Assembly (NCBI GenBank): GCA_963775685.1
Contig: CAVZJV010000014.1
Span: 1,824,001 to 1,888,000 of the forward strand
Direction of reading: 5' to 3'
DNA: 64,000 bases
Origin: Candidatus Bathyarchaeota archaeon
GTDB lineage: Archaea; Thermoproteota; Bathyarchaeia; Bathyarchaeales; Bathycorpusculaceae
In this document: positions 1-64,000 of the stretch, in pieces
Layout of the letters: every line of letters begins with the position of its first letter
Numbering within the stretch: the first letter of the stretch is position 1
Program-made: the position numbers and the translations under genes
Notes under the pieces: generated by a model
What the model was told of the DNA's origin: nothing
What the model saw: the letters and a program-made list of their open reading frames with translations, nothing else
Databases searched by the model: none

Positions 1-1440
1 TTGCGCGGTTGCGGTGGTTGGAAGGTTGCTCACAGTGTTGTTGCCTGCGTTAAAGATTTCGCCGTAAACTGAAGCGTCAATGGTATAGCTTGCTGACGGC
101 AAAGTTGATTTGAGCGTGTAGCTTCCAGTGGAGTCAGTCTGGCCAGACGCTGTGCCAGTTTTTGATCCGCTGCCACTTTGGTATTGATAGTTTATGTTAA
201 GGGTCACAAAAGGCATTACAACGCCGTTTGTGTTTTTAACAGTGAATTTTATGTTGGTTAGCTGGCAGCTTATGCTAAAGGTTGCATCTCCGCTGACGGT
301 TATGTTTGTTTCTCCTACGTTAACGCCGTTCCATAGGGCAGTTATGATGTTGGTGCCCCTTTCAAGTTTAAAGTTTGCAACCCCGTTTGAGTCGCTTGCT
401 GCATTGTAAACTGCGCCGGAAGTTGCATCAGTAGCTTGAAGTGAGACGTCAGTGACAATTTCACCGGCTAAGTTGGTTGTTTGAATTTTTATAGCGTACC
501 CGATTACGGTAAAGGTTTGGGAGTCAGTCACCGATTTTGAATTAGTTGAAGCATCTAGCTTTATCGTGTAGTTGCCGACTTCAGCAACTGAGGAAACCAC
601 GTAGGTTGTACTGACGACGCCCTCAGATGAAGCGGTTACGGAGGCAGTATCAAGGGTTGAGCCAGATTTAGCGTTTGTTATTGTTAAAGTTGCAGCTGTA
701 TTTGGTTGGTAACCTGTCGCTCGCACAGTTATTGTTTCACCTCTGTGATAGGTGGTTTTATCGATAAAGTTAACTGTGAATGTTGTTTGTGCTAGAGATG
801 TGGATTGATTAAAGTAGGCAGTGTAAGTTCCAGCGTAGTCGGTTAGTGAACCTGTAGGTGAGAAGGTGCTGTCGGGAAAAGTTACCTGTGCACTTGCCGT
901 TCCCTTATCGTTAGGTGTTCCTAAACTAACTGTCTTTGCATAAGTTGAGCCAAGAGGACTTGGGAGTACAACAGCGACGTTGGCATTGTACGAGGTACCT
1001 GTTTGAGCACCCGTAACACTGACAGTCAAAGCTAAACTGTTTCCTTCTTGCAAGGAAGCAGGAACAGGAGTTATCGAATAGCCTGTTGTTACTGTAAATG
1101 TCTGGGTGGAGTTGACGTTGATGGCGACGTCCCTCAGTAATAGCGCATAAGCGCCGTTTGGAAGCTCGGGAACCGTGAAGTTTGAATCAACAAAGTAACC
1201 CTCAGATATGCCGCTGTCCACTACGACTTTTCCAAGAAGAACTTGGTATGAACCGTTAGAGGTGTAAATTGTTCCAGCAATGTTTACTTTGGTACCTACC
1301 GGCCCAGTTGCTTCAGTGGGGGTTATCTGAAGGATGTTTACTCCGAGATTGGTGTTCTGTGCATAAACCTCAAGAGGATTAACAACTGCAGCAAACGCAA
1401 TGAGGAATAGGATGGAACCTGTAACAATTTTCTTATTCAC
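1..1440 (-). CDS. Secreted/surface (S-layer-like) Thr/Ser/Asn-rich beta-sandwich repeat protein, 3' end outside window
   Basis: Not in ORF track because it runs off the edge. GTG at 1440 opens MNKKIVTGSILFLIAFAAVVNPLEVYA (signal peptide), then an open frame of beta-strand-like, T/S/N-rich sequence to base 1. Confidence 0.8.
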   Translation of the reverse strand, partial: MNKKIVTGSILFLIAFAAVVNPLEVYAQNTNLGVNILQITPTEATGPVGTKVNIAGTIYTSNGSYQVLLGKVVVDSGISEGYFVDSNFTVPELPNGAYALLLRDVAINVNSTQTFTVTTGYSITPVPASLQEGNSLALTVSVTGAQTGTSYNANVAVVLPSPLGSTYAKTVSLGTPNDKGTASAQVTFPDSTFSPTGSLTDYAGTYTAYFNQSTSLAQTTFTVNFIDKTTYHRGETITVRATGYQPNTAATLTITNAKSGSTLDTASVTASSEGVVSTTYVVSSVAEVGNYTIKLDASTNSKSVTDSQTFTVIGYAIKIQTTNLAGEIVTDVSLQATDATSGAVYNAASDSNGVANFKLERGTNIITALWNGVNVGETNITVSGDATFSISCQLTNIKFTVKNTNGVVMPFVTLNINYQYQSGSGSKTGTASGQTDSTGSYTLKSTLPSASYTIDASVYGEIFNAGNNTVSNLPTTATAQ

Positions 1441-1644
1441 AAACTCTACGCTCCCAAATAGATAGCCATCATCGTTGATTGCTCATGATTTAACTAAGAG
1501 ATGATTTTAAACTTTACCTTTCAAACGCCCAACCTAGCATCGGAACAATAAAACAGCTAAACAGATAATCCATATAGAAATCCGCCTGTTAGGATATGAT
1601 TTTTAAAAGACGCTTTTTTCTATGTACAGAAACCGGTGTAAGTC

Positions 1645-2607
1645 TTGGAAAACAACTCTGCCTCTCCCCTCTTAGGCGCTCTAAAAAAACAAAAATACCA
1701 TTTAATAGGAAGCCACTCAGCGGTGAAAAGGTGCAAATGGCTCTACGAATCCATAATAAACGGCAGAGCATGCTACAAACAAAAGTTCTACGGCGTCCAA
1801 TCTCACAGATGCATCCAGATGACCCCGTCCCTCTACTCTTGCACACATCAATGCCTTTTTTGTTGGAGGGCGCAGAGCGGAGATTTGGAAGTCACCTGGG
1901 ACGAGATGAAGAATCCAGCGAAAGACACGCCCGAAGAGATTGTTGAGGGCTGTTTTGAGGCACAGAAAAAAATCTTGAGCGGGTATAAAGGTAACGAGAA
2001 TGCGGATTGGCGCAAATTCCAAGAAGCACAACGACCCAAGCAAGTTGCTATAAGCTTAACTGGTGAACCAACACTCTACGACTTTTTGGGCGAACTCATT
2101 CGTACCTTCCACCAAAAAGGCCTAACCACGTTCTTGGTTTCAAACGGCACTATGCCTTCCAAACTCTCAACGCTAACCCAGGAACCCACCCAACTCTACA
2201 TCTCAATGTGTGCACCCAACGAGCAGGTCTACAAACAGGTATGTCGCCCCCTATTCCCTGGCGCATGGACAAAGCTAAACGAAACACTAAGTCTGCTGCA
2301 AAGTTTCCGATGCCCAACAGTAGTCCGCATGACCCTGGTTAAAAACCTCAACATGAGGTTAATAGAACAATATGCAAAACTCGTTGAAAAAGCCAACCCC
2401 ACATACATTGAGGCAAAAGCATACATGCATATAGGATTCTCTAACTTGCGTTTGGGCTTTGAACGAATGCCCCAGCACGGAGAAGTCAAAGAGTTTGCAG
2501 CGCAGTTAGCCGAAAAAACAGGGTACAAAGTCATCAACGAGGCGCCCGAGAGCCGAGTGGTTCTGTTGAGCCGCTTGGAGAAACCAATTCAGGTTGGAAC
2601 CAACTAG
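1645..2607 (+). CDS. taw1: 4-demethylwyosine synthase Taw1/TYW1 (radical SAM)
   Basis: HSAVKRCKW, CYKQKFYG, CTHQCLFCWR radical-SAM motif, AISLTGEPTLY. Confidence 0.93.
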   Translation: MENNSASPLLGALKKQKYHLIGSHSAVKRCKWLYESIINGRACYKQKFYGVQSHRCIQMTPSLYSCTHQCLFCWRAQSGDLEVTWDEMKNPAKDTPEEIVEGCFEAQKKILSGYKGNENADWRKFQEAQRPKQVAISLTGEPTLYDFLGELIRTFHQKGLTTFLVSNGTMPSKLSTLTQEPTQLYISMCAPNEQVYKQVCRPLFPGAWTKLNETLSLLQSFRCPTVVRMTLVKNLNMRLIEQYAKLVEKANPTYIEAKAYMHIGFSNLRLGFERMPQHGEVKEFAAQLAEKTGYKVINEAPESRVVLLSRLEKPIQVGTN

Positions 2608-2756
2608 CGGTTTCTAGCTAACGACATTTAAACCTGCCACAGAACTTACCTGCCTCCTTCCCAGATAGATTCACTGTAATGCGGCGAATATTAGGCTCAA
2701 GTTGGATAATTTAAATACGAAATGTCTGCCCTTGTTAAATCAAGCAGTTACTAACC

Positions 2757-2953
2757 ATAATAAGCGAATGAAGAAGGCTATTTTCGAAGAAAAGATAACA
2801 AATATTTGGTCTATACCAAAAGTTTAGCCGATGTCAAAGCACGTTTCCGTTTAAAATGGAGAAGATACGATTTTTGCTAAAGGGACCTTCGCTTTGGGCG
2901 ATAGTAAGTTGCCGGTTGAGAAGGGGCAGGCTCTCAGCAGCCATAAGAGGTAA
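2757..2953 (+). pseudogene. Probable decayed small gene (AbrB-like swapped-hairpin hypothetical)
   Basis: Fragments in shifting frames read ISE*RRLF / FRRKDNKYLVY / STFPFK / GEDTIFAKGTFALGDSKLPVEK. They resemble from memory a small bathyarchaeal hypothetical family; unverified. Confidence 0.4.
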
Positions 2954-2987
2954 GAAATTGAAATAAACAACCAAACCAATCCTTCTT

Positions 2988-3662
2988 TTGGGTGCAGTTT
3001 TGTCCACTTTAGAAGAAACTATCCAACAAGTAAAATCTGAGCTTATAGCAAAAAATCAAATTCGTGAAGAAACCCATGAAAGCATGCGCAAAGCCACAAG
3101 TCTCTCCAAACAAGCAATTCTTCTCATCCACCAAAAAAGATTCGGCGACGCCAAGAAAATGGTTACATATGCCAAAGAGAAAATTTTAAGCCTCCAAGCC
3201 CAAGCTAAACAATACCCTGAAATCATTTACGGCGGTATGCTTAGCGCGGCTAACCAAGAGTATTCTGAAGCAAACATTTTTTTAGTATTAGTCAAAGAAG
3301 AGCGTTTTGTGACGCCAGCGGAAATTGATGTGCCCTCCGTAGATTATATCCTTGGTTTAGCTGACGTCATAGGTGAATACAGACGTTTGGCGCTAGATAA
3401 CTTGCGGGAAGGCGAGGTTGAGAAAGGCGAAAAGTGCCTCGAAATCATGGACCAGATCTTCATTCAGCTACTTGCACTCGATGAAGCATATATGCTTGTT
3501 CCAGGGCTCAGACACAAATCTGATATTGCGAGAAGAATCATCGAGTCCACCCGTGGCGACATTACGTTGGAAGTTCGCAGAAAGGCGCTTGAAGATGAAC
3601 TTAAGCGCTTCGAACCATCAAAACGGGTAGCCAAAAGTAAGCCCAAAAAGAGCAAACCATAG
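2988..3662 (+). CDS. Translin/Trax (C3PO-like) family RNase
   Basis: All-helical; QEYSEA and DYILGLADVIGEYRR motifs, LRHKSD. Confidence 0.85.
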   Translation: MGAVLSTLEETIQQVKSELIAKNQIREETHESMRKATSLSKQAILLIHQKRFGDAKKMVTYAKEKILSLQAQAKQYPEIIYGGMLSAANQEYSEANIFLVLVKEERFVTPAEIDVPSVDYILGLADVIGEYRRLALDNLREGEVEKGEKCLEIMDQIFIQLLALDEAYMLVPGLRHKSDIARRIIESTRGDITLEVRRKALEDELKRFEPSKRVAKSKPKKSKP

Positions 3663-3795
3663 ATTGCTCAAGTTAATTGAGAATTTTTCAGTGAAAAAAC
3701 CCCACAACATAGCAACCAAACAGAAAAACCGTCTTGCCAAAGAAAGCAAAGTAAATATCTGAACAAGCCGTAAACTATCGTTTGAGCGTGAAGGC

Positions 3796-4128
3796 ATGAC
3801 CGAAGAAATAACGTTTGCTGACTTTGAAAAAATTGACCTGCGCATAGGAAAAATAGTTGAAGCAACCCAAGTTGCAGAATCGAAAAAATTGATTAAAATC
3901 TCGGTTGATTTTGGCTCCGAGAAACGGCAAGCAGTTGCAGGGTTGCTCAAATACTATAAGCCTGAGGAGTTGCTTGGCAAAAAATGCGTTTTCCTTTTAA
4001 ACCTACAGCGGCGCATGCTGGCAGGCATCGAATCGCAATGCATGATTTTAGCCGCCGAAGACGCGGCGGGCATCGTGTCGGTATTGCAACCTGATAAGGA
4101 CCTTGAGGAAGGCAGCAAAATCGGTTAA
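3796..4128 (+). CDS. Stand-alone tRNA-binding OB-fold protein (Trbp111/CsaA/MetRS C-terminal-like)
   Basis: FADFEKIDLRIGKIVEA...NLQRRMLAGIESQCMILAA. Confidence 0.88.
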   Translation: MTEEITFADFEKIDLRIGKIVEATQVAESKKLIKISVDFGSEKRQAVAGLLKYYKPEELLGKKCVFLLNLQRRMLAGIESQCMILAAEDAAGIVSVLQPDKDLEEGSKIG

Positions 4129-4219
4129 TCCTGCTCCAGATTACGCTGTTATTGCTAGGGAAAGATAAAATAGTAATTAGAGCAAGTTTACTGTATAATT
4201 TGTTGTAGAAGGTCCACTT

Positions 4220-5227
4220 ATGTCCGTTAATGAAGAATCACTTATGTGGGTTGAGAAGTATCGCCCCAAAACCCTTGACGACGTGATAGGCTTAAAAAAC
4301 ATCGTAGATAACCTCAAAGCGTTCATGAAAAACCCCAAAACAATGCCCCACCTCATGCTAGCAGGAATTCCTGGCACAGGCAAAACCACCATAGCTCTTG
4401 CCATAGCTCACGAACTGTACAGTGCAAACTGGAGAAACTTCACGCTCGAGCTCAACGCCTCCGACGAGAGAGGCATCGACACAGTACGTGACCGAATTAA
4501 AGATTTCTCGCGTTACAGCCGCTCAAGCTTTGGTGAAATACCCTTCTCACTTATTATCCTAGACGAATGCGACCAGATGACTGGCCCTGCGCAGACAGCG
4601 CTAAGGCGCATCATGGAGACCAGCAGCCGCACATCCAGATTCATATTGATATGTAACCAATCCAGCAAAATAATCGAACCCATCCAAAGCCGATGCGCAA
4701 TATTCCGCTTCTCACGACTTGACAAGCAAGCCATGAAAGCCCATCTCGAGTATATAGCTAAGAACGAAAAAGTTAACTTGTTGCCTGAAGCTGCTGAGAG
4801 AATCGTAGATTACTCGGAAGGTGACCTGCGGCACGCCATAAACGCTCTGCAAACAGCTTCAGCCTACAAGGAAGGATGCATAGATGAAAAGACCGTAGCG
4901 TTGGTTATCGGCGAAGCGAGTCCCATGCAGGTACAGAAAATGGTTCGCAAAGCGCTCTACGGCGACTTCATCGAAGCCCGAAAAACAATGTATGAAATCA
5001 TGGGATCCTTCGGTTTCTCAGGCAACGAAATTATCCGCCAAGTGCAACGAGAAATCTTCAAGATGTCCGACCTCACGCCCGAGCAAAAAGCAGATATCTC
5101 AAGCGTCATTGGCGAATACGACTACCGCCTAACACAGGGCGCCAATAGCGACATCCAACTAAGTGCACTTCTTGCGCAGTTAGCCAAGTTTGGGAAAGGT
5201 ATAGAGGAAAAATATGCTGCGAAATGA
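4220..5227 (+). CDS. rfcS: Replication factor C small subunit
   Basis: WVEKYRP, GIPGTGKT, ELNASDERG, LDECD, IQSRC. Confidence 0.95.
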   Translation: MSVNEESLMWVEKYRPKTLDDVIGLKNIVDNLKAFMKNPKTMPHLMLAGIPGTGKTTIALAIAHELYSANWRNFTLELNASDERGIDTVRDRIKDFSRYSRSSFGEIPFSLIILDECDQMTGPAQTALRRIMETSSRTSRFILICNQSSKIIEPIQSRCAIFRFSRLDKQAMKAHLEYIAKNEKVNLLPEAAERIVDYSEGDLRHAINALQTASAYKEGCIDEKTVALVIGEASPMQVQKMVRKALYGDFIEARKTMYEIMGSFGFSGNEIIRQVQREIFKMSDLTPEQKADISSVIGEYDYRLTQGANSDIQLSALLAQLAKFGKGIEEKYAAK

Positions 5228-6452
5228 CCTGCTCTGGGTTGAAAAGTACCGCCCAAAAAAAATAGAAGACATCGCCGGCAACGAAGAAGCCAAATCACTC
5301 TTTGTGGAGTGGCTAAATAATAAGCGGCACACCAAGAAAGCAGTGTTACTTTATGGTCCCCCTGGCGTGGGAAAAACAGCGCTTGTTAACGCCGCTGCAA
5401 ATGAATTCAGATATTCAATTATTGAGATGAACGCCAGCGACACCCGCTCAGAGAAAGCAATTAACGCTGTAGCTAAACCTGCCTCTTCCTATCGGGCTTT
5501 AGACAACTTTTCGGGTGCACCCAAAGGCAGCGGAAACCTGCTGTTTCTGGACGAAGTAGACGGCATCGCGGGCAACGAGGACCGCGGAGGCGTAGGAGCA
5601 ATCATAAAGATTGTTGAGGCGTCGCTTGTGCCTGTCGTCATGGCTGCAAACGACCCTGACATAGATAAGTTGCGACCGCTCAAAAAGGTGTGTTTACTTG
5701 TACGTTTCCAGCAAGTCCGCATACCACTAATCATCGCTCTTTTACAGAAAATCTGCAGGGTTGAACGTGTGAAAGCAGAATTTGAAGCACTGGATAGAAT
5801 CGCACAAAACAGCCGAGGCGACGTGCGTTCTGCAATAAACGACCTGCAGAGTCTTAGCGAAGAAAACCATTCCCTAACCTTGCAGGACACAGTAATGCTG
5901 AGTTCCAGAAACAAAGACATCAGCATGGATGAAACGCTGCGTAGGTACTTCTCGGCACAATCAATCGCTGAAGCCTCAAGCTTGCTTAGCTACTCAAGCG
6001 TGGACTATGACGACTTTTTGCTCTCGGTCAGTGACAACTTGCCCCGCCGATACAGCGACCCAAAGGAACTGGCCGCAGCTTACGACTATGTTTCCCAAGC
6101 CGACATGTACCGTGGCAGGATCGGAACAGAAAACTGGCACCTGCTAAAATACTTCTTCAACGAGTTAGCCCATGCAGCCGCTGTTAACCCTCAATCATAC
6201 AAACAATTCGAATTTATCGCGCCGCCGATTCGCATTATCACTCTGTTTTGGACCAAAGGCAAAAGAACTATGCTGAACACTATCTGCGGAAAAATCGGTG
6301 CCCAATGCCACGTATCTCACGAAACCGCCAAACACGACTTTGTCCCCTATATCAAGAAGATACTGCAAAATCAAAAATCCAGCGCCCTTATCGCTTGGTT
6401 CAAGTTTACGCCTGAAGAAGTGGATTTCCTAATCAAAATGGGCAGGTACTAA
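5214..6452 (+). CDS. rfcL: Replication factor C large subunit
   Basis: WVEKYRP, GPPGVGKT, EMNASD, LDEVDG; overlaps rfcS. Confidence 0.92.
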   Translation: MLRNDLLWVEKYRPKKIEDIAGNEEAKSLFVEWLNNKRHTKKAVLLYGPPGVGKTALVNAAANEFRYSIIEMNASDTRSEKAINAVAKPASSYRALDNFSGAPKGSGNLLFLDEVDGIAGNEDRGGVGAIIKIVEASLVPVVMAANDPDIDKLRPLKKVCLLVRFQQVRIPLIIALLQKICRVERVKAEFEALDRIAQNSRGDVRSAINDLQSLSEENHSLTLQDTVMLSSRNKDISMDETLRRYFSAQSIAEASSLLSYSSVDYDDFLLSVSDNLPRRYSDPKELAAAYDYVSQADMYRGRIGTENWHLLKYFFNELAHAAAVNPQSYKQFEFIAPPIRIITLFWTKGKRTMLNTICGKIGAQCHVSHETAKHDFVPYIKKILQNQKSSALIAWFKFTPEEVDFLIKMGRY

Positions 6453-6455
6453 AGT

Positions 6456-6794
6456 ATGGTTTTGGTTCTAAACAAGAAAGCCTTCAAGCTTCCGCGGCTG
6501 GAGAAAGAAAAGTTCGTTTCGCTGATGCGTCTGGGGCTGGATTATAATCGCGACCAAGGCACATTCGCGATTAAGAGTTGCAATAACATCGAAAAAATCA
6601 TGGAGGCAGTTGGCGCTATTCTGGGTAGCGAAGTTGTTTTTCTCCAAAGTTGCACCCATTGCGGCAAAGACTTCCCATGTGCAAACTGTAACTATTATGA
6701 GGTTTGTACGACTAAGAATTTACCGTTCAGCTGTGTCTGCCCTCAGTGCCTAAGAGACAGAAAACAGTTTGAAGAGTATGTTTCTAAATTTTAA
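6456..6794 (+). CDS. Hypothetical protein with 8-Cys C-terminal metal-binding cluster
   Basis: CTHC..CANC..C..CVCPQC; starts 3 nt after rfcL. Confidence 0.75.
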   Translation: MVLVLNKKAFKLPRLEKEKFVSLMRLGLDYNRDQGTFAIKSCNNIEKIMEAVGAILGSEVVFLQSCTHCGKDFPCANCNYYEVCTTKNLPFSCVCPQCLRDRKQFEEYVSKF

Positions 6795-7302
6795 TTAGCA
6801 CTTTTTGGCGGGTTTGAGTTTTCTTGTTGGCACCTCACTTTAGGTGATTACTGATGAGTACTTGCTATTTGCAAATAGACTAATTCTTGAAAATTTGCTA
6901 TTTAGCCTCCCCAATTGATCGCTTAATAACCATACTGGAAGCATTGAGCAGTGGTGGATTGGCGCATAAGTTAATAACAGACGAACAAACGTTGTATTTT
7001 TCCATATCAAAAAGATTAGAATTATTATATACCTATTGTAAAATGAAGTGATTCCTATAAATGTGCAGAGAAAAAGATTCAAAGTAAATAATTCTGTTAT
7101 CTACAACATTTTTTTGCTTTATGTGATGATGTGGTTCAGTGCTAAAAACAACCTGGTTTCTGCATAGCCATAATAGTACATGTTAAGAAAGCAGACATTG
7201 GCTTCGGTATACGAAAACATCAACCAAACCCACACAAAAACAGGCAAAGGCAAATCTTATCTAGCCATTCCCACTTAACAGAAACCACAGAAGGTTCGTT
7301 TT

Positions 7303-8553
7303 ATGGCAGAAGAACATACAGCATTAAGCGTTGCCCTAACCCAACTCAAATTAGCATCAAAAAAATTATGTCTCGACTATGGTATGCAAAAAATGCTCAG
7401 TCAACCCAAACGCTCCATCTCTGTAAGCATAGACGTCCGCATGGACAATGGCTCAGTTGGCGTTTTCAACGGTGTTCGTGTTCAGCATTGGGATGCGCGT
7501 GGACCATTTAAGGGAGGAATCCGCTTCTACCCAAGTATAACACTTAACGAAGTGACCGCCCTCGCGATGTTGATGACGTGGAAATGCGCAATCGCTGATA
7601 TTCCGTTTGGGGGGGCAAAGGGCGGGGTTTGTGTGGATAGCAAAAAGCTCAGCCAGCATGAACTGGAACGCTTAACAAGACGGTATGTAAGCTTAATTTT
7701 TGAGTATCTTGGTCCACAACGTGATATCCCAGCACCCGATATGTACACCGACGCCCAAACCATGGCGTGGATAATGGATACTTATAGCCAACTCAAAGGC
7801 TACCGAATACCTGAAAGCGCAACGGGCAAACCAGTCGAGATTGGCGGTTCATGGGGTAGAACAGAAGCTACTGGACGAGGTGTTATCCACTGCGTCAAGC
7901 AAGCATCTGAAAATAACGGCTTAAAACTTAAAAATGCCTCTGTGGTGATCCAGGGCTTTGGCAATGTTGGTTACCATGCTGCGGTTGCGGCAAGGGAAAT
8001 CGGCTGCAAAGTCGTGGCAGTAAGTGACTCTACGGGCGGAATCTATTGCCCTGAGGGCTTAAACCCAGAAGATGTTTTGGCACACAAAGAAAAAACAAGA
8101 ACAGTGCAAAATTTTAAATCCGTCAAAAACCTGAGCAACGAAGAACTCATCCAACTGCCATGCGACATACTCATTCCCGCAGCAATAGCAAACCAAATCA
8201 CACAAAAAAACGCCGACAAAATCCGCGCAAAAATGGTTGCTGAAGCAGCAAACGGACCAACCACACCCGAAGCCGACAAAATCCTCTACGAAAAAGAAAT
8301 CTGCATTATCCCAGATATTCTTGCTAACAGCGGCGGCGTAACAGTGAGCTATTTTGAATGGGTGCAGAACCTGACGCGGGAGCAGTGGCCTCTGGAAACA
8401 GTCAACAATAAGCTTGAAGCGAAAATGACCAAGGCATTCAACGATGTTGAAACTATTGTGATTAAAGAAGAGAGCGACATGCGCACTGGAGCTCTTATGC
8501 TGGGTGTGGGAAGAGTAGCGGACGCGATAAAAACACTTGGGCTTTGGCCATAA
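7303..8553 (+). CDS. gdhA: Glutamate dehydrogenase (Glu/Leu/Phe/Val DH family)
   Basis: GPFKGGIRF, PFGGAKGG, DIPAPD, QGFGNVG, EAANGP. Confidence 0.93.
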   Translation: MAEEHTALSVALTQLKLASKKLCLDYGMQKMLSQPKRSISVSIDVRMDNGSVGVFNGVRVQHWDARGPFKGGIRFYPSITLNEVTALAMLMTWKCAIADIPFGGAKGGVCVDSKKLSQHELERLTRRYVSLIFEYLGPQRDIPAPDMYTDAQTMAWIMDTYSQLKGYRIPESATGKPVEIGGSWGRTEATGRGVIHCVKQASENNGLKLKNASVVIQGFGNVGYHAAVAAREIGCKVVAVSDSTGGIYCPEGLNPEDVLAHKEKTRTVQNFKSVKNLSNEELIQLPCDILIPAAIANQITQKNADKIRAKMVAEAANGPTTPEADKILYEKEICIIPDILANSGGVTVSYFEWVQNLTREQWPLETVNNKLEAKMTKAFNDVETIVIKEESDMRTGALMLGVGRVADAIKTLGLWP

Positions 8554-9012
8554 CCAGAAATATTTTCGCTGGACAGCCAATTCACAGTCATTGAATAAAA
8601 CCATAGAATAGCAATTGGTTAACGGCATTGCTGAACTACACGTGGGCTCAATGTTCCTGATTCTTAATAACAAACTTTTTCCACTAATTGGATTATTTAG
8701 CGGATTCCGAACCATTAATAAGGAAAATTATAACTAAAAAAGCGGTTAGCTGCTTGTTTAATCTATATACCAGTCCGACTGAAATTTATCCAACTCAGAA
8801 AAAACCAACGCGTTAAATTTTACATTCTTGTTAGAAGATATGCGGTATAAGAATTTTGCATTCAAAATCATAGAAAGAAACAAACACCACAAGCAAAAAA
8901 CACCTTGAAGCCTATTCTGAACAGTTTAGTAATTCTAGTGCAAACCCTTAAAACTTCATTCGTATATTTCTTGAATCCCGAAAGAGCAAACTGTGTTAAG
9001 AGGGAATTGGGA

Positions 9013-9573
9013 TTGGCAGCCGCGAAAATATTCACCTTGGACTTTTGCTACGAAAACTCTATGGTTAAAATCGTAGCGAACCGCAACTGCCCAGAAGTCA
9101 AGCTTGTTGGACTCACCGTTGGACCCTTCGACGAAGGCAATGAATATGAAATTTACTTTTGGGTAGCCAAAGAGCTTGCCACAGCAGGAATGGTACATTT
9201 CAGGGAAGACGACATCCTTGACGCCACGAAGCTCTTTAAGGTACAGTGGAAGGAAGGTGTACAGATTCCAGGACAAATCTCTGAGTTGCCAGGAGACTTC
9301 TACCCTAAACTACGCAGATTCGTCGCTGAACTAAAAGACCAAGCCCAAAAACAATCCGAGAAATACCAAGAATATGATCGCGCAAAACAGTTGGCACGCG
9401 ACATCGTGAACTCACGACTAAAAAAGGTAGTTGCAATATCTGCTGCTCCAGCCCAAAGCGACCAAGTGCTAAAAAAATTCACCAGCGAAGAAAAACTCGT
9501 TTACGAGCAACTAGTCGAAATCCTTTCTGAGTGGAAAACAAAGATCTTGGAAAATACTGGAGAAAGACGGTAG
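9013..9573 (+). CDS. gins23: GINS complex subunit Gins23 (start uncertain: 9013/9037/9061)
   Basis: B-domain GPFDEGNEYEIYFWVAKEL followed by helical A-domain LPGDFY..RLKK; directly upstream of mcm, the conserved TACK arrangement. Confidence 0.8.
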   Translation: MAAAKIFTLDFCYENSMVKIVANRNCPEVKLVGLTVGPFDEGNEYEIYFWVAKELATAGMVHFREDDILDATKLFKVQWKEGVQIPGQISELPGDFYPKLRRFVAELKDQAQKQSEKYQEYDRAKQLARDIVNSRLKKVVAISAAPAQSDQVLKKFTSEEKLVYEQLVEILSEWKTKILENTGERR

Positions 9574-11607
9574 ATGTCTAAGCTTGAAACTATTGATCCG
9601 CAGCAGCGTTTCCAAGAATTCTTCAAAAAAGAAAAGTATCGACAAAGAATCGCCCAGTTAGCCATCTCAGGAAAAGGCTCATTAATCATCGATTTTGAAG
9701 AACTCTATGGCTTCGACCAGGCACTTGCAGAGCATCTTCTATGTAAGCCTGAAGAGTACCTGCAACACGCTGGTAAAGGAGCATACGAACAGCTCAGAAT
9801 CGAAGATGCCGAATACGCAGAGAAAACCGAGAAAGTCATCGTCAGAATCGTAAAGCTTCTAGGAAAAGAAGTACTTAGAAAACTCGGCTCAAGACAGATG
9901 AGCAAGCTAATTATGGTGGAAGGCATCGTTGTCAGAGCCACACCAGTTCGCCCGATGGTCCAGATTGCAGCATTCAAATGCAAACGCTGCGGCACCATGA
10001 ACCAAGTAGAGCAAACGGGGCAGTTTTTGAAGGCCCCAGCGGTTTGCGTTGCTCCTGATTGTGGTAGAGATGGACCATTCGAGTTCAGTCAAGAAGATTC
10101 CACTTTTATAGATTCACAGGACCTGCGGTTGCAGGAAAAACCCGAAGACCTCCCTCCAGGACAGCTGCCACGAGTTTTAGCGGTGAAACTTGTCGGCGAC
10201 GAAATCGTGGACGTTGCAAGACCAGGAGACCATGTTTCCATAGTCGGCATTGTACGTGCATTTGCGCCTTCGTTGATGGGTATGGGGAAACTTCGAACCT
10301 TCATCCTGCAATTAGATGCGAACTCCATAGAGGTCCTTGGCAAAGAACCAGAGACTTCCCCGCCAACACCTGAAGAAGAAGCAAAAATTATCCAGCTATC
10401 CAAAGACCCTGCCGTTCACCGCAAAATAATGACCTCTATCGCACCCTCAATCTTCGGTCTTGAGCACATCAAAGAAGCTATTATGTACCTGCTGTTTGGC
10501 GGAGTTTCCAAGACTCTTCCAGACGTAAACGTGAGAGGCGAAATGAACGCGCTGCTCATCGGTGACCCAGGAACCGCAAAATCACAGTTGCTTCAGTATG
10601 TTGCAAGAATCGCGCCAAGAGGTCTATACACTTCAGGCAGAGGAACCACTGCCGCAGGTTTAACCGCAGCAGTCGTCCGAGAGAAAGGTGGAAGCATGAG
10701 CCTTGAAGCTGGTGCACTGGTTCTTGCCGACAAAGGCATCGCATGCATCGACGAAATGGACAAAATGCGTCCCGAAGACCGAGTGGCCATTCATGAAGCC
10801 ATGGAACAGCACACTGTGTCAGTAGCAAAAGGCGGAATAGTAGCGACATTAAACGCGAGAACAGCAGTTCTTGCAGCAGCAAATCCTTCATTAGGCAGGT
10901 ATGAACCAAACCGAACAGTAGCCGAAAACATTTCTCTGCCAGTAACCATCTTGTCACGTTTTGACTTAATCTTTGTCCTCCGAGACGTACCAAACAAGGA
11001 ATCTGACAGTAAAATGTCTAGGCATATACTTGAGATTCATAGAAGAGGAGTCAGCCCCGTTGAAGCACAGGTCGATGCGGAGCTTTTGCGGAAATACGTA
11101 AGTTTTGCCAAGAGCGTCCATCCGGAACTAAGCTTGGAAGCGTTAAACCGCCTAAGTGACTTCTACTTAGCTATGCGTTCCGCAAGCGAAACCGAAGGCT
11201 CACCTGTAGCTATTACTGCACGACAATTGGAGTCACTGGTTCGCGTCGCTGAGGCAAGAGCACGGGTTGCACTACGCAGCGAAGTCTCAGCAGAAGATGC
11301 GGAGGCTGCCATAGCGATTATGAAGCGATCGCTTGAGGAAGTTGGAATCGACATGTCAAGCTATAAAGTTGACATTGACTTAATTATGACTGGCAGACCC
11401 AAGAGCATCCGAGACAGACTACACGTAGTGTTGTCAACGCTTATGGACATGGAGAAGATAACAGGCATTGTAGAGAAAGACGCATTGGTTAATGAGTTGG
11501 AGACCCAGCACAAGATTCCGAGAGGCGAAGTTGAACGTATGATTGGGCAACTACTACGGGAAGGAACGATTTATGAGCCGCGCGAAGGATGCCTAAAGAA
11601 AACATAA
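9574..11607 (+). CDS. mcm: MCM replicative helicase (no intein)
   Basis: Zn finger CKRC..C..DC, GDPGTAKS, CIDEMDKM, SRFD, C-terminal wHTH. Confidence 0.97.
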   Translation: MSKLETIDPQQRFQEFFKKEKYRQRIAQLAISGKGSLIIDFEELYGFDQALAEHLLCKPEEYLQHAGKGAYEQLRIEDAEYAEKTEKVIVRIVKLLGKEVLRKLGSRQMSKLIMVEGIVVRATPVRPMVQIAAFKCKRCGTMNQVEQTGQFLKAPAVCVAPDCGRDGPFEFSQEDSTFIDSQDLRLQEKPEDLPPGQLPRVLAVKLVGDEIVDVARPGDHVSIVGIVRAFAPSLMGMGKLRTFILQLDANSIEVLGKEPETSPPTPEEEAKIIQLSKDPAVHRKIMTSIAPSIFGLEHIKEAIMYLLFGGVSKTLPDVNVRGEMNALLIGDPGTAKSQLLQYVARIAPRGLYTSGRGTTAAGLTAAVVREKGGSMSLEAGALVLADKGIACIDEMDKMRPEDRVAIHEAMEQHTVSVAKGGIVATLNARTAVLAAANPSLGRYEPNRTVAENISLPVTILSRFDLIFVLRDVPNKESDSKMSRHILEIHRRGVSPVEAQVDAELLRKYVSFAKSVHPELSLEALNRLSDFYLAMRSASETEGSPVAITARQLESLVRVAEARARVALRSEVSAEDAEAAIAIMKRSLEEVGIDMSSYKVDIDLIMTGRPKSIRDRLHVVLSTLMDMEKITGIVEKDALVNELETQHKIPRGEVERMIGQLLREGTIYEPREGCLKKT

Positions 11608-11620
11608 GGGAGGATGAGAC

Positions 11621-12709
11621 TTGAAGCCGGTCGTTGTGGTCGCAGGAACTAGACCTGAAATAATCAAGATGGCTCCGATAATTCGAGCACTAAACAAAGC
11701 CAAACTACCAAACATCTTTGTCCTTTGCGGTCAACACTACGATTACAACATGTCTCAACAATTTATCGAAAACCTCGAGCTGGAAATGCCTGACTACGCG
11801 TTGAAAATTGAGGCTTCTTCACCCGGGGCGCAGACTGCTGAGATAATGATGAAGATTGACAAGGTACTTGAGAAATATGAGCCATCCACAGTTTTGGTTG
11901 AAGGCGACACAAACACTGTTCTAGCAGGGGCACTTGCTGCAAATAAACGAACTATCCCTATAGGTCATGTGGAAGCCGGGCTCAGGAGCTTTGACCTTCG
12001 GATGTCCGAAGAACACAACCGCCGCTTAACTGACCACATCTCAGATTACTTATTTGCCCCCACAGAACGCGCAAAAGCCAACCTTCTGAAAGAGAACGTT
12101 TGGGGCAAAATTTACGTCACTGGAAACACAGTCATAGACGCAGTAATCCAGCACTTACCCATCGCTGAAAAGAAATCTACAGTAATGGAACAAATTCCTT
12201 TCGAAGAATTTGTTTTGGCAACGGCGCATCGAGCTGAAAATGTTGATGACTTGGCGTTTCTTCAGTCATTTGTGGAGGTTTTCTCGAATTCGCCCCTTCC
12301 CATTGTTTACCCTATGCATCCCCGAACAAGAAAACGTCTACAAGAAAACAATATGCTTTCACAAATAGAAAAAATGAATAGCGTGTTGATTTTGCCTCCG
12401 TTGGGTTACTTGGATTTCTTGATTTTGATGAAGAACTGCCGCTTAATAATCACTGATTCCGGCGGCATACAGGAGGAAGCAACTGCGCCCGGCATCGGAA
12501 AGAGGGTGTTGGTGATTCGGTTGTCTACAGAAAGGCAAGAAGCAGTTGAAGCGGGTTTTGCCAGGTTGGTTGGAACCGACAAAAACAAAATTTTACAGGC
12601 ATTAAACCAAGCAGTTGAAGCAAAAGAGAATTTGCCTTCAGTTTCACCTTTCGGAGATGGCACAGCAGCCATAAAAACTGTGGATATAATAAAGCAAGAT
12701 TTTGTTTAA
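11621..12709 (+). CDS. wecB: UDP-N-acetylglucosamine 2-epimerase (non-hydrolysing)
   Basis: GTRPEIIKMAP, GQHYD, HVEAGLRS, TDSGGIQEE. Confidence 0.93.
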   Translation: MKPVVVVAGTRPEIIKMAPIIRALNKAKLPNIFVLCGQHYDYNMSQQFIENLELEMPDYALKIEASSPGAQTAEIMMKIDKVLEKYEPSTVLVEGDTNTVLAGALAANKRTIPIGHVEAGLRSFDLRMSEEHNRRLTDHISDYLFAPTERAKANLLKENVWGKIYVTGNTVIDAVIQHLPIAEKKSTVMEQIPFEEFVLATAHRAENVDDLAFLQSFVEVFSNSPLPIVYPMHPRTRKRLQENNMLSQIEKMNSVLILPPLGYLDFLILMKNCRLIITDSGGIQEEATAPGIGKRVLVIRLSTERQEAVEAGFARLVGTDKNKILQALNQAVEAKENLPSVSPFGDGTAAIKTVDIIKQDFV

Positions 12710-13476
12710 GAGATGTAGGTTGTTTTCTTGTCGTCTTGTTTTCTGGTTTCTTCGGCTTGCACAGCACGTTTTTCTTCTATTTGTTGCAGGCGCGTAACCA
12801 TTGTTTCGGCTTTAGCAATTTCTTCGTTTAATCCCGCTAGGTCCAATTCAAAGTTAAACGTTGACTTTAACACTTCCAAAACACTTTTAGCTGCCAGTGG
12901 ATCAGGCAAATAACCACGTGTTTCACCCAGCAAACATAGAGCGTCAATTTTTTTGAATTTCGCCAACCCAAGGATTAATCCTGCAGTACCAACAATTGGG
13001 CTTCCTGAAGCGCTTAATGTTGCTCCGGCTTGGATTGCCGCGTTTAGGACAGCTTGGCTGGTTGCAGCTATGTAAACTTTGGGTTTTTCTGTGGATTCCA
13101 TGCGGTAACCTCCGATGGTTGCGATAGTCTTAACGCCATATTTTTCGCTAAAGTCCAGCATTCTGTCAGCGATCTCGTATTGTCCTTCTATGGTTTGGCT
13201 TTGGCTATCACCAGTGAAGAGGATGATGTCGTTTCCTTTTGGGTTTTGGTAATAGTAGAATGCCCCGCGGAGCAAGCGCACATTACCTTTTTTGTTAACT
13301 AAAACAAAGTAGGGGAAGTGCGGTGAGTAGAGATAGGCGATTTTTTTGGCTTTTAGCTGTTTGATTAGATATCGCAAAGCAATTTTGCCAACCAAGCCTA
13401 AACCTGGAAGACCTTCAATGAGGATGGGACTGTTAGGGTGGATTTCGGCGAATTCTTTGATGTATGTTTCTTTCAT
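12706..13476 (-). CDS. Proteasome assembly chaperone PAC2 family protein
   Basis: LIEGLPGLGLVGK, CLLGETRGYLPDP; conserved position after nop10. Confidence 0.88.
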   Translation of the reverse strand: MKETYIKEFAEIHPNSPILIEGLPGLGLVGKIALRYLIKQLKAKKIAYLYSPHFPYFVLVNKKGNVRLLRGAFYYYQNPKGNDIILFTGDSQSQTIEGQYEIADRMLDFSEKYGVKTIATIGGYRMESTEKPKVYIAATSQAVLNAAIQAGATLSASGSPIVGTAGLILGLAKFKKIDALCLLGETRGYLPDPLAAKSVLEVLKSTFNFELDLAGLNEEIAKAETMVTRLQQIEEKRAVQAEETRKQDDKKTTYIS

Positions 13477-13643
13477 TCTGTTTGAGCGCTCCTTTTCATA
13501 GCCATTCGGTACTTCAGGTATTTATCGTCTGGGGAGAATTTAGGCGGATGAGGAATTCTCACTGCACCACCACAGTAGGGACAACTAGTTTTGTTCAATG
13601 TATATTTTTCGCAGTTTACGCATTTGCGCAATTGCCAAACCAA
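13473..13643 (-). CDS. nop10: H/ACA RNP protein Nop10
   Basis: Below ORF-track cutoff. TTG start, MVWQLRKCVNCEKYTLNKTSCPYCGGAVRIPHPPKFSPDDKYLKYR; TGA overlaps the PAC2 ATG. Confidence 0.92.
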   Translation of the reverse strand: MVWQLRKCVNCEKYTLNKTSCPYCGGAVRIPHPPKFSPDDKYLKYRMAMKRSAQTE

Positions 13644-13698
13644 TCATTTATCCCTTCTAAAACTGCCAAGTCGCCGCTTCCAGCTTGCGCTTAGTCAT
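13644..13698 (-). pseudogene. Deletion scar of translation initiation factor aIF2-alpha (fused N- and C-terminal stubs)
   Basis: Sits in the aIF2-alpha slot between rps27e and nop10. Reads ATG-TKRKLE, then GDL, then GSFRRDK-TGA in shifted frames. Confidence 0.6.
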
Positions 13699-13713
13699 AT
13701 GGGAAGTCATCTT

Positions 13714-13911
13714 TTACTCTAGAACTGCTTGGACGTCACCATTGATTCTTGCTCTTCCACCAGAGGGTTCAGCTAAGGTTTCTCCGCATACATTGCAGAC
13801 TATCTTGTTAACTGCGTTGCTGAAGATAAGTTGTTCATTGCCACACTTTAGGCATTTAACCCTGAGGAAGACACTTTTGGGCTTTGGAATAAGTTTGTTC
13901 CAATTAGACAT
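13714..13911 (-). CDS. rps27e: 30S ribosomal protein S27e
   Basis: PKSVFLRVKCLKCGNEQLIFS..CNVCGETLAEPSGG. Confidence 0.95.
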   Translation of the reverse strand: MSNWNKLIPKPKSVFLRVKCLKCGNEQLIFSNAVNKIVCNVCGETLAEPSGGRARINGDVQAVLE

Positions 13912-13930
13912 ATTTTTCTTCTCCTTAATG

Positions 13931-14206
13931 TTATATTATGGCTAGTTTTCTAAGGCGGATACCATCTTTGTGACGCATGTAATTACAAACTCTACATTTT
14001 AAGCGCAAAGTTTGTTTTTTGGTTGTTTTGGCGAATTCGTGTTGCAATGGATATTTTTGTCCGCCATACCCCTCTTTTTCACGTTCATGGTGTCTTTCGC
14101 CTCTGGCAAGTGCTCGCCGTTTACCTGCCTTGTAGAGGGTTACACTGTGAATCTGATGAACTTTACATTTTGGACAGTAAGTCTTTACTTCTTTGGGAAC
14201 GTTCAC
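13931..14206 (-). CDS. rpl44e: 50S ribosomal protein L44e (eL42)
   Basis: TYCPKCKVH, GYGGQ, KTTKK..LKCRVC. Confidence 0.95.
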   Translation of the reverse strand: MNVPKEVKTYCPKCKVHQIHSVTLYKAGKRRALARGERHHEREKEGYGGQKYPLQHEFAKTTKKQTLRLKCRVCNYMRHKDGIRLRKLAII

Positions 14207-14624
14207 GGTTTCAACCAGCTTTGCATAAAAGAAACATACACATTCTTATACTTTATGACTTTTAAAGCAAAAACCCCTAGCTTTCAATGAAAGGCTTTGT
14301 TTTTTCTTTAATATTAGCAGTGGCAGAAATCTTCCTAACAACAACAACCAACAGCTCGTTCCACAAATTGCTTTCCGTAAACTATCCTTAAATGGGTTGT
14401 AGGCTGGCTGAGCCAAGCTGCTAAAGCTGCAAGAAAAGTACAGGCTGTAAGCTCAAGTTTCATTTCAGGGGGCATAAGCATATTTTTATTGTCCAGAATC
14501 GTTATCGTATGGCTCTGCAGGGTGACGATAGCCTATTGTTAGGTCCTTTGGGTTTCGGTAACTAAATTTATTAACTCAAAGTGCAATGTTTAGCTATACA
14601 ACTCAATGCATGAGGAAGAGGTAT

Positions 14625-15380
14625 ATGTTCAAGCTTAAAGTGTCTGACGCTAAACTCTTAAGAGATATGGCAACTGCCATCTCAATTCTAGTTGACGAGG
14701 CAACCTTCAAAATTGACGCTGAAGGCTTAAAACTCCGTGCCATGGACCCGTCACGTGTTGCCATGATTGATTTTGAATGGCCAAAATCTATATTCCAAGA
14801 ATTCGTGTGCGCTGAGCCAACGAAAATCTGCCTGAATATAAGCGAGTTGCTAAAACTCCTGAAGCGAGCAGGAAAAGAGGAAGCAGTCGAACTCTCCCTT
14901 GATGATAAAACAGGCAAATTACTAGTCGCAATAACTGGAAAATATAGCAGAAACTTTACTATGCCAACGCTTGAAGCCTCTGAAGAAGAAGTCCCAACAC
15001 CAAAAATCACATTCAACGTCAAAGCCAAAACCACAACTCAGGGTTTAAGCCAAGCAATCGAAGACGCCCAACTCGTAAGTGATCACGTAAAAATAGAGGC
15101 TGAACCAGAAAAAATGACGTTGAGCGCTTCAGGTGACTTGATGGGCGCAACCATCATACTCCAAAAAGGCAATGACGCCTTACTCGACTTAGAAGTTAAA
15201 GAGAACGCTAAAGCAACCTTTAGCCTAAGCTACCTATCAGAAATCATAAAAGCAGCTTCAGCAACTTCAGACATCGCAACCCTTGAATTCTCATCCGACA
15301 TGCCCGTTAGAATAGACTTCCAGCAGACAAAAGAGGGAAAGTTAACCTTCTTCTTGGCGCCAAGAATCGAAACAGAATAA
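14625..15380 (+). CDS. pcn: DNA sliding clamp PCNA
   Basis: LRAMDPSRVAMIDF, FSLSYL, LTFFLAPR; ATG 14625 preferred. Confidence 0.95.
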   Translation: MFKLKVSDAKLLRDMATAISILVDEATFKIDAEGLKLRAMDPSRVAMIDFEWPKSIFQEFVCAEPTKICLNISELLKLLKRAGKEEAVELSLDDKTGKLLVAITGKYSRNFTMPTLEASEEEVPTPKITFNVKAKTTTQGLSQAIEDAQLVSDHVKIEAEPEKMTLSASGDLMGATIILQKGNDALLDLEVKENAKATFSLSYLSEIIKAASATSDIATLEFSSDMPVRIDFQQTKEGKLTFFLAPRIETE

Positions 15381-15393
15381 TGAGACGTACACC

Positions 15394-16419
15394 TTGCAGA
15401 TGGAATCGGCACTATCTTCTGAGGATTTTGCCAAATACCCATTTCTAAAGCAAGCATCGAAACAGATAGAAGAACTGCAGTTTACAATAGGGACCTTATC
15501 TTCAGAAAAACCAGTTTTTGATCGCGCCCAAAACCGAATAGAAAAGGCAATCTTGGAAGTTAACACTGGAGAGGCAGTAAGGGACGGAAGGACAGAAATT
15601 TCTTCTTTTGCAGCCGCAATTATTCTGGTTATTGCAACAAAAAATTCGTGGATAAAAAAAAGGTACGCATTGTCTGTGGCAAAAACAGCGCACGCAAAGT
15701 TCCTTTGTGAGAGCAAAGCAAAAATCATGGCTATCGCCCAAGACTTTGATTGGGATATTGGCCAAGGTATCGTGGGCAAAGATTTTCGTGTAGGCTATAA
15801 TATCTACTTGAAAAATGCAGCTCATATGCATGGTTCTGAGTGGAAGCTTATTAACCAAATTATGGATAAGGGCATGGTTTATCTGAACAAAGACAAAGCA
15901 GTTCGACTGCTTCAGGAAGAAGTAAAGAACCGCGTGGAAAAAAGGCTCAATGTTCCAGAACTCAAAAACCTGCCCCAAGAGATAACTTGTAAAGCTGAAG
16001 GTTTAGCGAAATTGGCGCAGGAAATTATGGGACAAGAAATCGAGGAACTCCCTAAAGTTGTTGTCAAAGCAGCTTTTCCCCCATGTATAAACGCCCTCTA
16101 CGCGGATGCAGCCCAAGCCCATCATCTTTCACATATCGGACGTTTCACCCTAACATCTTTTCTAGTAAACATTGGGATAACTCCTGAGGGACTTAATGAG
16201 ATGTTTAAAACTTTCTCAGACTACAACGAACGCTTAACCCGTTACCAAATCGAGCACATTGCTGGAGAACGCGGGTCGGGAACAAAATACACTTGCCCTC
16301 AATGCTCAGTGCTCCAAACGCATGGTGTATGCAAGAACCGCGATAATTTGTGCCATTGGATTTATCACCCGCTACAGTACTATAAAAGAAAGCAAAAGAC
16401 GATGACAAAGGCGAAATGA
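15394..16419 (+). CDS. priL: DNA primase large subunit
   Basis: AKYPFL, FPPCI, HIGRF, TRYQIEHIAG, YTCPQC..C..C Fe-S domain. Confidence 0.92.
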   Translation: MQMESALSSEDFAKYPFLKQASKQIEELQFTIGTLSSEKPVFDRAQNRIEKAILEVNTGEAVRDGRTEISSFAAAIILVIATKNSWIKKRYALSVAKTAHAKFLCESKAKIMAIAQDFDWDIGQGIVGKDFRVGYNIYLKNAAHMHGSEWKLINQIMDKGMVYLNKDKAVRLLQEEVKNRVEKRLNVPELKNLPQEITCKAEGLAKLAQEIMGQEIEELPKVVVKAAFPPCINALYADAAQAHHLSHIGRFTLTSFLVNIGITPEGLNEMFKTFSDYNERLTRYQIEHIAGERGSGTKYTCPQCSVLQTHGVCKNRDNLCHWIYHPLQYYKRKQKTMTKAK

Positions 16420-16499
16420 TTTGTTAACATTTATTAGTTCACTAAACTCTTGTAAGGATGGCAAAATTTTTTATGGCAAATCAGTCAATTGGTAACTCC

Positions 16500-17216
16500 A
16501 TGACAGACTCTGAGGTTGGCGTGATTCTCCCTACTTATGGAGAAGCCGAAAACATCGCAAAACTAATAGACGACATCGAAGACTTGAAGATAGATGCATC
16601 GATTTTGGTCATCGATGATTCAAGCCCAGACGGAACCGCCGAAATCGTAAAGCAAAAACAGAGCCAATACCCAAACATCGTGCTTTATGTAAGACCAAAA
16701 AAAACGGGTTTGGGCACAGCTATAACTGACGGCTTCAAAATATTCTTAACAGCTGAAAAACCGCCAAAATACGTCTTCACAATGGATGCTGATTACTCCC
16801 ATAACCCAAAAGACATCCCCCAACTTTTATCAACTATGATTGATTGTAATTGCGGAATAGTAATCGGTAGCAGATACGTTAGGGGAGGCAAAATAGCAGG
16901 GTGGCCCTTTACTCGAAAAGTAATCAGCAAAACAGCCAACCTAATTGCTAGGGCATCGCTTGGCTTAAAACTGAAGGATTGCACAAGCGGATATCGCTGT
17001 TATTCAACAAAATTCCTCAAAGAAACCATTGGGAACCTACATAGCCATACATATGAAATTCAGATTGAAACTGTCAGACAAGCATCCCTGAGAAATTTCA
17101 ACGTTAAAGAAACACCCATCCTTTTTGTTAACAGAAAACGTGGGAAATCCAAGTTATCATGGACTGAAATCAAAAGCTACTTATCTTATACTATGAAGGC
17201 CGTTTGGCGTTCATAG
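16500..17216 (+). CDS. Polyprenol-phosphate mannose synthase-like GT2 glycosyltransferase
   Basis: ILPTYGEAEN, IDDSSPDGT, MDADYSH, GSRY, DCTSGYR. Confidence 0.88.
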   Translation: MTDSEVGVILPTYGEAENIAKLIDDIEDLKIDASILVIDDSSPDGTAEIVKQKQSQYPNIVLYVRPKKTGLGTAITDGFKIFLTAEKPPKYVFTMDADYSHNPKDIPQLLSTMIDCNCGIVIGSRYVRGGKIAGWPFTRKVISKTANLIARASLGLKLKDCTSGYRCYSTKFLKETIGNLHSHTYEIQIETVRQASLRNFNVKETPILFVNRKRGKSKLSWTEIKSYLSYTMKAVWRS

Positions 17217-17286
17217 CCACTTATGTCATTAACGCTTCTTTGTTTGGGCAGAATTAAATACGGGTCGAGTCTATTTTCACTTATAT

Positions 17287-18966
17287 ATGAACAGGTTAAT
17301 GAAGAGGCTTGGATGGGCTAAAAGTCTTCTCTTAGTAGCTATTGTGTTCCTAGTGCTAAGCATAGTTCTATCGACTATAAGTTTGTACCCAGCGACTACA
17401 GATATCAATAAAAAAAGTACGCTCATCGACGATTCCTTTAGGCTAAGTCAAAAAGAAGTTTATAGGCAGGGCTTAGGCGCTTTCCGCGGCGGAGAAAAAA
17501 TCTCAGTCATCGTTGTTTGCCCAACTACTTTTGTGAAAAATTTTTCCATTGTAACCTCCAACACTACAATTTATTCCAACCCCACAAACCAAAACATCAC
17601 CTACTCGTTTACTGCAGGCAAGAACTATTATGAAGTACTCTTCTATTCGAACTCGCCAAATGCAAACTGGATCTATTTTCAAGCAACAGTTGAGAAACCA
17701 CAAGTTATCTATCCATTCTCTGAACTTAACACTTCAGCAAAAATCATTTTCCTAATAAGCGCAGGGTCAGCACTTTTTCTGATTTTCAAATTGGCATTGC
17801 CCAGAATCACAGAAAAAATAGAGTTATCCCCTTACCCACAAAATATCAACAAAAAATTCCGCGATCGCCTGATAGCTCTTCTCTTGTTATCACTTGTTAT
17901 ATGGATGGTCACTATAGCAATAAATTCTAATCCGCTTGCAACATTCAATAACTGGTACACCGACCATGTCAGAGACAATTACGTTTCAAGCCTATTTCTT
18001 AAAGATGGCTTATCGGTGTTTAACCAGCCTTTAGGAACACTTGCAAGCCAAGACAATTCATATTATATGTTTGTAACTTGGCCTGAAATGCCGCATCTTT
18101 ATCCGCTTGGTAGCATTTTGGTGTTTTTGCCCTTTGGCGCCCTTTTGCAGAGCGGTTTTGACCCAGTTCTAATTTACAAGATAGAAATTACCCTCTTCCT
18201 TGCTGTCGCCCATATTTGCCTTTATTTTTTCCTCAAGGTTTTTTTGAAAAAAAAATCACGTTTACTTTGGAAAATAGCTGGATTCTACATCATTTATGTG
18301 TCGCTGGTGCTTTATGCTGCCGGGGGCATGTTTGATTCAATTGCATTTGTCTTTGCCTTGATGGCGGTGATGATGTTTTTGAGTGAACGTTATGACTACT
18401 TTTTTTTGCTTATTGGAGGCTCTGTTTTTTTCAAGTATCAAGCAGCCCTTTTCCTGTTGCCCCTCATCATCGTTGGTTTACTGAAAGTTATAGAAAAAAA
18501 GAACCTCGGAAGTTTTGTTAGAAAAAAAGAAGTTATTTTTGGTGTTTTGTTGCTGGGGATTAGTGGTTTCACAGCTTATTTGAGTGCGCCTTTTCTGATG
18601 CAAACTAGGCCTGAGTTGGTTATGAACGCGATCAACGCTTTTGCGCCCCACTCTCAAATTAACTGGAATTATCAAACCGCAGGTGTTGTGTTAACGCTCT
18701 CAGTCACATTGGTTTATGCAGCGTATATGCTTAACAAAAATAGTTTCCTTTCGTTGTCAGCAATTTTTTTGCTTCTCCCCAGTTTTATGCTGCCATACTT
18801 TCAATACTGGTATGTACCTTATATTTTTGTGTATGCGTTGATTCCTCAAAACAGAAAAGAGGTAGAGATTACCATCCTCTGGTTGATCTTTATGATTGTG
18901 ATGCTTTGTTTTAGCGGTAATCCCCTGCAGATTTTTAGTGCCCTCGGAAATCTACTCAAAATTTAG
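17287..18966 (+). CDS. Polytopic membrane protein, probable GT-C fold (GT87-like) glycosyltransferase
   Basis: About 11-12 hydrophobic segments, luminal WYTDH and HLYPLG motifs, GMFD and FFKYQ; adjacent to the GT2 gene. Confidence 0.6.
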   Translation: MNRLMKRLGWAKSLLLVAIVFLVLSIVLSTISLYPATTDINKKSTLIDDSFRLSQKEVYRQGLGAFRGGEKISVIVVCPTTFVKNFSIVTSNTTIYSNPTNQNITYSFTAGKNYYEVLFYSNSPNANWIYFQATVEKPQVIYPFSELNTSAKIIFLISAGSALFLIFKLALPRITEKIELSPYPQNINKKFRDRLIALLLLSLVIWMVTIAINSNPLATFNNWYTDHVRDNYVSSLFLKDGLSVFNQPLGTLASQDNSYYMFVTWPEMPHLYPLGSILVFLPFGALLQSGFDPVLIYKIEITLFLAVAHICLYFFLKVFLKKKSRLLWKIAGFYIIYVSLVLYAAGGMFDSIAFVFALMAVMMFLSERYDYFFLLIGGSVFFKYQAALFLLPLIIVGLLKVIEKKNLGSFVRKKEVIFGVLLLGISGFTAYLSAPFLMQTRPELVMNAINAFAPHSQINWNYQTAGVVLTLSVTLVYAAYMLNKNSFLSLSAIFLLLPSFMLPYFQYWYVPYIFVYALIPQNRKEVEITILWLIFMIVMLCFSGNPLQIFSALGNLLKI

Positions 18967-19042
18967 CCTGATAACAAGTGGATTTTTATCGGTATAGGTT
19001 AAATTTAAGGTACTGGTATCTACTGTATCAAGAGGGTTGGGT

Positions 19043-20269
19043 ATGGAGGCCTCTCGAGAATTCGTTTACCAAAAATTCGCCGAATACTACAAAGACCCCT
19101 CTACAAGGGTTCCTTCGCCTCCTCTGCCTGATCAACGGGAATTCGGCTACCTCATGTTCAAGGAACGGTTCATGGTGCGACACTTGCGGTTCAGTGCCAT
19201 CAGTAACCTAAGGGCTGTGATTGCTGAAACGGTCCCCTCCGACGTCTATCACAGTTGCGCCTATTATGAAAACCCCGACTACGACATGGACAAAAAAGGC
19301 TGGATAGGCTCTGACCTAGTCTTTGATATAGACGCCGACCACATTCCAACTACATGCAATAAAATCCATGATGAATTTAGATGTGTAAAATGTGGTTTTG
19401 AAGGCAGAGGAATCACTCCGGAAGTTTGCCCTTGTTGTGAAGCAACAAAGTTTGAAACCAAAATTTGGGCTTGTGATTTGTGCATTCAATCCGCCCGCGA
19501 CGAAACCGCCAAGCTTTTAGAAATGTTGGAGAACGATTTTGGTTTTTCCCAAGATGAGTTGCATGTCTATTTTTCGGGGCATCGAGGCTACCATGTACAC
19601 GTAGAAACAGAATCTGTACGGTCGCTTGATGCGTTGGCCCGCAAAGAAATCGTTGATTACGTCACGGGACTAGGCCTCAGTATCCTTGACAAAGAAGCAA
19701 GAGAGAAACGGGGAAAACGCGGGGGTGCTAAAAAGTTTAGTTTACATAACTTCGGCTGGAATCGGAGACTAAAACTCGGTATGCTGGATTTCCTTTTAAA
19801 CGCCACCAAAGAAGATCTCAGAGCTGTTGGCTTAAAAAACAAGGCGCTCCTGGACAACAAGAACGCCATTATTAAACGCGCCATCAACGACGGTCGATGG
19901 GAAAGCATAAACGGCGTAAGCATTCAAACATGGCTAAAACTCGCCGAGTACATACGTGAAATCAAATCCTCAAAAATCGACACAGTCGTCACTACCGACA
20001 TTCACCGCCTAATCCGCATGAACGGCACCTTGCATGGCAAAACGGGACTCAAAAAAGTCAAATTCCCAGCAGAAAACCTTCAAGATTTTGACCCCTTCAC
20101 GGGAGCGGTAGCTTTTAAAAAGGGTACAGCTAAAGTGTTGGTGTTTGATGCGCCAGAGTTTAGATTGAGTGGGAAAACGTTGGGTCCATATAAGAACCAG
20201 ATTGTTGAGTTGCCAATTGCGGCGGCGGTTATGCTTATCTGTAAGAGAAGAGCTGAGGTGGCAAAGTAA
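19043..20269 (+). CDS. priS: DNA primase catalytic subunit PriS with extended Cys-rich insertion
   Basis: REFG, DVYHSCAYY, DLVFDIDAD, FSGHRGYH, IDTVVTTDIHRLIR. Confidence 0.94.
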   Translation: MEASREFVYQKFAEYYKDPSTRVPSPPLPDQREFGYLMFKERFMVRHLRFSAISNLRAVIAETVPSDVYHSCAYYENPDYDMDKKGWIGSDLVFDIDADHIPTTCNKIHDEFRCVKCGFEGRGITPEVCPCCEATKFETKIWACDLCIQSARDETAKLLEMLENDFGFSQDELHVYFSGHRGYHVHVETESVRSLDALARKEIVDYVTGLGLSILDKEAREKRGKRGGAKKFSLHNFGWNRRLKLGMLDFLLNATKEDLRAVGLKNKALLDNKNAIIKRAINDGRWESINGVSIQTWLKLAEYIREIKSSKIDTVVTTDIHRLIRMNGTLHGKTGLKKVKFPAENLQDFDPFTGAVAFKKGTAKVLVFDAPEFRLSGKTLGPYKNQIVELPIAAAVMLICKRRAEVAK

Positions 20270-20859
20270 TGTACAATCAACTTTATGCAGCTTGGCAAAG
20301 AGAAATCAACGACCCCACACTTGGAGCATTACCTCAGGAGTTCTACAGCAAAATTGCCGAGTATATGCATCGCATAAAAGAAGAGGACAAAGTGCTGGAT
20401 AAGAAATCTATCAAGATGAACCTGCTTATTCATGAATCCGCTAACGTTGAGCGGATGCTAGAGCAACTGCTTGAGTTCAGGTACCGAAAGCTCATCAAAA
20501 CCGTCACCAAAAACAAGAAGTTGCCAATTGAACTGTTGACTGTCGAAGAAGCCAAAATATGTGAGACCTTCGCAGACTTCGCAAAAACCTACCAACAGTT
20601 CGCCTACGACTTAATGAATGGCCAGATCACCCAGATTGTGGAGTCAGATAAAGCCCCAATAAAAGTTATTGTCAAAACCGAAACATTCTCAGTACCAAAA
20701 AGGTCGACAATTCGGTTCCTAAAGGGTATACCAGCCATCATGGGTGCAGACATGAAATCCTACGGGCCATTCCTTGCAGAGGATGTTGCCTCGCTGCCGC
20801 CTCAGAACGCGCAGATTTTGGTTAAGCAGGGTTTAGCCGTTCTGGTTGACGTCTCCTGA
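20269..20859 (+). CDS. gins15: GINS complex subunit Gins15 (Gins51)
   Basis: LPQEFY, C-terminal IRFLKGIPAIMGADMKSYGPF; follows priS. Confidence 0.88.
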   Translation: MYNQLYAAWQREINDPTLGALPQEFYSKIAEYMHRIKEEDKVLDKKSIKMNLLIHESANVERMLEQLLEFRYRKLIKTVTKNKKLPIELLTVEEAKICETFADFAKTYQQFAYDLMNGQITQIVESDKAPIKVIVKTETFSVPKRSTIRFLKGIPAIMGADMKSYGPFLAEDVASLPPQNAQILVKQGLAVLVDVS

Positions 20860-21835
20860 TTTTTTTCCATAATCCTTGGCTTATAAGCAGAATCAAAGGA
20901 TATGAAATTATCCATGCCATCGCGTACAGCGGTCCAAGGTAGAAGTGAAAATCTTGCACAGGTTTTGAGTCTACACCAAACTGCATGCCGAGCGAGAAAA
21001 TGGTTGCTATCCGTAGAACATTAATAAAGTAAGTAATGCCTGCGCCAAACGCAAAGAAGCCCACTTTAGCTTTCCAAGAAATATTCATGCGCTTCAAGAA
21101 CAACAAAGCCACCGCCGTAAATATAAGCAGACTCTCTATGCCAGCGCAAGGCCACGCTATCGTAAATTGTGCTGTTCCCAACGGACCGGCAACATGAAGA
21201 AGCGGCATCCCAGTTGCAACATCTGTTCCAAGCGTGGCTACATTACCCATCAAACCTAAAACGCGCGCGGCAAGACCAGCGGTCGTTGGAACTAACAACT
21301 GGAAAGGCGTAAACTGCCCATAAGGAAAAACATTATCGATGGTATAGAGAACCCCAACTAGCCCCAAAAATAGAGCAGGCAAAGCAAAACAAGTCAGCCC
21401 CTTCTTTCCAAAGGAGAGGAAAACAGTGAAACAAAAGAGAAGAGAAAAGATAAGGTATTCGATAGCAAGCGGCATAGACTCTGAAAAGGCAATTCCACTG
21501 TGAAGCGCCCAACTTACAACGACAGCATTCAATCCAAAAAAACTCTCAGATACAACGTACAGTGTAGGAAGCAACAAAATCGAAGTAAACCCAAGTAGTC
21601 TTAGCTTGTTCTGTTTGTTTATTTTTAGCTTGATTGTTTCCCAACTTAGAATAAATTCTAACGCCACCAACCAGATGAAGAACAACTGAAAAGTTCGCCC
21701 TTTCCACATTAACTCGAATGAACTCGGATTCAAAAAATACAATAAAGCTAAAGGAACCACAAAGGTGATGAGCGGCAAAAGTTTAAGGATTATGCTTGAG
21801 CGTTCTTTGTTTGGCGAAACTGAATTGCTCATCAT
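20822..21835 (-). CDS. Archaeosortase/exosortase family protein (thaumarchaeosortase-like)
   Basis: Multi-TM; WKGR, IAWPCAGIESL (catalytic Cys), NVLRI (Arg), FH (His). Confidence 0.85.
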   Translation of the reverse strand: MMSNSVSPNKERSSIILKLLPLITFVVPLALLYFLNPSSFELMWKGRTFQLFFIWLVALEFILSWETIKLKINKQNKLRLLGFTSILLLPTLYVVSESFFGLNAVVVSWALHSGIAFSESMPLAIEYLIFSLLFCFTVFLSFGKKGLTCFALPALFLGLVGVLYTIDNVFPYGQFTPFQLLVPTTAGLAARVLGLMGNVATLGTDVATGMPLLHVAGPLGTAQFTIAWPCAGIESLLIFTAVALLFLKRMNISWKAKVGFFAFGAGITYFINVLRIATIFSLGMQFGVDSKPVQDFHFYLGPLYAMAWIISYPLILLISQGLWKKIRRRQPERLNPA

Positions 21836-21941
21836 GTTTTACACAGCTTAACCATAGTTTGTCAAATTAAAAAGCGATATGCCTCGCTATAATAAAACGG
21901 CGTTTAACGGGCGAGAGCAAAAACAAGAGAAAATATAGCGT

Positions 21942-22295
21942 TTAGCTATATTCTCGGTATGTGTAATTGCATTTGGTGCAACGGAGAAACTGAGTTGAGG
22001 ACTCGTCTGCTCCTCGCGTTTGTACCTGCCAAACGTACGCCGTGTTGTTACCGCATCTTGGACACTCAATGCGTACCGTCGGCAACGTGCTCAATTTCTG
22101 CTCCTCTTTACCGATGACTGCGACAAACTGTTGAGGATTATGTTGGATGACTTTGGCCATTTTAGGCTCGATTTTTTTATCCGCCTCAGGCTTTTTGTAA
22201 CCACATTTAGGGCAAGCAAGAACCAAAGTTGCATCTTTACCGCTCTTAGATTTCTTTGGCTCTAGGCGAGAACCGCATTTAGGGCAGAATTCCAT
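21942..22295 (-). CDS. tfs: Transcription factor S (TFS)
   Basis: FCPKCG, CPRCGN, QTRGADE (acidic DE), FLRCTKC. Confidence 0.93.
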   Translation of the reverse strand: MEFCPKCGSRLEPKKSKSGKDATLVLACPKCGYKKPEADKKIEPKMAKVIQHNPQQFVAVIGKEEQKLSTLPTVRIECPRCGNNTAYVWQVQTRGADESSTQFLRCTKCNYTYREYS

Positions 22296-22367
22296 AGTCA
22301 ACTACTCCAAACGTTTTGGGATTTCCTTAGCTTGGTACCTTTTAAACTTTTTCTAAATTAGTCTTAG

Positions 22368-22934
22368 TCAAGGGCTAATTCCCGAAGCAATCAGGTGGGC
22401 AACACGCAACGGCTCAGGTAAACTGCTTCGTGTCGAAGTTAACGTTATGATTTTTTGAGCGTCGGCAAGTGAAATTCCAGCCAACTCCAAATAGATTTTG
22501 GACCCCTTGTTGGTTATCTCATGAATTTTTCCAGCCTCAATAACTACTCTCCAACGTTCCTCACTGCGTGGTAAGTTTTTGAGCGCTTCATGAATCTTAT
22601 TCAAATCGGGCTTCTCACTAGTTAACGCTAAAACAGGAAGACCTGTTTCAGCATTCAAGCTTTTAATGTCAACTAAGTTGAACCCTGCAAAAGTAATTCC
22701 ATTTAACATCAACAAACGCAGTTGCCTACGGTGAGGAGAATAGTTAATCATTGAAACAAACTTCTCGGTAGCATCTAAACCGTCAATGGCAACATGGGTA
22801 TGCATAACTCCATCAAGGGAGTAGCCACCTCGGAAAACAACACCTACAACAATGACACTGCCTTCTGTATGTGGAGTAAATTTTCCATCATCAATTCCAA
22901 GGACCCTGATTTCGGGTTTTATTACACGAAACAT
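22368..22934 (-). CDS. DUF99 family (endonuclease V-like) protein
   Basis: IRVLGIDDG, DGLDAT, GITFAGFN, PEPLRVAHLIA. Confidence 0.88.
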   Translation of the reverse strand: MFRVIKPEIRVLGIDDGKFTPHTEGSVIVVGVVFRGGYSLDGVMHTHVAIDGLDATEKFVSMINYSPHRRQLRLLMLNGITFAGFNLVDIKSLNAETGLPVLALTSEKPDLNKIHEALKNLPRSEERWRVVIEAGKIHEITNKGSKIYLELAGISLADAQKIITLTSTRSSLPEPLRVAHLIASGISP

Positions 22935-23074
22935 TCTAGGTTTGCTCAAACCCTTCATCCCCTAAACCTAAATAAAGAAAGTTTTTCAAATAAGAAGCAG
23001 TGGTAAAAATATCAAAATAGGATAAAAGTCTAAAGCATGTCAAGAACTAAAGAAAAATCCTAATATAAAAAAAT

Positions 23075-23356
23075 TTAGGCTTTAAGGACGCGGTTTAATT
23101 CTTTGCCGAAAGCGTCATTTGCCTCGCGAACTTTTTGTGTAGCTTCGATTAGGGCATCTTCGGGCCGGTTGTTGCCTTTCATTCTGATGTAGATGATTGG
23201 GCTTGAAGCTAAAGGATGCGGAACATCATAGCCCGCAAATTCCACTTTTTTATCTTCCAGCAGTCTCTTGGCTAAAAGGTTACAGAGCCCATGGCTTGAG
23301 CCCTCTATTTCTATCTTTAGCTCATTTTCTGATTTCTTTAACACTTTAACATTCAT
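23075..23356 (-). CDS. rpoL: RNA polymerase subunit Rpo11 (RpoL)
   Basis: GSSHGLCNLL, FAGYDVPHPL. Confidence 0.92.
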   Translation of the reverse strand: MNVKVLKKSENELKIEIEGSSHGLCNLLAKRLLEDKKVEFAGYDVPHPLASSPIIYIRMKGNNRPEDALIEATQKVREANDAFGKELNRVLKA

Positions 23357-23371
23357 GCAGTTTCCGCCTTA

Positions 23372-23953
23372 TTAGATTTGTTCTTTGCCGTAATCTGGAG
23401 ATATTTTGCGTGTTTCTATGTTGCCATCTTTTGGGCATTTCAGGTCGTACCCATTCTGCTCAAGCAAGGTGCCGCATCGCGAACAAAAACCATACAGAAC
23501 CCCTAAGCCCTTGTCGTTGGTTGATAGATGGTAAACTTGATTCTTTTCGCTGATAACTTTTGCTCTGATAATATCGCCTGGCTTACACACGTCACTAATT
23601 TGATCAACATATCTGTCGGAAACATCTGAAACATGTAGAATCCCTCCGAAGTTGCCAGTAAGTTTTTTATTTCCAATCCTGAAAATTCGGACCAACACGT
23701 TATCCGATTGCGCGTTTCCAATTTGCCCAATGACAACTGTCGAAACTTTGGGCACAACTACGCCTTGAACCACTGGGTAAACAGAAACTTTTCTATTCTG
23801 TAAATCAACCAGTGAACGTCCAATAATCTTTGAGTATATAACGCCGTCCTTAACGAAAGTTCCCGAGTCGGGAATGAATTCTTCAATAACGCCCAAGCGT
23901 TCGCCAGGCAATACTAAATGACCGCTTTTTTCTTCTGCAGATTTTAGACTCAT
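23372..23953 (-). CDS. csl4: Exosome RNA-binding protein Csl4
   Basis: VLPGERLGVIEEF, S1 domain, CSRC..CPKDG ETRK Zn ribbon. Confidence 0.92.
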   Translation of the reverse strand: MSLKSAEEKSGHLVLPGERLGVIEEFIPDSGTFVKDGVIYSKIIGRSLVDLQNRKVSVYPVVQGVVVPKVSTVVIGQIGNAQSDNVLVRIFRIGNKKLTGNFGGILHVSDVSDRYVDQISDVCKPGDIIRAKVISEKNQVYHLSTNDKGLGVLYGFCSRCGTLLEQNGYDLKCPKDGNIETRKISPDYGKEQI

Positions 23954-24077
23954 GATGGTTCCCTTTGCTTTAAAGTAAGCTTGATTTTGATAAATGCATA
24001 TGCTTAGTTTCCATTCTGCTCAATAAACCTTTTGATTAATAAATAAAAAACGTTTTTCTGACAGCCTAGAACTTTCT

Positions 24078-24779
24078 TTAGGCACGGTTCTTCTTAATTA
24101 CATACAAGTCGATGACAAAGTCATGTTTTAGTTTTGTGTGGAACTCAAACATACGCGGAATAGTCATTAACATAGCATAAACCTCCTTAACTACCCCACC
24201 GTGCTTCTCTACAAAACGTTGCAGAAAAGGAGAAGGCTTAACCCGCAAAAATCCTCCGTTAGCTTTGAGTTGTCCAATCAAGCGTTGATCAACTTCAGGA
24301 TGATTATGGAGCGAATAGATAGAGAAGGCAACTTCAAGCGCCTTTGCCAAGAACAATCGGTCAGCTTCACGCGTCTGCACCCCAAATGGCGGATTCATCA
24401 AAACAGTATCAAAACACCCTATAACCGAGCCAACGTCAGAATTAACCCATTGAACACAATCTGCAAAACCTACTTTAAGCGAATTGTCGTAGGCAGTTTT
24501 AATTGCTAATTGATCAAGATCGACACCTACCACTTCCTTAGCACCAAGAAAACAAGCCCCTAAAGAGAGCCTTCCCGTGCCACAGCCCAAATCCAAGACA
24601 GATTTTTCAACAATATCGCCGTTTGGGTAGGCAGCAATGTAGAGCATATTGGCGGCTATCTGCTCGGAGAGGGTGTACTGTTCAAGATGTACCTTTGGCA
24701 AGGGCTGGACTTTAACCGTTGAGAGGAACCGCTCAAGGTCTAGTTTTCGAATAAGCCGTTTTTGATTAAACTCTCCCAT
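24078..24779 (-). CDS. METTL5-family N6-adenine RNA methyltransferase
   Basis: HLEQY, LDLGCGTGRL, MNPPFG. Confidence 0.88.
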   Translation of the reverse strand: MGEFNQKRLIRKLDLERFLSTVKVQPLPKVHLEQYTLSEQIAANMLYIAAYPNGDIVEKSVLDLGCGTGRLSLGACFLGAKEVVGVDLDQLAIKTAYDNSLKVGFADCVQWVNSDVGSVIGCFDTVLMNPPFGVQTREADRLFLAKALEVAFSIYSLHNHPEVDQRLIGQLKANGGFLRVKPSPFLQRFVEKHGGVVKEVYAMLMTIPRMFEFHTKLKHDFVIDLYVIKKNRA

Positions 24780-25741
24780 GAAACCTCGCCGCAAACAACC
24801 ATAAACTCGTTAACGGTTAAGATTGGTTTTTGAAACTTTCCCGGTGCATCAAGCGATATGCGTGGACAAGCTGTATTTACGTAGGCATCTATGCTGGGAA
24901 ACTCTAGTAGTGTTTCAGGCGTAATTTCTCTGCCAGCCAACAGAAACGCTACCCAACCGCTCTTTTCCGCCAAAAATTTAACCTTAAGTGCACTATCTAG
25001 GTGTTTTTGCCCTGGCTTTAACCCAATGAGAACACCAAAAGATTTAGCGTCCTTAGCCTCTTGGATACTTGCGAACCGTTGTTTTAAGATTCGTTGGGCT
25101 TGGTCGTTGACTTGGAAGGCTCGGTTGTCGTAAGGATCAGCGATAATTGTTGGTTTATCCGTGCTTAAAGCAATACCTAATGCATGGAACATGCCGCCAC
25201 CCACAAACAGGAAAGCCTCAACCTCATCAGCGATGAATGTTGCGTTGCTGTAGTTGCAACCAGTAACTTGCCCAGCATACCCCATCTGACCTGCGTCACC
25301 TATTATTACCATTTTTCCAGCTAATCTCAGGAGTTCTTTTGCATCATGGATTGATTGTAAATGCTGGACAGAGGTTGTTAACCCAATTTTTTGAAACCCT
25401 TGCAAAAGGGGAATAGCTTGAAGAACAGCGGCATCAATGGTCACAGTTGCCCTGCATTCGACATAAATTGAGGGAACACAAGTCTGATTGACCATTTTAG
25501 CGTGACCAAAATGCACAATCAAATCCACGCCTAAACCCTCCGCTTCTGAATCAGCGATGTCACAAGCGCCATAACATGGGTCAGAAGAAATTATCGGCAA
25601 CGCACCAGCCGCCTCAACGATCTCAGCAATTTTGGTGACTTGGGGTTTCAATCCTTGAGGCATTTGCAGCAGAACACGCTTGGCACACAGTCTGCCAATT
25701 TCTTGCTTGATTGTTTCCTCTTCAAAATCAAAATCCAACAT
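24740..25741 (-). CDS. dph2: Diphthamide biosynthesis enzyme Dph2
   Basis: QMPQGLK, PCYGACD, HFGH, GQVTGC, TACPR. Confidence 0.93.
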   Translation of the reverse strand: MLDFDFEEETIKQEIGRLCAKRVLLQMPQGLKPQVTKIAEIVEAAGALPIISSDPCYGACDIADSEAEGLGVDLIVHFGHAKMVNQTCVPSIYVECRATVTIDAAVLQAIPLLQGFQKIGLTTSVQHLQSIHDAKELLRLAGKMVIIGDAGQMGYAGQVTGCNYSNATFIADEVEAFLFVGGGMFHALGIALSTDKPTIIADPYDNRAFQVNDQAQRILKQRFASIQEAKDAKSFGVLIGLKPGQKHLDSALKVKFLAEKSGWVAFLLAGREITPETLLEFPSIDAYVNTACPRISLDAPGKFQKPILTVNEFMVVCGEVSWESLIKNGLFEN

Positions 25742-25792
25742 ATTCTGTCCACTAACAAAACAAACTAAAACAAAGAGAAAGCACAAAAGTGC

Positions 25793-28219
25793 TTAGGGGG
25801 ACCATTCCCAGTCTTGGGTTGGCTTTTTGAGGGGTTGCCCGCGGGCTAAAGCAGCTTGTTCGGCTAAGCGTTCAAGGATGATTTTTTGTTCTACGCTGGC
25901 AACATGTTTGCGTGTTGTGACAACGGCGTCGTTATTGACTGATATGCTATCGATTCCAACTCGGACGAGGAATTCCGCGAAATCCGGCAAATTAGATGGC
26001 CCTTCACCGCAGATGCTAACGGTGCAGCCGTTTTCGTGGGCGGCTTTTATGAGGTGGGCTATAATGCGTTTGACTGCTGGGTCACGCTCGTCAAAGTACC
26101 CCATTTGACCCAAACGTTCAGAGTCGCGGTCAATCATAAGGACACCTTGGGTCATGTCGTTTGATCCGATACTGAGACCATCAACGAGTTTGCTGAATTC
26201 GTCGGCCATAATTCCTATTGAGGGTGTCTCTGCCATGAACCAGATTTTAAAGTCTTTGTTGCGTTCCAAGCCCTCATCTTTCATGATCTGGAGAACCGCT
26301 TTGGCTTCCCAGAGTGTGCGGACCATCGGCAACATGACGTAGACGTTTTTAAGAGCCCATTCGGTGCGACATTTCTTGATAGCTTGACATTCCAGTCGGA
26401 AAGCTTTATCGTACCATTTGCTGATGTAGCGGCTGCAGCCTCTCCAACCCAACATGGGGTTTTCTTCGATGATTTCGTATTTGTCACCGCCTTTTAATCC
26501 GCGGTATTCGTTTGTCTTGAAGTCGCTTAAGCGTACCACGACGGGTTTAGGCTGGATTGCTCTTGCCACGGTTGCGATGCCATCGGCAAGTTTATCGACG
26601 AACAATTGACTTTGACCTGCATCAACAAAGGCCATTGGATGTTGTCCGATGGCGCTGGCTAAGATGAATTCGGTACGCATCAAGCCTATGCCTTCAAAAG
26701 GCAAGTTCTTATATTGTTCGATCATCTCGGGGGTACCAAGGTTCATATAGATCTTTGTGGCGGTGACGGGAGCTGCGTCTGCGATTTGCATGACTACGCC
26801 GCCGTTGTTTGATGAGGCTGGTTGAACTGCTTGAGCCATTATGCCCTCGTAGATAACGCCGTTTCTAGAATCCACGGTGTACTCTCGACCTGTCTTCATT
26901 ATTTGTGTACCATTTTCAGTGCCTACAACGCAGGGGATGTTAAGTTCTCGACTTACAATGGCGGCGTGAGAGGTGATTCCGCCTTTATCTGTAACTATTG
27001 CGCTTGCCATTTTCATGAATGGAACAAAGTCAGGGTCAGTCATGCCTGTAACAAGGATATCTCCTTTGTTCATGTCGCGATTGGCGTCGTCAAGGTTTAA
27101 GACCACTTTGGCTTTGCCTACACCGTAACCTCTTCTGCCCGCGGAGATGCCTCGAACTACAACTTTTAGGTCTTGTGCTCTGTTTTCTTCCATCTTGGAT
27201 TCTTCCGTTGTTTTTGATCCGAAAACGGTTTCTGGACGCGCCTGAACCAGCATCATGTTTTCAGGAAAAGATAGGTCTTGGTCGATTGCCCATTCAATAT
27301 CCATGGGTTTACCATAATGCTTCTCGATGCGTTTGGCTAGTTCGGCAAGCTTGTTGATTTCTTTGTCGCTTATGCAAACCGTCTTTTGTTCGGCTTCCGG
27401 GATATCTAAGTGAATGGTTTTTCCTGTTTTAGGGTCGCGTATATATTTGACGGTTTTTCTAGCTATGCGTCGGTCTTTTATTATCATTGAGTTTTTGTCC
27501 ACGACGAAGTCGTCGGGGTTAACGGCACCTGAGACTACAGTTTCACCTAGGCCGAAGTTGCCTTCGATTACTATTTCGTCTCGGTTGCCAGTGACTGGGT
27601 TAATCGTGAACATGACTCCTGCGGCTCGGGAGTTAACCATTTTCTGCACACCGACGCTGATGAAAACTTTCTCATGTGGGAAGCCTTTCTCATTTCGGTA
27701 AAAGATAGCTCGGGGCGTAAAGAGGCTGCTCCAACATTTGACGACTTTTTCTATGAGGTCGTCTGCTCCTTTAACGTTAAGATATGTTTCCTGTTGACCT
27801 GCAAACGATGCGTCTGGCAGATCTTCAGCGGTCGCGCTTGACCTTACAGCAACAAAAGTGTCTTTTAATTCGAAGCGTTTATTCAAATTCGCGTAAGCAT
27901 TTCTAATTGCGGTTTCGATGTCTTTAGGCATCAGAGTTTTTTCGATGAGTTCGCGGATTTTTTTAGACGCTGCATCGTATTGTTTGGGGTCGTTGGGGTT
28001 TGTGACTGTTTCTATTATAATTTGGTAAATTTGCTCAGCAATTTTTTTTTCAACAATAAATCTTTCATAGGAATATGCGGTGACGGCAAAACCAAAAGGA
28101 ACCGGCAGCGCCGCATGAATCATTTCACCAAGGCTGGCGTTCTTACCGCCAACAATGGATACGTCAGTATTTCTTAAAATATCAAACCATAAAACCAGTT
28201 CTTTCTCTTTGACGCTCAA
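25793..28219 (-). CDS. ppsA: Phosphoenolpyruvate synthase
   Basis: GGKNASLGE, RSSATAEDLP, GITSHAAIVSRE, ENPMLGWRG. Confidence 0.96.
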   Translation of the reverse strand: MSVKEKELVLWFDILRNTDVSIVGGKNASLGEMIHAALPVPFGFAVTAYSYERFIVEKKIAEQIYQIIIETVTNPNDPKQYDAASKKIRELIEKTLMPKDIETAIRNAYANLNKRFELKDTFVAVRSSATAEDLPDASFAGQQETYLNVKGADDLIEKVVKCWSSLFTPRAIFYRNEKGFPHEKVFISVGVQKMVNSRAAGVMFTINPVTGNRDEIVIEGNFGLGETVVSGAVNPDDFVVDKNSMIIKDRRIARKTVKYIRDPKTGKTIHLDIPEAEQKTVCISDKEINKLAELAKRIEKHYGKPMDIEWAIDQDLSFPENMMLVQARPETVFGSKTTEESKMEENRAQDLKVVVRGISAGRRGYGVGKAKVVLNLDDANRDMNKGDILVTGMTDPDFVPFMKMASAIVTDKGGITSHAAIVSRELNIPCVVGTENGTQIMKTGREYTVDSRNGVIYEGIMAQAVQPASSNNGGVVMQIADAAPVTATKIYMNLGTPEMIEQYKNLPFEGIGLMRTEFILASAIGQHPMAFVDAGQSQLFVDKLADGIATVARAIQPKPVVVRLSDFKTNEYRGLKGGDKYEIIEENPMLGWRGCSRYISKWYDKAFRLECQAIKKCRTEWALKNVYVMLPMVRTLWEAKAVLQIMKDEGLERNKDFKIWFMAETPSIGIMADEFSKLVDGLSIGSNDMTQGVLMIDRDSERLGQMGYFDERDPAVKRIIAHLIKAAHENGCTVSICGEGPSNLPDFAEFLVRVGIDSISVNNDAVVTTRKHVASVEQKIILERLAEQAALARGQPLKKPTQDWEWSP

Positions 28220-28758
28220 ATCGTCTCCGACTCCGGTTCAGCCATTTCGGCCATGATGGGAGAAGTTTTGATTTTAGAGATAACTATTTTGCAGGGTATG
28301 GGAAGTTTTGCGCTTCCTCGTTTGAGAGATTCTTTGGCTATTGCCTCTTGACCAGCTTTCACTTTGACTGTTATGAGGGGTTGACCTACCTCTACTTTTG
28401 CGGCTGTGCCGATTGCTGTCCCGAAAGAACGTCTCATTCCCTGTTGCAGTCGGTCTGCGTGGGCGCCGAAAATCATCTTGTTTTCCCTTAGGATGATGTG
28501 TGGGTATGGATGAACAACCATAAGGTAATCGTTTATGAGTTTATCCATTAAGATACGATTGGTTGCTACACGTGCTGCTTCTAGGGCACTGTGGCGTATC
28601 TGGGCTCGTTCCTGACCGATAAGTTGACCTTGGATTTCAAAGGTTCCCTTGGTATCGCCCATAGTAAACTTTACGATTTTTGGTGGTGGAAAACCTCTAG
28701 CGTATTTCTTCCGCGTATAGGGTCTATTTTTTACGTGCCTGTAGTTTCGTGCTTGCAT
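28216..28758 (-). CDS. rpl10e: 50S ribosomal protein L10e (uL16)
   Basis: QIRHSALEAAR, LRENKM..ADRLQQGMRRSFG. Confidence 0.95.
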   Translation of the reverse strand: MQARNYRHVKNRPYTRKKYARGFPPPKIVKFTMGDTKGTFEIQGQLIGQERAQIRHSALEAARVATNRILMDKLINDYLMVVHPYPHIILRENKMIFGAHADRLQQGMRRSFGTAIGTAAKVEVGQPLITVKVKAGQEAIAKESLKRGSAKLPIPCKIVISKIKTSPIMAEMAEPESETI

Positions 28759-28927
28759 GCAGCATCCCTTTTGTAAGGGATTTGCGCCCAGCAATATTTA
28801 AACGATTTGTAAATATGCCGCGATACTTCCGTGAATTTTGACGCTTCGAGTATTTTACTTAGAATATCGAATTTCAAGCGTTGGCTATCATCAACTTATA
28901 TAGTCAGATTTACTTTCTGATCCCCAA

Positions 28928-30217
28928 ATGCCAACATACCTGTTTATTTCAGGAAAAAACGGGACGCTCTCATTAGCGGAGCTAACCGCATACCTCCAAG
29001 CTAGAAAAAACAAGTTTGAAGTGAAGTATTTCTCGAGGGAATTCTTCGCCTTAGATCTGGAGAAAAGCATTGACGCTTCAGCGATGGCTGATTTAGGTGG
29101 AACCTTAAAAATCGGCGAACCCAAAACCACTCTGCCAACCGAACTTATCAAAGAAGCGTTTATCAAGAAAAACAAGCAAGTTCAAAAACAAATCGCCGAA
29201 ACTGTAGCCTCAAGTGGCATCCCCGCAGGCATGAAGCAGAAAAAGATACTGTTCGGAGTTAGCGTATACTTCACAGATAACTCATTTTCCCAAATGTCTG
29301 GTCGAATGCAACGGTTTGTGGGCAGCGCCATAAAAGACGAGTTGGCAGCTTTAGGAAAAAAAGCGAATTTTATGGGCTACTCGACAGAGCGAAAACAAGC
29401 CCAACTTAGTAATGTGGAAGTGTTAAAGAAGAATTTGGTGGAAAGCCAAGCGGAAGTATTATTCTGCATTGGCAAGACAGAAACATGGATTGCCACAACA
29501 GTGGCAGTGCATAATCCTTTTGAGTTCCAGAAAAGAGACGTTGAAAAACCCAATCAAAGGGTGATCTTTGCCATGCCGCCGCGGCTAGCCCGAATGATGG
29601 TTAACCTATCATCGTGCACACAAGGAAAAACCTTGCTTGACCCGTTCTGCGGCGTCGGCACCATTCTGCAGGAAGCACTTCTAGAGAAGGCAGCGGTAGT
29701 TGGCATGGACGTTAATCCTTGGTGTGTTAAAGCGTCTGAGGAAAACCTTGAGTGGCTAACCCGAGAGTATGAGCTTGGAGATGCGGATTTTAGGGTTCTA
29801 CAGGGGAATGTCGACAAGATGGTTGAGAAGGTGGGGTTAGAATCGGTTGATTGCATAGTTTCTGAACCTGATTTGGGTCCAGCACTCCGAGAGGTCCCGA
29901 CTGGCCCTTACGCGCAAAAAATCATTGAAAAATTGGAACCACTGTTCTTTGGGTTCATCGAAGAAGCTTATTTAGCACTAAAACCAGACGGTCGGTTAGT
30001 GCTGGTTACGCCCTACATCAAAACACGCTCAAATGAAGCAGTCACGATGCCCATCAGCGACAAACTGGAAAGCGTTGGTTTCAAACGGGTCTATGCTTTC
30101 TCAGGGGACATGTTCTCTGAAAAACTGGACGTTGGGCGACTGGTGCATTCTTCATCACTAATCGAGACGGATGAACGCCATAAAATCGGCAGAGAAATCC
30201 ACATCCTCGAGAAATAA
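28928..30217 (+). CDS. Trm11/TrmG10-like SAM-dependent RNA methyltransferase
   Basis: MPPRLARMMVNL, LLDPFCGVGTILQE; motif IV reads SEPDLG. Confidence 0.7.
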   Translation: MPTYLFISGKNGTLSLAELTAYLQARKNKFEVKYFSREFFALDLEKSIDASAMADLGGTLKIGEPKTTLPTELIKEAFIKKNKQVQKQIAETVASSGIPAGMKQKKILFGVSVYFTDNSFSQMSGRMQRFVGSAIKDELAALGKKANFMGYSTERKQAQLSNVEVLKKNLVESQAEVLFCIGKTETWIATTVAVHNPFEFQKRDVEKPNQRVIFAMPPRLARMMVNLSSCTQGKTLLDPFCGVGTILQEALLEKAAVVGMDVNPWCVKASEENLEWLTREYELGDADFRVLQGNVDKMVEKVGLESVDCIVSEPDLGPALREVPTGPYAQKIIEKLEPLFFGFIEEAYLALKPDGRLVLVTPYIKTRSNEAVTMPISDKLESVGFKRVYAFSGDMFSEKLDVGRLVHSSSLIETDERHKIGREIHILEK

Positions 30218-30254
30218 GCGGTTTGTCGTCAGAAACAATTTATTAATTTGATAC

Positions 30255-30776
30255 GTGAAATATGTTTCTAAAACCGTTGAGGCAGAAACATTGAGCACTA
30301 TTCCAAGGCCAAATTGGGACAGGTACTTCTTAGATATGTGTGAAGCCGTAGCGAGGCGTGCAACTTGTAACCGGGGAAGAAGCGGCTGCGTCATTGTCAA
30401 GGACAAACGAATTATGACTACAGGCTACGTTGGTGCTCCAGCTGGGTTACCCCACTGTGACGAAGCAGGACATGACCTACGCAAAGTATTCAACGTGAAC
30501 GGAGAAGTCACCCAACACTGCGTGCGGACTCTCCATGCCGAACAAAACGCCATTATTCAAGCGGCGAGGTTTGGTATTCCACTTGAGGGTGCTACGCTTT
30601 TCAGCAAAATGACCCCATGCCGCACCTGTGCAATGATTATAATTAACGCTGGAATCAAACGGGTGGTCTGCGAGAAACGGTACCACGCTGACGCTGACAC
30701 TATTGAGATGTTTAAGCAAGCGGGCATAGAGCTTTGCATTATGAATCCTGAATTCGAAAAATACGACAAACAATAA
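30255..30776 (+). CDS. dCMP deaminase (ComEB-like) family protein
   Basis: RPNWDRYF, RATC, HAEQNAI, PCRTC. Confidence 0.88.
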   Translation: MKYVSKTVEAETLSTIPRPNWDRYFLDMCEAVARRATCNRGRSGCVIVKDKRIMTTGYVGAPAGLPHCDEAGHDLRKVFNVNGEVTQHCVRTLHAEQNAIIQAARFGIPLEGATLFSKMTPCRTCAMIIINAGIKRVVCEKRYHADADTIEMFKQAGIELCIMNPEFEKYDKQ

Positions 30777-31053
30777 CAATTCACACTCCCTACGCTTATT
30801 TTTTCAAATTTAGCCCAAACCCCAATCCAGCATATTTGGACCCCTAATGGAAACTCATTTCAGAACCCTATTGTGGGTGGATTAGTATTGCCGATTTCAA
30901 TTGCCAAAATCATGATAAAACCAAAAATCACTAAGGCAGAGTAGGTCCCATTGGCAGATTCTCGAACTAAAAAATGTTGAATTTTTGCTTTGAGGACAAC
31001 AAAGCCCCTTAATCCAAAGAAAAGAAGAAAAGGATATTCTCTGAAAAAAGCCA

Positions 31054-31392
31054 CTATTTTCTTGCTGGAACCACAAACCATTTAACATTATCAAACCCGT
31101 ATTTTGTTACTAGCGGGTCGATAAAATTTGGGGATAAGTCGTCGTCGATTTCTGAGAAAGCCACGGTATCGCCGATTCGGTAAACGATGCATATGATTGT
31201 GACGTCTTTTAGGGCAGCGTATTTGCCCTTAATTTCCCAGTAGCCGGGCTCATCACGTCCAGGCTCAATAATCCAAGAGTACTTGTCTTCAGGATGCTGT
31301 CCCTGCATAAAGTTGAAGGCGCAAACAACGTCTCCGACAGCTTTTGGGGCATCATTCGTTTTAACATAGAACCAAAGAGTCATAACTAACAC
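31054..31392 (-). CDS. Hypothetical protein
   Basis: 112-aa ORF with protein-like composition, co-oriented with the upstream operon. Confidence 0.7.
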   Translation of the reverse strand: MLVMTLWFYVKTNDAPKAVGDVVCAFNFMQGQHPEDKYSWIIEPGRDEPGYWEIKGKYAALKDVTIICIVYRIGDTVAFSEIDDDLSPNFIDPLVTKYGFDNVKWFVVPARK

Positions 31393-31435
31393 CGAGTACT
31401 ATCAGGTGGTTTCTGCCTTTAAATTGTTTCTTCTA

Positions 31436-32053
31436 CTAGTCAGCCTTAGCTTCTATCAGGGTTAAAGTTTCAAAGAAGGGCAGTTTATGCTCAGCTTTCA
31501 CCCGCGCCTTTAGACCCTGTTGCCTGAATTTTTGAAGCGTCTCTTCAACGCCAGTAAGCGTTGACTGCATCAACAGAACCCTGCCATTAGGCTTTAGATA
31601 GGCTGACGCTTGCGAAATGAAGTGGTCAACCACTTCCCGCCCATTGGAGCCTCCTGCCCAAGCGCGCCCAATCCAAGAAGCAACTTCACCCACTTCTGAG
31701 GGCAAGTAAGGTGCATTAAACAGGATTAAGTCAAAGCCGATGTTTGGGTTTAGGGCTTCAAACAAGCTTGCTTGAATAAAATTTATTTTGCCCCGCATAT
31801 CGTTTATTATGGAGTTTTCTTTTGCACAACAAAGAGCAAAAGGGTTTAAATCAACCGCGACAACACTGACGGCTTTTTTCGCCGACAAAATTGCAAGCAT
31901 TCCACACCCGGTACCCACATCCAAAACCAGTTCATCATCTTTGACGTCGAGGTTTTCGGCAAAAAGATAAGTGTCTTCAGCAGGCTCGTAAACATCATCA
32001 TTTAAATCGAAAACAAAGTCGCCAAACCTTGTTCTTTTAGTTGGACAAGGCAT
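31436..32053 (-). CDS. HemK2/MTQ2-family release factor glutamine methyltransferase
   Basis: VYEPAEDT, LDVGTGCG, FNAPYLP, WAGG..GR. Confidence 0.88.
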   Translation of the reverse strand: MPCPTKRTRFGDFVFDLNDDVYEPAEDTYLFAENLDVKDDELVLDVGTGCGMLAILSAKKAVSVVAVDLNPFALCCAKENSIINDMRGKINFIQASLFEALNPNIGFDLILFNAPYLPSEVGEVASWIGRAWAGGSNGREVVDHFISQASAYLKPNGRVLLMQSTLTGVEETLQKFRQQGLKARVKAEHKLPFFETLTLIEAKAD

Positions 32054-32861
32054 TTGCTAATGCTCCAAAGAGCTCAGGCGACAATTCTCTTACGCGCATA
32101 TCGTAGTGAGTAAGGCTATGAGCTAATTTCTCTGCGTCTTTTTTGCTTAATTTGAAATTATCTCTGATGAAGGGCGAGAGTGCTTTTGCTAACTTTTTGT
32201 TTCTCTGGGTGAAGAGCCACTTGATCATATGCACAAACAAGGCTGGATTTTTCACTTCAAACGGTTTATTACTCCAAGGTTTTAGGCTGATAACAACGGA
32301 ATCCACCTTTGGCGGGGGATAGAACAGGGCTTTAGGAACTGAATCCAAAAGCTTGACTTCTGCCATCTGGCGGGCAACAACAGTTAACCAACCGTACGCT
32401 TCACTGCCATCTGGTGCTACAAGACGGTCAACGAACTCTTTTTGCAATATCAAAACGGCATGGTCAACTTTGCGCTCCAAAAGCCAAGTCACCAAATGAG
32501 AAGACAAGTAATAAGGAGGAGCAGCTATGACCTTGTTGAACGACGGCAAAGATACCTTCAAGAAGTCGCCTTCAACCACAGTAACGTTTCCTAAGCCCTT
32601 GACTTGTTCATGAAGCACCGACGCAACTTGTAGGTCCTTCTCAACAGCAACCACCGCCTTGCATTTATCAGCTAAGAAACAAGTTAGCCAACCGAAGCCA
32701 GCACCAGCATCCAACACAACATCCTTTTTGCTAAGCGCTGCATAGGTGCACAGTTTTGGGTAGAGCAAGGAATCAACCATAAAGTTTTGACCCAGAAGCT
32801 TTTTCGGGGTGATTTGATGGTTTCGAAGCAGCTGCTTCGTTTCTTCAAGACTGATCGCCAT
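32037..32861 (-). CDS. rsmA: 16S rRNA dimethyladenosine transferase KsgA/RsmA
   Basis: KLLGQNF, DAGAGFG, AAPPY, FYPPPKVDS. Confidence 0.92.
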   Translation of the reverse strand: MAISLEETKQLLRNHQITPKKLLGQNFMVDSLLYPKLCTYAALSKKDVVLDAGAGFGWLTCFLADKCKAVVAVEKDLQVASVLHEQVKGLGNVTVVEGDFLKVSLPSFNKVIAAPPYYLSSHLVTWLLERKVDHAVLILQKEFVDRLVAPDGSEAYGWLTVVARQMAEVKLLDSVPKALFYPPPKVDSVVISLKPWSNKPFEVKNPALFVHMIKWLFTQRNKKLAKALSPFIRDNFKLSKKDAEKLAHSLTHYDMRVRELSPELFGALANALSN

Positions 32862-32864
32862 GCC

Positions 32865-33440
32865 TTACTGCGACCGCGTGAACAATCGGTACTTGCTGTC
32901 ACCTTCAAGCTCTTCCATAACCCGCTTTGTAATTAGCTTCACAGGGTTAGGTAGCTCGGTGCGCTTCTGCAAATCCTCAAAGCTTTCAAACGGTTTCCGT
33001 TCACGGTCATTTATGACCTGCCACATGTATTTTTTGCCGATGCCTGGAACAAGCTCCAACGCATGCATTCGTGGCGTAATTGCGCGCGCGGTATTGAAGA
33101 AGTTAACAAACCACTTTTCCCGGTTGGCAACTATTTTGCTAATCACGCTTGGAAGTTCAGCTTTAGCTGAAGCAGTTAACTCTTCATAACCAATTCGACC
33201 GATGATATAGGTAACTTCCTCACGTGAATCCTTTCCCACATACACGCGGTCACCTGGCTTCAAAAGTAACTCTTCTTTCACCAAAGCCTCTAATAACGTA
33301 AAAAATTCTTCGCCAACACATTGAATTAGCGCTCCCGCTCTGTAACCTGCCCTTCCAGTAGGGCGAAATCCTGGCTTGCCGTGCTGAAGAAAATCTAACA
33401 CGTAAGCATACTCTTCATACCGCTTTTCCATAACAGTCAC
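32865..33440 (-). CDS. DUF655 HhH RNA-binding protein
   Basis: EEYAYVLDF, FTLLE, HALELVPGIGKK; conserved rpl21e-rpoF-DUF655-ksgA synteny. Confidence 0.9.
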   Translation of the reverse strand: MTVMEKRYEEYAYVLDFLQHGKPGFRPTGRAGYRAGALIQCVGEEFFTLLEALVKEELLLKPGDRVYVGKDSREEVTYIIGRIGYEELTASAKAELPSVISKIVANREKWFVNFFNTARAITPRMHALELVPGIGKKYMWQVINDRERKPFESFEDLQKRTELPNPVKLITKRVMEELEGDSKYRLFTRSQ

Positions 33441-33498
33441 TGAGTCCGTCCACTAGACTATTCTCGCTTACTGCTTAAAAATACTTAGCCAGTTCCAG

Positions 33499-33837
33499 CT
33501 ACTTCAACGTTCGATTCTCGTTCAAAAGCTCAACAATCGTGTGTAATTTTGACGTTTCTATGATTTTGCGCCCGCCTGCTAAAAAGATTCTAAGCTCATC
33601 AACAGTCTCAGGCATGCAGTTGATAATCTCAACTGCTTCTGCCTCGTCAAGTTCATATTCGTTAAGGAGCATTTGCAAGAGCGCTTCAGCTTTTTCTGGA
33701 TCACATTTGGAGAATTTGCTTACATAATCTAGCGTTCGACGTTGGAACTGATCAAGGTTCTCTTCTCCGATGGACTCCAGAACCTTCTTAACTTGAGGAA
33801 GGGTTAAGCGGCTTTCACTTATTTCTCTTTTGCTCAT
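33499..33837 (-). CDS. rpoF: RNA polymerase subunit Rpo4 (RpoF)
   Basis: QRRTLDYVSKFSK, EIINCMPETVDELR. Confidence 0.9.
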   Translation of the reverse strand: MSKREISESRLTLPQVKKVLESIGEENLDQFQRRTLDYVSKFSKCDPEKAEALLQMLLNEYELDEAEAVEIINCMPETVDELRIFLAGGRKIIETSKLHTIVELLNENRTLK

Positions 33838-33843
33838 TCTATC

Positions 33844-34140
33844 TCACTTACCAGTGTAAAGCTCGAGATGCTCGGGGCGGGTAATGATTTCTTTTATGGC
33901 GTCGCCTTGGGGGACGCTGACCACGTATCCTCGACCCCGTTTTTCTACTATGACACCTATTTTGCCGTGGAAACGTTTGTGGGGCATACTTTTCTGCACG
34001 CTAGAATCCATCTTAATGATTACTTGAGACCCCGGAGCGTAGTCTTGAAGTATCTTGCCGATGTGTGGTTTGCCTTTTGCGCGGGTTGGTTTGCGCAGCA
34101 AACTGCGAGTTCCAGTATAATAGCCTTTTGAACCTCTCAT
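33844..34140 (-). CDS. rpl21e: 50S ribosomal protein L21e
   Basis: SKGY..TRSLLRK, MPHKRFHGKIG, RPEHL. Confidence 0.95.
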   Translation of the reverse strand: MRGSKGYYTGTRSLLRKPTRAKGKPHIGKILQDYAPGSQVIIKMDSSVQKSMPHKRFHGKIGVIVEKRGRGYVVSVPQGDAIKEIITRPEHLELYTGK

Positions 34141-34155
34141 CTAATTTCACCTTAA

Positions 34156-35487
34156 TTATTCCAATATTACGTTGAGAACGTCAAGCTTAAGAGTCTTCGC
34201 TCTGTTGTTGAGCAAATCTGAAATATTTGGGTTTGTGCGTCTTTCATCTCCAGACACCAATTCTTTAACGTAGAGCCCACCTTGGCAACGAATTTCCATC
34301 AGAGCCCTCTTAAGTGACACCTTCTTTACTTTAACCTGATATATGTACTTTTCTCGGATTAAATCTGCCCTTCGATGCAAAACTCGAAGAGGCGTCTGCT
34401 GTTTAATGCAAATACCTGAAAGCTTCTCTTCTATAGTTCGCAGGTCCTGGTCTGATAATTCATTCTCGAACTCAGCTAATAAGCGATATTCTTTCTGTGC
34501 ACCTTCACCCTGCTTGAGGCGCCTGACAACATCTTTGGTAGTAAATCGTAAACCTGAAACCTCAACTTTTCCCACAGCGTCTGAATTAACTCGAGCTTCA
34601 ATTTGTTGCAAATCAACAAATCGCTTTTTGGGCTTTGAAACTTCTATCACAAAAGGTCGTCCAGTTCCCAACATCCGTGCATCGATGTCTTCACGTCCCG
34701 AAGCGTGCAAAAACGCCTCTTCACCCAAAGTTGACAAAAGCAAAGGTTTAGAAGACAACTCCTCCACCGATTCAGGATACAATTTCCCGGTTCCGCCGCA
34801 TTTCTTGCACCCTCTACCGCGACAGCTGGAACAGAACCACTTTGACTGAGGAATAGTCCTAACCAGCTTACGATATCTACCAGCGACAAAAAGAGGGTTA
34901 ACTTGGAGCCGAACGGTCTCCAGAAAAGGGTTGAACACTACAACAAGGTCAGGCCTCAAATAGTCAGCTTCTTTACCCGTTTGTTTAGAGAGAGCTTTTC
35001 CAAGTAAACGACCGAATTCATGTTTGATGCTCTCGCCATAGCCAACATTAAAGGCGGCTTTGAACTCATCTTCGCGTTCCTCAACCTTGAGCGGTAATTC
35101 AATACCGACAAGAAAAGTTGTGAACTCGTATTCGGCGATTATGCCTAAAGCTTTTTGAGTTAAAAAGTCAACTAATTCAAACTTGCCGTCACAGATACTA
35201 CACTTTATCAAGTCATCCTTTTTTGGGAGGCGTTTGTTTAGATGTTTTAGAGTTCCCTGAGCTTCCCTGGAAAACCCATTTGACGCAAGAACTTTAAGGC
35301 GCCTTATGCCTTCGCCATTTTTTTCCGCAATAAGATCACTGGCTTGCATTGTCAAACTGACTTTTAGCGCTTGACCTCGGACGTTGTTTTCCATGCTGTA
35401 ACCAAGTAATGCGAATTGTCTGCCTAAACAGTAGTCGCAAAGCGGGTATTTGCTAAGAATATTAAAGGCTTTTTCTAAAATATCCAT
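34156..35487 (-). CDS. pus10: tRNA pseudouridine(54/55) synthase Pus10
   Basis: LCDYCLGRQFA, GRYRK, SGREDIDARM, QGGLYVKELVSGD. Confidence 0.94.
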   Translation of the reverse strand: MDILEKAFNILSKYPLCDYCLGRQFALLGYSMENNVRGQALKVSLTMQASDLIAEKNGEGIRRLKVLASNGFSREAQGTLKHLNKRLPKKDDLIKCSICDGKFELVDFLTQKALGIIAEYEFTTFLVGIELPLKVEEREDEFKAAFNVGYGESIKHEFGRLLGKALSKQTGKEADYLRPDLVVVFNPFLETVRLQVNPLFVAGRYRKLVRTIPQSKWFCSSCRGRGCKKCGGTGKLYPESVEELSSKPLLLSTLGEEAFLHASGREDIDARMLGTGRPFVIEVSKPKKRFVDLQQIEARVNSDAVGKVEVSGLRFTTKDVVRRLKQGEGAQKEYRLLAEFENELSDQDLRTIEEKLSGICIKQQTPLRVLHRRADLIREKYIYQVKVKKVSLKRALMEIRCQGGLYVKELVSGDERRTNPNISDLLNNRAKTLKLDVLNVILE

Positions 35488-35497
35488 TTCCGCTTGC

Positions 35498-36838
35498 CTA
35501 CTTGAACCCGGGCATACCTTTGCCGCCACCTAGTCCAAAGGGCAGCTTCTTTTTATGCTTAAACATTTTGAGCATCTTACGCATCATAATGTACTGCTTG
35601 AGAAGTTCTTTGACTTCTTTTTCTGTGGTTCCTGAACCGCGCGCGATGCGTTTTGCTCGTGAAGAATTCAAAAGTTTAGGGTTCTCTTTTTCAGCAGGCG
35701 TCATAGATTGGATTATTATACCCCATTTGTCCAGTCGGCCCTCAGCAGTATTGAGCATCTCTTCAGGCACATCAGCTGACATTCCCGGAATCATCTTGAG
35801 AACTTTACCGAAAGGCCCCATCTTTTTAACCGCTTGGAATTGTTCGTACATGTCCGTTAACGTAAAATTGCCGCTCATTATGTCCTTGGCTTTCTTTTGG
35901 GGAACATTTATTTCAGCATCTTTTACTTTTTCCAAAAGCGTTTCTAAGTCGCCCATCCCTAAGAGGCGCCCTACGAACCTTGAGGGAATAAAAGCTTCTA
36001 GATCTTCTATTTTCTCGCCTGTACCAATAAATTTTATGGGTGCACCCGTTGCTGCAACGGCTGACAGAGCCCCTCCGCCGCGTGAGGAACCGTCAAGTTT
36101 TGTTACGATGATTGCTCCTATGGGGGTTGCTTCATGGAAGGTTTTGGCTTGTGCAAGAGCTTGCTGACCGATGGTTCCGTCGATAACCATAATGACTTCG
36201 TCGGGATGAATGTTCTTTTCAAGGTCTTTCATTTCCTTTATTAAATCTTTTTCTTCTTTGTGGCGACCCGCTGTGTCAACAATTATTAAATCTTTATCGC
36301 TGAAAAGTTTTAGACCTTCCTTGACAACCTTTACGGGATCTTTAGCTTTGAGGTCACCATAAAACGGTGTATTTGTTCTGGTCGACAGCTGTTGAAGTTG
36401 GTTATAGGCGCCTGGACGATAAGTATCAGCACAAATCAACCCTACCTTTAAACCCCTTTTCTGAAAATACCTTGCAAGTTTGGCAGCATGAGTAGTCTTT
36501 CCTGAACCCTGAATGCCTACTAGCATAACGATTTTCTTTTTGCCAGGCTCCACTTTTAAGGCAACCTGTTTATCGCCGACAAAGCGGGTTAACTCTTCAT
36601 AAACAACTTTTATTACATGTTCGCGCCTTGAAATGCCTGGAGGCATTTTCTCTTTCAAAGATCGTTCTTCTATGCGTTTGGAGATTTCCAGTACGAGTTG
36701 AACGTTTACATCTGCTTGAAGCAGTGCGCGTTGGACATCGCGAACCAGTTCCTTCACTGCCGCTTCGTCAACTACGCTGGCCTTGAACAGCTTTTTTATG
36801 GCGCCGGTTAGTGAAGAACCTAGTTTATCTAATGCCAT
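35498..36838 (-). CDS. srp54: Signal recognition particle protein SRP54
   Basis: GIQGSGKTT, DTAGRH, TKLDG, Met-rich M domain. Confidence 0.96.
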   Translation of the reverse strand: MALDKLGSSLTGAIKKLFKASVVDEAAVKELVRDVQRALLQADVNVQLVLEISKRIEERSLKEKMPPGISRREHVIKVVYEELTRFVGDKQVALKVEPGKKKIVMLVGIQGSGKTTHAAKLARYFQKRGLKVGLICADTYRPGAYNQLQQLSTRTNTPFYGDLKAKDPVKVVKEGLKLFSDKDLIIVDTAGRHKEEKDLIKEMKDLEKNIHPDEVIMVIDGTIGQQALAQAKTFHEATPIGAIIVTKLDGSSRGGGALSAVAATGAPIKFIGTGEKIEDLEAFIPSRFVGRLLGMGDLETLLEKVKDAEINVPQKKAKDIMSGNFTLTDMYEQFQAVKKMGPFGKVLKMIPGMSADVPEEMLNTAEGRLDKWGIIIQSMTPAEKENPKLLNSSRAKRIARGSGTTEKEVKELLKQYIMMRKMLKMFKHKKKLPFGLGGGKGMPGFK

Positions 36839-37116
36839 CAGAGTCTCCAGCCTAAACATTCTCGTATTCTTTTAAATAAAGATTACACAAAATAGGCAAA
36901 TAATAGCCCTAAAATATGAGTTGTTTTCCAAGTGAAGCCGTTTCACTTAAACGAATGTTCACGCAGATGAAGCCTCAGTTTCCCCATATTAAATATTCTT
37001 CACAATTCAGACGGCTCTTCATGCATCATTGGCTTCATCCAGAAAGGCTCCAAGCTAGAACATAAACTTTAATGAAACAAAACAAAAAATAAGGAAAACC
37101 TAAAGAAAGGAAGAGT

Positions 37117-37509
37117 CTATTTTACTCGGACAATTTTCACTTTGCCAAGGATTTTCCAATATTCAATTTCTGCGCCCGAAACAAGTTTGTCTTTAAGTTC
37201 CTGCTCATCAGGAAACGGCGCATCAAGGTATTCGTAGGTTTCGAGGTCCATTATTTGGACACCTGTCGGGTTAATGGCAAAGACTTGCCCCGTTCTTTTG
37301 TCAATTATTGGGACTTCAGCGCCCAGGTCGACTGGTTTTACGAATTGACGTTTTTGCCCGTCGAATACGCCTATCGCGACTATTCTTGCTTTGGCTGACC
37401 CGTGTTTTCCAGGTTTAGATTTAGCAATGTCTACTATGCGGCAAGGTTCACCCTCAATCATCATGTAGCCGCCAACGCGTAATTCTCCAACATCTACTGG
37501 TTTACTCAT
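37117..37509 (-). CDS. eif5a: Translation factor aIF5A
   Basis: KSKPGKHGSAK hypusine motif. Confidence 0.96.
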   Translation of the reverse strand: MSKPVDVGELRVGGYMMIEGEPCRIVDIAKSKPGKHGSAKARIVAIGVFDGQKRQFVKPVDLGAEVPIIDKRTGQVFAINPTGVQIMDLETYEYLDAPFPDEQELKDKLVSGAEIEYWKILGKVKIVRVK

Positions 37510-37592
37510 GCTCTCACCACAGTATAGTTCTATTCAATGCAATTCTGAACAACACCCATATATAGATTAAGGTTTACGATAGTTACTGAGCG

Positions 37593-38453
37593 GTGGAAAA
37601 AGTGCTAAAAAGCGTGGGTTTGGTTGCCCGCTGTGACAACAAGTCGGCGCTGAAGCTATCCGAGGAGTTGGCGGAGTATCTTGCTGGGAAAGGTTTGAAG
37701 GTTTACATAGAAGATTCACTCAAAAACTTGGTATCCACGCAGAAAGAGTTTCTTCCACTCTCAAAAATGAAAACTGACTTCATAGTAACTATAGGCGGCG
37801 ACGGAACCATCTTGCGAACATGCCTAACTGTTCCCAAGCCTGAACCCCCGCTTTTAACAATCAACATGGGTGTTCGAGGATTTCTAACCGAGGTTGAACC
37901 AAAAAACGCCTGTGAAGCAGTCGACAGAGTTCTAAATGGCGACTACAAAATAGAAAAATGTGCAAAACTAGCTGTAAAAGTGGGCAAAGAAAATTTGCCT
38001 GACGCCCTCAACGACGTTGTAGTTTCCGCTTGTGAACCCTCAAAGATCCTATACACCCAAATATACAAAAACGGAAAACCTATCCTAAAATGTCAAGCCG
38101 ACGGCTTAATTGTCGCAACCCAAACAGGTTCAACTGGATATTCGCTTTCGGCGGGAGGACCAGTGTTAGATCAGGAAGTGGATGCACTTGTTCTTACACC
38201 GATTTGTTCGTTGACGGTGTTCCGTTCGCTCGTGTTTCCCGCTGATTCCACCCTTTCATTTAAAGTTGAACGACCAAAGGATATGCTTGTCCTAATCGAT
38301 GGCAATTACCGTAAACTGGCAAGCGCTGATACGACCATAAAAGTCACCAAATCAAAGAACATAACCTCCTTTATCCGCTTTGAAACCGACTTTGACTTTG
38401 AAACAGACTTTTACGATAGGCTTCGAAGCAGACTACTTTTTAAGGGAATATAA
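37593..38453 (+). CDS. nadK: NAD kinase
   Basis: GGDGT, GFL, ALND, DGLIVATQTGSTGYSLSAGGP. Confidence 0.93.
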   Translation: MEKVLKSVGLVARCDNKSALKLSEELAEYLAGKGLKVYIEDSLKNLVSTQKEFLPLSKMKTDFIVTIGGDGTILRTCLTVPKPEPPLLTINMGVRGFLTEVEPKNACEAVDRVLNGDYKIEKCAKLAVKVGKENLPDALNDVVVSACEPSKILYTQIYKNGKPILKCQADGLIVATQTGSTGYSLSAGGPVLDQEVDALVLTPICSLTVFRSLVFPADSTLSFKVERPKDMLVLIDGNYRKLASADTTIKVTKSKNITSFIRFETDFDFETDFYDRLRSRLLFKGI

Positions 38454-39019
38454 TGGAAAACTTCCAAGGCGCTCCATGTAGAAGAATTATTGTTTTAGAT
38501 ACTTCAGCTTTTGTGGCTGGCTTTGACCCGTTCTCGTTGGGTGCCGAGCAGGTTACAGTCCCCAAGGCTGAAGAGGAAATTCGCAGGAACTCTATGGTTA
38601 AGATGCGTCTAGAGATGGCAATTGAAAGCGGAAAACTCAAGGTCAAAGCACCAACGCAAGAATCCCTATTCAAGGCACAAGCAGCAGCTAATGAGGTAGG
38701 AGACACCTTTAAGCTGTCGGACGCAGATAAACAACTTTTAGCTCTAGCTATAGAACTGAAAACTTCAGGGTATATCCCTCAAATCGTCACCGATGACTAT
38801 TCAATCCAAAATGTTGCCGCCAAAATAGACATAGAGTTTTTGTCTTTAGCTACGTTTGGAATCAAACGTCTGTTAGAATGGATACGTTACTGCCCCGCCT
38901 GCCATAAGGAATACTCTATTGGCTACAAGTTTAAGGAGTGTCAAATTTGTGGCACTGAACTAAAAAGGAAACCAAAAAGGCAAACTAAAGGACCAAAGTC
39001 AAGACAGGCGCTAATTTAG
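38453..39019 (+). CDS. nob1: Nob1 rRNA-processing endonuclease (PIN + Zn ribbon)
   Basis: VLDTSAF, LSDAD, TDDYSIQNVA, CPAC..CQICG. Confidence 0.9.
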   Translation: MENFQGAPCRRIIVLDTSAFVAGFDPFSLGAEQVTVPKAEEEIRRNSMVKMRLEMAIESGKLKVKAPTQESLFKAQAAANEVGDTFKLSDADKQLLALAIELKTSGYIPQIVTDDYSIQNVAAKIDIEFLSLATFGIKRLLEWIRYCPACHKEYSIGYKFKECQICGTELKRKPKRQTKGPKSRQALI

Positions 39020-40833
39020 AAAAGCAACAAAATCAGGATTAACAATAAAGCTTCGACTCCAAAGATGGGAAACACCGAATGTTTTGCCTTAACAATTGCC
39101 TTATCCACCAAGGTAGTTACGGACTTTAAACGTTCCTCGCCGATTACTCGGACTCGTGGCACAATGAAGGTTTGACATCCTGCCTTACACAATTCAAGGT
39201 TTGTTTCAGCAGCCTTCACCAATTCAACGATGTATCGAATAAGCACTATTTGATCCATGACCTCGCCGACAGGATGGTAGCCGCGTCGCCCCGTAATCGA
39301 AGCGGTTACAGCATGAGTATCGGTTGTGAAAACTTCGCTGGCATCAAAACCCAACCCTTCTAAAGCGTCGAGGATTTTTTCGCGTAGATTTGGAACCATG
39401 TTGTTGCCATCTATGACTATGTATGCTGTTTTCTGGTTCTCTACTTGAACGGCTATCGCTGTGATGCCACCCGCGCCCATGCCTGCTTTAAGGGTAAATT
39501 CTGCTGGAAAAACTGTAGCTGAACCAACTTTAAAGCCCTTTTTTGGCAACTCAACAGCTTTTTGAAGGCATAGAGAAGCCGCCCGCTGTAGCTCATCCAG
39601 ATGCTCTGCCGTGTCGATTACGTCGGTTAAGCAGTTGTGGCAATTAACAACAATAGCGTTTTGGAGTCCATGCTTTTTGGCTTCCTCTTCAACGATGCGT
39701 CCTAGCTCCTGAGGCAGGTCTTCTGTGGTTTGAGGCGCAAGTGAGAAGGACAGAAAGGCGGTGTCCCCGAAAATCTGGCAAGAAGCCGTTGCGGCACCCT
39801 CCGTGACTCTAACAAGGGGCGAAGATAGAGATGATTGAGCCTCAAATTTAGCTGAAGCAATTACTTGAGCGGCGATCTTGTAGTTCTGAGTTTGTGAAGC
39901 TAAGTCACGCTCATGTCCAAGGATTCCTAAGGGAACACAGGCGGTGATACCAAATTCTTTTTCGACTTCGCGTTTGAGAAGCGAAGGCAGAAGGCTGCTG
40001 CCTATGTTCTTGAAGGGACCTGGATGCACTTGAGGAACGATTATGGCGGTTTTAGGTTTGGAGGCGTCGAACTTTAACACGGTCACCTCAATGTCAGCGT
40101 CGCCTCCCATTGCTTCGAGGTGTTTTTCGAGGGGTTCGTTTTGGTCTGTGACCCAGTTGAGTAGAAACGCCCTAAACAAAGGTAGTGCAGGCAGCGAGTA
40201 GTTTTTTTTTCCTAAACGATCGATGGATGAAAGTAGCAGGTGCACGGCAGCGTAGCCGATTATTGGGGATAAGACTATGAAGGGCAAAACCTGCCAAATA
40301 ACATCACCTGATACGGTTGCCCAAAACACTAAGAATGCCAGTATGGACAAGGCTGGCTCAATTAGTATTGAAAGGAGCTGTCGTCCTATAGTTGCTGATG
40401 AGGTAGCGTTAAATACCAAAAACCGAAGTGTCACAACGGCGGCGAAGCCTAAGAGGCTAAGTTTTACCCAAATTAACCAGCCAAATGTGAAGCTCAAACC
40501 AACTCCAAAAACGATGAAGACCATCCATATTATCCAGCATGCAAAGGATAACCCGAGCGTTCTCCGCACTGTAAAGATGGGATCGCTTTTGAGGAGATAT
40601 TTGCTTACCAATGTGTCAGTTAAGTAAGTTATAGCAAAAAAGGCAAGTCCTAGAGCTAAACTGACTAAGGAGGGAAAGAGTAAATAGGTGCTGAGGTTAA
40701 TGGCGATGATGCAGGTGGCAGCGACGGCTAAGAGCGCTGTTTTGTATGATGGAAGAAAGAACATCGATGAATAATGTTTGGTTGCACTATCCATTGATTG
40801 GTTTAGAGAACTCTGGGATGCCATGTTTGACAA
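39016..40833 (-). CDS. DUF2070 family membrane protein
   Basis: N-terminal TMs, VHPGPF, HERD, NCHN, DGNNM, TTDTH. Confidence 0.85.
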   Translation of the reverse strand: MSNMASQSSLNQSMDSATKHYSSMFFLPSYKTALLAVAATCIIAINLSTYLLFPSLVSLALGLAFFAITYLTDTLVSKYLLKSDPIFTVRRTLGLSFACWIIWMVFIVFGVGLSFTFGWLIWVKLSLLGFAAVVTLRFLVFNATSSATIGRQLLSILIEPALSILAFLVFWATVSGDVIWQVLPFIVLSPIIGYAAVHLLLSSIDRLGKKNYSLPALPLFRAFLLNWVTDQNEPLEKHLEAMGGDADIEVTVLKFDASKPKTAIIVPQVHPGPFKNIGSSLLPSLLKREVEKEFGITACVPLGILGHERDLASQTQNYKIAAQVIASAKFEAQSSLSSPLVRVTEGAATASCQIFGDTAFLSFSLAPQTTEDLPQELGRIVEEEAKKHGLQNAIVVNCHNCLTDVIDTAEHLDELQRAASLCLQKAVELPKKGFKVGSATVFPAEFTLKAGMGAGGITAIAVQVENQKTAYIVIDGNNMVPNLREKILDALEGLGFDASEVFTTDTHAVTASITGRRGYHPVGEVMDQIVLIRYIVELVKAAETNLELCKAGCQTFIVPRVRVIGEERLKSVTTLVDKAIVKAKHSVFPIFGVEALLLILILLLF

Positions 40834-41061
40834 TGGAATCGGATAGCCCTATTAAAATTTAGTCTAGCAACCGATCTTTGGAGAGCAATAAATACATTAT
40901 TTTGATTAACATAAAAATGTCAAAACAGTGTTTTAGCATAAAAAGCGCTAAGCGTAGGCTTCGGCAAGCTGTTTTTGAGCGGTTGGAGCCGGAAACCAAC
41001 ATGTTTTGGCAAGGGAACGGTTTTATCCCTAAAAGCCATATCTTAGTAGTTTGCGAACGTT

Positions 41062-41352
41062 ATGCCAGATCAAGACCTACCTCCGTCAATCTTCCATATG
41101 CTGGAGAGAAACGTAGGCAAAAAAATCAGAGTTATACTGGACCCCGCATACGGGTTTGAGGGCGTCCTAGCCGCGGTTACCCATGAGCCATCAGGAATCT
41201 GGCTATCCGAGGCAGAAGCAATCGTTTTAAGGTCCACCATCGCTCAACCCATCCCGCAGGTTGCCAGCCGAGAAGAAAGAAGCGAACTATTTTTGCACCT
41301 TAACTCGGTTCAAAGAATAGAAGTCTTACACTCTACGCCGCCAAGACGATAA
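41062..41352 (+). CDS. Divergent Sm/Lsm-fold protein
   Basis: Helix + GKKIRVIL...FEGVL..IWLSEAE, ELFLHLNSVQRIEV pattern typical of the Sm1/Sm2 strands. Confidence 0.6.
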   Translation: MPDQDLPPSIFHMLERNVGKKIRVILDPAYGFEGVLAAVTHEPSGIWLSEAEAIVLRSTIAQPIPQVASREERSELFLHLNSVQRIEVLHSTPPRR

Positions 41353-41362
41353 AAAAGCGTGT

Positions 41363-41533
41363 TTATGGGAAGAAAATTTTCGCTAAGACAGACACAACAA
41401 TGAGTGAAACCGCAAGAACCACAAGCAACTCTGGCCTGATTTTGACCCCTTCGGTTTCTTCCTCAAAGAACCTAAGCAAACCTGCGCTGGCTGCAGGCAT
41501 TGGACCGGTATCTTTCTTTTTCCTTCGACTCAC
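41363..41533 (-). CDS. secG: Preprotein translocase subunit Sec61beta/SecG
   Basis: Below ORF-track cutoff. MSRRKKKDTGPMPAASAGLLRFFEEETEGVKIRPE followed by a C-terminal TM. Confidence 0.92.
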   Translation of the reverse strand: MSRRKKKDTGPMPAASAGLLRFFEEETEGVKIRPELLVVLAVSLIVVSVLAKIFFP

Positions 41534-41897
41534 CAAACATCCCTTATCCTATGATGTGCAATGCCTAATATTTGCTTAAACTAATTAATCTTGCGCCAAA
41601 ACTTGTTGCCTAAAACAGGAAATTAATTCTTCAGAAGACTCCAGGCTTTAGTTTGCTAAAATAGGTTAGGCAGGATAAGTTGCGGGGTTTCTTTTGTATG
41701 ATAAATAAAGGTGATAGTTCTTCGTGAGCAAAATGAGGAGTCAAGGTTTGGCGCATGTTTGGATTCATAACAAAGGGGTTATAGCTTTTCTCGAACAATC
41801 GTTTGTATACGAAAGCATCAACCAAAACAATAAAAATTAACTTAATACAAGTTTTAACTTTAATACTCTCCATGGCAAATCCTCTCCGTGAGAATCC

Positions 41898-42185
41898 ATG
41901 CAAATCTATGAATTTCAAGAAATGATGAAACATCTTTACTTTAAACGCGACTCCGAGCGGGGAATAAAGGGCACTTTCAATTGGCTTGTCGATGAAGTCA
42001 ATGAACTGGGTGAAGAATTGAAAGGAACAGACAGAGAAGCAACTGAGAAGGAATTTGCAGATGTCATTGCTTGGCTTGCATCTCTTGCCAACATAATGGG
42101 TATCGACCTTGAAAAAACCGCCCTCAACAAATACAAAAACAAATGCCCAAAATGCCAAAGCTCACCGTGTAAATGCGCCTTTTAA
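41898..42185 (+). CDS. MazG-like nucleotide pyrophosphohydrolase
   Basis: WLVDEVNELGE..EKEFADVIAWLASLAN, C-terminal CPKC..C.C. Confidence 0.88.
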   Translation: MQIYEFQEMMKHLYFKRDSERGIKGTFNWLVDEVNELGEELKGTDREATEKEFADVIAWLASLANIMGIDLEKTALNKYKNKCPKCQSSPCKCAF

Positions 42186-42430
42186 CTGAGACGTTTCTGC
42201 CCAAAACCTGTCGCCAACCAAACATAGCGCCCGCTTCCTTTCCGCTCGACTGTACCTTCGTCTTTTAGCAGCCGAAGATGATAAATTACAACACCATACG
42301 ACAAACCCGATTCCTTAGAAATTTTGCAAGCCGCAAAACCCTGCTTCTGAAGCAAAACCAAGATTTTTGTCCGCGCCAAAAGACCACAATGTACGTTTCT
42401 CGTATTCTTTAAGTAAGCGTTGGGATGCAT
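42182..42430 (-). CDS. Small ArsR-like winged-helix protein
   Basis: RTKILVLL..ISKESGLSYGVVIYHLRLLKDEGTVER. Confidence 0.75.
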   Translation of the reverse strand: MHPNAYLKNTRNVHCGLLARTKILVLLQKQGFAACKISKESGLSYGVVIYHLRLLKDEGTVERKGSGRYVWLATGFGQKRLS

Positions 42431-42495
42431 GGACTCTTTGATGCTTCTCTTCCACCTTGAAATATGAGTGCAGGTTACCCATTGAAAAGCTTTAG

Positions 42496-45400
42496 CTAAC
42501 TAAAATCGAAAAGCTTGGCCTGCTTGGGCTTTTTGTTATCAAACATCATAGCTATCTCTTCCTTGATAAGATCCATTCGCTGCGTGTAATACTTTGGCAA
42601 ACCATACTTGTCCACTAACTGTTGAGCTGCAATGAGATACTTCTCTATGCCACCTCGATAAACTGTAAGAGTTAACTGTCCACCGCAAAACGGACATTTA
42701 CCCTTAAGCGGCAGACGACGAAACTTTTTGTTGCAGGATTTACAGCGAAACCCCTGAGTTGAAAAAGCACGCATGTTCCCAGCGATGTCACGCATAAAAT
42801 GAGTATTGAGAACTTTAAGCGCGACTCGCCTTGCATCGACCGCGTCAATCCGCTCGCCCAGTTCCAACTGCATATGAAGCTTGTCTATCATGGACTTGAA
42901 TTCTTTGTAAGAGCTGTTGGCGTTGCCGAGGTTGATGTTGGTGCATGGAGTAGTGTATTGGAAGCCTTCATACTGGGCTTCTGTTCCCAATCGGTGACTG
43001 ATAACATCCATTAAGGCGCTTGCAGGCCTAGCATCAGACTTCTCCAAAGTCTTCTTGTAAAACTCGATTGGATAGGTCGCACTCACGTCAAAGTCGTGGG
43101 CTTGTCTTTGCACTTCCTTAGTGTTCACAAAGGGAATAAGCAAGATGGGCGCATCCATGATTCCGCCTATTTGTGCAGGCAAATAGATTCGTGAAAAGTT
43201 GACAAGCGTGTCCAACGCAAGCATGATTGCATCTTCGTCACCATCGCAGTCCCGACGCTTAGCCGAATGCCAAACAGGATGAGCATAAATCACATTTCTG
43301 TCAGTAAAGCCAACTACTCTGCCCAAAATGCAAGCACACGTGTGCGGCGCCAACCCAAAAAGCAAATGCCCAACCATATCTTCAGCTTTCTTAACGTTGT
43401 AGAAGGCAGATTGCTTGTACACCCGGGTTAAGAGGTCGTCGATGAAAGAGGCAATTTGAACAAAGTATTCACCTGCACTCCAAGGAATAACGACATCTTG
43501 GATTTTTAGTTCACAGACTTGATTAGGTTCAGTCAGTGGCAATCCATGCGTGTCCGCGAGGTAGCCCATCTGACGCATCTTTTCGACAGACACACCGATT
43601 TCGAAAGGTGTTATGTGTGTTAAAGGGGCGTTTGTGGCATCGAAGCGTATGGTGCCGTCTTTATAGACAGATAATCCATGCTTTGCCCGCAAGATTCCTT
43701 TTTCGATGATTTCGGGGGTCTTATCTGAGTTGGTTAAACCTTTCACTCCTCTCAACATTTTGGGTGCGTGGTAACCGATGTTGATTGATGCTTTGTCGAT
43801 TTGTTCTTTGAAGTTTATGGGTTGCCGCTGAAAGAGAACTCCATCTGTTTTGCAGGTTGAGCAGCCGCTGTCTTTAACTATTCTTCCACAGCGTGGACAG
43901 CTCTTCTCGGGAACAGTTTCACAGCCACAACTGTCGCAAACGATTTTAAGCGTATAGACTTTGCAGCTGGGGCATTTACGTTTAGCTAACTCGACAAAAA
44001 CTGGACCTTGTCGCGCTGCTTCCATCAAGTCACGGTGGGAGCCGCCCTTTAAACCAACCGGAAAAAGCACATGAACATTTGGCTTCATTTCGCGATGTTT
44101 AGCTTTCTCGGGTCTACCCATGCGTCCGCCCACGTATGTTGGCGCTTTATCTTTAACCTGCACACCCGATAGCAGAGTCAGCAACTCAAGCACCGAATCC
44201 GCTTGCAAAGGTTCAGTAATCCTTGAAGTGCCATATCCAAGAGTGAACCCGAAAGCAGCCGCGTCCTCGCCATACAACACGACATTGGAGTCAACGATCT
44301 TGTGGGGCAAAAAGACTTTTCGAAACGAGGATAGGACTTCATCATTAACGGGTCCCGTGATTTTAGAAGCAACCCCATCTTCAACGCAGACGTCACAGCA
44401 AACCAACCACTTTTGCAGGGATTCAACCTCTTGAACTGTTTCTAAGCTGGTCCAAAAAAACGTGCAACTCGGCGCTAAAGGAATGCCCAATCTTTGGCTA
44501 AGCAGTATCGCTTCTTTAACTGTGGGCTTGTTTTGGAAAGGGTCAATAAAGAAACTTTCAAGCTTCTTAATTGAAAGCTTGCACGCGTCTGCAGCTTTTC
44601 TGTTGTCGGCGCCGAATTTTCCTAAAACTGCTTTTTGCAAGTCTTTTGACCACCATTCCTCCACGTAACCAGATGGGAGAAGTGCCTTGTTGCAATAGAG
44701 GAAATCGCCAAAATCAATAAGCATGTCACCTAAGAAGAGGATTTTCTGAATCTTTCCTTTAACATCTGCGAAGTTTTCGAGGGAAACTCGAACTACTGAG
44801 TTATCTTTAAGCAAGACCACGGGTTGCTCGATACTGTCCACGGGCATTGTGACTCCGCCTTTGCCAGGTAATTCCAAACGCATCTGGGTGCCAGCTGCAA
44901 GGAACCCATCGACCACAAGCATCGTGGCAGGATGAATACCTACTGCCGAGAGCCCAGTATTTCGAGACCTGCCATATCTTAACCTAAAACCTCCCCGAGT
45001 AGAAGGAAAAGAGAAGATAGGACGTCCTGCGATAACATCGTCCATAAAGCCTCCGGATTTTTTCTCAGATTTCTTCTTGAACTCTTTTAGCCAGTCCCAG
45101 CCCTGAAAACCCAGCTTGTCAATGATTACATATACTTTTTGGGCGCGTCCCACAATGCCATCATTTACAACACGAAGTGCGCCTCCTCGCACTCGATTTG
45201 TTTCAACTCTCTGCAAGTTTCTATAAGATGAAACCTCTACAGGATCTGATTCTGTTCCTGTGCATTCCACAGGAATCAGGTTTAGTGCTTTTCGCAGTTC
45301 CCCATCAGGGATGTGATATTGAAAGCGTCCTACTGAACGTTCATAGAGTCTTAGTTCTTCTATGAAGCGGGAGACTTCATCTTCTGTAGGCTTATACTTG

Positions 45401-45921
45401 TCTAGGTTCAGCTCGCGACGAACATAATCTCCTACAACCAAGGTTAAGGCCTGGTCTGTGCCACCTGCTGAACGGATAGGCCCAGCGAAGTATATGGCAA
45501 GGTAACGTGTTCTGTCGGCGTTTGTTTTAATTTTTACTTGTGCGATGCCTTGAATAGGGGCTGCAGTTAGGCCTTCTGTGAAGATTGCTAAGGCAGTTCG
45601 AATTGCTTGTTCAGCCAATTTCTCTTGATTAATTTTCTCTTGATCCGTTTGGGCGAATTTGCCTTGGGCAATTTCTTGAGCCACCTTGAAAGCAATTTCT
45701 TCACGTGGTATCTTGTTGCTGAGTTCACGGATACTTAAAGCAACGCCCTTGGGTCCTACTAAGCCTTCCACTAAGTCAGCAATATCTTGAGCTTTAATGC
45801 ACTCTGTTTTTAGGGCTGGATCAAGACCTTTGGATCTGGCGCTGTCGCTTATTGCATATAGGAGCTTTAACTGGTTTTCCAGTGTTTCAACGTATTTTTG
45901 ATAGCCCTTGCTGATATTCAA
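42496..45921 (-). CDS. polC: DNA polymerase D large subunit DP2 (no intein)
   Basis: AGPIRSAGGT, RLRYGRSR, GRMGRPEK, AKRRDCDGDED, C-terminal PIP-like QAKLFDF. Confidence 0.97.
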   Translation of the reverse strand: MNISKGYQKYVETLENQLKLLYAISDSARSKGLDPALKTECIKAQDIADLVEGLVGPKGVALSIRELSNKIPREEIAFKVAQEIAQGKFAQTDQEKINQEKLAEQAIRTALAIFTEGLTAAPIQGIAQVKIKTNADRTRYLAIYFAGPIRSAGGTDQALTLVVGDYVRRELNLDKYKPTEDEVSRFIEELRLYERSVGRFQYHIPDGELRKALNLIPVECTGTESDPVEVSSYRNLQRVETNRVRGGALRVVNDGIVGRAQKVYVIIDKLGFQGWDWLKEFKKKSEKKSGGFMDDVIAGRPIFSFPSTRGGFRLRYGRSRNTGLSAVGIHPATMLVVDGFLAAGTQMRLELPGKGGVTMPVDSIEQPVVLLKDNSVVRVSLENFADVKGKIQKILFLGDMLIDFGDFLYCNKALLPSGYVEEWWSKDLQKAVLGKFGADNRKAADACKLSIKKLESFFIDPFQNKPTVKEAILLSQRLGIPLAPSCTFFWTSLETVQEVESLQKWLVCCDVCVEDGVASKITGPVNDEVLSSFRKVFLPHKIVDSNVVLYGEDAAAFGFTLGYGTSRITEPLQADSVLELLTLLSGVQVKDKAPTYVGGRMGRPEKAKHREMKPNVHVLFPVGLKGGSHRDLMEAARQGPVFVELAKRKCPSCKVYTLKIVCDSCGCETVPEKSCPRCGRIVKDSGCSTCKTDGVLFQRQPINFKEQIDKASINIGYHAPKMLRGVKGLTNSDKTPEIIEKGILRAKHGLSVYKDGTIRFDATNAPLTHITPFEIGVSVEKMRQMGYLADTHGLPLTEPNQVCELKIQDVVIPWSAGEYFVQIASFIDDLLTRVYKQSAFYNVKKAEDMVGHLLFGLAPHTCACILGRVVGFTDRNVIYAHPVWHSAKRRDCDGDEDAIMLALDTLVNFSRIYLPAQIGGIMDAPILLIPFVNTKEVQRQAHDFDVSATYPIEFYKKTLEKSDARPASALMDVISHRLGTEAQYEGFQYTTPCTNINLGNANSSYKEFKSMIDKLHMQLELGERIDAVDARRVALKVLNTHFMRDIAGNMRAFSTQGFRCKSCNKKFRRLPLKGKCPFCGGQLTLTVYRGGIEKYLIAAQQLVDKYGLPKYYTQRMDLIKEEIAMMFDNKKPKQAKLFDFS

Positions 45922-46019
45922 GTAGATAGCTCACATGCAAGATATGGACATATGGGTTATTTTGGCTTTCTAAAGCTTAAAGAAAAACCTAAGTTGAAAG
46001 TTATAGTTAACAAAAAGTT

Positions 46020-46766
46020 TCAGCGAGTTTTTATCGCCGCAATTATTTCAGAGATTCTTTGATTAGCATCGCTTGATTCAGTGATGTTTCCAGTTACGAT
46101 TATGTCTGCTCCAGCCGAAGCCGCAGTGAACGCCTGCTCTTTGGTCTTTATTCCGCCGCCAACAATGAGCGGAATGTCTATTAGATGCTTTACTGCCCGA
46201 ATCATTTCAGGAGGCACCGGGTTTGTTGCTCCGGAACCACCTTCAAGATAAATGAAGCGCATGCCGAGGTATTGACCTGCTAGAGCATGAGCAGCTGCAA
46301 GCTCAGGCTTATTGTACGGCAATGAAATAGCTTTTCCAACTATCCCAGCTGTTCCTCCATCGCCGACAATTATATAGCCCATAGCAATCGGTTCTAAACC
46401 GTATTTTTTTACAAGTGGAGCGCCCAAGATTTGGGCGCCTATCAGGAAATATGGATCAACCGAATTTAAAAGTGACATGAACCAAATTGCGTCTGCATGG
46501 CTACTTATTCCAGTTACGTTATTTGGGAAAAGAATTGTGGGAATGTCTACCTCGGATTTAATGGCTTTCACTATTTCATCCAAGTGATTCTCAGAAACAA
46601 ACGTTGAGCCCCCTATCATTATAGCGGCCGTTCCGCTATTCTTGGAGCTTTTAGCAATCCGCGACGCGGCCAAACCAGTTACTTTTTCTGGGTCTATTAG
46701 GGTTATGTGAATTGAGCCATCTGTTTTTATTTTTTCAAGCAAGTACCTTTCAATAGGCCCAGGCAT
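46020..46766 (-). CDS. Geranylgeranylglyceryl phosphate synthase
   Basis: LIDPEK, MIGGS, YLEGGSGA, VGGGI. Confidence 0.92.
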   Translation of the reverse strand: MPGPIERYLLEKIKTDGSIHITLIDPEKVTGLAASRIAKSSKNSGTAAIMIGGSTFVSENHLDEIVKAIKSEVDIPTILFPNNVTGISSHADAIWFMSLLNSVDPYFLIGAQILGAPLVKKYGLEPIAMGYIIVGDGGTAGIVGKAISLPYNKPELAAAHALAGQYLGMRFIYLEGGSGATNPVPPEMIRAVKHLIDIPLIVGGGIKTKEQAFTAASAGADIIVTGNITESSDANQRISEIIAAIKTR

Positions 46767-46782
46767 ACCAATAATCCTTCAG

Positions 46783-47052
46783 TTACTCTTTTTTCACGCT
46801 TGTTACAGGCGTTCTTTTTTGTGTACCATAAACACGGTCAGTAAGCATGCAGTACACGTCAACTTCGCCTTGTGCGGATTTAATTGTGAATTCTTCCTTA
46901 AGACCACAGCTACTGCATTGTGCAACAGAATGACCACCCTCTTCTCTTATAATTTCCACTTTCACGGTCTCTTTTCCGCATCTAGGGCATGAGAAGAACT
47001 TCGGTAAACGTTTCTTTGGAATATGGACAACTTTTTTTCTTCTTCGCCCCAA
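46783..47052 (-). CDS. elf1: Transcription elongation factor Elf1
   Basis: MGRRRKK..LPKFFSCPRCG..CSSCG..VDVY. Confidence 0.85.
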   Translation of the reverse strand: MGRRRKKVVHIPKKRLPKFFSCPRCGKETVKVEIIREEGGHSVAQCSSCGLKEEFTIKSAQGEVDVYCMLTDRVYGTQKRTPVTSVKKE

Positions 47053-47149
47053 TACAACAACCTTCTACATCGTCTGGTTAAGCTCATAATATTTATGTTT
47101 GTCCTTAAATACTTGCCTACTAACCATCAATAATGAGGCTGCATGGTAA

Positions 47150-47992
47150 GTGAAATTAACGCCTTCCCTGTTAGAGATAGATTTTTCGGAGACACAAACT
47201 AGAATCTGCCGTTTCATAAAACAATACGTGGAAAACGCTGGAGCAAAAGGAATCGTTCTTGGTCTCTCTGGAGGAATAGACAGCGGAACCATAGCGGCAC
47301 TGTCAAGCCTTGCAATAGGAGGCGAAAACGTCCTGGGGCTTATGTTGCCTGAAAAGGAAAATTTTAACCAAAAAGACATCGACGACGCCAGAGCCGTTGC
47401 AGGCCAATTTCAATTGGAAACCCATGTCTGCGACATGTCAGAAGCACTTAACGGATTATATGGGGCCATTCCTGCTTTTGACAAAGCCAACAAGCTCTGC
47501 AAAGGAAACGTCAAAGCACGAACAAGAATGATTTTTCTCTACTACTACGCCAACAAACAAAACCGAGTCGTCTGCGGCAGCTCCGATAAATCCGAAACGA
47601 TGATGGGCTACTTCACCAAATGGGGAGACGCCGCAGCAGACATCGCTCCAATCATGGATTTATACAAAACGCAAGTCCGCAAACTCGCAATGCATCTTGG
47701 AATCCCAAAGGAGCTCTCCATAAAACCCTCCACTCCAGCGCTTTGGCCAAACCAAATGGCAGAATCTGAGCTTGGAATCAAATACGAAACCTTAGACCTT
47801 ATTCTCTATGGACTCGAACGGTTCATGGAACCTCAGGAGATTGCCAATCAACTGGGCATAAAGATCGTTATGATCGACCAGATAAAGACTCGATGGCTTG
47901 CCAATGAGCATAAGAGAAGAATGCCCCTTGCTCCTAAAATTGGGTATAGAACTGTGGGAAATGATTTTAGGCTTCCAAGACACACCTATTGA
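47150..47992 (+). CDS. nadE: NAD+ synthetase (synthetase domain only)
   Basis: GLSGGIDS, GNVKARTRM, GYFTKWGD, LYKTQV. Confidence 0.94.
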   Translation: MKLTPSLLEIDFSETQTRICRFIKQYVENAGAKGIVLGLSGGIDSGTIAALSSLAIGGENVLGLMLPEKENFNQKDIDDARAVAGQFQLETHVCDMSEALNGLYGAIPAFDKANKLCKGNVKARTRMIFLYYYANKQNRVVCGSSDKSETMMGYFTKWGDAAADIAPIMDLYKTQVRKLAMHLGIPKELSIKPSTPALWPNQMAESELGIKYETLDLILYGLERFMEPQEIANQLGIKIVMIDQIKTRWLANEHKRRMPLAPKIGYRTVGNDFRLPRHTY

Positions 47993-48002
47993 GTGGAAAA
48001 GG

Positions 48003-48836
48003 ATGAAGGATAAAATCAAACTTGCTTTGTGCCAAATAAGCAGTAAGCGGGAAGACAAAAACGAGAATCTGCGTAAAATTGAAGGCTTGACGTTAAAAGC
48101 TAAACAGAGGGGGGTAGACTTAGTGATTTTTCCCGAAATGTCACTTACAGGCTACGTGTTGCACGACCAAGTCTACGAGTTAGCAGAAACAATTCCTGGA
48201 CCCACAGTCCAAAAAGTTGAATTGTTAGCAAAGCAAACAGGGATGCACATCATTTTTGGAATGCCTGAACGAAGCGAGAAAACCCATGCAACAGTCTTTA
48301 ACACAGCGGTCTTTGTTGGTCCAAAAGGGCTAATCGGTAAGTACCGAAAGATGTATTTGCCGACTCATAGCGTGTTTGAAGAAAAAAGGTATTTTCGTCC
48401 AGGCTATAAGCCAGCCGCTTTTGAAACGGACTTAGGAAACATAGGTTTAAGCATTTGTTATGATGTTTTCTTTCCTGAAGTGTTTAGACTAACACGTCTT
48501 AAGGGTGCTCAATTAATAATTTGCATTTCTGCTTCTCCAGCTGTGCGAAGGGGGTACTTTGAAATTTTGACATCTGCTCGGGCACTAGAAAATACATCAT
48601 TTTTAGCCTACGTTAACCTTGCTGGTGTCGAAGAAGGCTTGCAATTTTGGGGAGGAAGCCGCCTCGTCTCTCCAACTGGGGATGTTGTAGCTAAGGCAAA
48701 GTACGATGAAGAAGACTTTGTTGTGGCTGAAGTCGATTACAGTGATTTAAAGACTGCTGAAACCTTCATTCCGACCTTAAGAGACCTGCGGCCTGAACTT
48801 TTCGCCAAACTGAAAGAGTATTCAGAGCGTCTGTAA
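48003..48836 (+). CDS. Carbon-nitrogen hydrolase (nitrilase superfamily)
   Basis: E-K-C triad: FPEM, YRKMYL, ICYD; ATG 48003 preferred. Confidence 0.9.
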   Translation: MKDKIKLALCQISSKREDKNENLRKIEGLTLKAKQRGVDLVIFPEMSLTGYVLHDQVYELAETIPGPTVQKVELLAKQTGMHIIFGMPERSEKTHATVFNTAVFVGPKGLIGKYRKMYLPTHSVFEEKRYFRPGYKPAAFETDLGNIGLSICYDVFFPEVFRLTRLKGAQLIICISASPAVRRGYFEILTSARALENTSFLAYVNLAGVEEGLQFWGGSRLVSPTGDVVAKAKYDEEDFVVAEVDYSDLKTAETFIPTLRDLRPELFAKLKEYSERL

Positions 48837-48838
48837 CA

Positions 48839-48973
48839 AATCACAACAAACTGCATTGCCATAGGTTGGTATCACAGATGAATCACAACCCTGTGATGCG
48901 AATGTTTAAACGTGAAAATCACATGATTTCTGCGCGATCGGTGACGTCACGGGTTTTTTCATACTAAGTCACA
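48839..48973. repeat. Cluster 1 of RTCAC/GTGAY motifs including GTGACGTCAC palindrome
   Basis: ATCACA at 48840, 48871, 48882 and 48918; TGTGAT 48892; GTGACGTCAC 48941-48950; GTCACA 48968. Confidence 0.75.
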
Positions 48974-49334
48974 TGTAAGATAGTCATGCAATAAAGTTCG
49001 CATTGCGAGAAGCACAGAAACTGTGTTTTGTTCGACATGAGTCCGAAAAAAAGGGAATAATTAGGGGAAGGTTCATTTGAAAAAGTGTATTTTTCATGTA
49101 AAGTTTAGCCTTAATTGGTTGATGAATAATCAAGATTTTTGTCGTTTTAATGTTAATCGACCACAAAACAACTCAAAACTGCCGAAAACACTTGTTTTAG
49201 CTTTATTTTACTTTTTAGGCATTATTTAGTCGCTTAATTATGCAAGATATGTGTTTTGGCGCTCGGACAAAAGTTAAAAAGTCGACAATGTCTACAAAAC
49301 TGTATCCATTCAAAGGATAGGGAGAAGCAACGAA

Positions 49335-49814
49335 ATGAAACTAAAAGACAGCGTACAAGCATGGTTAAACGGGGCTTTAAATGACCCAATTGTACAAATA
49401 CTGGCTAAAAACAGCCAATTAACTAAAACTCAGCTTGAAACATTCCTTATAGACGTTTTAGCCGAAAATATAGCGGGAAAACAGCTAAATTACGACAATA
49501 AAGCAGCTTTAAGGTTAACAAAGGCCAAAATAAGCCGCGGAAGTTTTAATAGGACTTTAAAACAGTCCAAAGAAAATGTCATAAAATCCATCTACACAGT
49601 ACTCCTTTTGGGATATTTAGGAGTATTTGAGAGCACAACTCTCGACCCCTATCTCGAAATAGCTAATAAACTGCACGATTATGTGGAGGCACACCAAGAT
49701 GTACCTAGCAAGGAAGAAGAACTAAAAGACCATCTAAAAGTTATAGAAATTATTCGAGAGGAGCTCGAAACAAGCTTAAAACGTCTTTCCAGCCCATCTG
49801 ACGGAACTCTGTGA
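49335..49814 (+). CDS. Uncharacterised protein with Tfx/sigma-r4-like HTH pattern
   Basis: LTKTQLE..ISRGSFNRTLKQSKENVIKS pattern; GGAGA upstream. Confidence 0.75.
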   Translation: MKLKDSVQAWLNGALNDPIVQILAKNSQLTKTQLETFLIDVLAENIAGKQLNYDNKAALRLTKAKISRGSFNRTLKQSKENVIKSIYTVLLLGYLGVFESTTLDPYLEIANKLHDYVEAHQDVPSKEEELKDHLKVIEIIREELETSLKRLSSPSDGTL

Positions 49815-50159
49815 CGTCACAAATCACAGATCAATCATCTTTCTTATTTAATTTAAATACCCTTTTAAAAACCCAACAATATACCTAAAATTATGGTTAA
49901 ATCAGCTAAATAGCTTCAAATTGGATTGATTTTAGTAGCAGCAATATAACCTAAAACCCAACAGAACGCATTTGTGATGCGTGATATCATATCGAATGAA
50001 TGTTAATATCACCGCAAACCTTAAAAAGTCCATGGAACAACTGTGATGTGTGATGCAACCAATCAAATCACGGGTAAATCACCGTTAAATCACAATCAAG
50101 GGGTGGCAAATCACGGTTGACATTGGAGCAATACTCGCAAGCATTTTACTTGTTGTGAC
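49810..50159. repeat. Cluster 2 of RTCAC/GTGAY motifs, with phased AAATCAC direct repeats
   Basis: TGTGACGTCACA 49810-49821; AATCACA 49822; TGTGAT 49973, 50042, 50049; GTGATATCAT 49981; AAATCAC at 50065, 50076, 50087, 50108. Confidence 0.8.
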
Positions 50160-50895
50160 AGCGGTAGCTTCTTTTGAGTATTATAATCAGATCCGAAAGG
50201 CGCATAAAGAGTACATTAAGGCGCGAGATTTTATTGAGGATATTGTACTAAGTTTCAATCGTGAACTTAAGCGCAATGCGGATAAGTTTGAATCTATTGC
50301 TTTTAAGGTTGAAGGAACCACGTCGAAGGCAGACGCAAGTCTAAAAATAATCAGTAATGTCGAGAAGCGTATAACACCCTTCGAAGAACAACTTGCGACA
50401 ATTAGTCAATCATATCAAACAATGTCTCAGATAGTCTCTCAAAACCTGACGGAGAACTCTCAAAATAGTACCAACATATTGTCTGGATTAACAGGTTTGG
50501 AAACAAAACTTAGAGACATTGAAGCAACCCAGGAAACTTTGCGAAACAAAATTACCGATTTTGAAGATCAAGTACAAAAGATAACGATTGTCCAACCTCA
50601 GGAAATTAAAACTCAAATGGCCCTACCACCTATTCCAATTAAACGCGACAAAGCATTGGCTGCACTAACAGACACAGAAATAGCAGTATTGGAAATGTTA
50701 TTAAAGGACGGTGCAAAGACGGCGCCTGAAATCAAAGAGATAGTCCATCTAAGCAGAGAGCACACAGCTAGGCTGATGAAAAAGCTATATGAAGAAGGAT
50801 ATCTTGAGCGAGAAGCAGGCAAAATTCCTTTTCAGTACAGTTTAAAGAAGGAAATGAAAACCTTACTTCAGAAAGCAGAAAACCCCTCTGCGTGA
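50110..50895 (+). CDS. Membrane-anchored coiled-coil protein with C-terminal winged-helix domain (start uncertain; first canonical start GTG 50155)
   Basis: Frame is open back to TAA 50086 and encodes IGAILASILLVVTAVASF (TM-like); long heptad-like middle; LTDTEIAVLEML..TAPEIKE..LSREHTARLMKKLYEEGYLER wHTH. Confidence 0.8.
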   Translation: MTVDIGAILASILLVVTAVASFEYYNQIRKAHKEYIKARDFIEDIVLSFNRELKRNADKFESIAFKVEGTTSKADASLKIISNVEKRITPFEEQLATISQSYQTMSQIVSQNLTENSQNSTNILSGLTGLETKLRDIEATQETLRNKITDFEDQVQKITIVQPQEIKTQMALPPIPIKRDKALAALTDTEIAVLEMLLKDGAKTAPEIKEIVHLSREHTARLMKKLYEEGYLEREAGKIPFQYSLKKEMKTLLQKAENPSA

Positions 50896-50943
50896 GAATA
50901 AATTAAATAGTTTTAGAGTAGCCGGTTATTGTGTTATTATTTT

Positions 50944-51375
50944 TTATTTTATGCGTTGCTTTATTGTGGCTTGGGAAATGTTTGGCGCTGACTTATATTT
51001 CAAGTTATTTTGCCCACCGGTTCGAAAAAGCATACCTTTGGCTGCCATTCTAGAAAGATAAGTGGAGACTGTGCTGAGGCAAACTGGTTCCTTGAGTTCT
51101 TGTTCATAAATAGACTGGATATCCTTGGAGGAAAACCAGATTAAGGGAAAATTCTTCTGGATAATTAATTGGACTTTCTCGAAACGTGATAGAGCCTTAT
51201 TAGGCATAACTGTGCTTGTATTCATAATCGGGCTCTCTCCAGGTGCACCTCCAAGCAATTCCACTAGATCCAAGAGGCGAAGAGCTTTATCCCGGGTCAC
51301 TTGACCCTCAAATGCAATGGTATATCGATTACCATCACTATCGAACAGCTCAACGCGCATTTTACGAGCCGGCAT
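50944..51375 (-). CDS. Origin-adjacent conserved hypothetical protein with C-terminal wHTH
   Basis: FSSKDIQSIYEQE..LSTVSTYLSRMAAKGMLFR; transcribed divergently from cdc6 across the origin. Confidence 0.8.
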   Translation of the reverse strand: MPARKMRVELFDSDGNRYTIAFEGQVTRDKALRLLDLVELLGGAPGESPIMNTSTVMPNKALSRFEKVQLIIQKNFPLIWFSSKDIQSIYEQELKEPVCLSTVSTYLSRMAAKGMLFRTGGQNNLKYKSAPNISQATIKQRIK

Positions 51376-51568
51376 CGGGAGTACACCTTAAGGTTGCTCA
51401 CATTTACACTTCACACCTTAAAGCTGTTATGGTGAAATGAAGTAACTGAAAAAGGCAATGTAATGCTCATATTTTATAAATCAGACTTTTTTGAAGTGTT
51501 TTCGCTATTACCAGCTTCACAGATAAATGAATAACCAGAAAACTTTGTGTTAAGCCTTGGTTCATGTT

Positions 51569-51589
51569 TTCCAGTAGAAGTGAAGGGGT
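51569..51589 (+). promoter_or_regulatory. Origin recognition box ORB1
   Basis: TTCCAGTAGAAGTGAAGGGGT matches the archaeal ORB consensus with G-string. Confidence 0.85.
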
Positions 51590-51828
51590 GGCTTATTCAC
51601 TTGTGAAAGACAGAAAAATGGTAATTTATAGGAAAATGAGCTCATTAATGCGGCAGAAATATTGATATTTCATATGAATTCACAATTTTGTGAACTTAAA
51701 AAGGCCGGGAATTTGAAAATAAACACTTTTGGTTTGCTTGGAGTAAATTGTTGATAGTTTATGGTTAAGTGAAGCAACTTGTCACTTCTAATTCAACGTT
51801 ATGACATGGAAAAGCTTTGTTGAGGGAC

Positions 51829-51849
51829 ACCCCTATGTTTCCTCTCGAA
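51829..51849 (-). promoter_or_regulatory. Origin recognition box ORB2 (inverted)
   Basis: Reverse complement is TTCGAGAGGAAACATAGGGGT. Confidence 0.85.
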
Positions 51850-51919
51850 GTTTTTGGGACAAAAGAAGTTAGGAAAGCTCGAAAAAATATTTACAGACAG
51901 ATTGTCTAAAATGTTTGAT

Positions 51920-52011
51920 GATAATCATTAATATATAAAAATGCGTTTTATCACTCAGAGTATATTATTATATATATTATAATTAGTAGTTTCCTTATAA
52001 TAAACTATATT
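51920..52011. other. AT-rich duplex unwinding element of oriC
   Basis: Very AT-rich run (tatattattatatatattataatt) between inverted ORBs. Confidence 0.75.
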
Positions 52012-52032
52012 CTCCAGTAGAAACTTTGGTGT
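52012..52032 (+). promoter_or_regulatory. Origin recognition box ORB3
   Basis: CTCCAGTAGAAACTTTGGTGT. Confidence 0.75.
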
Positions 52033-52132
52033 GTGTCTTCTCTTGGTTTGTTTGACCACTATCGCCTATTTTCTTTGTTTTTTAGGATTGTTGTGGTCTA
52101 AAACTAGTTTTTTGTACTGTATCCTTTATCTG

Positions 52133-52153
52133 TTCCACAAGAAATAACGGTTG
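52133..52153 (+). promoter_or_regulatory. Degenerate/mini-ORB near the cdc6 start
   Basis: TTCCACAAGAAATAACGGTTG, 28 nt upstream of the cdc6 ATG. Confidence 0.55.
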
Positions 52154-52180
52154 TACCTGTCAAGATTGATGTGATGACGA

Positions 52181-53428
52181 ATGGGGAATCCGAGTGTACT
52201 AGATGATGTATTTGACAACTTCGTTAATGGTGCTCGATTGTTTAAAGACCGAGAAGTTTTAAGGCATGATTATCTTCCTGAGAAGTTGCCACATCGTGAA
52301 GACCAAATACGATTATTAGGTTCAACTGTTGCTCCAGTTTTGAGAGATTCAAGGTGCTCTAACATTTTTATTTATGGCAAAACTGGAACCGGAAAGACTG
52401 CAGTAACAAAGTATGTTTTAAGCCATTTGGAGTCCAAAGCAAAAGAGTATGGTGCACAAGTAAAATTTTGCTACATCAACTGCCGCATGACTGGTTCAGA
52501 GTACAGAGTGTTTGCAAGCCTAAGCCAAAGTGTTGGGTTATCCGTCCCTTTTACTGGGTTGTCAGTGGGTGAGGTTTTTGACAGGTTTAGAACGGGGTTA
52601 GATTCCTCAAGGATAATTTTCATAATTGTCTTAGATGAGGTTGATGCCTTGATTAAAGAGCGTGGCGACGCGTTCATGTATGAACTAACAAGAATAAACG
52701 AAACCTTAAGCAAAAGCAAGGTTGCTATAATCGGAATATCCAACGATCTGCGTCTAAAAGAATTCCTAGATCCGCGAGTCTTCAGTTCACTTAGCGAAGA
52801 AGAGCTGGTCTTTAGACCATACGATGCAGGAGAACTCCGAAATATACTTTTAGAAAGGTCAAAATTGTCCTTCCAAGAAGGTGTTTTATCCGATTCAGCC
52901 CTTAGCATTTGCTCGGCTTTGGCTGCAGCTGAACATGGGGATGCTAGGCGTGCTCTAGATTTGTTACGTGTTGCTGGAGAAGTGGCTGAGCGTGCAGGTG
53001 CAAAAATGATTACAGAAGAGCACGTGCGTCAGGCAGAGAAACACATTGAGCATAATCGTGTAGTTGAAGCCCTCAACAACTTAACGTTGCATTCAAAGTT
53101 GGTGCTGCTGAGTGTTTATCATCTAAACAAGTCAAGCCCTACTACCGGAGAAATTTACGATGTATACAATGAATTGTGCGGCGAAATGGGTGCTGGGCTT
53201 TTAACTCAAAGACGTTTAGGCACTTTGGTTAATGAGTTGGATTCAATGGGACTTGTGAACGCAAAAGTTGTAAGCATGGGACGTTATGGTAGAACCAAGA
53301 AAATAAGGCTCGATATTTCCCGAAGTTTGATCAGGGATGTCTTTGGTAGCGACAACCGCTTTAGCCGCTTGATTGAGTACTCACCTCAAGTTTCCCGTAA
53401 AAACTTAAAAAGCCATCCTAATCCGTGA
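52181..53428 (+). CDS. cdc6: Orc1/Cdc6 replication initiator
   Basis: LPHREDQI, YGKTGTGKT, VLDEVD, HGDARRALDLLR, GRYGRT wing. Confidence 0.97.
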   Translation: MGNPSVLDDVFDNFVNGARLFKDREVLRHDYLPEKLPHREDQIRLLGSTVAPVLRDSRCSNIFIYGKTGTGKTAVTKYVLSHLESKAKEYGAQVKFCYINCRMTGSEYRVFASLSQSVGLSVPFTGLSVGEVFDRFRTGLDSSRIIFIIVLDEVDALIKERGDAFMYELTRINETLSKSKVAIIGISNDLRLKEFLDPRVFSSLSEEELVFRPYDAGELRNILLERSKLSFQEGVLSDSALSICSALAAAEHGDARRALDLLRVAGEVAERAGAKMITEEHVRQAEKHIEHNRVVEALNNLTLHSKLVLLSVYHLNKSSPTTGEIYDVYNELCGEMGAGLLTQRRLGTLVNELDSMGLVNAKVVSMGRYGRTKKIRLDISRSLIRDVFGSDNRFSRLIEYSPQVSRKNLKSHPNP

Positions 53429-54986
53429 AGGACAATACGGTAGTGTGCAATGTTTGCAGGTTAACCACTGGCACTTTACCGGGTGTCGGAACCAACCCTA
53501 ATTTTTCCATGTAATCGGTCTGGTCTTGCCAACCGCCCGAATTAACAACTAACACTCCGCGGTAATTGCAGTATCCTATTACGTGTATGTGACCTGCATG
53601 GAAAATATCTGGAACTCTGTCTACAACAAGGTAGTCTCTGTTTTCTGGGGACAGCATGGTTTTTCCGCCATAAACAGGTGCTAAATGGCGGCCTTGCATA
53701 AGCAAGCGCATTGCTTTTTCAGGGTGATCATGGTCCATTCCAGGTATGACCGCGATTATATCGTCTAAACTGCGACCATGATACATAAGGATCTCTACGC
53801 CATGAAGGCTTAGCAGGCATGGGCTTCCGACGGAGTGAATGTTCTTTTTCCCTTTGATGCCTGTCAAGTAACCTTCTGGGATAGCTGGCTGGGGTAGTGA
53901 TTTGCGTGCGGCATCGTGGTTGCCTGGCGAGAGAAAGATTTCAATGTAATTTGGGATTTTTTCAAGGTATTTGGCTGCGAAGTCATATTGTTTGTGTACG
54001 TCACGTATGGTTAGTTCGTTTTGCTGGCCAGGGTAGATTCCCACCCCGTCAACGATGTCTCCGGCGACTAAGAGATACTTTACTCGACTAGCAATTTCCT
54101 TCATCTCGGGCGTTCCGTATTTGCCTTTAAGCCATAGTATGAAACGTTTGAATGATTCTTTGGTAAATTTTGTGCTGCCGATATGTATGTCGGATGTAAG
54201 GACTGCGTAAATTGGTTCTTGAGCTCTCTGCTGCTGTTTTCTTCCTATTTCAGGAAAGATAATGTCTTCTGCCATGAAAAGATTAGTTCGCGTCTTGATT
54301 ACAGCTAGACAGACTACTTGGTCGGGCAGAAGCATGAGGGTTTTCTTCTTGACTTCCTCGGGGACGTTTTGAGATACAAGTACCGTTGCGTTTCCTTGTA
54401 AGTCTTCAACTGAAAGTATAGTGTGGTTTTTTGAATCTCGCTTCTCAGTAATCATGCAAATAATTTTTAGTTTAGTTTTCGCAGGCGATTTTAGAGCTTC
54501 CAGAATTGGGGTTGCAGCTTTAACATCCATTCTCTGCCTAAGAAGATGTTCGATACGTTTGAAGCGGTCTTGAAAGTAAAGCACATATTCATTTAGTGTT
54601 CCGTTTGAGCTTAGTTTACCTGTAGCGTCTTCTATGATTTTGATATCTGACGGTATGTCTTTTGCGTATGGATAAAATTCGGTTTCATCACTGCTCAGCT
54701 CTTGTGTTATCCCAGGTTCTGGGGTTGTTTGTGGCTCCAATATTGGTATTTCGGGTATCGTTCTTTCAGGTACCGACTGCAATAATTTTTCCAAAAAACC
54801 TTTTTCGATGAACATCGGCTTGTCTTCAAGTTCTCCAATTCGTTTAAATGCTAACTGCATAATTGTGCCCGGATCATTTGCTTCACAGTTTTGGCACAGG
54901 TACTCAAAGGCTTCGCTGTTTAGCTGGTAGCCTGCAGCTATTGTCGCCTGAATTGCTCTTTGAAGTTTATCTCTTGAGCTCATCAA
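53418..54986 (-). CDS. polB: DNA polymerase D small (exonuclease) subunit DP1
   Basis: OB fold, SDIHIGS, AGDIVDGVGIYPGQ, PGNHD, HAGHIH. Confidence 0.95.
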   Translation of the reverse strand: MMSSRDKLQRAIQATIAAGYQLNSEAFEYLCQNCEANDPGTIMQLAFKRIGELEDKPMFIEKGFLEKLLQSVPERTIPEIPILEPQTTPEPGITQELSSDETEFYPYAKDIPSDIKIIEDATGKLSSNGTLNEYVLYFQDRFKRIEHLLRQRMDVKAATPILEALKSPAKTKLKIICMITEKRDSKNHTILSVEDLQGNATVLVSQNVPEEVKKKTLMLLPDQVVCLAVIKTRTNLFMAEDIIFPEIGRKQQQRAQEPIYAVLTSDIHIGSTKFTKESFKRFILWLKGKYGTPEMKEIASRVKYLLVAGDIVDGVGIYPGQQNELTIRDVHKQYDFAAKYLEKIPNYIEIFLSPGNHDAARKSLPQPAIPEGYLTGIKGKKNIHSVGSPCLLSLHGVEILMYHGRSLDDIIAVIPGMDHDHPEKAMRLLMQGRHLAPVYGGKTMLSPENRDYLVVDRVPDIFHAGHIHVIGYCNYRGVLVVNSGGWQDQTDYMEKLGLVPTPGKVPVVNLQTLHTTVLSFTD

Positions 54987-55220
54987 ATTCTTGCCCTGAC
55001 CCTTGAATATTAATTGTTTAATGTGTTAGCCTTTTATGCTCTTGAGTTATATACTGTTTCTTATTACCCTCTTTTCTTTTTGTCGGAACACTTGAAGGGC
55101 GGATTTTTTGTTATAACGCTAGTGATTGTATTTTTAAAAGTAAAGTTATGGGAAATCAATTTAATTTAAATAAGCAAACAATAGTTTAGATAGGTCGTAT
55201 CTTCATAGGTGAACTTGCAT

Positions 55221-56195
55221 ATGAGTGAATCGCGTAAAGTTCAGCAAACACCAACTGGAACCTTTTTTATTTGCGTACCCAGAGACTGGGCAAAAGATAA
55301 CGGCTTGAAGAAGGGCGCTTTAGTAAATTTAGAGATAACAGGTGATGGTAAACTTCTTGTTGACCCAAAGAACGTAGCTGAACCTGAGCCCAAAGTTGCA
55401 ACATTAGCTATTGGTCCTTTTTTGGGGCGTGAAATCGTGGGCAGATATCTTCTGGGTTATGACACTATTAACATTGAAGCAAAAGATCGTATTGATGCCA
55501 ACGCAAGGAAAATAATTAAATCGACTGCTAGTTCTTTAGCAGGTTTAGAGATTGTAGAGGAAACCATCTGCAAAATTTCTTTGCAAAGTATTTCGCAACA
55601 GCCGTTTGGGTTTTTGCCTGAGAAAATTTTACAGCGCAATCATGGTCTTGTTGCAGGAATGATTCGAGATGTCTCTAATTCTTTCATTAATAGCGATATC
55701 GAGTTAGCTAAGAGCGTGGTTTCTCGCGATAACGAAAGCAACCGCCTTTATTTTTTGTTGGTTAGAACTCTGCGGACAATTATTCAGAATCCACGGTTGA
55801 GCGATAAGCTTGGGATTACACCCATTGAGTGCTTAGACTATCGTTTGGCTGCAAGCTTAATTGAAGGCATCGGTGACGCATGCGTTCAGTTTGCGTCAAC
55901 CGCAATTGAGCTTAACGGAATCAAATTGTCTACTGACCTTCGAAAGCTGCTGTTCGAACTTCAATCTGCATGCTCAGATGCTAACGACCAAGCCATCAAA
56001 GCTTTCCTAAACAAGGACATTTCGTTGGCGGAAAATGTTCGGAATTTAGGTGGGAAAATTGAGCCAATTTATTCTAATATAGAACGTATGGCGAAGGATT
56101 TGTCAGTGGATTTGATGCCTCAGATTTTGGCAGCGGTGGCTTTTCTTAGGCAAATTTACGAGCGCAGTGTAGATATGGCTGATTTGGTTGTATAG
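55221..56195 (+). CDS. AbrB-PhoU family phosphate uptake regulator
   Basis: RKVQQTPTGTFFICVPRDWA AbrB domain plus PhoU repeats (EGIGD). Confidence 0.85.
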   Translation: MSESRKVQQTPTGTFFICVPRDWAKDNGLKKGALVNLEITGDGKLLVDPKNVAEPEPKVATLAIGPFLGREIVGRYLLGYDTINIEAKDRIDANARKIIKSTASSLAGLEIVEETICKISLQSISQQPFGFLPEKILQRNHGLVAGMIRDVSNSFINSDIELAKSVVSRDNESNRLYFLLVRTLRTIIQNPRLSDKLGITPIECLDYRLAASLIEGIGDACVQFASTAIELNGIKLSTDLRKLLFELQSACSDANDQAIKAFLNKDISLAENVRNLGGKIEPIYSNIERMAKDLSVDLMPQILAAVAFLRQIYERSVDMADLVV

Positions 56196-56525
56196 TTACT
56201 GCTCTGAGTCCCTGGTGCTCGTTAGATTGTTGCCTTCATGTTTAAAGGCTGAACATTGCATAGTTTATTTCAGATGAAATAACTAACGTTCGTTGCCAAA
56301 GAAACAATTAATTGATACTATCCATCTGGGCCAAGAGTTAAGGTTCCAAAAGTTTGTTGTGGCCTAAATTTGCTTTGAGTACTGAGGCGATAACTTGATC
56401 TAAAAGAGACGACTTCCCCCCTTATGTTTTTATACTCAAGCAAACCTTGAACTACTGCAAGAACCTGATTTTGGATAGTAAAGGGTTAAATTTGCAGTTT
56501 AGTATTCCATTCAGGGATAAATCTC

Positions 56526-57149
56526 ATGTCAACTATCACTGACAAAATAGCAAATGCCCTTTATCTGTCTGGTTGCTTAAAATTTGGACGCTTCAAAATC
56601 AAATCTGGAGCAACAAGCCCCTACTACATAGACCTTGCCCGTATACTCGCTGTGCCCCAACAACTCTGTATTATCGCTGAACTTGCCTCACAGAAAATCA
56701 AGAAGCTATCCACAGTTGATAGAATCGACAAGTTAGCCTCTATCGAGCTTAAAGGCGCGTTGATTGCGCCAAGTATCGCATGCAAACTAAATCTGCCCTG
56801 CGTGATTGTTCGAAAAGAAGAAAAAGGCTATGGTGTCACCGGCAGAATTGCCGGTGCAGAAGTTACTAAAGGTGACAATATTCTCTTCTTTGACGACGTC
56901 ATAAGTGAAGGCTTGTCCAAAGTTGAGGGAATAAAGTCTCTTCAAGATCAAGGTGCCAACGTCAAACACCTGTTGGTTGTGGTAAACCGGGAGCACGGAG
57001 GCAAAGAAAAACTAGAAAAACTCGGCTTCAAAGTACATGCCTTAGCCAAAATCACGGACACCGTGGTTTCGCTTTACCGAGAAAAACACATTTCTAAAGA
57101 ACAAGCTGACAATGTCTTAAATTATGTTAAAAATCTACATCTTGAATAG
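56526..57149 (+). CDS. pyrE: Orotate phosphoribosyltransferase
   Basis: KFGRFKIKSGATSPYYIDL, RKEEKGYG, FDDVISEGLS. Confidence 0.88.
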   Translation: MSTITDKIANALYLSGCLKFGRFKIKSGATSPYYIDLARILAVPQQLCIIAELASQKIKKLSTVDRIDKLASIELKGALIAPSIACKLNLPCVIVRKEEKGYGVTGRIAGAEVTKGDNILFFDDVISEGLSKVEGIKSLQDQGANVKHLLVVVNREHGGKEKLEKLGFKVHALAKITDTVVSLYREKHISKEQADNVLNYVKNLHLE

Positions 57150-57385
57150 TATACTGTTCTGCGATTTTTTCAGGAACGCCTGCTAGATTGCCAATTTTTC
57201 CAAGTTCCCCCTCTAATTTCTCTAACTTGTCGACCTCCACTCTTGGTCCCACTTTCATTTCGATAGGTCGCATATGAAATTAAACAAAAACAAGAAATAA
57301 CCTAAATAAAGCAACCATGTGAAAAGGTACCCCTATATTTATTGGATACTATTTCACAACAATATAGGAATGGAGAAATCAGCCA

Positions 57386-58391
57386 ATGCAAGACCAAAAG
57401 CAAGTAGTAAGCGCGATGCTCACACCAGAAGCTTATCCCCAAAACCCTGGCAAAATTGAGCTTATCCAAACCCACATATCCTTTGTGTTCTTAACCGAGA
57501 ATTTTGTTTATAAAGTAAAAAAAGCGGTTAACTTTGGCTTCCTTGACTTCTCCACAAAAGACAAAAGACGCTTGTTCTGCGAAAAAGAATTAGAGCTCAA
57601 CAGACGGCTCTGTCCAGAAATATACCTCGAAGTTGTTCCAATTAACAAGTCAGACATCATCAAAATAAGGGGAAGCGGCGAAACCGTAGAGTATGCCCTA
57701 AAGATGAAACGATTGCCTCAAGAACGAATCATGACCCTGCTCATAAAAGAAAACAGAGTTGACAAAAAAATAATCGACGATATAGCCAACATAGTTGCAG
57801 AATTCCATTTAAGAGCCCAAACAAGCCCTGAGATTGACGAATTCGGCTCCCTGAAAATCATTAGGACTAACTGGGATGAAAACTTTGCCCAAACCACAAA
57901 ATACTTAAACCAATCCATCACCCAAAAAGACTTCCAACTTATCCAAATCAATATAAATGCTTTTCGAAAACAAGAAAGCGCTTTTTGAAAGTAGAATCAC
58001 TGACAAACGTATCCGAGATTGCCATGGTGACTTGCACTCCGGCAACATCTTTATAACCGACAAAATCTGCATTTTCGACGCTATTGAGTTCAACGATCGT
58101 TTCCGCTATTCTGATGTTGCTTCGGATGTAGCCTTCTTAGCAATGGACCTAGATTATCAGCAACGAGGAAACCTTGCCAACTACTTCATAGAACGTTATG
58201 TGGTCTATTGTAAAGACCAGCAACTACTAAGTGTGCTTGAATTCTACAAGTGTTACCGCGCCTATGTGCGGGGCAAAGTAATCAGCTTCAGGCTCGACGA
58301 CCCAAACATTTCCGCAAAAGAAAAAGCAGCGGCGATCACAGAAGCTCAAGCATACTTCAAATTAGCCACTCAATATGCACGGAACCTTTAA
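57386..58391 (+). pseudogene. Aminoglycoside-phosphotransferase-like kinase (Rv2004c N-terminal type), interrupted by a +1 frameshift near 57960
   Basis: First half QTHISFVF, YKVKK, ELELNRRL; second half IRDCHGDLH, DAIEFN, DVAFLAMDL, YRAYVRGKV in another frame. Confidence 0.8.
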
Positions 58392-58394
58392 CAG

Positions 58395-59261
58395 CTATGG
58401 GAATTGGTTGGCTACCCAATGGGGAATTCCCATGGTTCCCATAATTATTGGTTTTTGATGACAATCGCTGCCTCCCGTCGCAATCAAGCCATGCTGCTTT
58501 GCAAAAGCCAAGTAATGTTTTGTGGTTTCTGGAGTGCTTCTTGAATGCCAGCATTCAACGCCGTCGATGGACGGCAACATTTTTTCCTCAACAATTTGGG
58601 TTTGTTCGGCCAACACATTGGTTAAAGCGACCAGTGAGGTTCCATGAGGGTCGTTTGGGTGTGCCAAGACCAGTTTTCCGCCTGCATTCCTGATGAGCTT
58701 TGAGGCTTCTTCTATATAGAGTGGGAACTTAGGGACATCACATTTGACTAGGTACTTGTCAAAGGCTTCTTGGCGTGTTTTAACGATTCCTTTCTTAACA
58801 AGATAGTCGGCGATGTGGGGTCTGCCAAGGGTTCCGTCGACGGATTCATGAATTTGCCTAAAGGTGTCTTCTGATAAAGTTGCAATATTTTCTTTTTGAA
58901 ATTCAGCATTGAGGTTTTCGAGGATTTTGGTTGCCCTCTCCTCACGATACTTAGCCATTGTTTCCAGCTTGCTCTCCAATGAATGGTTGGTCGCGTCGAA
59001 ACGGTAACCTAAAAAATCCAACGAAACCGTTTTGCCTCTATGAAAACTGGGGTGAGAAAAAGTCACGTTCAACTCGACACCAGTAAGGTACCGTACATTT
59101 GATTTTTTTCCTAGCGTTATCGCTCGGGTTTGGCCTGTTATGGTGTCATGGTCGGCAACTGCTAAAAAGCCAATGTCTCTGGCTTGAGCTTCAATGAAAA
59201 TTTCTTGGAGGGTCATTTTTCCATCGGAATTCTTAGAGTGGATATGTAAATCAATTTTCAT
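58395..59261 (-). CDS. PHP-domain phosphoesterase (TrpH/YciV-like)
   Basis: DLHIHSKNSDG, ADHDT, GVELN, GRPH, LAHP, GGSDCH. Confidence 0.9.
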   Translation of the reverse strand: MKIDLHIHSKNSDGKMTLQEIFIEAQARDIGFLAVADHDTITGQTRAITLGKKSNVRYLTGVELNVTFSHPSFHRGKTVSLDFLGYRFDATNHSLESKLETMAKYREERATKILENLNAEFQKENIATLSEDTFRQIHESVDGTLGRPHIADYLVKKGIVKTRQEAFDKYLVKCDVPKFPLYIEEASKLIRNAGGKLVLAHPNDPHGTSLVALTNVLAEQTQIVEEKMLPSIDGVECWHSRSTPETTKHYLAFAKQHGLIATGGSDCHQKPIIMGTMGIPHWVANQFP

Positions 59262-59274
59262 CGGTTGGCGCTCG

Positions 59275-59880
59275 TTATCTCTTTTCCATTCCAACCACAT
59301 TCCATTGGTCAGTTTCATCGTGGCAGGTGTCGACTATTAAATGAGTCACATTGAGTGTTGGATATTTTTCCTTTAAGTCCTTTATATTTACGAGTTCAAA
59401 CTTGTTCTTGTTAGCAAGATAAGCTTCCTCTGTTAAGGCGTTTGACTCATATTTTTCTTTTGTCCGTCTCATAATCCTATTGATTGAAACTTCCTGTGGG
59501 CAACTGGTTTGTAGGATAACAAAAGTCATGTTGTTTTTAGTTGCTATTTCAGCTGCACGCCGACGAAGTTCTTGAGTAACAAACGTAGCGTCTAAGATCA
59601 AACCGCCCTTCCCCTTTGCAGCTTGTTCATCTGCACGGCGAAACAATTCATCATAGACGGATAATCGCTTGTTCATGTTTCCCGCAACTTTTGTATCAAA
59701 AATATCCTCATTCCTGAGGACTTCCAGCCGAATCAAGTCGCTGCGAAGGATAGGGTAGCCTTTGATTTTTGAAACTTCCTCTGAAGTTTCTGTTTTGTAA
59801 CTTGCAGGCAATCCACATGTTATGAGTAAGGTTCTTGGTTCTAACTCTTTTTTGATAAACGAGGCAAAAGGGTCTTTCAT
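59275..59880 (-). CDS. AAA_33-type P-loop kinase
   Basis: GLPASYKT (variant Walker A), RSDLIR, ILDATF..RRR. Confidence 0.8.
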   Translation of the reverse strand: MKDPFASFIKKELEPRTLLITCGLPASYKTETSEEVSKIKGYPILRSDLIRLEVLRNEDIFDTKVAGNMNKRLSVYDELFRRADEQAAKGKGGLILDATFVTQELRRRAAEIATKNNMTFVILQTSCPQEVSINRIMRRTKEKYESNALTEEAYLANKNKFELVNIKDLKEKYPTLNVTHLIVDTCHDETDQWNVVGMEKR

Positions 59881-60011
59881 TTGTATCTCTCACAAGAACC
59901 TCTGGATATTAAATAATTAAACTTTTTTAAGAAAACATCTATCACTTTGAGTGTTGAAGAGCAAATTCTAAATAGGTAGATACCCCAATGTTCCTGAAAA
60001 GAAGGAATACC

Positions 60012-61268
60012 ATGGAAGATTTCCAAGTTAAAGATAAAAGTTTAGCGTCTCAAGGTCACCTACAGATAGAATGGGCATCAAAACATATGCCTGTTCTAAA
60101 CATCATTAAAACTCGTTTTGAAAAAGAAAAACCACTAGAAGGTCAAACCCTAGCGGCATGCCTTCATGTGACTAAAGAAACGGCAGTTCTTATAAAAGTG
60201 CTCATCTCGGGGGGCGCCAAAGTTGCGTTATGCGGCTCAAACCCACTCTCAACCCAAGACGATGTTGCAGCAGCTCTTGCTGACAGTGGCGTGCATGTTT
60301 TCGCTTGGAGAGGACAAAACACTGAAGACTACTACAAATGCATTGACAATGTGTTAGATTACAAGCCAACCATCACAATGGATGACGGCGCAGATGTCGT
60401 CGGCATGTTGCATGGTAAACGCCAAGCAGACATCAAAAACGTTAAAGGCGGAACTGAAGAAACCACCACTGGTGTAGTTCGCCTAAAAGCCATGGAACAA
60501 GATGGCAGCCTGAAATATCCCATCGTAGCAGTCAACGACGCTTACACAAAGTATCTCTTTGATAACCGCTATGGAACAGGTCAAAGCACAATCGACGGTA
60601 TTCTGCGTGCAACTTCTGTTCTGCTTGCTGGCAAAAACTTTGTAGTGGGCGGATACGGCTGGTGCAGCAGAGGTATTGCTATGCGGGCCCGAGGCTTAGG
60701 TGCTAACGTAATAGTGACAGAAGTTCAACCGATCCGTGCCCTCGAAGCCGTTATGGACGGTTTAAGAGTCATGCCCATGGCTGAAGCGTCACCAGTTGGT
60801 GACATATTCGTCACTGCAACAGGCGACATAAGCGTTATACGCAAAGAGCACATGGAAAAGATGAAGGATGGTGCCATTATATGCAACAGCGGCCACTTCA
60901 ACGTAGAAATAAACATAAAAGACTTAGAATCACTCTCAAAAGCTCACCGCACAATGCGTCCAAACATGGAAGAATATACCCTTAACGATGGCAGAAACCT
61001 TTACCTCCTCGCAGAAGGTAGACTAGTCAATTTGGCAGCAGCAGAAGGTCACCCCTCAGAGGTCATGGATATGTCTTTTGCAAACCAAGCCCTCTGCTCC
61101 GAATACATTGCCAAATCGATTAAACTGCAAACTAAAGTCTACACTGTTCCAAAAGAAATCGATGAGAAAGTTGCAGAGTTAAAACTACAAAGCATAGGCA
61201 TAGTCATCGATGAGCTTACCGCTGAACAGAAAAAGTACCTTTCAACTTGGGAAATGGGTACTACCTAA
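60012..61268 (+). CDS. ahcY: Adenosylhomocysteinase
   Basis: [48 protein letters not shown]. Confidence 0.96.
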
Positions 61269-61346
61269 TCACTCAAGCGCTTGGAAAACATGACAAACTT
61301 TAAATTGATTAAGCGAATACATGGCTATAAAGTGGTGAATCACTAA

Positions 61347-61721
61347 ATGGTTAGCAAAGATCAAGGAATAGGTGGAGCAATACTTGTAGTTTGCGTTGTG
61401 GTAGCTATTGGCTATCTAGTTACATTGTTCTATCCAACTTGGCTTCATAGCATCGGTCTTATTGGAGGTTCATCTGACGCACTGAAAAATGCACAGTTCT
61501 GGATAATCGCAATACCAGTTTTCGTAGCTTTCGTAGCTATCCTATTCATAGGAGCATGGATAGGCTGGACAATGGCAACAACACCCCCTCCAAAACCAAT
61601 CGAAGAAATCACAACCGAAATCGAAGACAAAAAAGAAGAGCCAAAAATGGATGAACCTGCCACGGCAGCAACCGACCCAGCAACCACCGAAGAAAAAACA
61701 GCAGCGAAGAAAAAGAAGTAA
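61347..61721 (+). CDS. Conserved archaeal two-TM membrane protein
   Basis: Two hydrophobic helices, WIGWTMATTPPPKPIEE, charged tail. Confidence 0.8.
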   Translation: MVSKDQGIGGAILVVCVVVAIGYLVTLFYPTWLHSIGLIGGSSDALKNAQFWIIAIPVFVAFVAILFIGAWIGWTMATTPPPKPIEEITTEIEDKKEEPKMDEPATAATDPATTEEKTAAKKKK

Positions 61722-61751
61722 AAACCTTCAATCTTTCTTATAATACTCCCA

Positions 61752-61777
61752 TTTCAGTTTTTTTTCTTTTTATTTTG
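61752..61777 (+). terminator. Putative oligo-T terminator
   Basis: tttcagttttttttctttttattttg between convergent genes. Confidence 0.45.
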
Positions 61778-61798
61778 CATAATAAGAACGTTGGTTAT

Positions 61799-62174
61799 TT
61801 ATTCACGCATTTTCTTTAGCATACAATTGACAATGTCTTTACATACAAGGCATTCATCTGGGATCTGTTCGTTTGAAGATCTTTCACTTAAGTATCCAGG
61901 GTGAAAATTACAAGCAGCTTGCTTATGGCTATTCTGGGTTTTCCCTTTATTTTCTTCAGCGTTTGTTTTTGGTTGAGCATTTCCAATCTCTATTTCTTCA
62001 GTTTTTTTATCTGTCCTCAAAGAAGTCTCTAATTTTTTTATTTTAGTTAAGCAAAAAGGGCAGGCAAAAAATGTTTCTGAGGGGGTGATCTGTTGGTTTA
62101 AAGTTTTGAGGGGAACAGTAAAGCTTTTTCTGCAGGATGGGTTTTGGCATGTGTACGCTTCTTTTTTCCCCCAT
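61799..62174 (-). pseudogene. Cys-rich Zn-finger hypothetical protein with ATG out of frame (G5A6 tract)
   Basis: Frame of 61799..62020 extends upstream as YTCQNPSCRKSF..FACPFC with no in-frame start; ATG at 62174 is one base out. Confidence 0.65.
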
Positions 62175-62253
62175 GTTCTAAGGTAAGACTAATTCTTCTA
62201 TCTATGAGCGCTACTGGCTTATAGCATTATTGAATCTAAACTAATATTACAGA

Positions 62254-63450
62254 CTATTCGATGTCGCAGGTTTGAGTTGGGGAGGCGAGTCGTTTTAAGT
62301 CATCCGCGCCTTCAGCGTAGCCGGAAGCAACCAAGATGTCGCCCGCAGTAATTTTTGATTCTCCGCGTGGACGTATACATTTTTCATTTCTCTTTATGAC
62401 TAAGACCCACATTCCTGTTTCCTCATTCACACGTGCCTCTTTTAAGGATTTTCCAACTAGCGATGAATCCGCCGTTACACAAGCTTGCGTCACCGTTTCT
62501 TCTGCTTCTTTAATAGTTAACTTCAGAATAGGGTGCGGTTCGATCTCTCTTAATACAACCTCAGCCATGTCGGCGGCTGCGTCAGCAATCTTTTCTGTTG
62601 CAATGCCCAGCCGGATTAACCCTAGAAAGCCTGAAGCCTCCTCTTTCTTGAAGTCACTTGTTAACGCAAGCAACTCAAAATCCGTATGCAGCTGATCCAT
62701 CCGCTCTTCGAGCCCCTCTACTTCCTCTGCTAATTCTTTGCTATTCAGCATCAAGGACGAATATGCTAAGTCCATCATCAATTCGGAAGTATCCTTAAGT
62801 TCTACAAACCTTGAAACGATTTCTTCAAATTTAGCCCGCTTATCAGTATCTAGCATGGCGAGTTTGCCCTCAGCTAAGTTTTTGAATTCCTTAATTCCTA
62901 AGGGTGCACCCCGGGTGATCAGTATGTCGCCTTGAAACACGGTCTCTTCCTCTTTTGGGTTTAGTATCCAATCGTGGTTTCTGCGAATGGCTATAATGTC
63001 AACGCCCATCCGAGCCGCCAAATTGAGTTCACCGATGTTTTTTTTGATGATTTGCGAGTTTGGCTTCACGGTTACCTTCATTAGGTGTTCTTCGACTTTC
63101 TCAAAGATTTCGCCAACAATCGGGTGTACGCCAATGTTTCGGGTTACTATAGCTGCAATATCAGCTGCGGCGTCGGAAATTTTATCCACCGAAGCCGCTA
63201 CTATGGATACGCCGATGAGAGACTCAGCGTCCTTTGCGTCTCTTGCTGCGACCATTATTTCCATATCCAAAAGATATGACAGATAATCAACCCTGCTCTC
63301 CAAGGCAAGCACGTCTTCTGCAAGGTCCTTGTCGTTATATAAGGCAGAAGAGTAAGCTAAATCAATCATTAATTCAGAGAGATTCTTCATCTCAAGTAAC
63401 AATTCTCTGACGGGGATGGGTTTATATTCTATTTTTTCAAATTTAGGCAA
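62254..63450 (-). CDS. Tandem PhoU + TrkA-C (RCK_C) domain protein
   Basis: Duplicated EMKNLSELMIDLAYSS / ELKDTSELMMDLAYSS units, each followed by an RCK_C domain. Confidence 0.85.
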   Translation of the reverse strand: MPKFEKIEYKPIPVRELLLEMKNLSELMIDLAYSSALYNDKDLAEDVLALESRVDYLSYLLDMEIMVAARDAKDAESLIGVSIVAASVDKISDAAADIAAIVTRNIGVHPIVGEIFEKVEEHLMKVTVKPNSQIIKKNIGELNLAARMGVDIIAIRRNHDWILNPKEEETVFQGDILITRGAPLGIKEFKNLAEGKLAMLDTDKRAKFEEIVSRFVELKDTSELMMDLAYSSLMLNSKELAEEVEGLEERMDQLHTDFELLALTSDFKKEEASGFLGLIRLGIATEKIADAAADMAEVVLREIEPHPILKLTIKEAEETVTQACVTADSSLVGKSLKEARVNEETGMWVLVIKRNEKCIRPRGESKITAGDILVASGYAEGADDLKRLASPTQTCDIE

Positions 63451-63511
63451 TGTTGATGGAGCGCTCCATGGTTAAGATAAGGGTTCTTTGATATTTAATT
63501 TTGTCTTTAGC

Positions 63512-64000
63512 CTAAATGATTAAAACTAAAGCTACAAGAAGGGCAATGGTTGTTATGGTGTCGGCTAAAGAACTCCCGACAGGTATGACAAAGTTGTCAG
63601 GGTCTAAGCCTCTTTTGAATGTTACTATTGAAATTGCATAGGATAAAACCACGATGAAGAAAAAAGCGATTATGTTGGAAGCAAAAAGTATCAATAAAAT
63701 ATTGGAAACCGCCTGCAGAGAAAATATTCCATTCAACGCTAAAGATAACAATCCCAAGACCGAAAACAGCATAAGGGATGCAGTCCAAGCACTGAGAATG
63801 TTTTTGGAATGATTCTTAATCGATGAAAACGTGGGCGAAAGGACTCCTAATGCAAGTTTTGTAGTAGCAGCTGAGCCAACAACTAGTCCTACATCGCCCA
63901 TCATGTCAATTATGGCTGGATAAACAGTGTAGATTATCTTACGGCCATCCGCTATTATATTTATTCCTTTAAGCACCGTTCCAGCTATGTTTGCCATAAA
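63512..64000 (-). CDS. MgtE-like divalent cation transporter (5' end outside window)
   Basis: GLDPDNFVIP..SLAD motif, PAIIDMMGDVG. Confidence 0.82.
   Translation of the reverse strand, partial: FMANIAGTVLKGINIIADGRKIIYTVYPAIIDMMGDVGLVVGSAATTKLALGVLSPTFSSIKNHSKNILSAWTASLMLFSVLGLLSLALNGIFSLQAVSNILLILFASNIIAFFFIVVLSYAISIVTFKRGLDPDNFVIPVGSSLADTITTIALLVALVLII

Follow-up and report, generated by a model that had tools for sequence, protein, structure and literature searches.

Gene order at the rps27e-nop10 junction

The LSIN cluster, L44E-S27E-aIF-2alpha-Nop10, is nearly universal in Archaea. In the window, i.e. the whole stretch of 64,000 nucleotides analysed here, open reading frames and Pfam matches showed that the L44e, S27e and Nop10 genes follow one another in that order on the minus strand, all in a single orientation, and that a PAC2-family gene comes next. 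Between the genes for S27e and Nop10, a spacer of 70 nt was found instead of an intact aIF-2alpha gene. The features of the locus are the following:

13931..14206, minus strand: rpl44e, the first gene of the cluster, with a GTG start (ORF; Pfam Ribosomal_L44, 90.2 bits)
13714..13911, minus strand: rps27e, with its TAA stop at 13716-13714 (ORF; Pfam Ribosomal_S27e, 71.4 bits)
13644..13713, minus strand: spacer of 70 nt, remnant of the operon aIF2-alpha gene (homology to both ends of intact genes)
13707..13713, minus strand: Shine-Dalgarno-like AAGATGA, 8 nt 5' of the old ATG (aligns with GAGATGA/GGGATGA of intact genes)
13666..13698, minus strand: 5' piece of the remnant, consisting of the old ATG (13698-13696) and the residue of about the first 14 codons (alignment)
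13657..13698, minus strand: present mini-ORF MTKRKLEAATWQF-stop, 13 codons plus TAG (frame analysis)
13653..13658, minus strand: AGAAGG, Shine-Dalgarno-like (5 of 6 positions against AGGAGG), 9 nt before the nop10 TTG and inside the conserved TTTAGAAGGGA
13644..13665, minus strand: 3' piece of the remnant, made up of the final seven codons and the old TGA stop at 13646-13644 (56 of 56 references)
13473..13643, minus strand: nop10, with its TTG start at 13643-13641 (ORF; Pfam Nop10p, 82.6 bits)
12706..13476, minus strand: PAC2-family gene (ORF; Pfam PAC2, 154.7 bits)

The ATG of the PAC2 gene and the TGA of nop10 overlap as ATGA (13476-13473). Further neighbours are genes for MCM, a UDP-GlcNAc 2-epimerase, PCNA, the primase large subunit and a family-2 glycosyltransferase. 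The LSIN cluster and its replication-gene neighbourhood in Archaea are described in Berthon et al. 2008 (PMC2643942), and the locus shares with that cluster the gene order and orientation, the COG2047/PAC2 gene that comes next, and the vicinity of PCNA, primase large subunit and MCM. It differs in that aIF-2alpha has shrunk to the 70-nt remnant, a state shared by 65 of the 119 genus genomes looked at. An earlier note on this DNA had described rpl44e-rps27e-aIF2alpha-nop10-PAC2 as a widely conserved archaeal operon, which agrees with the published cluster (PMC2643942) and with an intact arrangement in 11 of 12 genomes of other families.

From position 13698 the minus strand reads ATG ACT AAG CGC AAG CTG GAA, then GGC GAC TTG, and GGC AGT TTT AGA AGG GAT AAA TGA. 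This text, the distance of 70 bp between rps27e and nop10, and the direct contact between the stop of GSFRRDK (TGA, 13646-13644) and the nop10 start (TTG, 13643-13641) are exactly as the earlier note had given them. In relatives, the intact operon genes start with MAERKPEWPE(A/V/N)GDLVIAT and end with GGQG(T/S)FRREK-stop, and the nop10 start follows immediately. The 5' piece of the remnant corresponds to MAERKPEWPEAGDL in these intact relatives; in the window it has suffered a small internal loss and reaches down to GACTTGG, which contains the GDL codons. Joined directly to GACTTGG is the 3' piece, which reads CAGTTTTAGAAGGGATAAATGA.

Homology of the spacer to both gene ends was assessed against 56 reference genomes, the reference stretch extending from the rps27e stop through the intact aIF2-alpha gene. 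In all 56 references, the best local match of the 3' 30 nt of the spacer fell on the extreme end of the intact gene, and in 46 of them the 5' 46 nt matched no further than 60 nt into the reference stretch. Mean scores were 9.9 for the 5' part versus 6.4 (sd 0.6) for shuffled sequences, and 17.9 versus 5.7 (sd 0.95) for the 3' part; neither observed score was attained in any of 300 shuffles. A multiple alignment (E-INS-i) placed the spacer column by column below MAERKPEWPEAGDL and the TFRREK-stop codons of the intact genes. Local alignment with shuffles and E-INS-i were used instead of global pairwise alignment with cheap long gaps, which scattered the short remnants spuriously. Furthermore, relatives show a gradation of remnants, with as many as 94 codons preserved. 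One of these (G004) retains 47 codons of the N-terminal end and about 20 of the C-terminal end within a 232-nt spacer. The remnant in the window, with 13 codons only, carries no aIF2-alpha domains, and tblastn with aIF2-alpha gave no match at the spacer.

The resemblance to the two ends of aIF2-alpha, which the earlier note had pointed out, is thus borne out by the matches to the references and the shuffles, and its reading as an internal deletion with fused ends is supported by the alignment to intact genes at the same place in relatives. We regard it as shown, with hardly any residual doubt, that the 70-nt spacer is a deletion scar and that the operon copy was removed by internal deletions which spared only its two ends.

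A short spacer in a metagenome-type assembly of 14 contigs could also be an artefact that hides an intact gene. Public sequencing runs were of little help in this respect, none of them containing more than 0.11 of the sampled words of the stretch. Against an artefact stand the 65 separate genomes with remnants and the fact that collapsing about 730 bp of unique sequence would be an unusual assembly error. The other four members of the clade of the window's genome (G082, G085, G095 and G100) have spacers of 70-75 bp, and in a public soil metagenome one DNA contig from a close relative (140 nt with 10 other letters, about 92% identity) spans nop10, spacer and rps27e. Because four assemblies of the clade share the short spacer and the contig of the relative bridges the junction, misassembly is very unlikely, and we give it almost no weight.

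The second aIF2-alpha gene and the history of both copies

In the whole genome (3.06 Mb, 96.9% complete) a single PF07541 match was detected (94.8 bits; contig C14:1483254-1483580). It lies on the same contig as the scar at a distance of about 354 kb. The open frame spans 263 codons without a stop, corresponding to 262 aa from the ATG, and both domains score above the Pfam cut-offs (S1 with 47.8 bits, cut-off 22; EIF_2_alpha with 93.2 bits, cut-off 22.8). The tBLASTn check proposed in the earlier note thereby yielded one intact copy elsewhere, and whole-genome tblastn with the 262-aa protein revealed no second one. The genes for aIF2-beta and aIF2-gamma, whose presence was also to be checked, are there, once each. 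The earlier note had concluded that aIF2-alpha was relocated, replaced or lost. Replacement by a duplicate paralogue, now the only copy, holds, and loss is contradicted by the intact 262-aa gene. Judging from the gene content, the distant paralogue replaces the operon copy as the only aIF2-alpha of this genome, and the factor is not lost. The neighbourhood of the distant copy is not conserved, its flanking genes being common to close relatives only.

A survey with PF07541 and the PAC2 protein as probes covered 120 species-level genomes of this Bathyarchaeia genus and gave four classes:

25 of 120 genomes: aIF2-alpha only beside PAC2
29 of 120 genomes: aIF2-alpha both beside PAC2 and elsewhere
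59 of 120 genomes: aIF2-alpha only elsewhere; one of these carries two such copies
7 of 120 genomes: no aIF2-alpha found; completeness 52-88%

All 73 genus genomes that are at least 90% complete have aIF2-alpha. In other families of the order, 11 of 12 sampled genomes have the gene, each once and beside PAC2; in G025, a genome of another family that is 76% complete, neither aIF2-alpha nor rps27e was seen. Since 11 of 12 genomes from other families have a single gene beside PAC2, we consider the intact arrangement to be ancestral. All 17 genomes of the basal clade of the locus tree are also intact at the operon.

The locus was compared in 119 of the 120 genus genomes; G103 was left out and was classed as having no operon copy by the survey alone. 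Measured from the stop of rps27e to the start of nop10, spacer lengths have a bimodal distribution, with no genome in the gap between 300 and 795 nt. Remnant spacers measure 59-300 nt in 65 genus genomes and keep just both ends of the gene. Intact spacers measure 795-812 nt in 54 genus genomes and two outgroups (G019 and G023, in which outgroup lengths were measured; in G021, also from another family, rps27e is on a separate contig), and the intact operon genes encode 261-265 aa. In G081 the operon copy has its full length but carries two frameshifts, and it may represent a gene at the beginning of decay.

In a protein tree of 32 copies, the genus copies formed one clade against nine outgroup genomes of eight other families (100/100), and inside it the 14 non-operon copies formed one clade with a long stem (100/99). 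A tree of 142 rows placed all 69 non-operon copies in one clade inside the genus (SH-aLRT 100). The position of all 69 copies in one clade inside the genus points to a single duplication rather than an import. We therefore consider it shown, and almost certain, that aIF2-alpha was duplicated once within the lineage. Horizontal transfer, in which an aIF2-alpha from another lineage displaced the native gene, would be compatible with the non-conserved surroundings of the distant copy. The nesting of the non-operon clade among the genus copies, apart from the nine outgroups, makes such a transfer highly improbable. Since 3 of the 17 genomes of the basal clade carry two copies, the duplication is old relative to the genus.

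Losses of the operon copy were traced on a maximum likelihood locus tree, computed by careful search from the genes on either side and without the spacer (121 rows, 1434 columns); the tree rests on 1.4 kb of linked DNA. The remnant state requires 10 changes on this tree, at least 7 of them forced by well-supported branches, and 9-10 changes in bootstrap trees. In 0 of 200 bootstrap trees did the remnant bearers form one group, and the AU test rejected one clade of all 65 (lnL difference 406.5, p 8e-5). State changes can be equated with independent losses because a deleted gene cannot return to the same place. On the flanking-gene tree it is thus shown, with high confidence, that the operon copy was lost independently at least 7 times in the genus.

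The genome of the window belongs to a clade of five remnant bearers (100/99). Joining this clade with a remnant clade of 25 genomes, with or without G061 and G074, gave a higher likelihood than the quick locus tree, and the data allow that the clade may share one loss with another 25-27 genomes. The junction of this clade is identical to that of G075, G096 and G106, which may reflect either common descent or recurrence. The quick tree is suboptimal, and hence its 12 remnant-only clades are an upper figure. Presence and absence of the paralogue require 12 changes on the locus tree, some of which may represent gaps in incomplete bins. Both the operon copy and the paralogue are patchily lost, so the overall picture is one of differential loss of either copy. 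Many of the genomes are metagenome bins, some with evident indel errors (G079 is full of them). Parsimony on remnant length was also tried and was rejected, as it implied impossible events, namely remnants that grew longer and, in one case, a gene restored to the intact state.

Evolution of the remnants and a proposed role in translational coupling

Reading frames were analysed in 64 remnants. G044, whose 3' motif is lost, was left out, and the start of G088 was placed by hand at the site that serves as start in the other remnants. In 53 of the 64 remnants (49 of them with ATG) no stop interrupts the old frame between the old start and the end of the FRRE codons, and in 47 of these 53 the stop abuts the nop10 start. 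The other 11 are not open in the old frame. The remnant ORFs comprise 14-94 codons, and their distinct length classes, which are not fully independent, are in frame in 20 cases versus 8 shifted ones (binomial test against 1/3, p 4e-5). Eight shifted ORFs, including that of the window, run in the +1 frame and stop 12-13 nt before nop10, seven of them with a TAG at exactly 13 nt. The mini-ORF of the window, which is in the +1 frame with respect to the old 3' end, has its TAG 13 nt before the nop10 TTG.

Within remnant-only clades, 0 nonsense mutations were seen versus about 15.6 expected (P 1.7e-7); the expectation uses the mean rate at which the flanking genes change (lower than a neutral rate), the branch lengths of the linked genes and a rough assumed stop-creating fraction of 0.042. 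The old ATG is retained in 58 of 64 remnants, the remaining six having ATA or ACG, and inside remnant-only clades 3 start-codon mutations were seen versus about 12 expected at the same rough rate. The 5' Shine-Dalgarno-like motif and the start region are retained in 65 of 65 remnants. Near the 3' end, each column of TTTAGAAGGGA is at least 85% conserved across the 65 remnants. Remnants of 70-72 nt evolve at 0.21-0.31 of the third-position rate of PAC2, and those of 120 nt at 0.59-0.66.

These patterns can be set against a neutral relic, in which the deletions would have stopped short of the neighbours and of the ribosome-binding site of nop10, the open frames would reflect recent coding ancestry, and nop10 would initiate independently. 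The frameshifted ORF of the window's genome and the 11 out-of-frame remnants are in line with such a relic. AGAAGG, 9 nt before nop10, could alone explain the conserved 3' end, and the middles of the 120-nt remnants, which evolve at about 0.6 of the third-position rate with a dN/dS near 1, also fit this view. However, the absence of nonsense mutations, the excess of in-frame length classes and the deficit of start-codon changes all speak against neutrality. The same is true of the 5' Shine-Dalgarno-like motif and start region, which persist in every remnant although they are useless for nop10's own initiation, and of the eight shifted ORFs, which still end within 12-13 nt of nop10. We consider a neutral relic unlikely, while granting it an appreciable chance.

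Selection could also act on the encoded peptide. The ORFs stay open over their whole range of lengths, and the ends MAERK and FRREK recur among them, as might be expected of a functional micropeptide formed from the N- and C-terminal ends of aIF2-alpha. Yet the middle codons of the mini-ORFs show dN/dS values of 0.33-0.97 in five groups versus 0.01-0.22 for rps27e, nop10 and PAC2 in the same genomes. In addition, the different lengths arose via independent deletions, the conserved ends coincide with nucleotide signals (start region and Shine-Dalgarno-like motif), and zero aIF2-alpha domains survive. From these substitution patterns the remnant peptide appears to be nearly neutral and hardly constrained, and a functional micropeptide is very improbable. 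A dN/dS of 10.99 in a group of 18 codons was discarded as noise, as it came from 8 codons with almost zero synonymous change. Minimum-free-energy folds of 24 spacers (z -2.6 to +1.0) gave no signal of RNA structure, and a small hairpin recurs among them.

Termination-reinitiation coupling is described as occurring in archaea and as requiring overlaps or very short gaps, with measurements in Haloferax volcanii and E. coli (PMC6728339, PMC10666635). For pairs of E. coli genes, the upstream gene's last 15 nt were enough for coupling, and with gaps of 14-15 nt reinitiation was gene-specific, 60% versus under 20% (PMC10666635). Short ORFs that merely deliver ribosomes are a proposal cited in the review PMC12548453.

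The nop10 start is TTG in 92 and GTG in 19 of 121 genomes (111 of 121 together). Whether an intact gene or a remnant precedes it, this start abuts or overlaps the upstream stop. The 16S rRNA, as taken from an Rfam match, ends with GGATCACCTCCT; AGAAGG is therefore a 5-of-6 Shine-Dalgarno match inside the old last codons, with which the rRNA would be expected to pair. AAGATGA is likewise presumed to be complementary to this 16S end, and GAGATGA, 8 nt before the old ATG, was probably the former gene's own ribosome-binding site. Across the remnants, the ORF stays open in different lineages and its peptide is free to change.

The course of events begins with an ancestor of the genus in which aIF2-alpha was located between rps27e and nop10, as in most archaea. 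The gene was duplicated once; later, in many descendants, the operon copy became dispensable and internal deletions followed. For the further course we propose that the ends were spared since they still functioned, the old ribosome-binding site and ATG serving to begin a short ORF. Ribosomes translating this ORF would reach the old stop, which abuts the weak TTG or GTG of nop10 just past the Shine-Dalgarno-like AGAAGG. Termination at this point would pass them on to nop10 by termination-reinitiation coupling, and the mRNA would stay covered. Tolerated deletions would thus be those that keep the start signals, the frame, the last approximately 20 nt, and the stop at the nop10 start.

The reading of the remnant as a translational-coupling leader ORF whose peptide is irrelevant is suggested by the Shine-Dalgarno-like sites at both ends, the abutting stop and start, and the published coupling at such junctions. 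Drawn as it is from sequence evolution, we hold it to be plausible, with the balance tilting slightly in its favour. The stop lies 13 nt upstream of the nop10 start in the window's genome, whereas it directly abuts this start in the 47 relatives mentioned above. Because the ORF of the window is frameshifted and its TAG comes 13 nt early, coupling at this place, if it exists, is likely to be weaker than in the majority of relatives, and the Shine-Dalgarno-like motif may drive nop10 initiation alone. Two contigs from RNA libraries of relatives show nop10 running into sequence that resembles G095-like and G074-like remnants; they were matched by eye, show no strand and are also compatible with DNA.

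The open frames would be explained equally well if the remnants were translated as a protection against premature transcription termination on untranslated RNA and not for a handover of ribosomes. Polarity in archaeal operons and a proposed role of FttA are dealt with in PMC12548453, and remnants reaching 300 nt would, if not translated, form long stretches of RNA without ribosomes. But conservation is highest in the shortest remnants (59-72 nt), and a gap that short seems small for polarity. Moreover, polarity alone needs no stop exactly at the nop10 start. Protection against polarity as the reason for the open frames is therefore improbable in our view. Taken as a whole, a deletion scar, replacement by a paralogue, repeated loss and a coupling leader are the combined explanation that best accounts for the locus, and we regard this combination as probable.

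Known parallels and implications

Known phenomena include the loss of a paralogue once a gene has been duplicated, translational coupling, and short ORFs that deliver ribosomes. The history of aIF2-alpha in this genus resembles reciprocal paralogue loss in that one duplication was followed by the loss of either copy depending on the lineage (25 operon-only, 59 paralogue-only and 29 two-copy genomes). It differs in concerning the single-copy gene for a core factor of translation, located in a very conserved cluster, and in that the lost syntenic copy leaves a remnant which is apparently under selection. With the termination-reinitiation pairs of Huber et al. (2019, PMC6728339; 2023, PMC10666635), the junction shares the abutting or overlapping stop and start, in the form it has in most in-frame remnants of relatives, and a Shine-Dalgarno-like motif in the last upstream codons; the next pair, nop10-PAC2, also resembles them in its ATGA overlap. 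Unlike in those pairs, coupling at the remnant is proposed on the basis of sequence evolution, and what lies upstream is no longer a gene but the stump of one. The ribosome-delivering short ORFs cited in PMC12548453 are similar in being short, with an unconstrained peptide and a stop at the downstream start. In contrast to these, the origin of the ORF can be traced here, namely to many parallel in-frame internal deletions of an essential gene.

A term search of the accessible text of the review PMC12548453 returned neither 'remnant' nor 'pseudogene'. In the literature searched, we found no report of a duplicated aIF2-alpha in Archaea or Bathyarchaeia, of a break of this kind in the LSIN cluster, or of a gene remnant kept as a coupling leader. 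Tentatively, and with slightly less than even confidence, the remnants may be viewed as nature's repeated 'non-polar in-frame deletion', in which aIF2-alpha was cut at least 7 times to an ORF of 14-94 codons whose sole role would be the delivery of ribosomes to nop10. If this is true, expression of nop10, and of PAC2 behind it, would be obligatorily coupled to upstream translation in these archaea.

L44e-S27e-aIF2alpha-Nop10 is among the most conserved arrangements of Archaea, and the present case illustrates a route by which an essential gene can drop out of it: the gene is duplicated, and the original copy then decays. The surviving pattern of start region, open frame, last 20 nt and stop at nop10 resembles a natural mutagenesis of translational coupling in an uncultured archaeal lineage, and it yields a concrete, testable prediction on nop10 expression. 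The presence of the paralogue as the sole copy in 59 genomes might reflect a gained property, e.g. an aIF2-alpha dosage freed from the ribosomal-protein operon. Checks of synteny or annotation would record no aIF2-alpha at its usual position in over half of the genus, and short leader ORFs of the type proposed here would escape annotation.

Deletion junctions and short remnants

In a multiple alignment of the remnants, i.e. the short rps27e-nop10 spacers that carry the fused ends of the deleted operon aIF2-alpha, an identical deletion junction, GACTTGG fused to CA(C/G)TTTTAG, was found in the five remnant bearers forming the clade of the window's genome and in G075, G096, and G106. A GG microhomology is possible at this junction. 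Elsewhere in the 25-genome remnant clade, G037 and the G011 group retain more of aIF2-alpha. The common junction would reflect either a recurrent deletion at such a microhomology, an incorrectly placed branch, or an exchange of sequence between lineages.

Remnants of 72 nt occur in G001, G012, G002, G038, G122, G113, G123, and G105. Among these eight genomes the GGCTGGCAGCTT region in the middle of the remnant is nearly invariant, whereas the third positions of PAC2 differ by 0.40. A small hairpin was recurrent in folds of these remnants, with a z-score that was not significant.

Atypical copies and the neighbor of the paralogue

The intact non-operon aIF2-alpha of the window's genome is followed by an additional ORF:

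L001:1018-1395 (locus on G000:C14), minus strand, 125-aa ORF directly downstream of the paralogous aIF2-alpha

Its start lies 3 nt past the stop of the paralogue, and no Pfam match to it was obtained. Out of 14 genomes checked, 10 share the ORF in the same position next to the non-operon aIF2-alpha, and it is not located there in G005, G007, G014, and G015. The ORF may encode a co-expressed partner.

Two non-operon copies (93% and 92% identity to that of the window's genome) and no operon copy were present in G085, on contigs C8 and C9 (loci L154 and L158). These may represent two strains in one bin, because the contamination estimate for this genome is 6%. G081 possesses the paralogue as well as a full-length operon aIF2-alpha (C13, locus L099; 800-nt spacer), which is divided into three frame segments with stops, indicating two frameshifts separated by about 60 codons. 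Either decay of this copy is at an early stage or the assembly is in error. A split rps27e match with an internal TGA, adjoining a 119-nt remnant, was found in G016 (C8:163782-163975) and represents either a frameshifted ribosomal protein gene or an assembly error.

Start and stop of nop10 and flanking genes

The old aIF2-alpha stop has the form AAATGA in all five members of the clade of the window's genome. This form generates an out-of-frame ATG at window position 13647, opening a frame that overlaps the TTG start of nop10:

13585-13647, minus strand, 20-codon ORF opened by the out-of-frame ATG
13473-13476, minus strand, overlap of nop10 stop and PAC2 start (ATGA), from ORF coordinates

The ATG could compete with the nop10 start. 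An ATGA stop/start overlap is a classic coupling arrangement.

The cluster is flanked by the following genes:

9574-17216, MCM, UDP-GlcNAc 2-epimerase, PCNA, primase large subunit, and GT2 glycosyltransferase

PMC2643942 describes a replication-translation supercluster with aIF-2alpha as a member. Thus, part of the supercluster is kept here, although its aIF-2alpha member is gone.

Follow-up and report, generated by a model that had tools for sequence, protein, structure and literature searches.

Two dense clusters of the short motif ATCAC/GTGAT lie beside a putative replication origin in a 64,000-nt stretch of a Candidatus Bathyarchaeota genome (hereafter, the window), interleaved with three small genes (here p1, p2 and p3). 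Which protein recognizes these clusters, and does their position next to an initiator gene reflect replication, gene regulation, or simply inherited gene order? For the positioning and separation of archaeal chromosomes, a 2024 review names only SegA/SegB and describes the mechanism as not understood (PMC7617429). The locus provides a concrete candidate for a protein-and-site pair beside an initiator gene, conserved from Bathyarchaeia to Nitrosopumilus. The latter includes cultured ammonia oxidisers, and for N. maritimus a single mapped origin is stated in the relevant passage of a review (PMC4010727).

The putative origin and the nearby motif arrays

The features of the locus are, from left to right (with a strand where one applies):

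48839-48975: Array A, five ATCAC/GTGAT and three GTCAC/GTGAC half-sites, with the palindrome GTGACGTCAC at 48941-48950
49270-49310, plus strand: probable p1 promoter/leader, with an A/T-rich box at 49270-49279 and a conserved element, GTMTACAAAACTGTATCCATT, at 49290-49310
49335-49814, plus strand: p1, 159 aa, all-helical, with a possible LuxR/sigma-r4-like helix-turn-helix (HTH) at ~26-100 and a C-terminal helical hairpin
49811-49820: palindrome GTGACGTCAC, which includes the TGA stop codon of p1
49811-50114: Array B, from the p1 stop-codon palindrome to the p2 start codon
50113-50895, plus strand: p2, 260 aa if the start is ACG 50113, with a predicted anchor, coiled coil and winged helix
50944-51375, minus strand: p3, 143 aa, whose N-terminal domain (beta-hairpin plus helix) is joined by a disordered linker to a C-terminal winged helix
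51376-52180: putative oriC, with an AT-rich stretch, TCCAGTAGAA repeats and an ORB-like element
51564-51579 and 52007-52022: the two copies of the TCCAGTAGAA repeat
~52125-52150: ORB-like TTTATCTGTTCCACAAGAAATAACGG element in front of cdc6
52181-53428, plus strand: Orc1/Cdc6 initiator (AAA+, Cdc6 lid, Cdc6_C winged helix)

An origin beside cdc6 is likely. The AT-rich stretch of the putative oriC (~51900-52000) has a GC content of 19%, and the ORB-like element is similar, as compared by eye, in 18 of the 18 loci of the genus whose flank reaches cdc6. Cumulative GC skew over the contig has no clear minimum at this position, and a second Orc1/Cdc6 paralogue (29% identity) is encoded elsewhere on the contig. 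The putative origin separates p3 and cdc6, which are transcribed divergently, and the arrays lie 1.3-3.3 kb from it.

The three genes are each single-copy in the genome. For each, there are over 3,000 clusters of homologues, mostly from Bathyarchaeota and named only "hypothetical" or "MarR family", and no published description of them was found in open-access text, supplements aside. The initial annotation had ascribed an HTH to all three. The open reading frames exist, and winged helices are supported for p2 (by Pfam, see below) and for p3, whose AF2 model contains a C-terminal winged helix (pLDDT 73) with matches to MecI/BlaI/Fur (Foldseek E 4e-3, prob 1.0). For p1, no Pfam family was matched, and the HTH is weakly indicated by the similarity of residues 26-100 to a LuxR-type domain (VIA Z 6.2).

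A scan of the genome (3.06 Mb) found 3,937 ATCAC/GTGAT sites. Positions 48830-48980 contain 5 of these sites and positions 49800-50130 contain 10, versus a background of 1.24 per kb, and the two arrays are the densest 200-bp windows genome-wide (9 and 6 sites, followed by 5 and 4). Both again rank at the top when RTCACR is counted (7 and 7; next 4). The two dense clusters reported initially are thus the two highest-ranking windows of the genome. The motif unit extends to A-M-ATCAC-R, with a purine at +5 in 95% of 217 sites versus 41% in the background, and successive motifs can be spaced by 11 bp (50067, 50078 and 50089; likewise 48871, 48882 and 48893). Away from the locus, paired sites and palindromes occur at chance level (8 GTGAYRTCAC versus ~10.6 expected).

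Array A lies directly after the stop codon of a nitrilase gene, ~370 bp 5' of p1. Within the genus it is conserved, with 5-9 ATCAC in 23 of 24 loci (the other, with a truncated flank, has 3); it is present in 1 of 6 loci from other families of the order. The probable p1 promoter/leader region has conserved columns in 23 genus loci, and in 22 of 24 loci GTATCC lies no more than 60 nt from p1. This region contains no ATCAC motif. Of 30 loci from the order, 22 have a palindrome that overlaps the p1 stop codon. In the window this palindrome begins Array B, which then contains:

49974-49985: box I, GTGATGCGTGAT
50008: a single ATCAC between box I and the A/T-rich element
50020-50028: putative TATA box, the A/T-rich CTTAAAAAG, 93 nt 5' of the p2 start codon
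50043-50054: box II, GTGATGTGTGAT, in the putative transcription start region
50066-50114: direct repeats, four AATCAC at steps of 11, 11 and 21 bp, the last overlapping the p2 start codon

Array B therefore flanks the putative TATA box of p2 and runs on through the putative transcription start, the 5' leader and the start codon. Each of the 24 genus loci keeps this layout of phased direct repeats and a pair of GTGAYnnGTGAY boxes at a distance of 67-70 bp, with at least two RTCAC in the last 60 nt. Across these loci the motif columns are 92% conserved, versus 45% for the rest of the spacer, a value reached by 0 of 2000 random block sets; the motifs in the Array B spacer are under purifying selection.

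p2, a predicted membrane-anchored winged-helix protein

Whether p2 could bring DNA to the membrane depends on where its translation begins. From the first canonical start, GTG 50155, the gene (50155-50895, plus strand) would encode a 246-aa form, and the stretch of reading frame that separates this GTG from the preceding stop (50086-50088) contains no ATG, GTG or TTG. In the orthologue alignment, however, the start-codon slot is occupied by ACG 50113, which is conserved in 21 loci. A purine-rich, GGAGG-like stretch is present in orthologous loci at the position that matches the Shine-Dalgarno-like sequence of p2, and in orthologues that begin at a canonical ATG, GTG or TTG the N-terminal helix is complete. 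The elements of the gene and its predicted product are:

50100-50106, plus strand: Shine-Dalgarno-like GGGGTGG, 6 nt 5' of ACG 50113
50116-50175, plus strand: predicted membrane anchor, a hydrophobic N-terminal helix (residues ~2-21)
directly after the anchor, plus strand: juxtamembrane segment, rich in K/R
between this segment and the winged helix, plus strand: coiled coil of ~130 aa
~50665-50841, plus strand: C-terminal winged helix, MarR/TrmB-type

The predicted architecture of anchor, coiled coil and winged helix holds only with a start 5' of GTG 50155, that is, at ACG 50113. Consequently, the transmembrane, coiled-coil and winged-helix product described in the initial annotation is obtained with the ACG start and is lost with the first canonical one. 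Among full-length orthologues, 21 of 22 have the anchor (a 19-residue window at the extreme N-terminus with a Kyte-Doolittle mean of at least 1.98), followed by 3-6 K/R within the next 15 residues; the anchor is absent from some relatives (L098, L099), which counts against a membrane tether.

The winged helix exceeds the Pfam cut-offs for both TrmB (PF01978; 29.6 bits versus 25.6) and MarR (PF01047; 26.9 versus 24.6). These matches cover 51-59 C-terminal residues, within residues 171-229 of the 246-aa form. Because only this segment matches and the remainder is the predicted membrane helix plus coiled coil, p2 is not a canonical MarR-family regulator, a soluble protein of ~140-160 aa that dimerises through helices on either side of its winged helix, and its scores for Lrs14 (NF040939; 27.5 bits versus a cut-off of 90) and Sta1 (NF053606; 24.4 versus 80) exclude it from those families. 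It had been considered initially that the protein might prove to be a known, unrelated regulator. This was not borne out, since profile and family searches matched no characterised regulator family beyond the winged-helix domain. The predicted anchor is conserved. In 26 sequences with overall identity as low as 22%, the recognition-helix segment, REHxAR..K.L...G...R, does not vary, and the matching segment of the Nitrosopumilus p2 reading frames is SREHT(A/S)RL(L/M)KKLF. Such invariance fits an invariant DNA motif.

Conservation of the genes and arrays in Bathyarchaeia and Nitrosopumilus

A comparison of cdc6 neighbourhoods, as suggested in the initial annotation, reveals that genes and arrays are conserved together beside cdc6 in both Bathyarchaeia and Nitrosopumilus, contrary to the first refuting condition named there. 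The order p1, array, p2, p3, origin, cdc6, PolD-DP1 recurs in both, and the 330 bp at the p2 start of 66 Nitrosopumilus loci contain a median of 11 motifs (range 7-14) versus a background of 0.84. Across the class, 169 of 201 genomes contain the p1 profile; across the phylum, 55 of 81 contain p2. The two genes always occupy the same chromosomal place, and p2 lies 0.4-3.9 kb from cdc6 wherever it co-occurs with this cdc6 type. Single-copy core genes at a fixed place argue against the locus being what remains of an integrated plasmid or viral replicon that had iterons and a Rep-like winged-helix protein. The phased short repeats beside winged-helix genes do look iteron-like, and one source labels one homologue a "prophage DNA circulation protein". 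However, PHROGs yielded 0 matches for p1 and p3 and only weak winged-helix matches for p2, and Pfam detected neither a Rep nor an integrase domain; this explanation is disfavoured as very improbable.

Which of the proteins accompanies the arrays can be seen in 20 loci from other Bathyarchaeia families, 12 with p2 and 8 without it. All 12 of the former have 3-11 ATCAC within 400 bp after the p1 stop, as well as a perfect or near palindrome at this stop or no more than 60 nt away. In 7 of the 8 latter, the same 400 bp contain 0-1 ATCAC, and p2 was not found elsewhere in these eight genomes. The exception, L072, has sites and no detectable p2; its genome is 86% complete, with masked bases nearby. 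The co-occurrence is partly built in, because most sites sit in the upstream region of p2 itself.

The initial annotation had divided the work between a DNA-binding protein and a separate membrane anchor. Since the arrays co-vary with the predicted transmembrane protein, p2, and not with p1 or p3, it is instead most likely that binder and anchor are one protein. Could the arrays nevertheless be bound by p1, p3 or Orc1/Cdc6, or be auxiliary origin elements that p2 merely adjoins? p1 and p3 are adjacent, probable DNA binders with strong conservation (~90% and ~85% identity, respectively, among genus members), and the arrays are no more than ~2 kb from the ORB-bearing spacer. Yet the distant loci without p2 mostly keep the other genes (p1 in 7 of 8; p3 and cdc6 in 7 of 8) while lacking the RTCAC sites, the origin spacer has only scattered single RTCAC sites, and the array motif does not resemble the ORB-like TTCCA..GAAA elements. 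Recognition by one of these other proteins, or a role as auxiliary origin elements, is thus improbable.

Synteny by itself is weak proof of a joint function, because an unrelated GGGP-synthase-like gene in the block has the same deep synteny across both classes, and the closeness of the block to cdc6 may be inherited gene order. In one family (f24), p1, p2 and the sites persist where neither p3 nor this type of cdc6 was detected; linkage of p2 and its array to a working origin is therefore not obligatory. p3 is the divergent neighbour of cdc6 in all 12 distant loci having p3 and was not found in any of 5 genomes without this cdc6 type. Given these distinct phyletic patterns (p1 class-wide, p3 with this cdc6 type, p2 with arrays), the three genes do not form an indivisible module. 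They were proposed as a unit, and they are indeed co-conserved, but as neighbours more than as an obligate module. In addition, the hypF gene or ~7 kb of DNA is inserted between p1 and p2 in four loci (L074, L088, L089 and L090). Here the p2 promoter has 0-1 motifs, and the palindrome and extra sites at the 3' end of p1 are retained; these sites are therefore kept for something besides control of the p2 promoter.

A possible origin-proximal DNA tether and its relation to known systems

The anatomy of the locus, the uniqueness of its arrays, the selection on their motifs, the deep conservation and the co-occurrence of arrays and p2 are direct observations. From them we infer, tentatively and with a probability of about 0.45, that p2 dimers bind the arrays and coat the promoter of p2, so that DNA at a distance of 0.4-3.9 kb from oriC would be held at the membrane. 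p2 would be inserted as a single-pass protein, anchored N-terminally with few residues outside the cell, such that its coiled coil and C-terminal MarR/TrmB-type winged helix face the cytoplasm. Dimerised through the coiled coil, it would bind RTCAC half-sites, which are arranged as GTGAYRTCAC palindromes, as 7-bp tandem pairs and as direct repeats with a phase of 10-11 bp. Because Array B spans the p1 stop and the putative TATA box and start of p2 up to its start codon, occupancy should repress p2 and so scale its abundance to the number of sites; the weak ACG start codon may add to this damping. Since p2 would be fixed in the membrane, and the sole dense clusters of its presumed sites lie near the putative oriC, binding would hold that stretch of the chromosome at the membrane. 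The selected function would then be anchoring of the origin-proximal region, for origin positioning or segregation, or for initiator access.

Plain autoregulation explains much of the locus anatomy, because Array B blankets the promoter region, leader and start codon of p2. Nearly as likely as the tether, and a possibility to be taken seriously, is a purely transcriptional circuit in which p2 is a membrane-tethered autorepressor that sets only the levels of p2 and p1. In this circuit a membrane signal or proteolysis may release or inactivate p2, and p1 would be the downstream regulator. The short distance to oriC would then reflect inherited gene order, or would matter only for gene dosage and timing. 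The sites that run from the A/T-rich box of p2 through its putative transcription start and leader to its start codon agree with such a circuit, as do the palindrome on the p1 stop codon, the MarR/TrmB/Lrs14 regulator type of the winged helix, the synteny shared with the GGGP-synthase-like gene, and the family that retains p1, p2 and sites without this cdc6 type. However, the genome has no other site clusters on which the regulator could act, the anchor has no sensor domain and few residues beyond the membrane, and 10-20 half-sites exceed the needs of autoregulation. Moreover, Array A lies 1 kb upstream, away from a recognisable promoter, and sites survive at the 3' end of p1 where the p2 promoter has lost its own.

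A broader extension of the tether reading is rather unlikely: that p2, with p3 and p1, belongs to an ancient origin-anchoring system, predating the split between Bathyarchaeia and Nitrososphaeria, which pins oriC-proximal DNA through RTCAC arrays and positions origins or gates initiation in lineages whose locus has no ParA-type partner. If true, this would be an archaeal version of the membrane attachment site of the replicon model. Even if the locus is only regulatory, a predicted membrane-anchored MarR-type protein without a sensor domain, a genome-unique operator field, and the ACG start codon kept by 21 loci would all be new.

Several known systems share parts of this design. MarR/TrmB/Lrs14 regulators, which typically have palindromic operators in their own promoters, resemble p2 in its C-terminal 50-60 residues. 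They are small soluble dimers, whereas p2 has a predicted anchor and a ~130-residue coiled coil and is without the MarR dimerisation and ligand helices. ParB/parS and Sulfolobus SegAB also pair repeated sites near an origin with a binder encoded alongside, but they use an ATPase partner, in place of which the p2 locus has a predicted membrane anchor. The initial annotation saw no ParA/SegA ATPase here, and this is correct: AAA_31 (PF13614, ParA-type ATPase) has 8 matches in the genome, none in the window and none among the open reading frames of 46-56 kb. Pfam likewise detects no ParB-type domain in p1, p2 or p3. Lacking an adjacent ATPase gene, the locus does not fit the ParABS or SegAB pattern. 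Membrane-bound transcription factors such as ToxR and CadC of bacteria and ArnR of Sulfolobus have an N-terminal DNA-binding domain and, across the membrane, a sensor or additional helices. Like theirs, the DNA-binding domain of p2 would be tethered through a transmembrane helix; unlike them, it has almost nothing outside the membrane, a C-terminal DNA-binding domain, and no evident regulon.

The closest parallels are bacterial origin tethers. RacA of Bacillus subtilis, with its ram sites, combines DNA binding, a coiled coil and membrane attachment with origin-proximal sites. RicO of Staphylococcus aureus has a DNA-binding domain, a coiled coil and a membrane-binding helix, and anchors origins via origin-proximal ricS sites, nine over ~700 kb (10.64898/2026.03.06.710092). 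Neither protein was among those returned by the profile and family searches with p2. The domain order of p2 is reversed, with the anchor first, and this anchor is a predicted transmembrane helix rather than the amphipathic helix or DivIVA contact of RicO and RacA. The sites known for such tethers span hundreds of kb, as with the dispersed RicO sites; the presumed sites of p2 form one ~1.3 kb patch (48839-50114) on its own gene, an observation that counts against a tether. RicO and RacA are bacterial proteins with a functional role, and p2 is an archaeal one known here from its sequence. Nevertheless, p2, like both of them, is predicted to unite DNA binding, a coiled coil and membrane attachment in one protein, and dense clusters of its presumed sites occur only near the putative origin, with nothing comparable elsewhere in the genome.

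Gene order around the putative origin

The window corresponds to G000:C14:1824001-1888000; its genome (G000) comprises 3.06 Mb in 14 contigs, and the close relatives of the window's proteins are labelled Candidatus Bathyarchaeota/Bathyarchaeia. Upstream and downstream of the Orc1/Cdc6 initiator gene (cdc6) the features are arranged as follows.

46020-46766: GGGP-synthase-like gene (named by eye)
between the GGGP-synthase-like and nitrilase genes: nadE-like gene (named by eye)
upstream neighbour of p1: nitrilase gene (CN_hydrolase domain)
48839-48975: array A, a cluster of ATCAC/GTGAT (RTCAC) half-sites
49335-49814, + strand: p1
49811-50114: array B, the main cluster of the same half-sites
50155 (first canonical start) to 50895, + strand: p2
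50944-51375, - strand: p3
805 bp between p3 and cdc6: spacer
52181-53428, + strand: cdc6
53418-54986, - strand: PolD small subunit gene (DP1)

The p3-cdc6 spacer, which contains a 19%-GC stretch and two TCCAGTAGAA repeats, is plausibly oriC, and the ORB-like element before cdc6 is similar across all 18 loci of the genus that reach that far. Cumulative GC skew over the contig was uninformative and left the origin unmarked, and an Rfam search over 48700-52300 (E up to 1) gave no match. No RNA run covering the locus was listed, and small shares of it occur only in four soil-metagenome DNA runs from one study. The AT-rich, patchily conserved stretch between array A and p1 gave no sign of a gene. 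Directly upstream of p1, at 49290-49310, the genus loci share the element GTMTACAAAACTGTATCCATT, with GTATCC in 22 of the 24. It is without an RTCAC site, and another regulator, perhaps p1 or p3, may use it as an operator. The sequence ACTGTATCC, common to the upstream regions of p1 and cdc6, was set aside as chance, GTATCC being present before cdc6 in only 3 of the 18 genus loci. A second Orc1/Cdc6 paralogue with 29% identity lies outside the window (G000:C14:1156555-1157676).

Across the order, p2 is present in 35 of 41 genomes. Its gene follows p1 in 30 of 30 loci, 7-13 ATCAC lie between the two genes in 29 of these, and in most genus loci p3 and the start of cdc6 lie downstream of p2 within the 1.5-kb flank. 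In the other families of the order, 11 loci with 10-kb flanks contain p1, p2, p3, cdc6, DP1 and phoU in that order, and in six of these (L032, L033, L034, L036, L039 and L040) p2 and p3 are separated by about 2.6 kb. ORFs were read in L032 alone of the six; here the insert (7099-9631, genome G030) encodes two proteins that are absent from G000, one of 333 aa that matches no Pfam family and a HerA-like ATPase of 519 aa (DUF87, E 1.4e-7). A DNA-translocase-type ATPase at this position could have a bearing on segregation. Profile searches detected p1 in 169 of 201 genomes of the class (115 of the 126 high-quality ones) and p2, at E up to 1e-6, in 55 of 81 high-quality genomes of the phylum; given these frequencies and an empty PHROG search of p1, a mobile-element relic was rejected.

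The same order (GGGPS-like, p1, p2, p3, cdc6, DP1) is found in Nitrosopumilus. Among 66 loci there (68 retrieved, two with a cut p2 dropped), p2 is accompanied by p1 in 65, p3 in 59 and cdc6 in 57, the missing neighbours being assumed to reflect contig ends, and the 330 bp at the p2 start contain 7-14 ATCAC/GTGAT (median 11), compared with 0.84 expected from the flanks. Since the GGGP-synthase-like gene is also close to p1 both in the window and in Nitrosopumilus (L092-L097, L102), the conserved block on this side of the origin comprises at least six genes. GGGP synthase functions in archaeal lipid synthesis; because this unrelated gene has the same synteny, a position near cdc6 could simply reflect frozen gene order.

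RTCAC arrays and the genes that accompany them

Between 48830 and 50130 there are 15 ATCAC/GTGAT sites, versus 1.24 per kb in the rest of the window and 1.29 per kb in the genome as a whole (3,937 sites). The two clusters are the top two 200-bp windows of the genome, with 9 and 6 sites (the next have 5 and 4), and a ranking by RTCACR again places them first (7 and 7, then 4). The repeat unit extends to A-M-ATCAC-R (217 sites in the 24 genus loci), and sites occur as 10-bp palindromes (GTGACGTCAC, at 48941 and 49811), as 7-bp tandem pairs (GTGATGCGTGAT and GTGATGTGTGAT), or as direct repeats in 11-bp steps. Outside the locus in G000, paired sites are at chance level at every spacing and palindromes number 8 versus about 10.6 expected. 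Thus, the motif clusters reported in the initial annotation are real and far beyond chance, and a wider regulon in G000 was rejected. A wider regulon was likewise rejected for five Nitrosopumilus genomes, where paired sites and palindromes are scattered (20-32 per genome versus 5-16 in controls).

The layout of array B is fixed in all 24 genus loci. A double box is followed by an ATCAC beside the A/T-rich CTTAAAAAG; this putative TATA box is recognisable by eye, and a strict TATA regex matches at the expected position in only 9 of the 24. A second double box, 67-70 bp past the first and about 23 nt past the A/T box, would sit at the expected transcription start of p2, and three to six direct repeats then reach into the p2 start codon. 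Over the genus loci, identity to the window is 92% in motif columns and 45% in other spacer columns, and 0 of 2000 random block sets attain the motif value; the alignment pattern is that of purifying selection on the motif columns. Array A, which lies about 1 kb upstream of the main array and away from the p1 promoter, was found only in the genus and in one other locus.

Co-occurrence was assessed in 20 loci on long contigs, centred on p1, from other Bathyarchaeia families. Site counts were taken at the p1 stop and the p2 start, as densest windows mislead: in L073, L074, L079, L089 and L090 these fall inside nadE or hypF coding sequence. The twelve loci with p2 have 3-11 ATCAC (3-16 RTCAC) within 400 bp past the p1 stop; ten of them have a perfect palindrome there, and the other two an imperfect one. 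Seven of the eight loci without p2 have 0-1 ATCAC, yet all seven retain p1, p3 and cdc6; these counts include kin that are not independent, the losses falling in about five or six families. In the genomes of the loci lacking p2, the p2 profile gave only coiled-coil noise (E about 1e-4). The exception, L072, has sites and no detected p2; its genome is 86% complete, with masked bases nearby. In some lineages, insertions between p1 and p2 have stripped the p2 promoter of sites, and those at the 3' end of p1 survive. The inserted DNA is a HypF-like gene (774 aa), or about 7 kb with one (L074 10191-12515, L089 7354-9675, L088 4068-6392); such ATCAC-rich coding sequence, like nadE in L073 and L079, imitates an array in simple density scans.

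The p3 gene has a different distribution. It is present in 12 of the 20 distant loci, each time as the divergent neighbour of cdc6. In family f24 the sole Orc1/Cdc6 is a 30-33% paralogue elsewhere in the genome; p3 was not found in any of five f24 genomes having only this other type, and p1 and p2 remain beside DP1. The family has thus kept the second Orc1/Cdc6 type and apparently lost window-type cdc6 together with p3 (genomes G171, G162, G197 and G142). From these patterns, p1, p2 and p3 have had different histories and are best described as separate units: p1 occurs throughout the class, p3 goes with window-type cdc6 and its origin, and p2 with the RTCAC sites. Consequently, the three genes initially proposed as a module are not a single indivisible one. 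Co-conservation of genes and arrays beside cdc6 is borne out, gene order and motif arrays recurring as far as Nitrosopumilus; f24 keeps p1 and p2 without window-type cdc6.

The p2 protein, its start codon, and the p1 and p3 products

The C-terminal 59 residues of p2 match TrmB and MarR above the Pfam cut-offs, and its middle part matches generic coiled coils only, as did a comparison with the PDB, which gave no other relative. Domain and family scans ruled out a canonical MarR or Lrs14 protein. The architecture described earlier for one product (membrane helix, coiled coil, winged helix) applies to p2 only if translation begins before its first canonical start, since the hydrophobic helix is encoded ahead of it. 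In this frame, no ATG, GTG or TTG occurs from the stop codon (50086-50088) to the GTG at 50155. Start slots were compared in 56 distinct loci (three duplicates and one locus without p2 left out), the slot being unaligned in the most distant of them. It is ACG in 21 genus loci, 5-8 nt past a GGAGG-like stretch; L020 and L059 have ATG there, and sister genera have GTG or TTG. The codon before the slot differs between loci. Because orthologues with ATG, GTG or TTG starts encode the whole hydrophobic helix, preceded by M-x-D/E, translation of p2 appears to begin at a non-canonical ACG (50113) after the Shine-Dalgarno-like GGGGTGG, both within 50100-50115. The start slot was noted in the window and in loci L002-L024, L055, L065 and L067. 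Public gene calls place the start further on, at a GTG or TTG inside the helix, and thus lose the anchor (P0014, P0040, P0069, P0102).

In 21 of 22 full-length orthologues, an N-terminal 19-mer with a Kyte-Doolittle value of 1.98 or more is followed by a K/R-rich stretch. The predicted protein therefore has an N-terminal membrane anchor, a cytoplasmic remainder, and almost nothing outside. Across an alignment of 26 Bathyarchaeia sequences the recognition-helix segment does not vary, the rest of the protein falling to 22% identity, and the same segment is present in the Nitrosopumilus p2 ORFs examined. Variant forms occur in other lineages of the phylum (L098 7860-8492, L099 8003-8725, L100 7865-8314, L104 7956-8411); one lacks a membrane helix and adjoins p3, and another, of about 150 aa and overlapping the p1 end, has an anchor and a winged helix with almost no coiled coil.

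Of the helix-turn-helix patterns initially assigned to all three products, those of p2 and p3 are winged helices, and p1 yields only a hint. No family in Pfam, NCBIfam or PHROG matches the p1 protein, and its model is confident and all-helical (pLDDT 89.9). Foldseek found no PDB match at E up to 1e-3 and a PDB profile search none below E 0.1; VIA returned mostly generic helical hairpins, and the ESM Atlas "hypothetical" clusters only. The hint, a match of residues 26-100 to a LuxR-type domain (Z 6.2, rmsd 2.8, 64 residues), is weak since Z values near 6.2 are common for helical models. The p3 protein consists of a small beta-hairpin/helix domain and a winged helix; its best E in a PDB profile search was 0.076, and the ESM Atlas again returned hypothetical clusters only.

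Possible tethering or autoregulation, and known systems

Given its invariant recognition helix, the same DNA motif in both classes, and the co-occurrence of gene and sites, p2 is the best candidate binder and probably does bind the RTCAC sites. A coiled-coil p2 dimer would fit the palindromes, and the 10-11-bp phasing would suggest cooperative binding along one face of the helix. Sites extending from the p2 promoter to the start codon could then impose strong autorepression, with the weak ACG start lowering output further. Selection would act on the bound DNA patch, which p2 would keep at the membrane at a distance of 0.4-3.9 kb from the initiator gene. This reading, in which p2 on the arrays tethers origin-proximal DNA to the membrane, is given a probability of roughly 45%.

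A purely regulatory circuit, in which the p2 sites serve transcription control only, has the binding step in common with tethering and differs in what selection acts on. Boxes at the A/T box, the transcription start and the start codon are indeed the anatomy of strong autorepression, and such a circuit is a serious if somewhat doubtful possibility. However, p2 is predicted to be membrane-fixed and has no sensor domain, G000 contains no further site clusters for it to regulate, the second array lies 1 kb upstream and off the p1 promoter, and the sites at the 3' end of p1 outlive those at the p2 promoter in the insertion lineages. These four features point beyond regulation, towards tethering.

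In Nitrosopumilus, a PadR-like regulator gene diverges from one for a succinate dehydrogenase flavoprotein, and a conserved ATCACTAGTGATATCACTAGTGAT element overlaps the regulator gene's start (L174 2475-2505, genome G239; also G246, G267 and G281). The element has the half-site of the arrays in a different arrangement, and could be either a second p2 target or the PadR-like regulator's own operator.

Membership in ParABS or SegAB was rejected for want of an ATPase partner in the window, where, as initially noted, no ParA/SegA ATPase is found. By analogy of function, and not by homology, the closest counterpart of p2 is RicO of S. aureus, to which RacA/ram is similar in kind. As outlined in a preprint, RicO joins a domain that binds DNA to a coiled coil and to a helix that binds the membrane; it anchors origins and has nine binding sites in their vicinity (bioRxiv 10.64898/2026.03.06.710092). 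Unlike RicO, p2 has another domain order, an anchor predicted to be of the true transmembrane type, and sites packed on its own gene, and it belongs to another domain of life.
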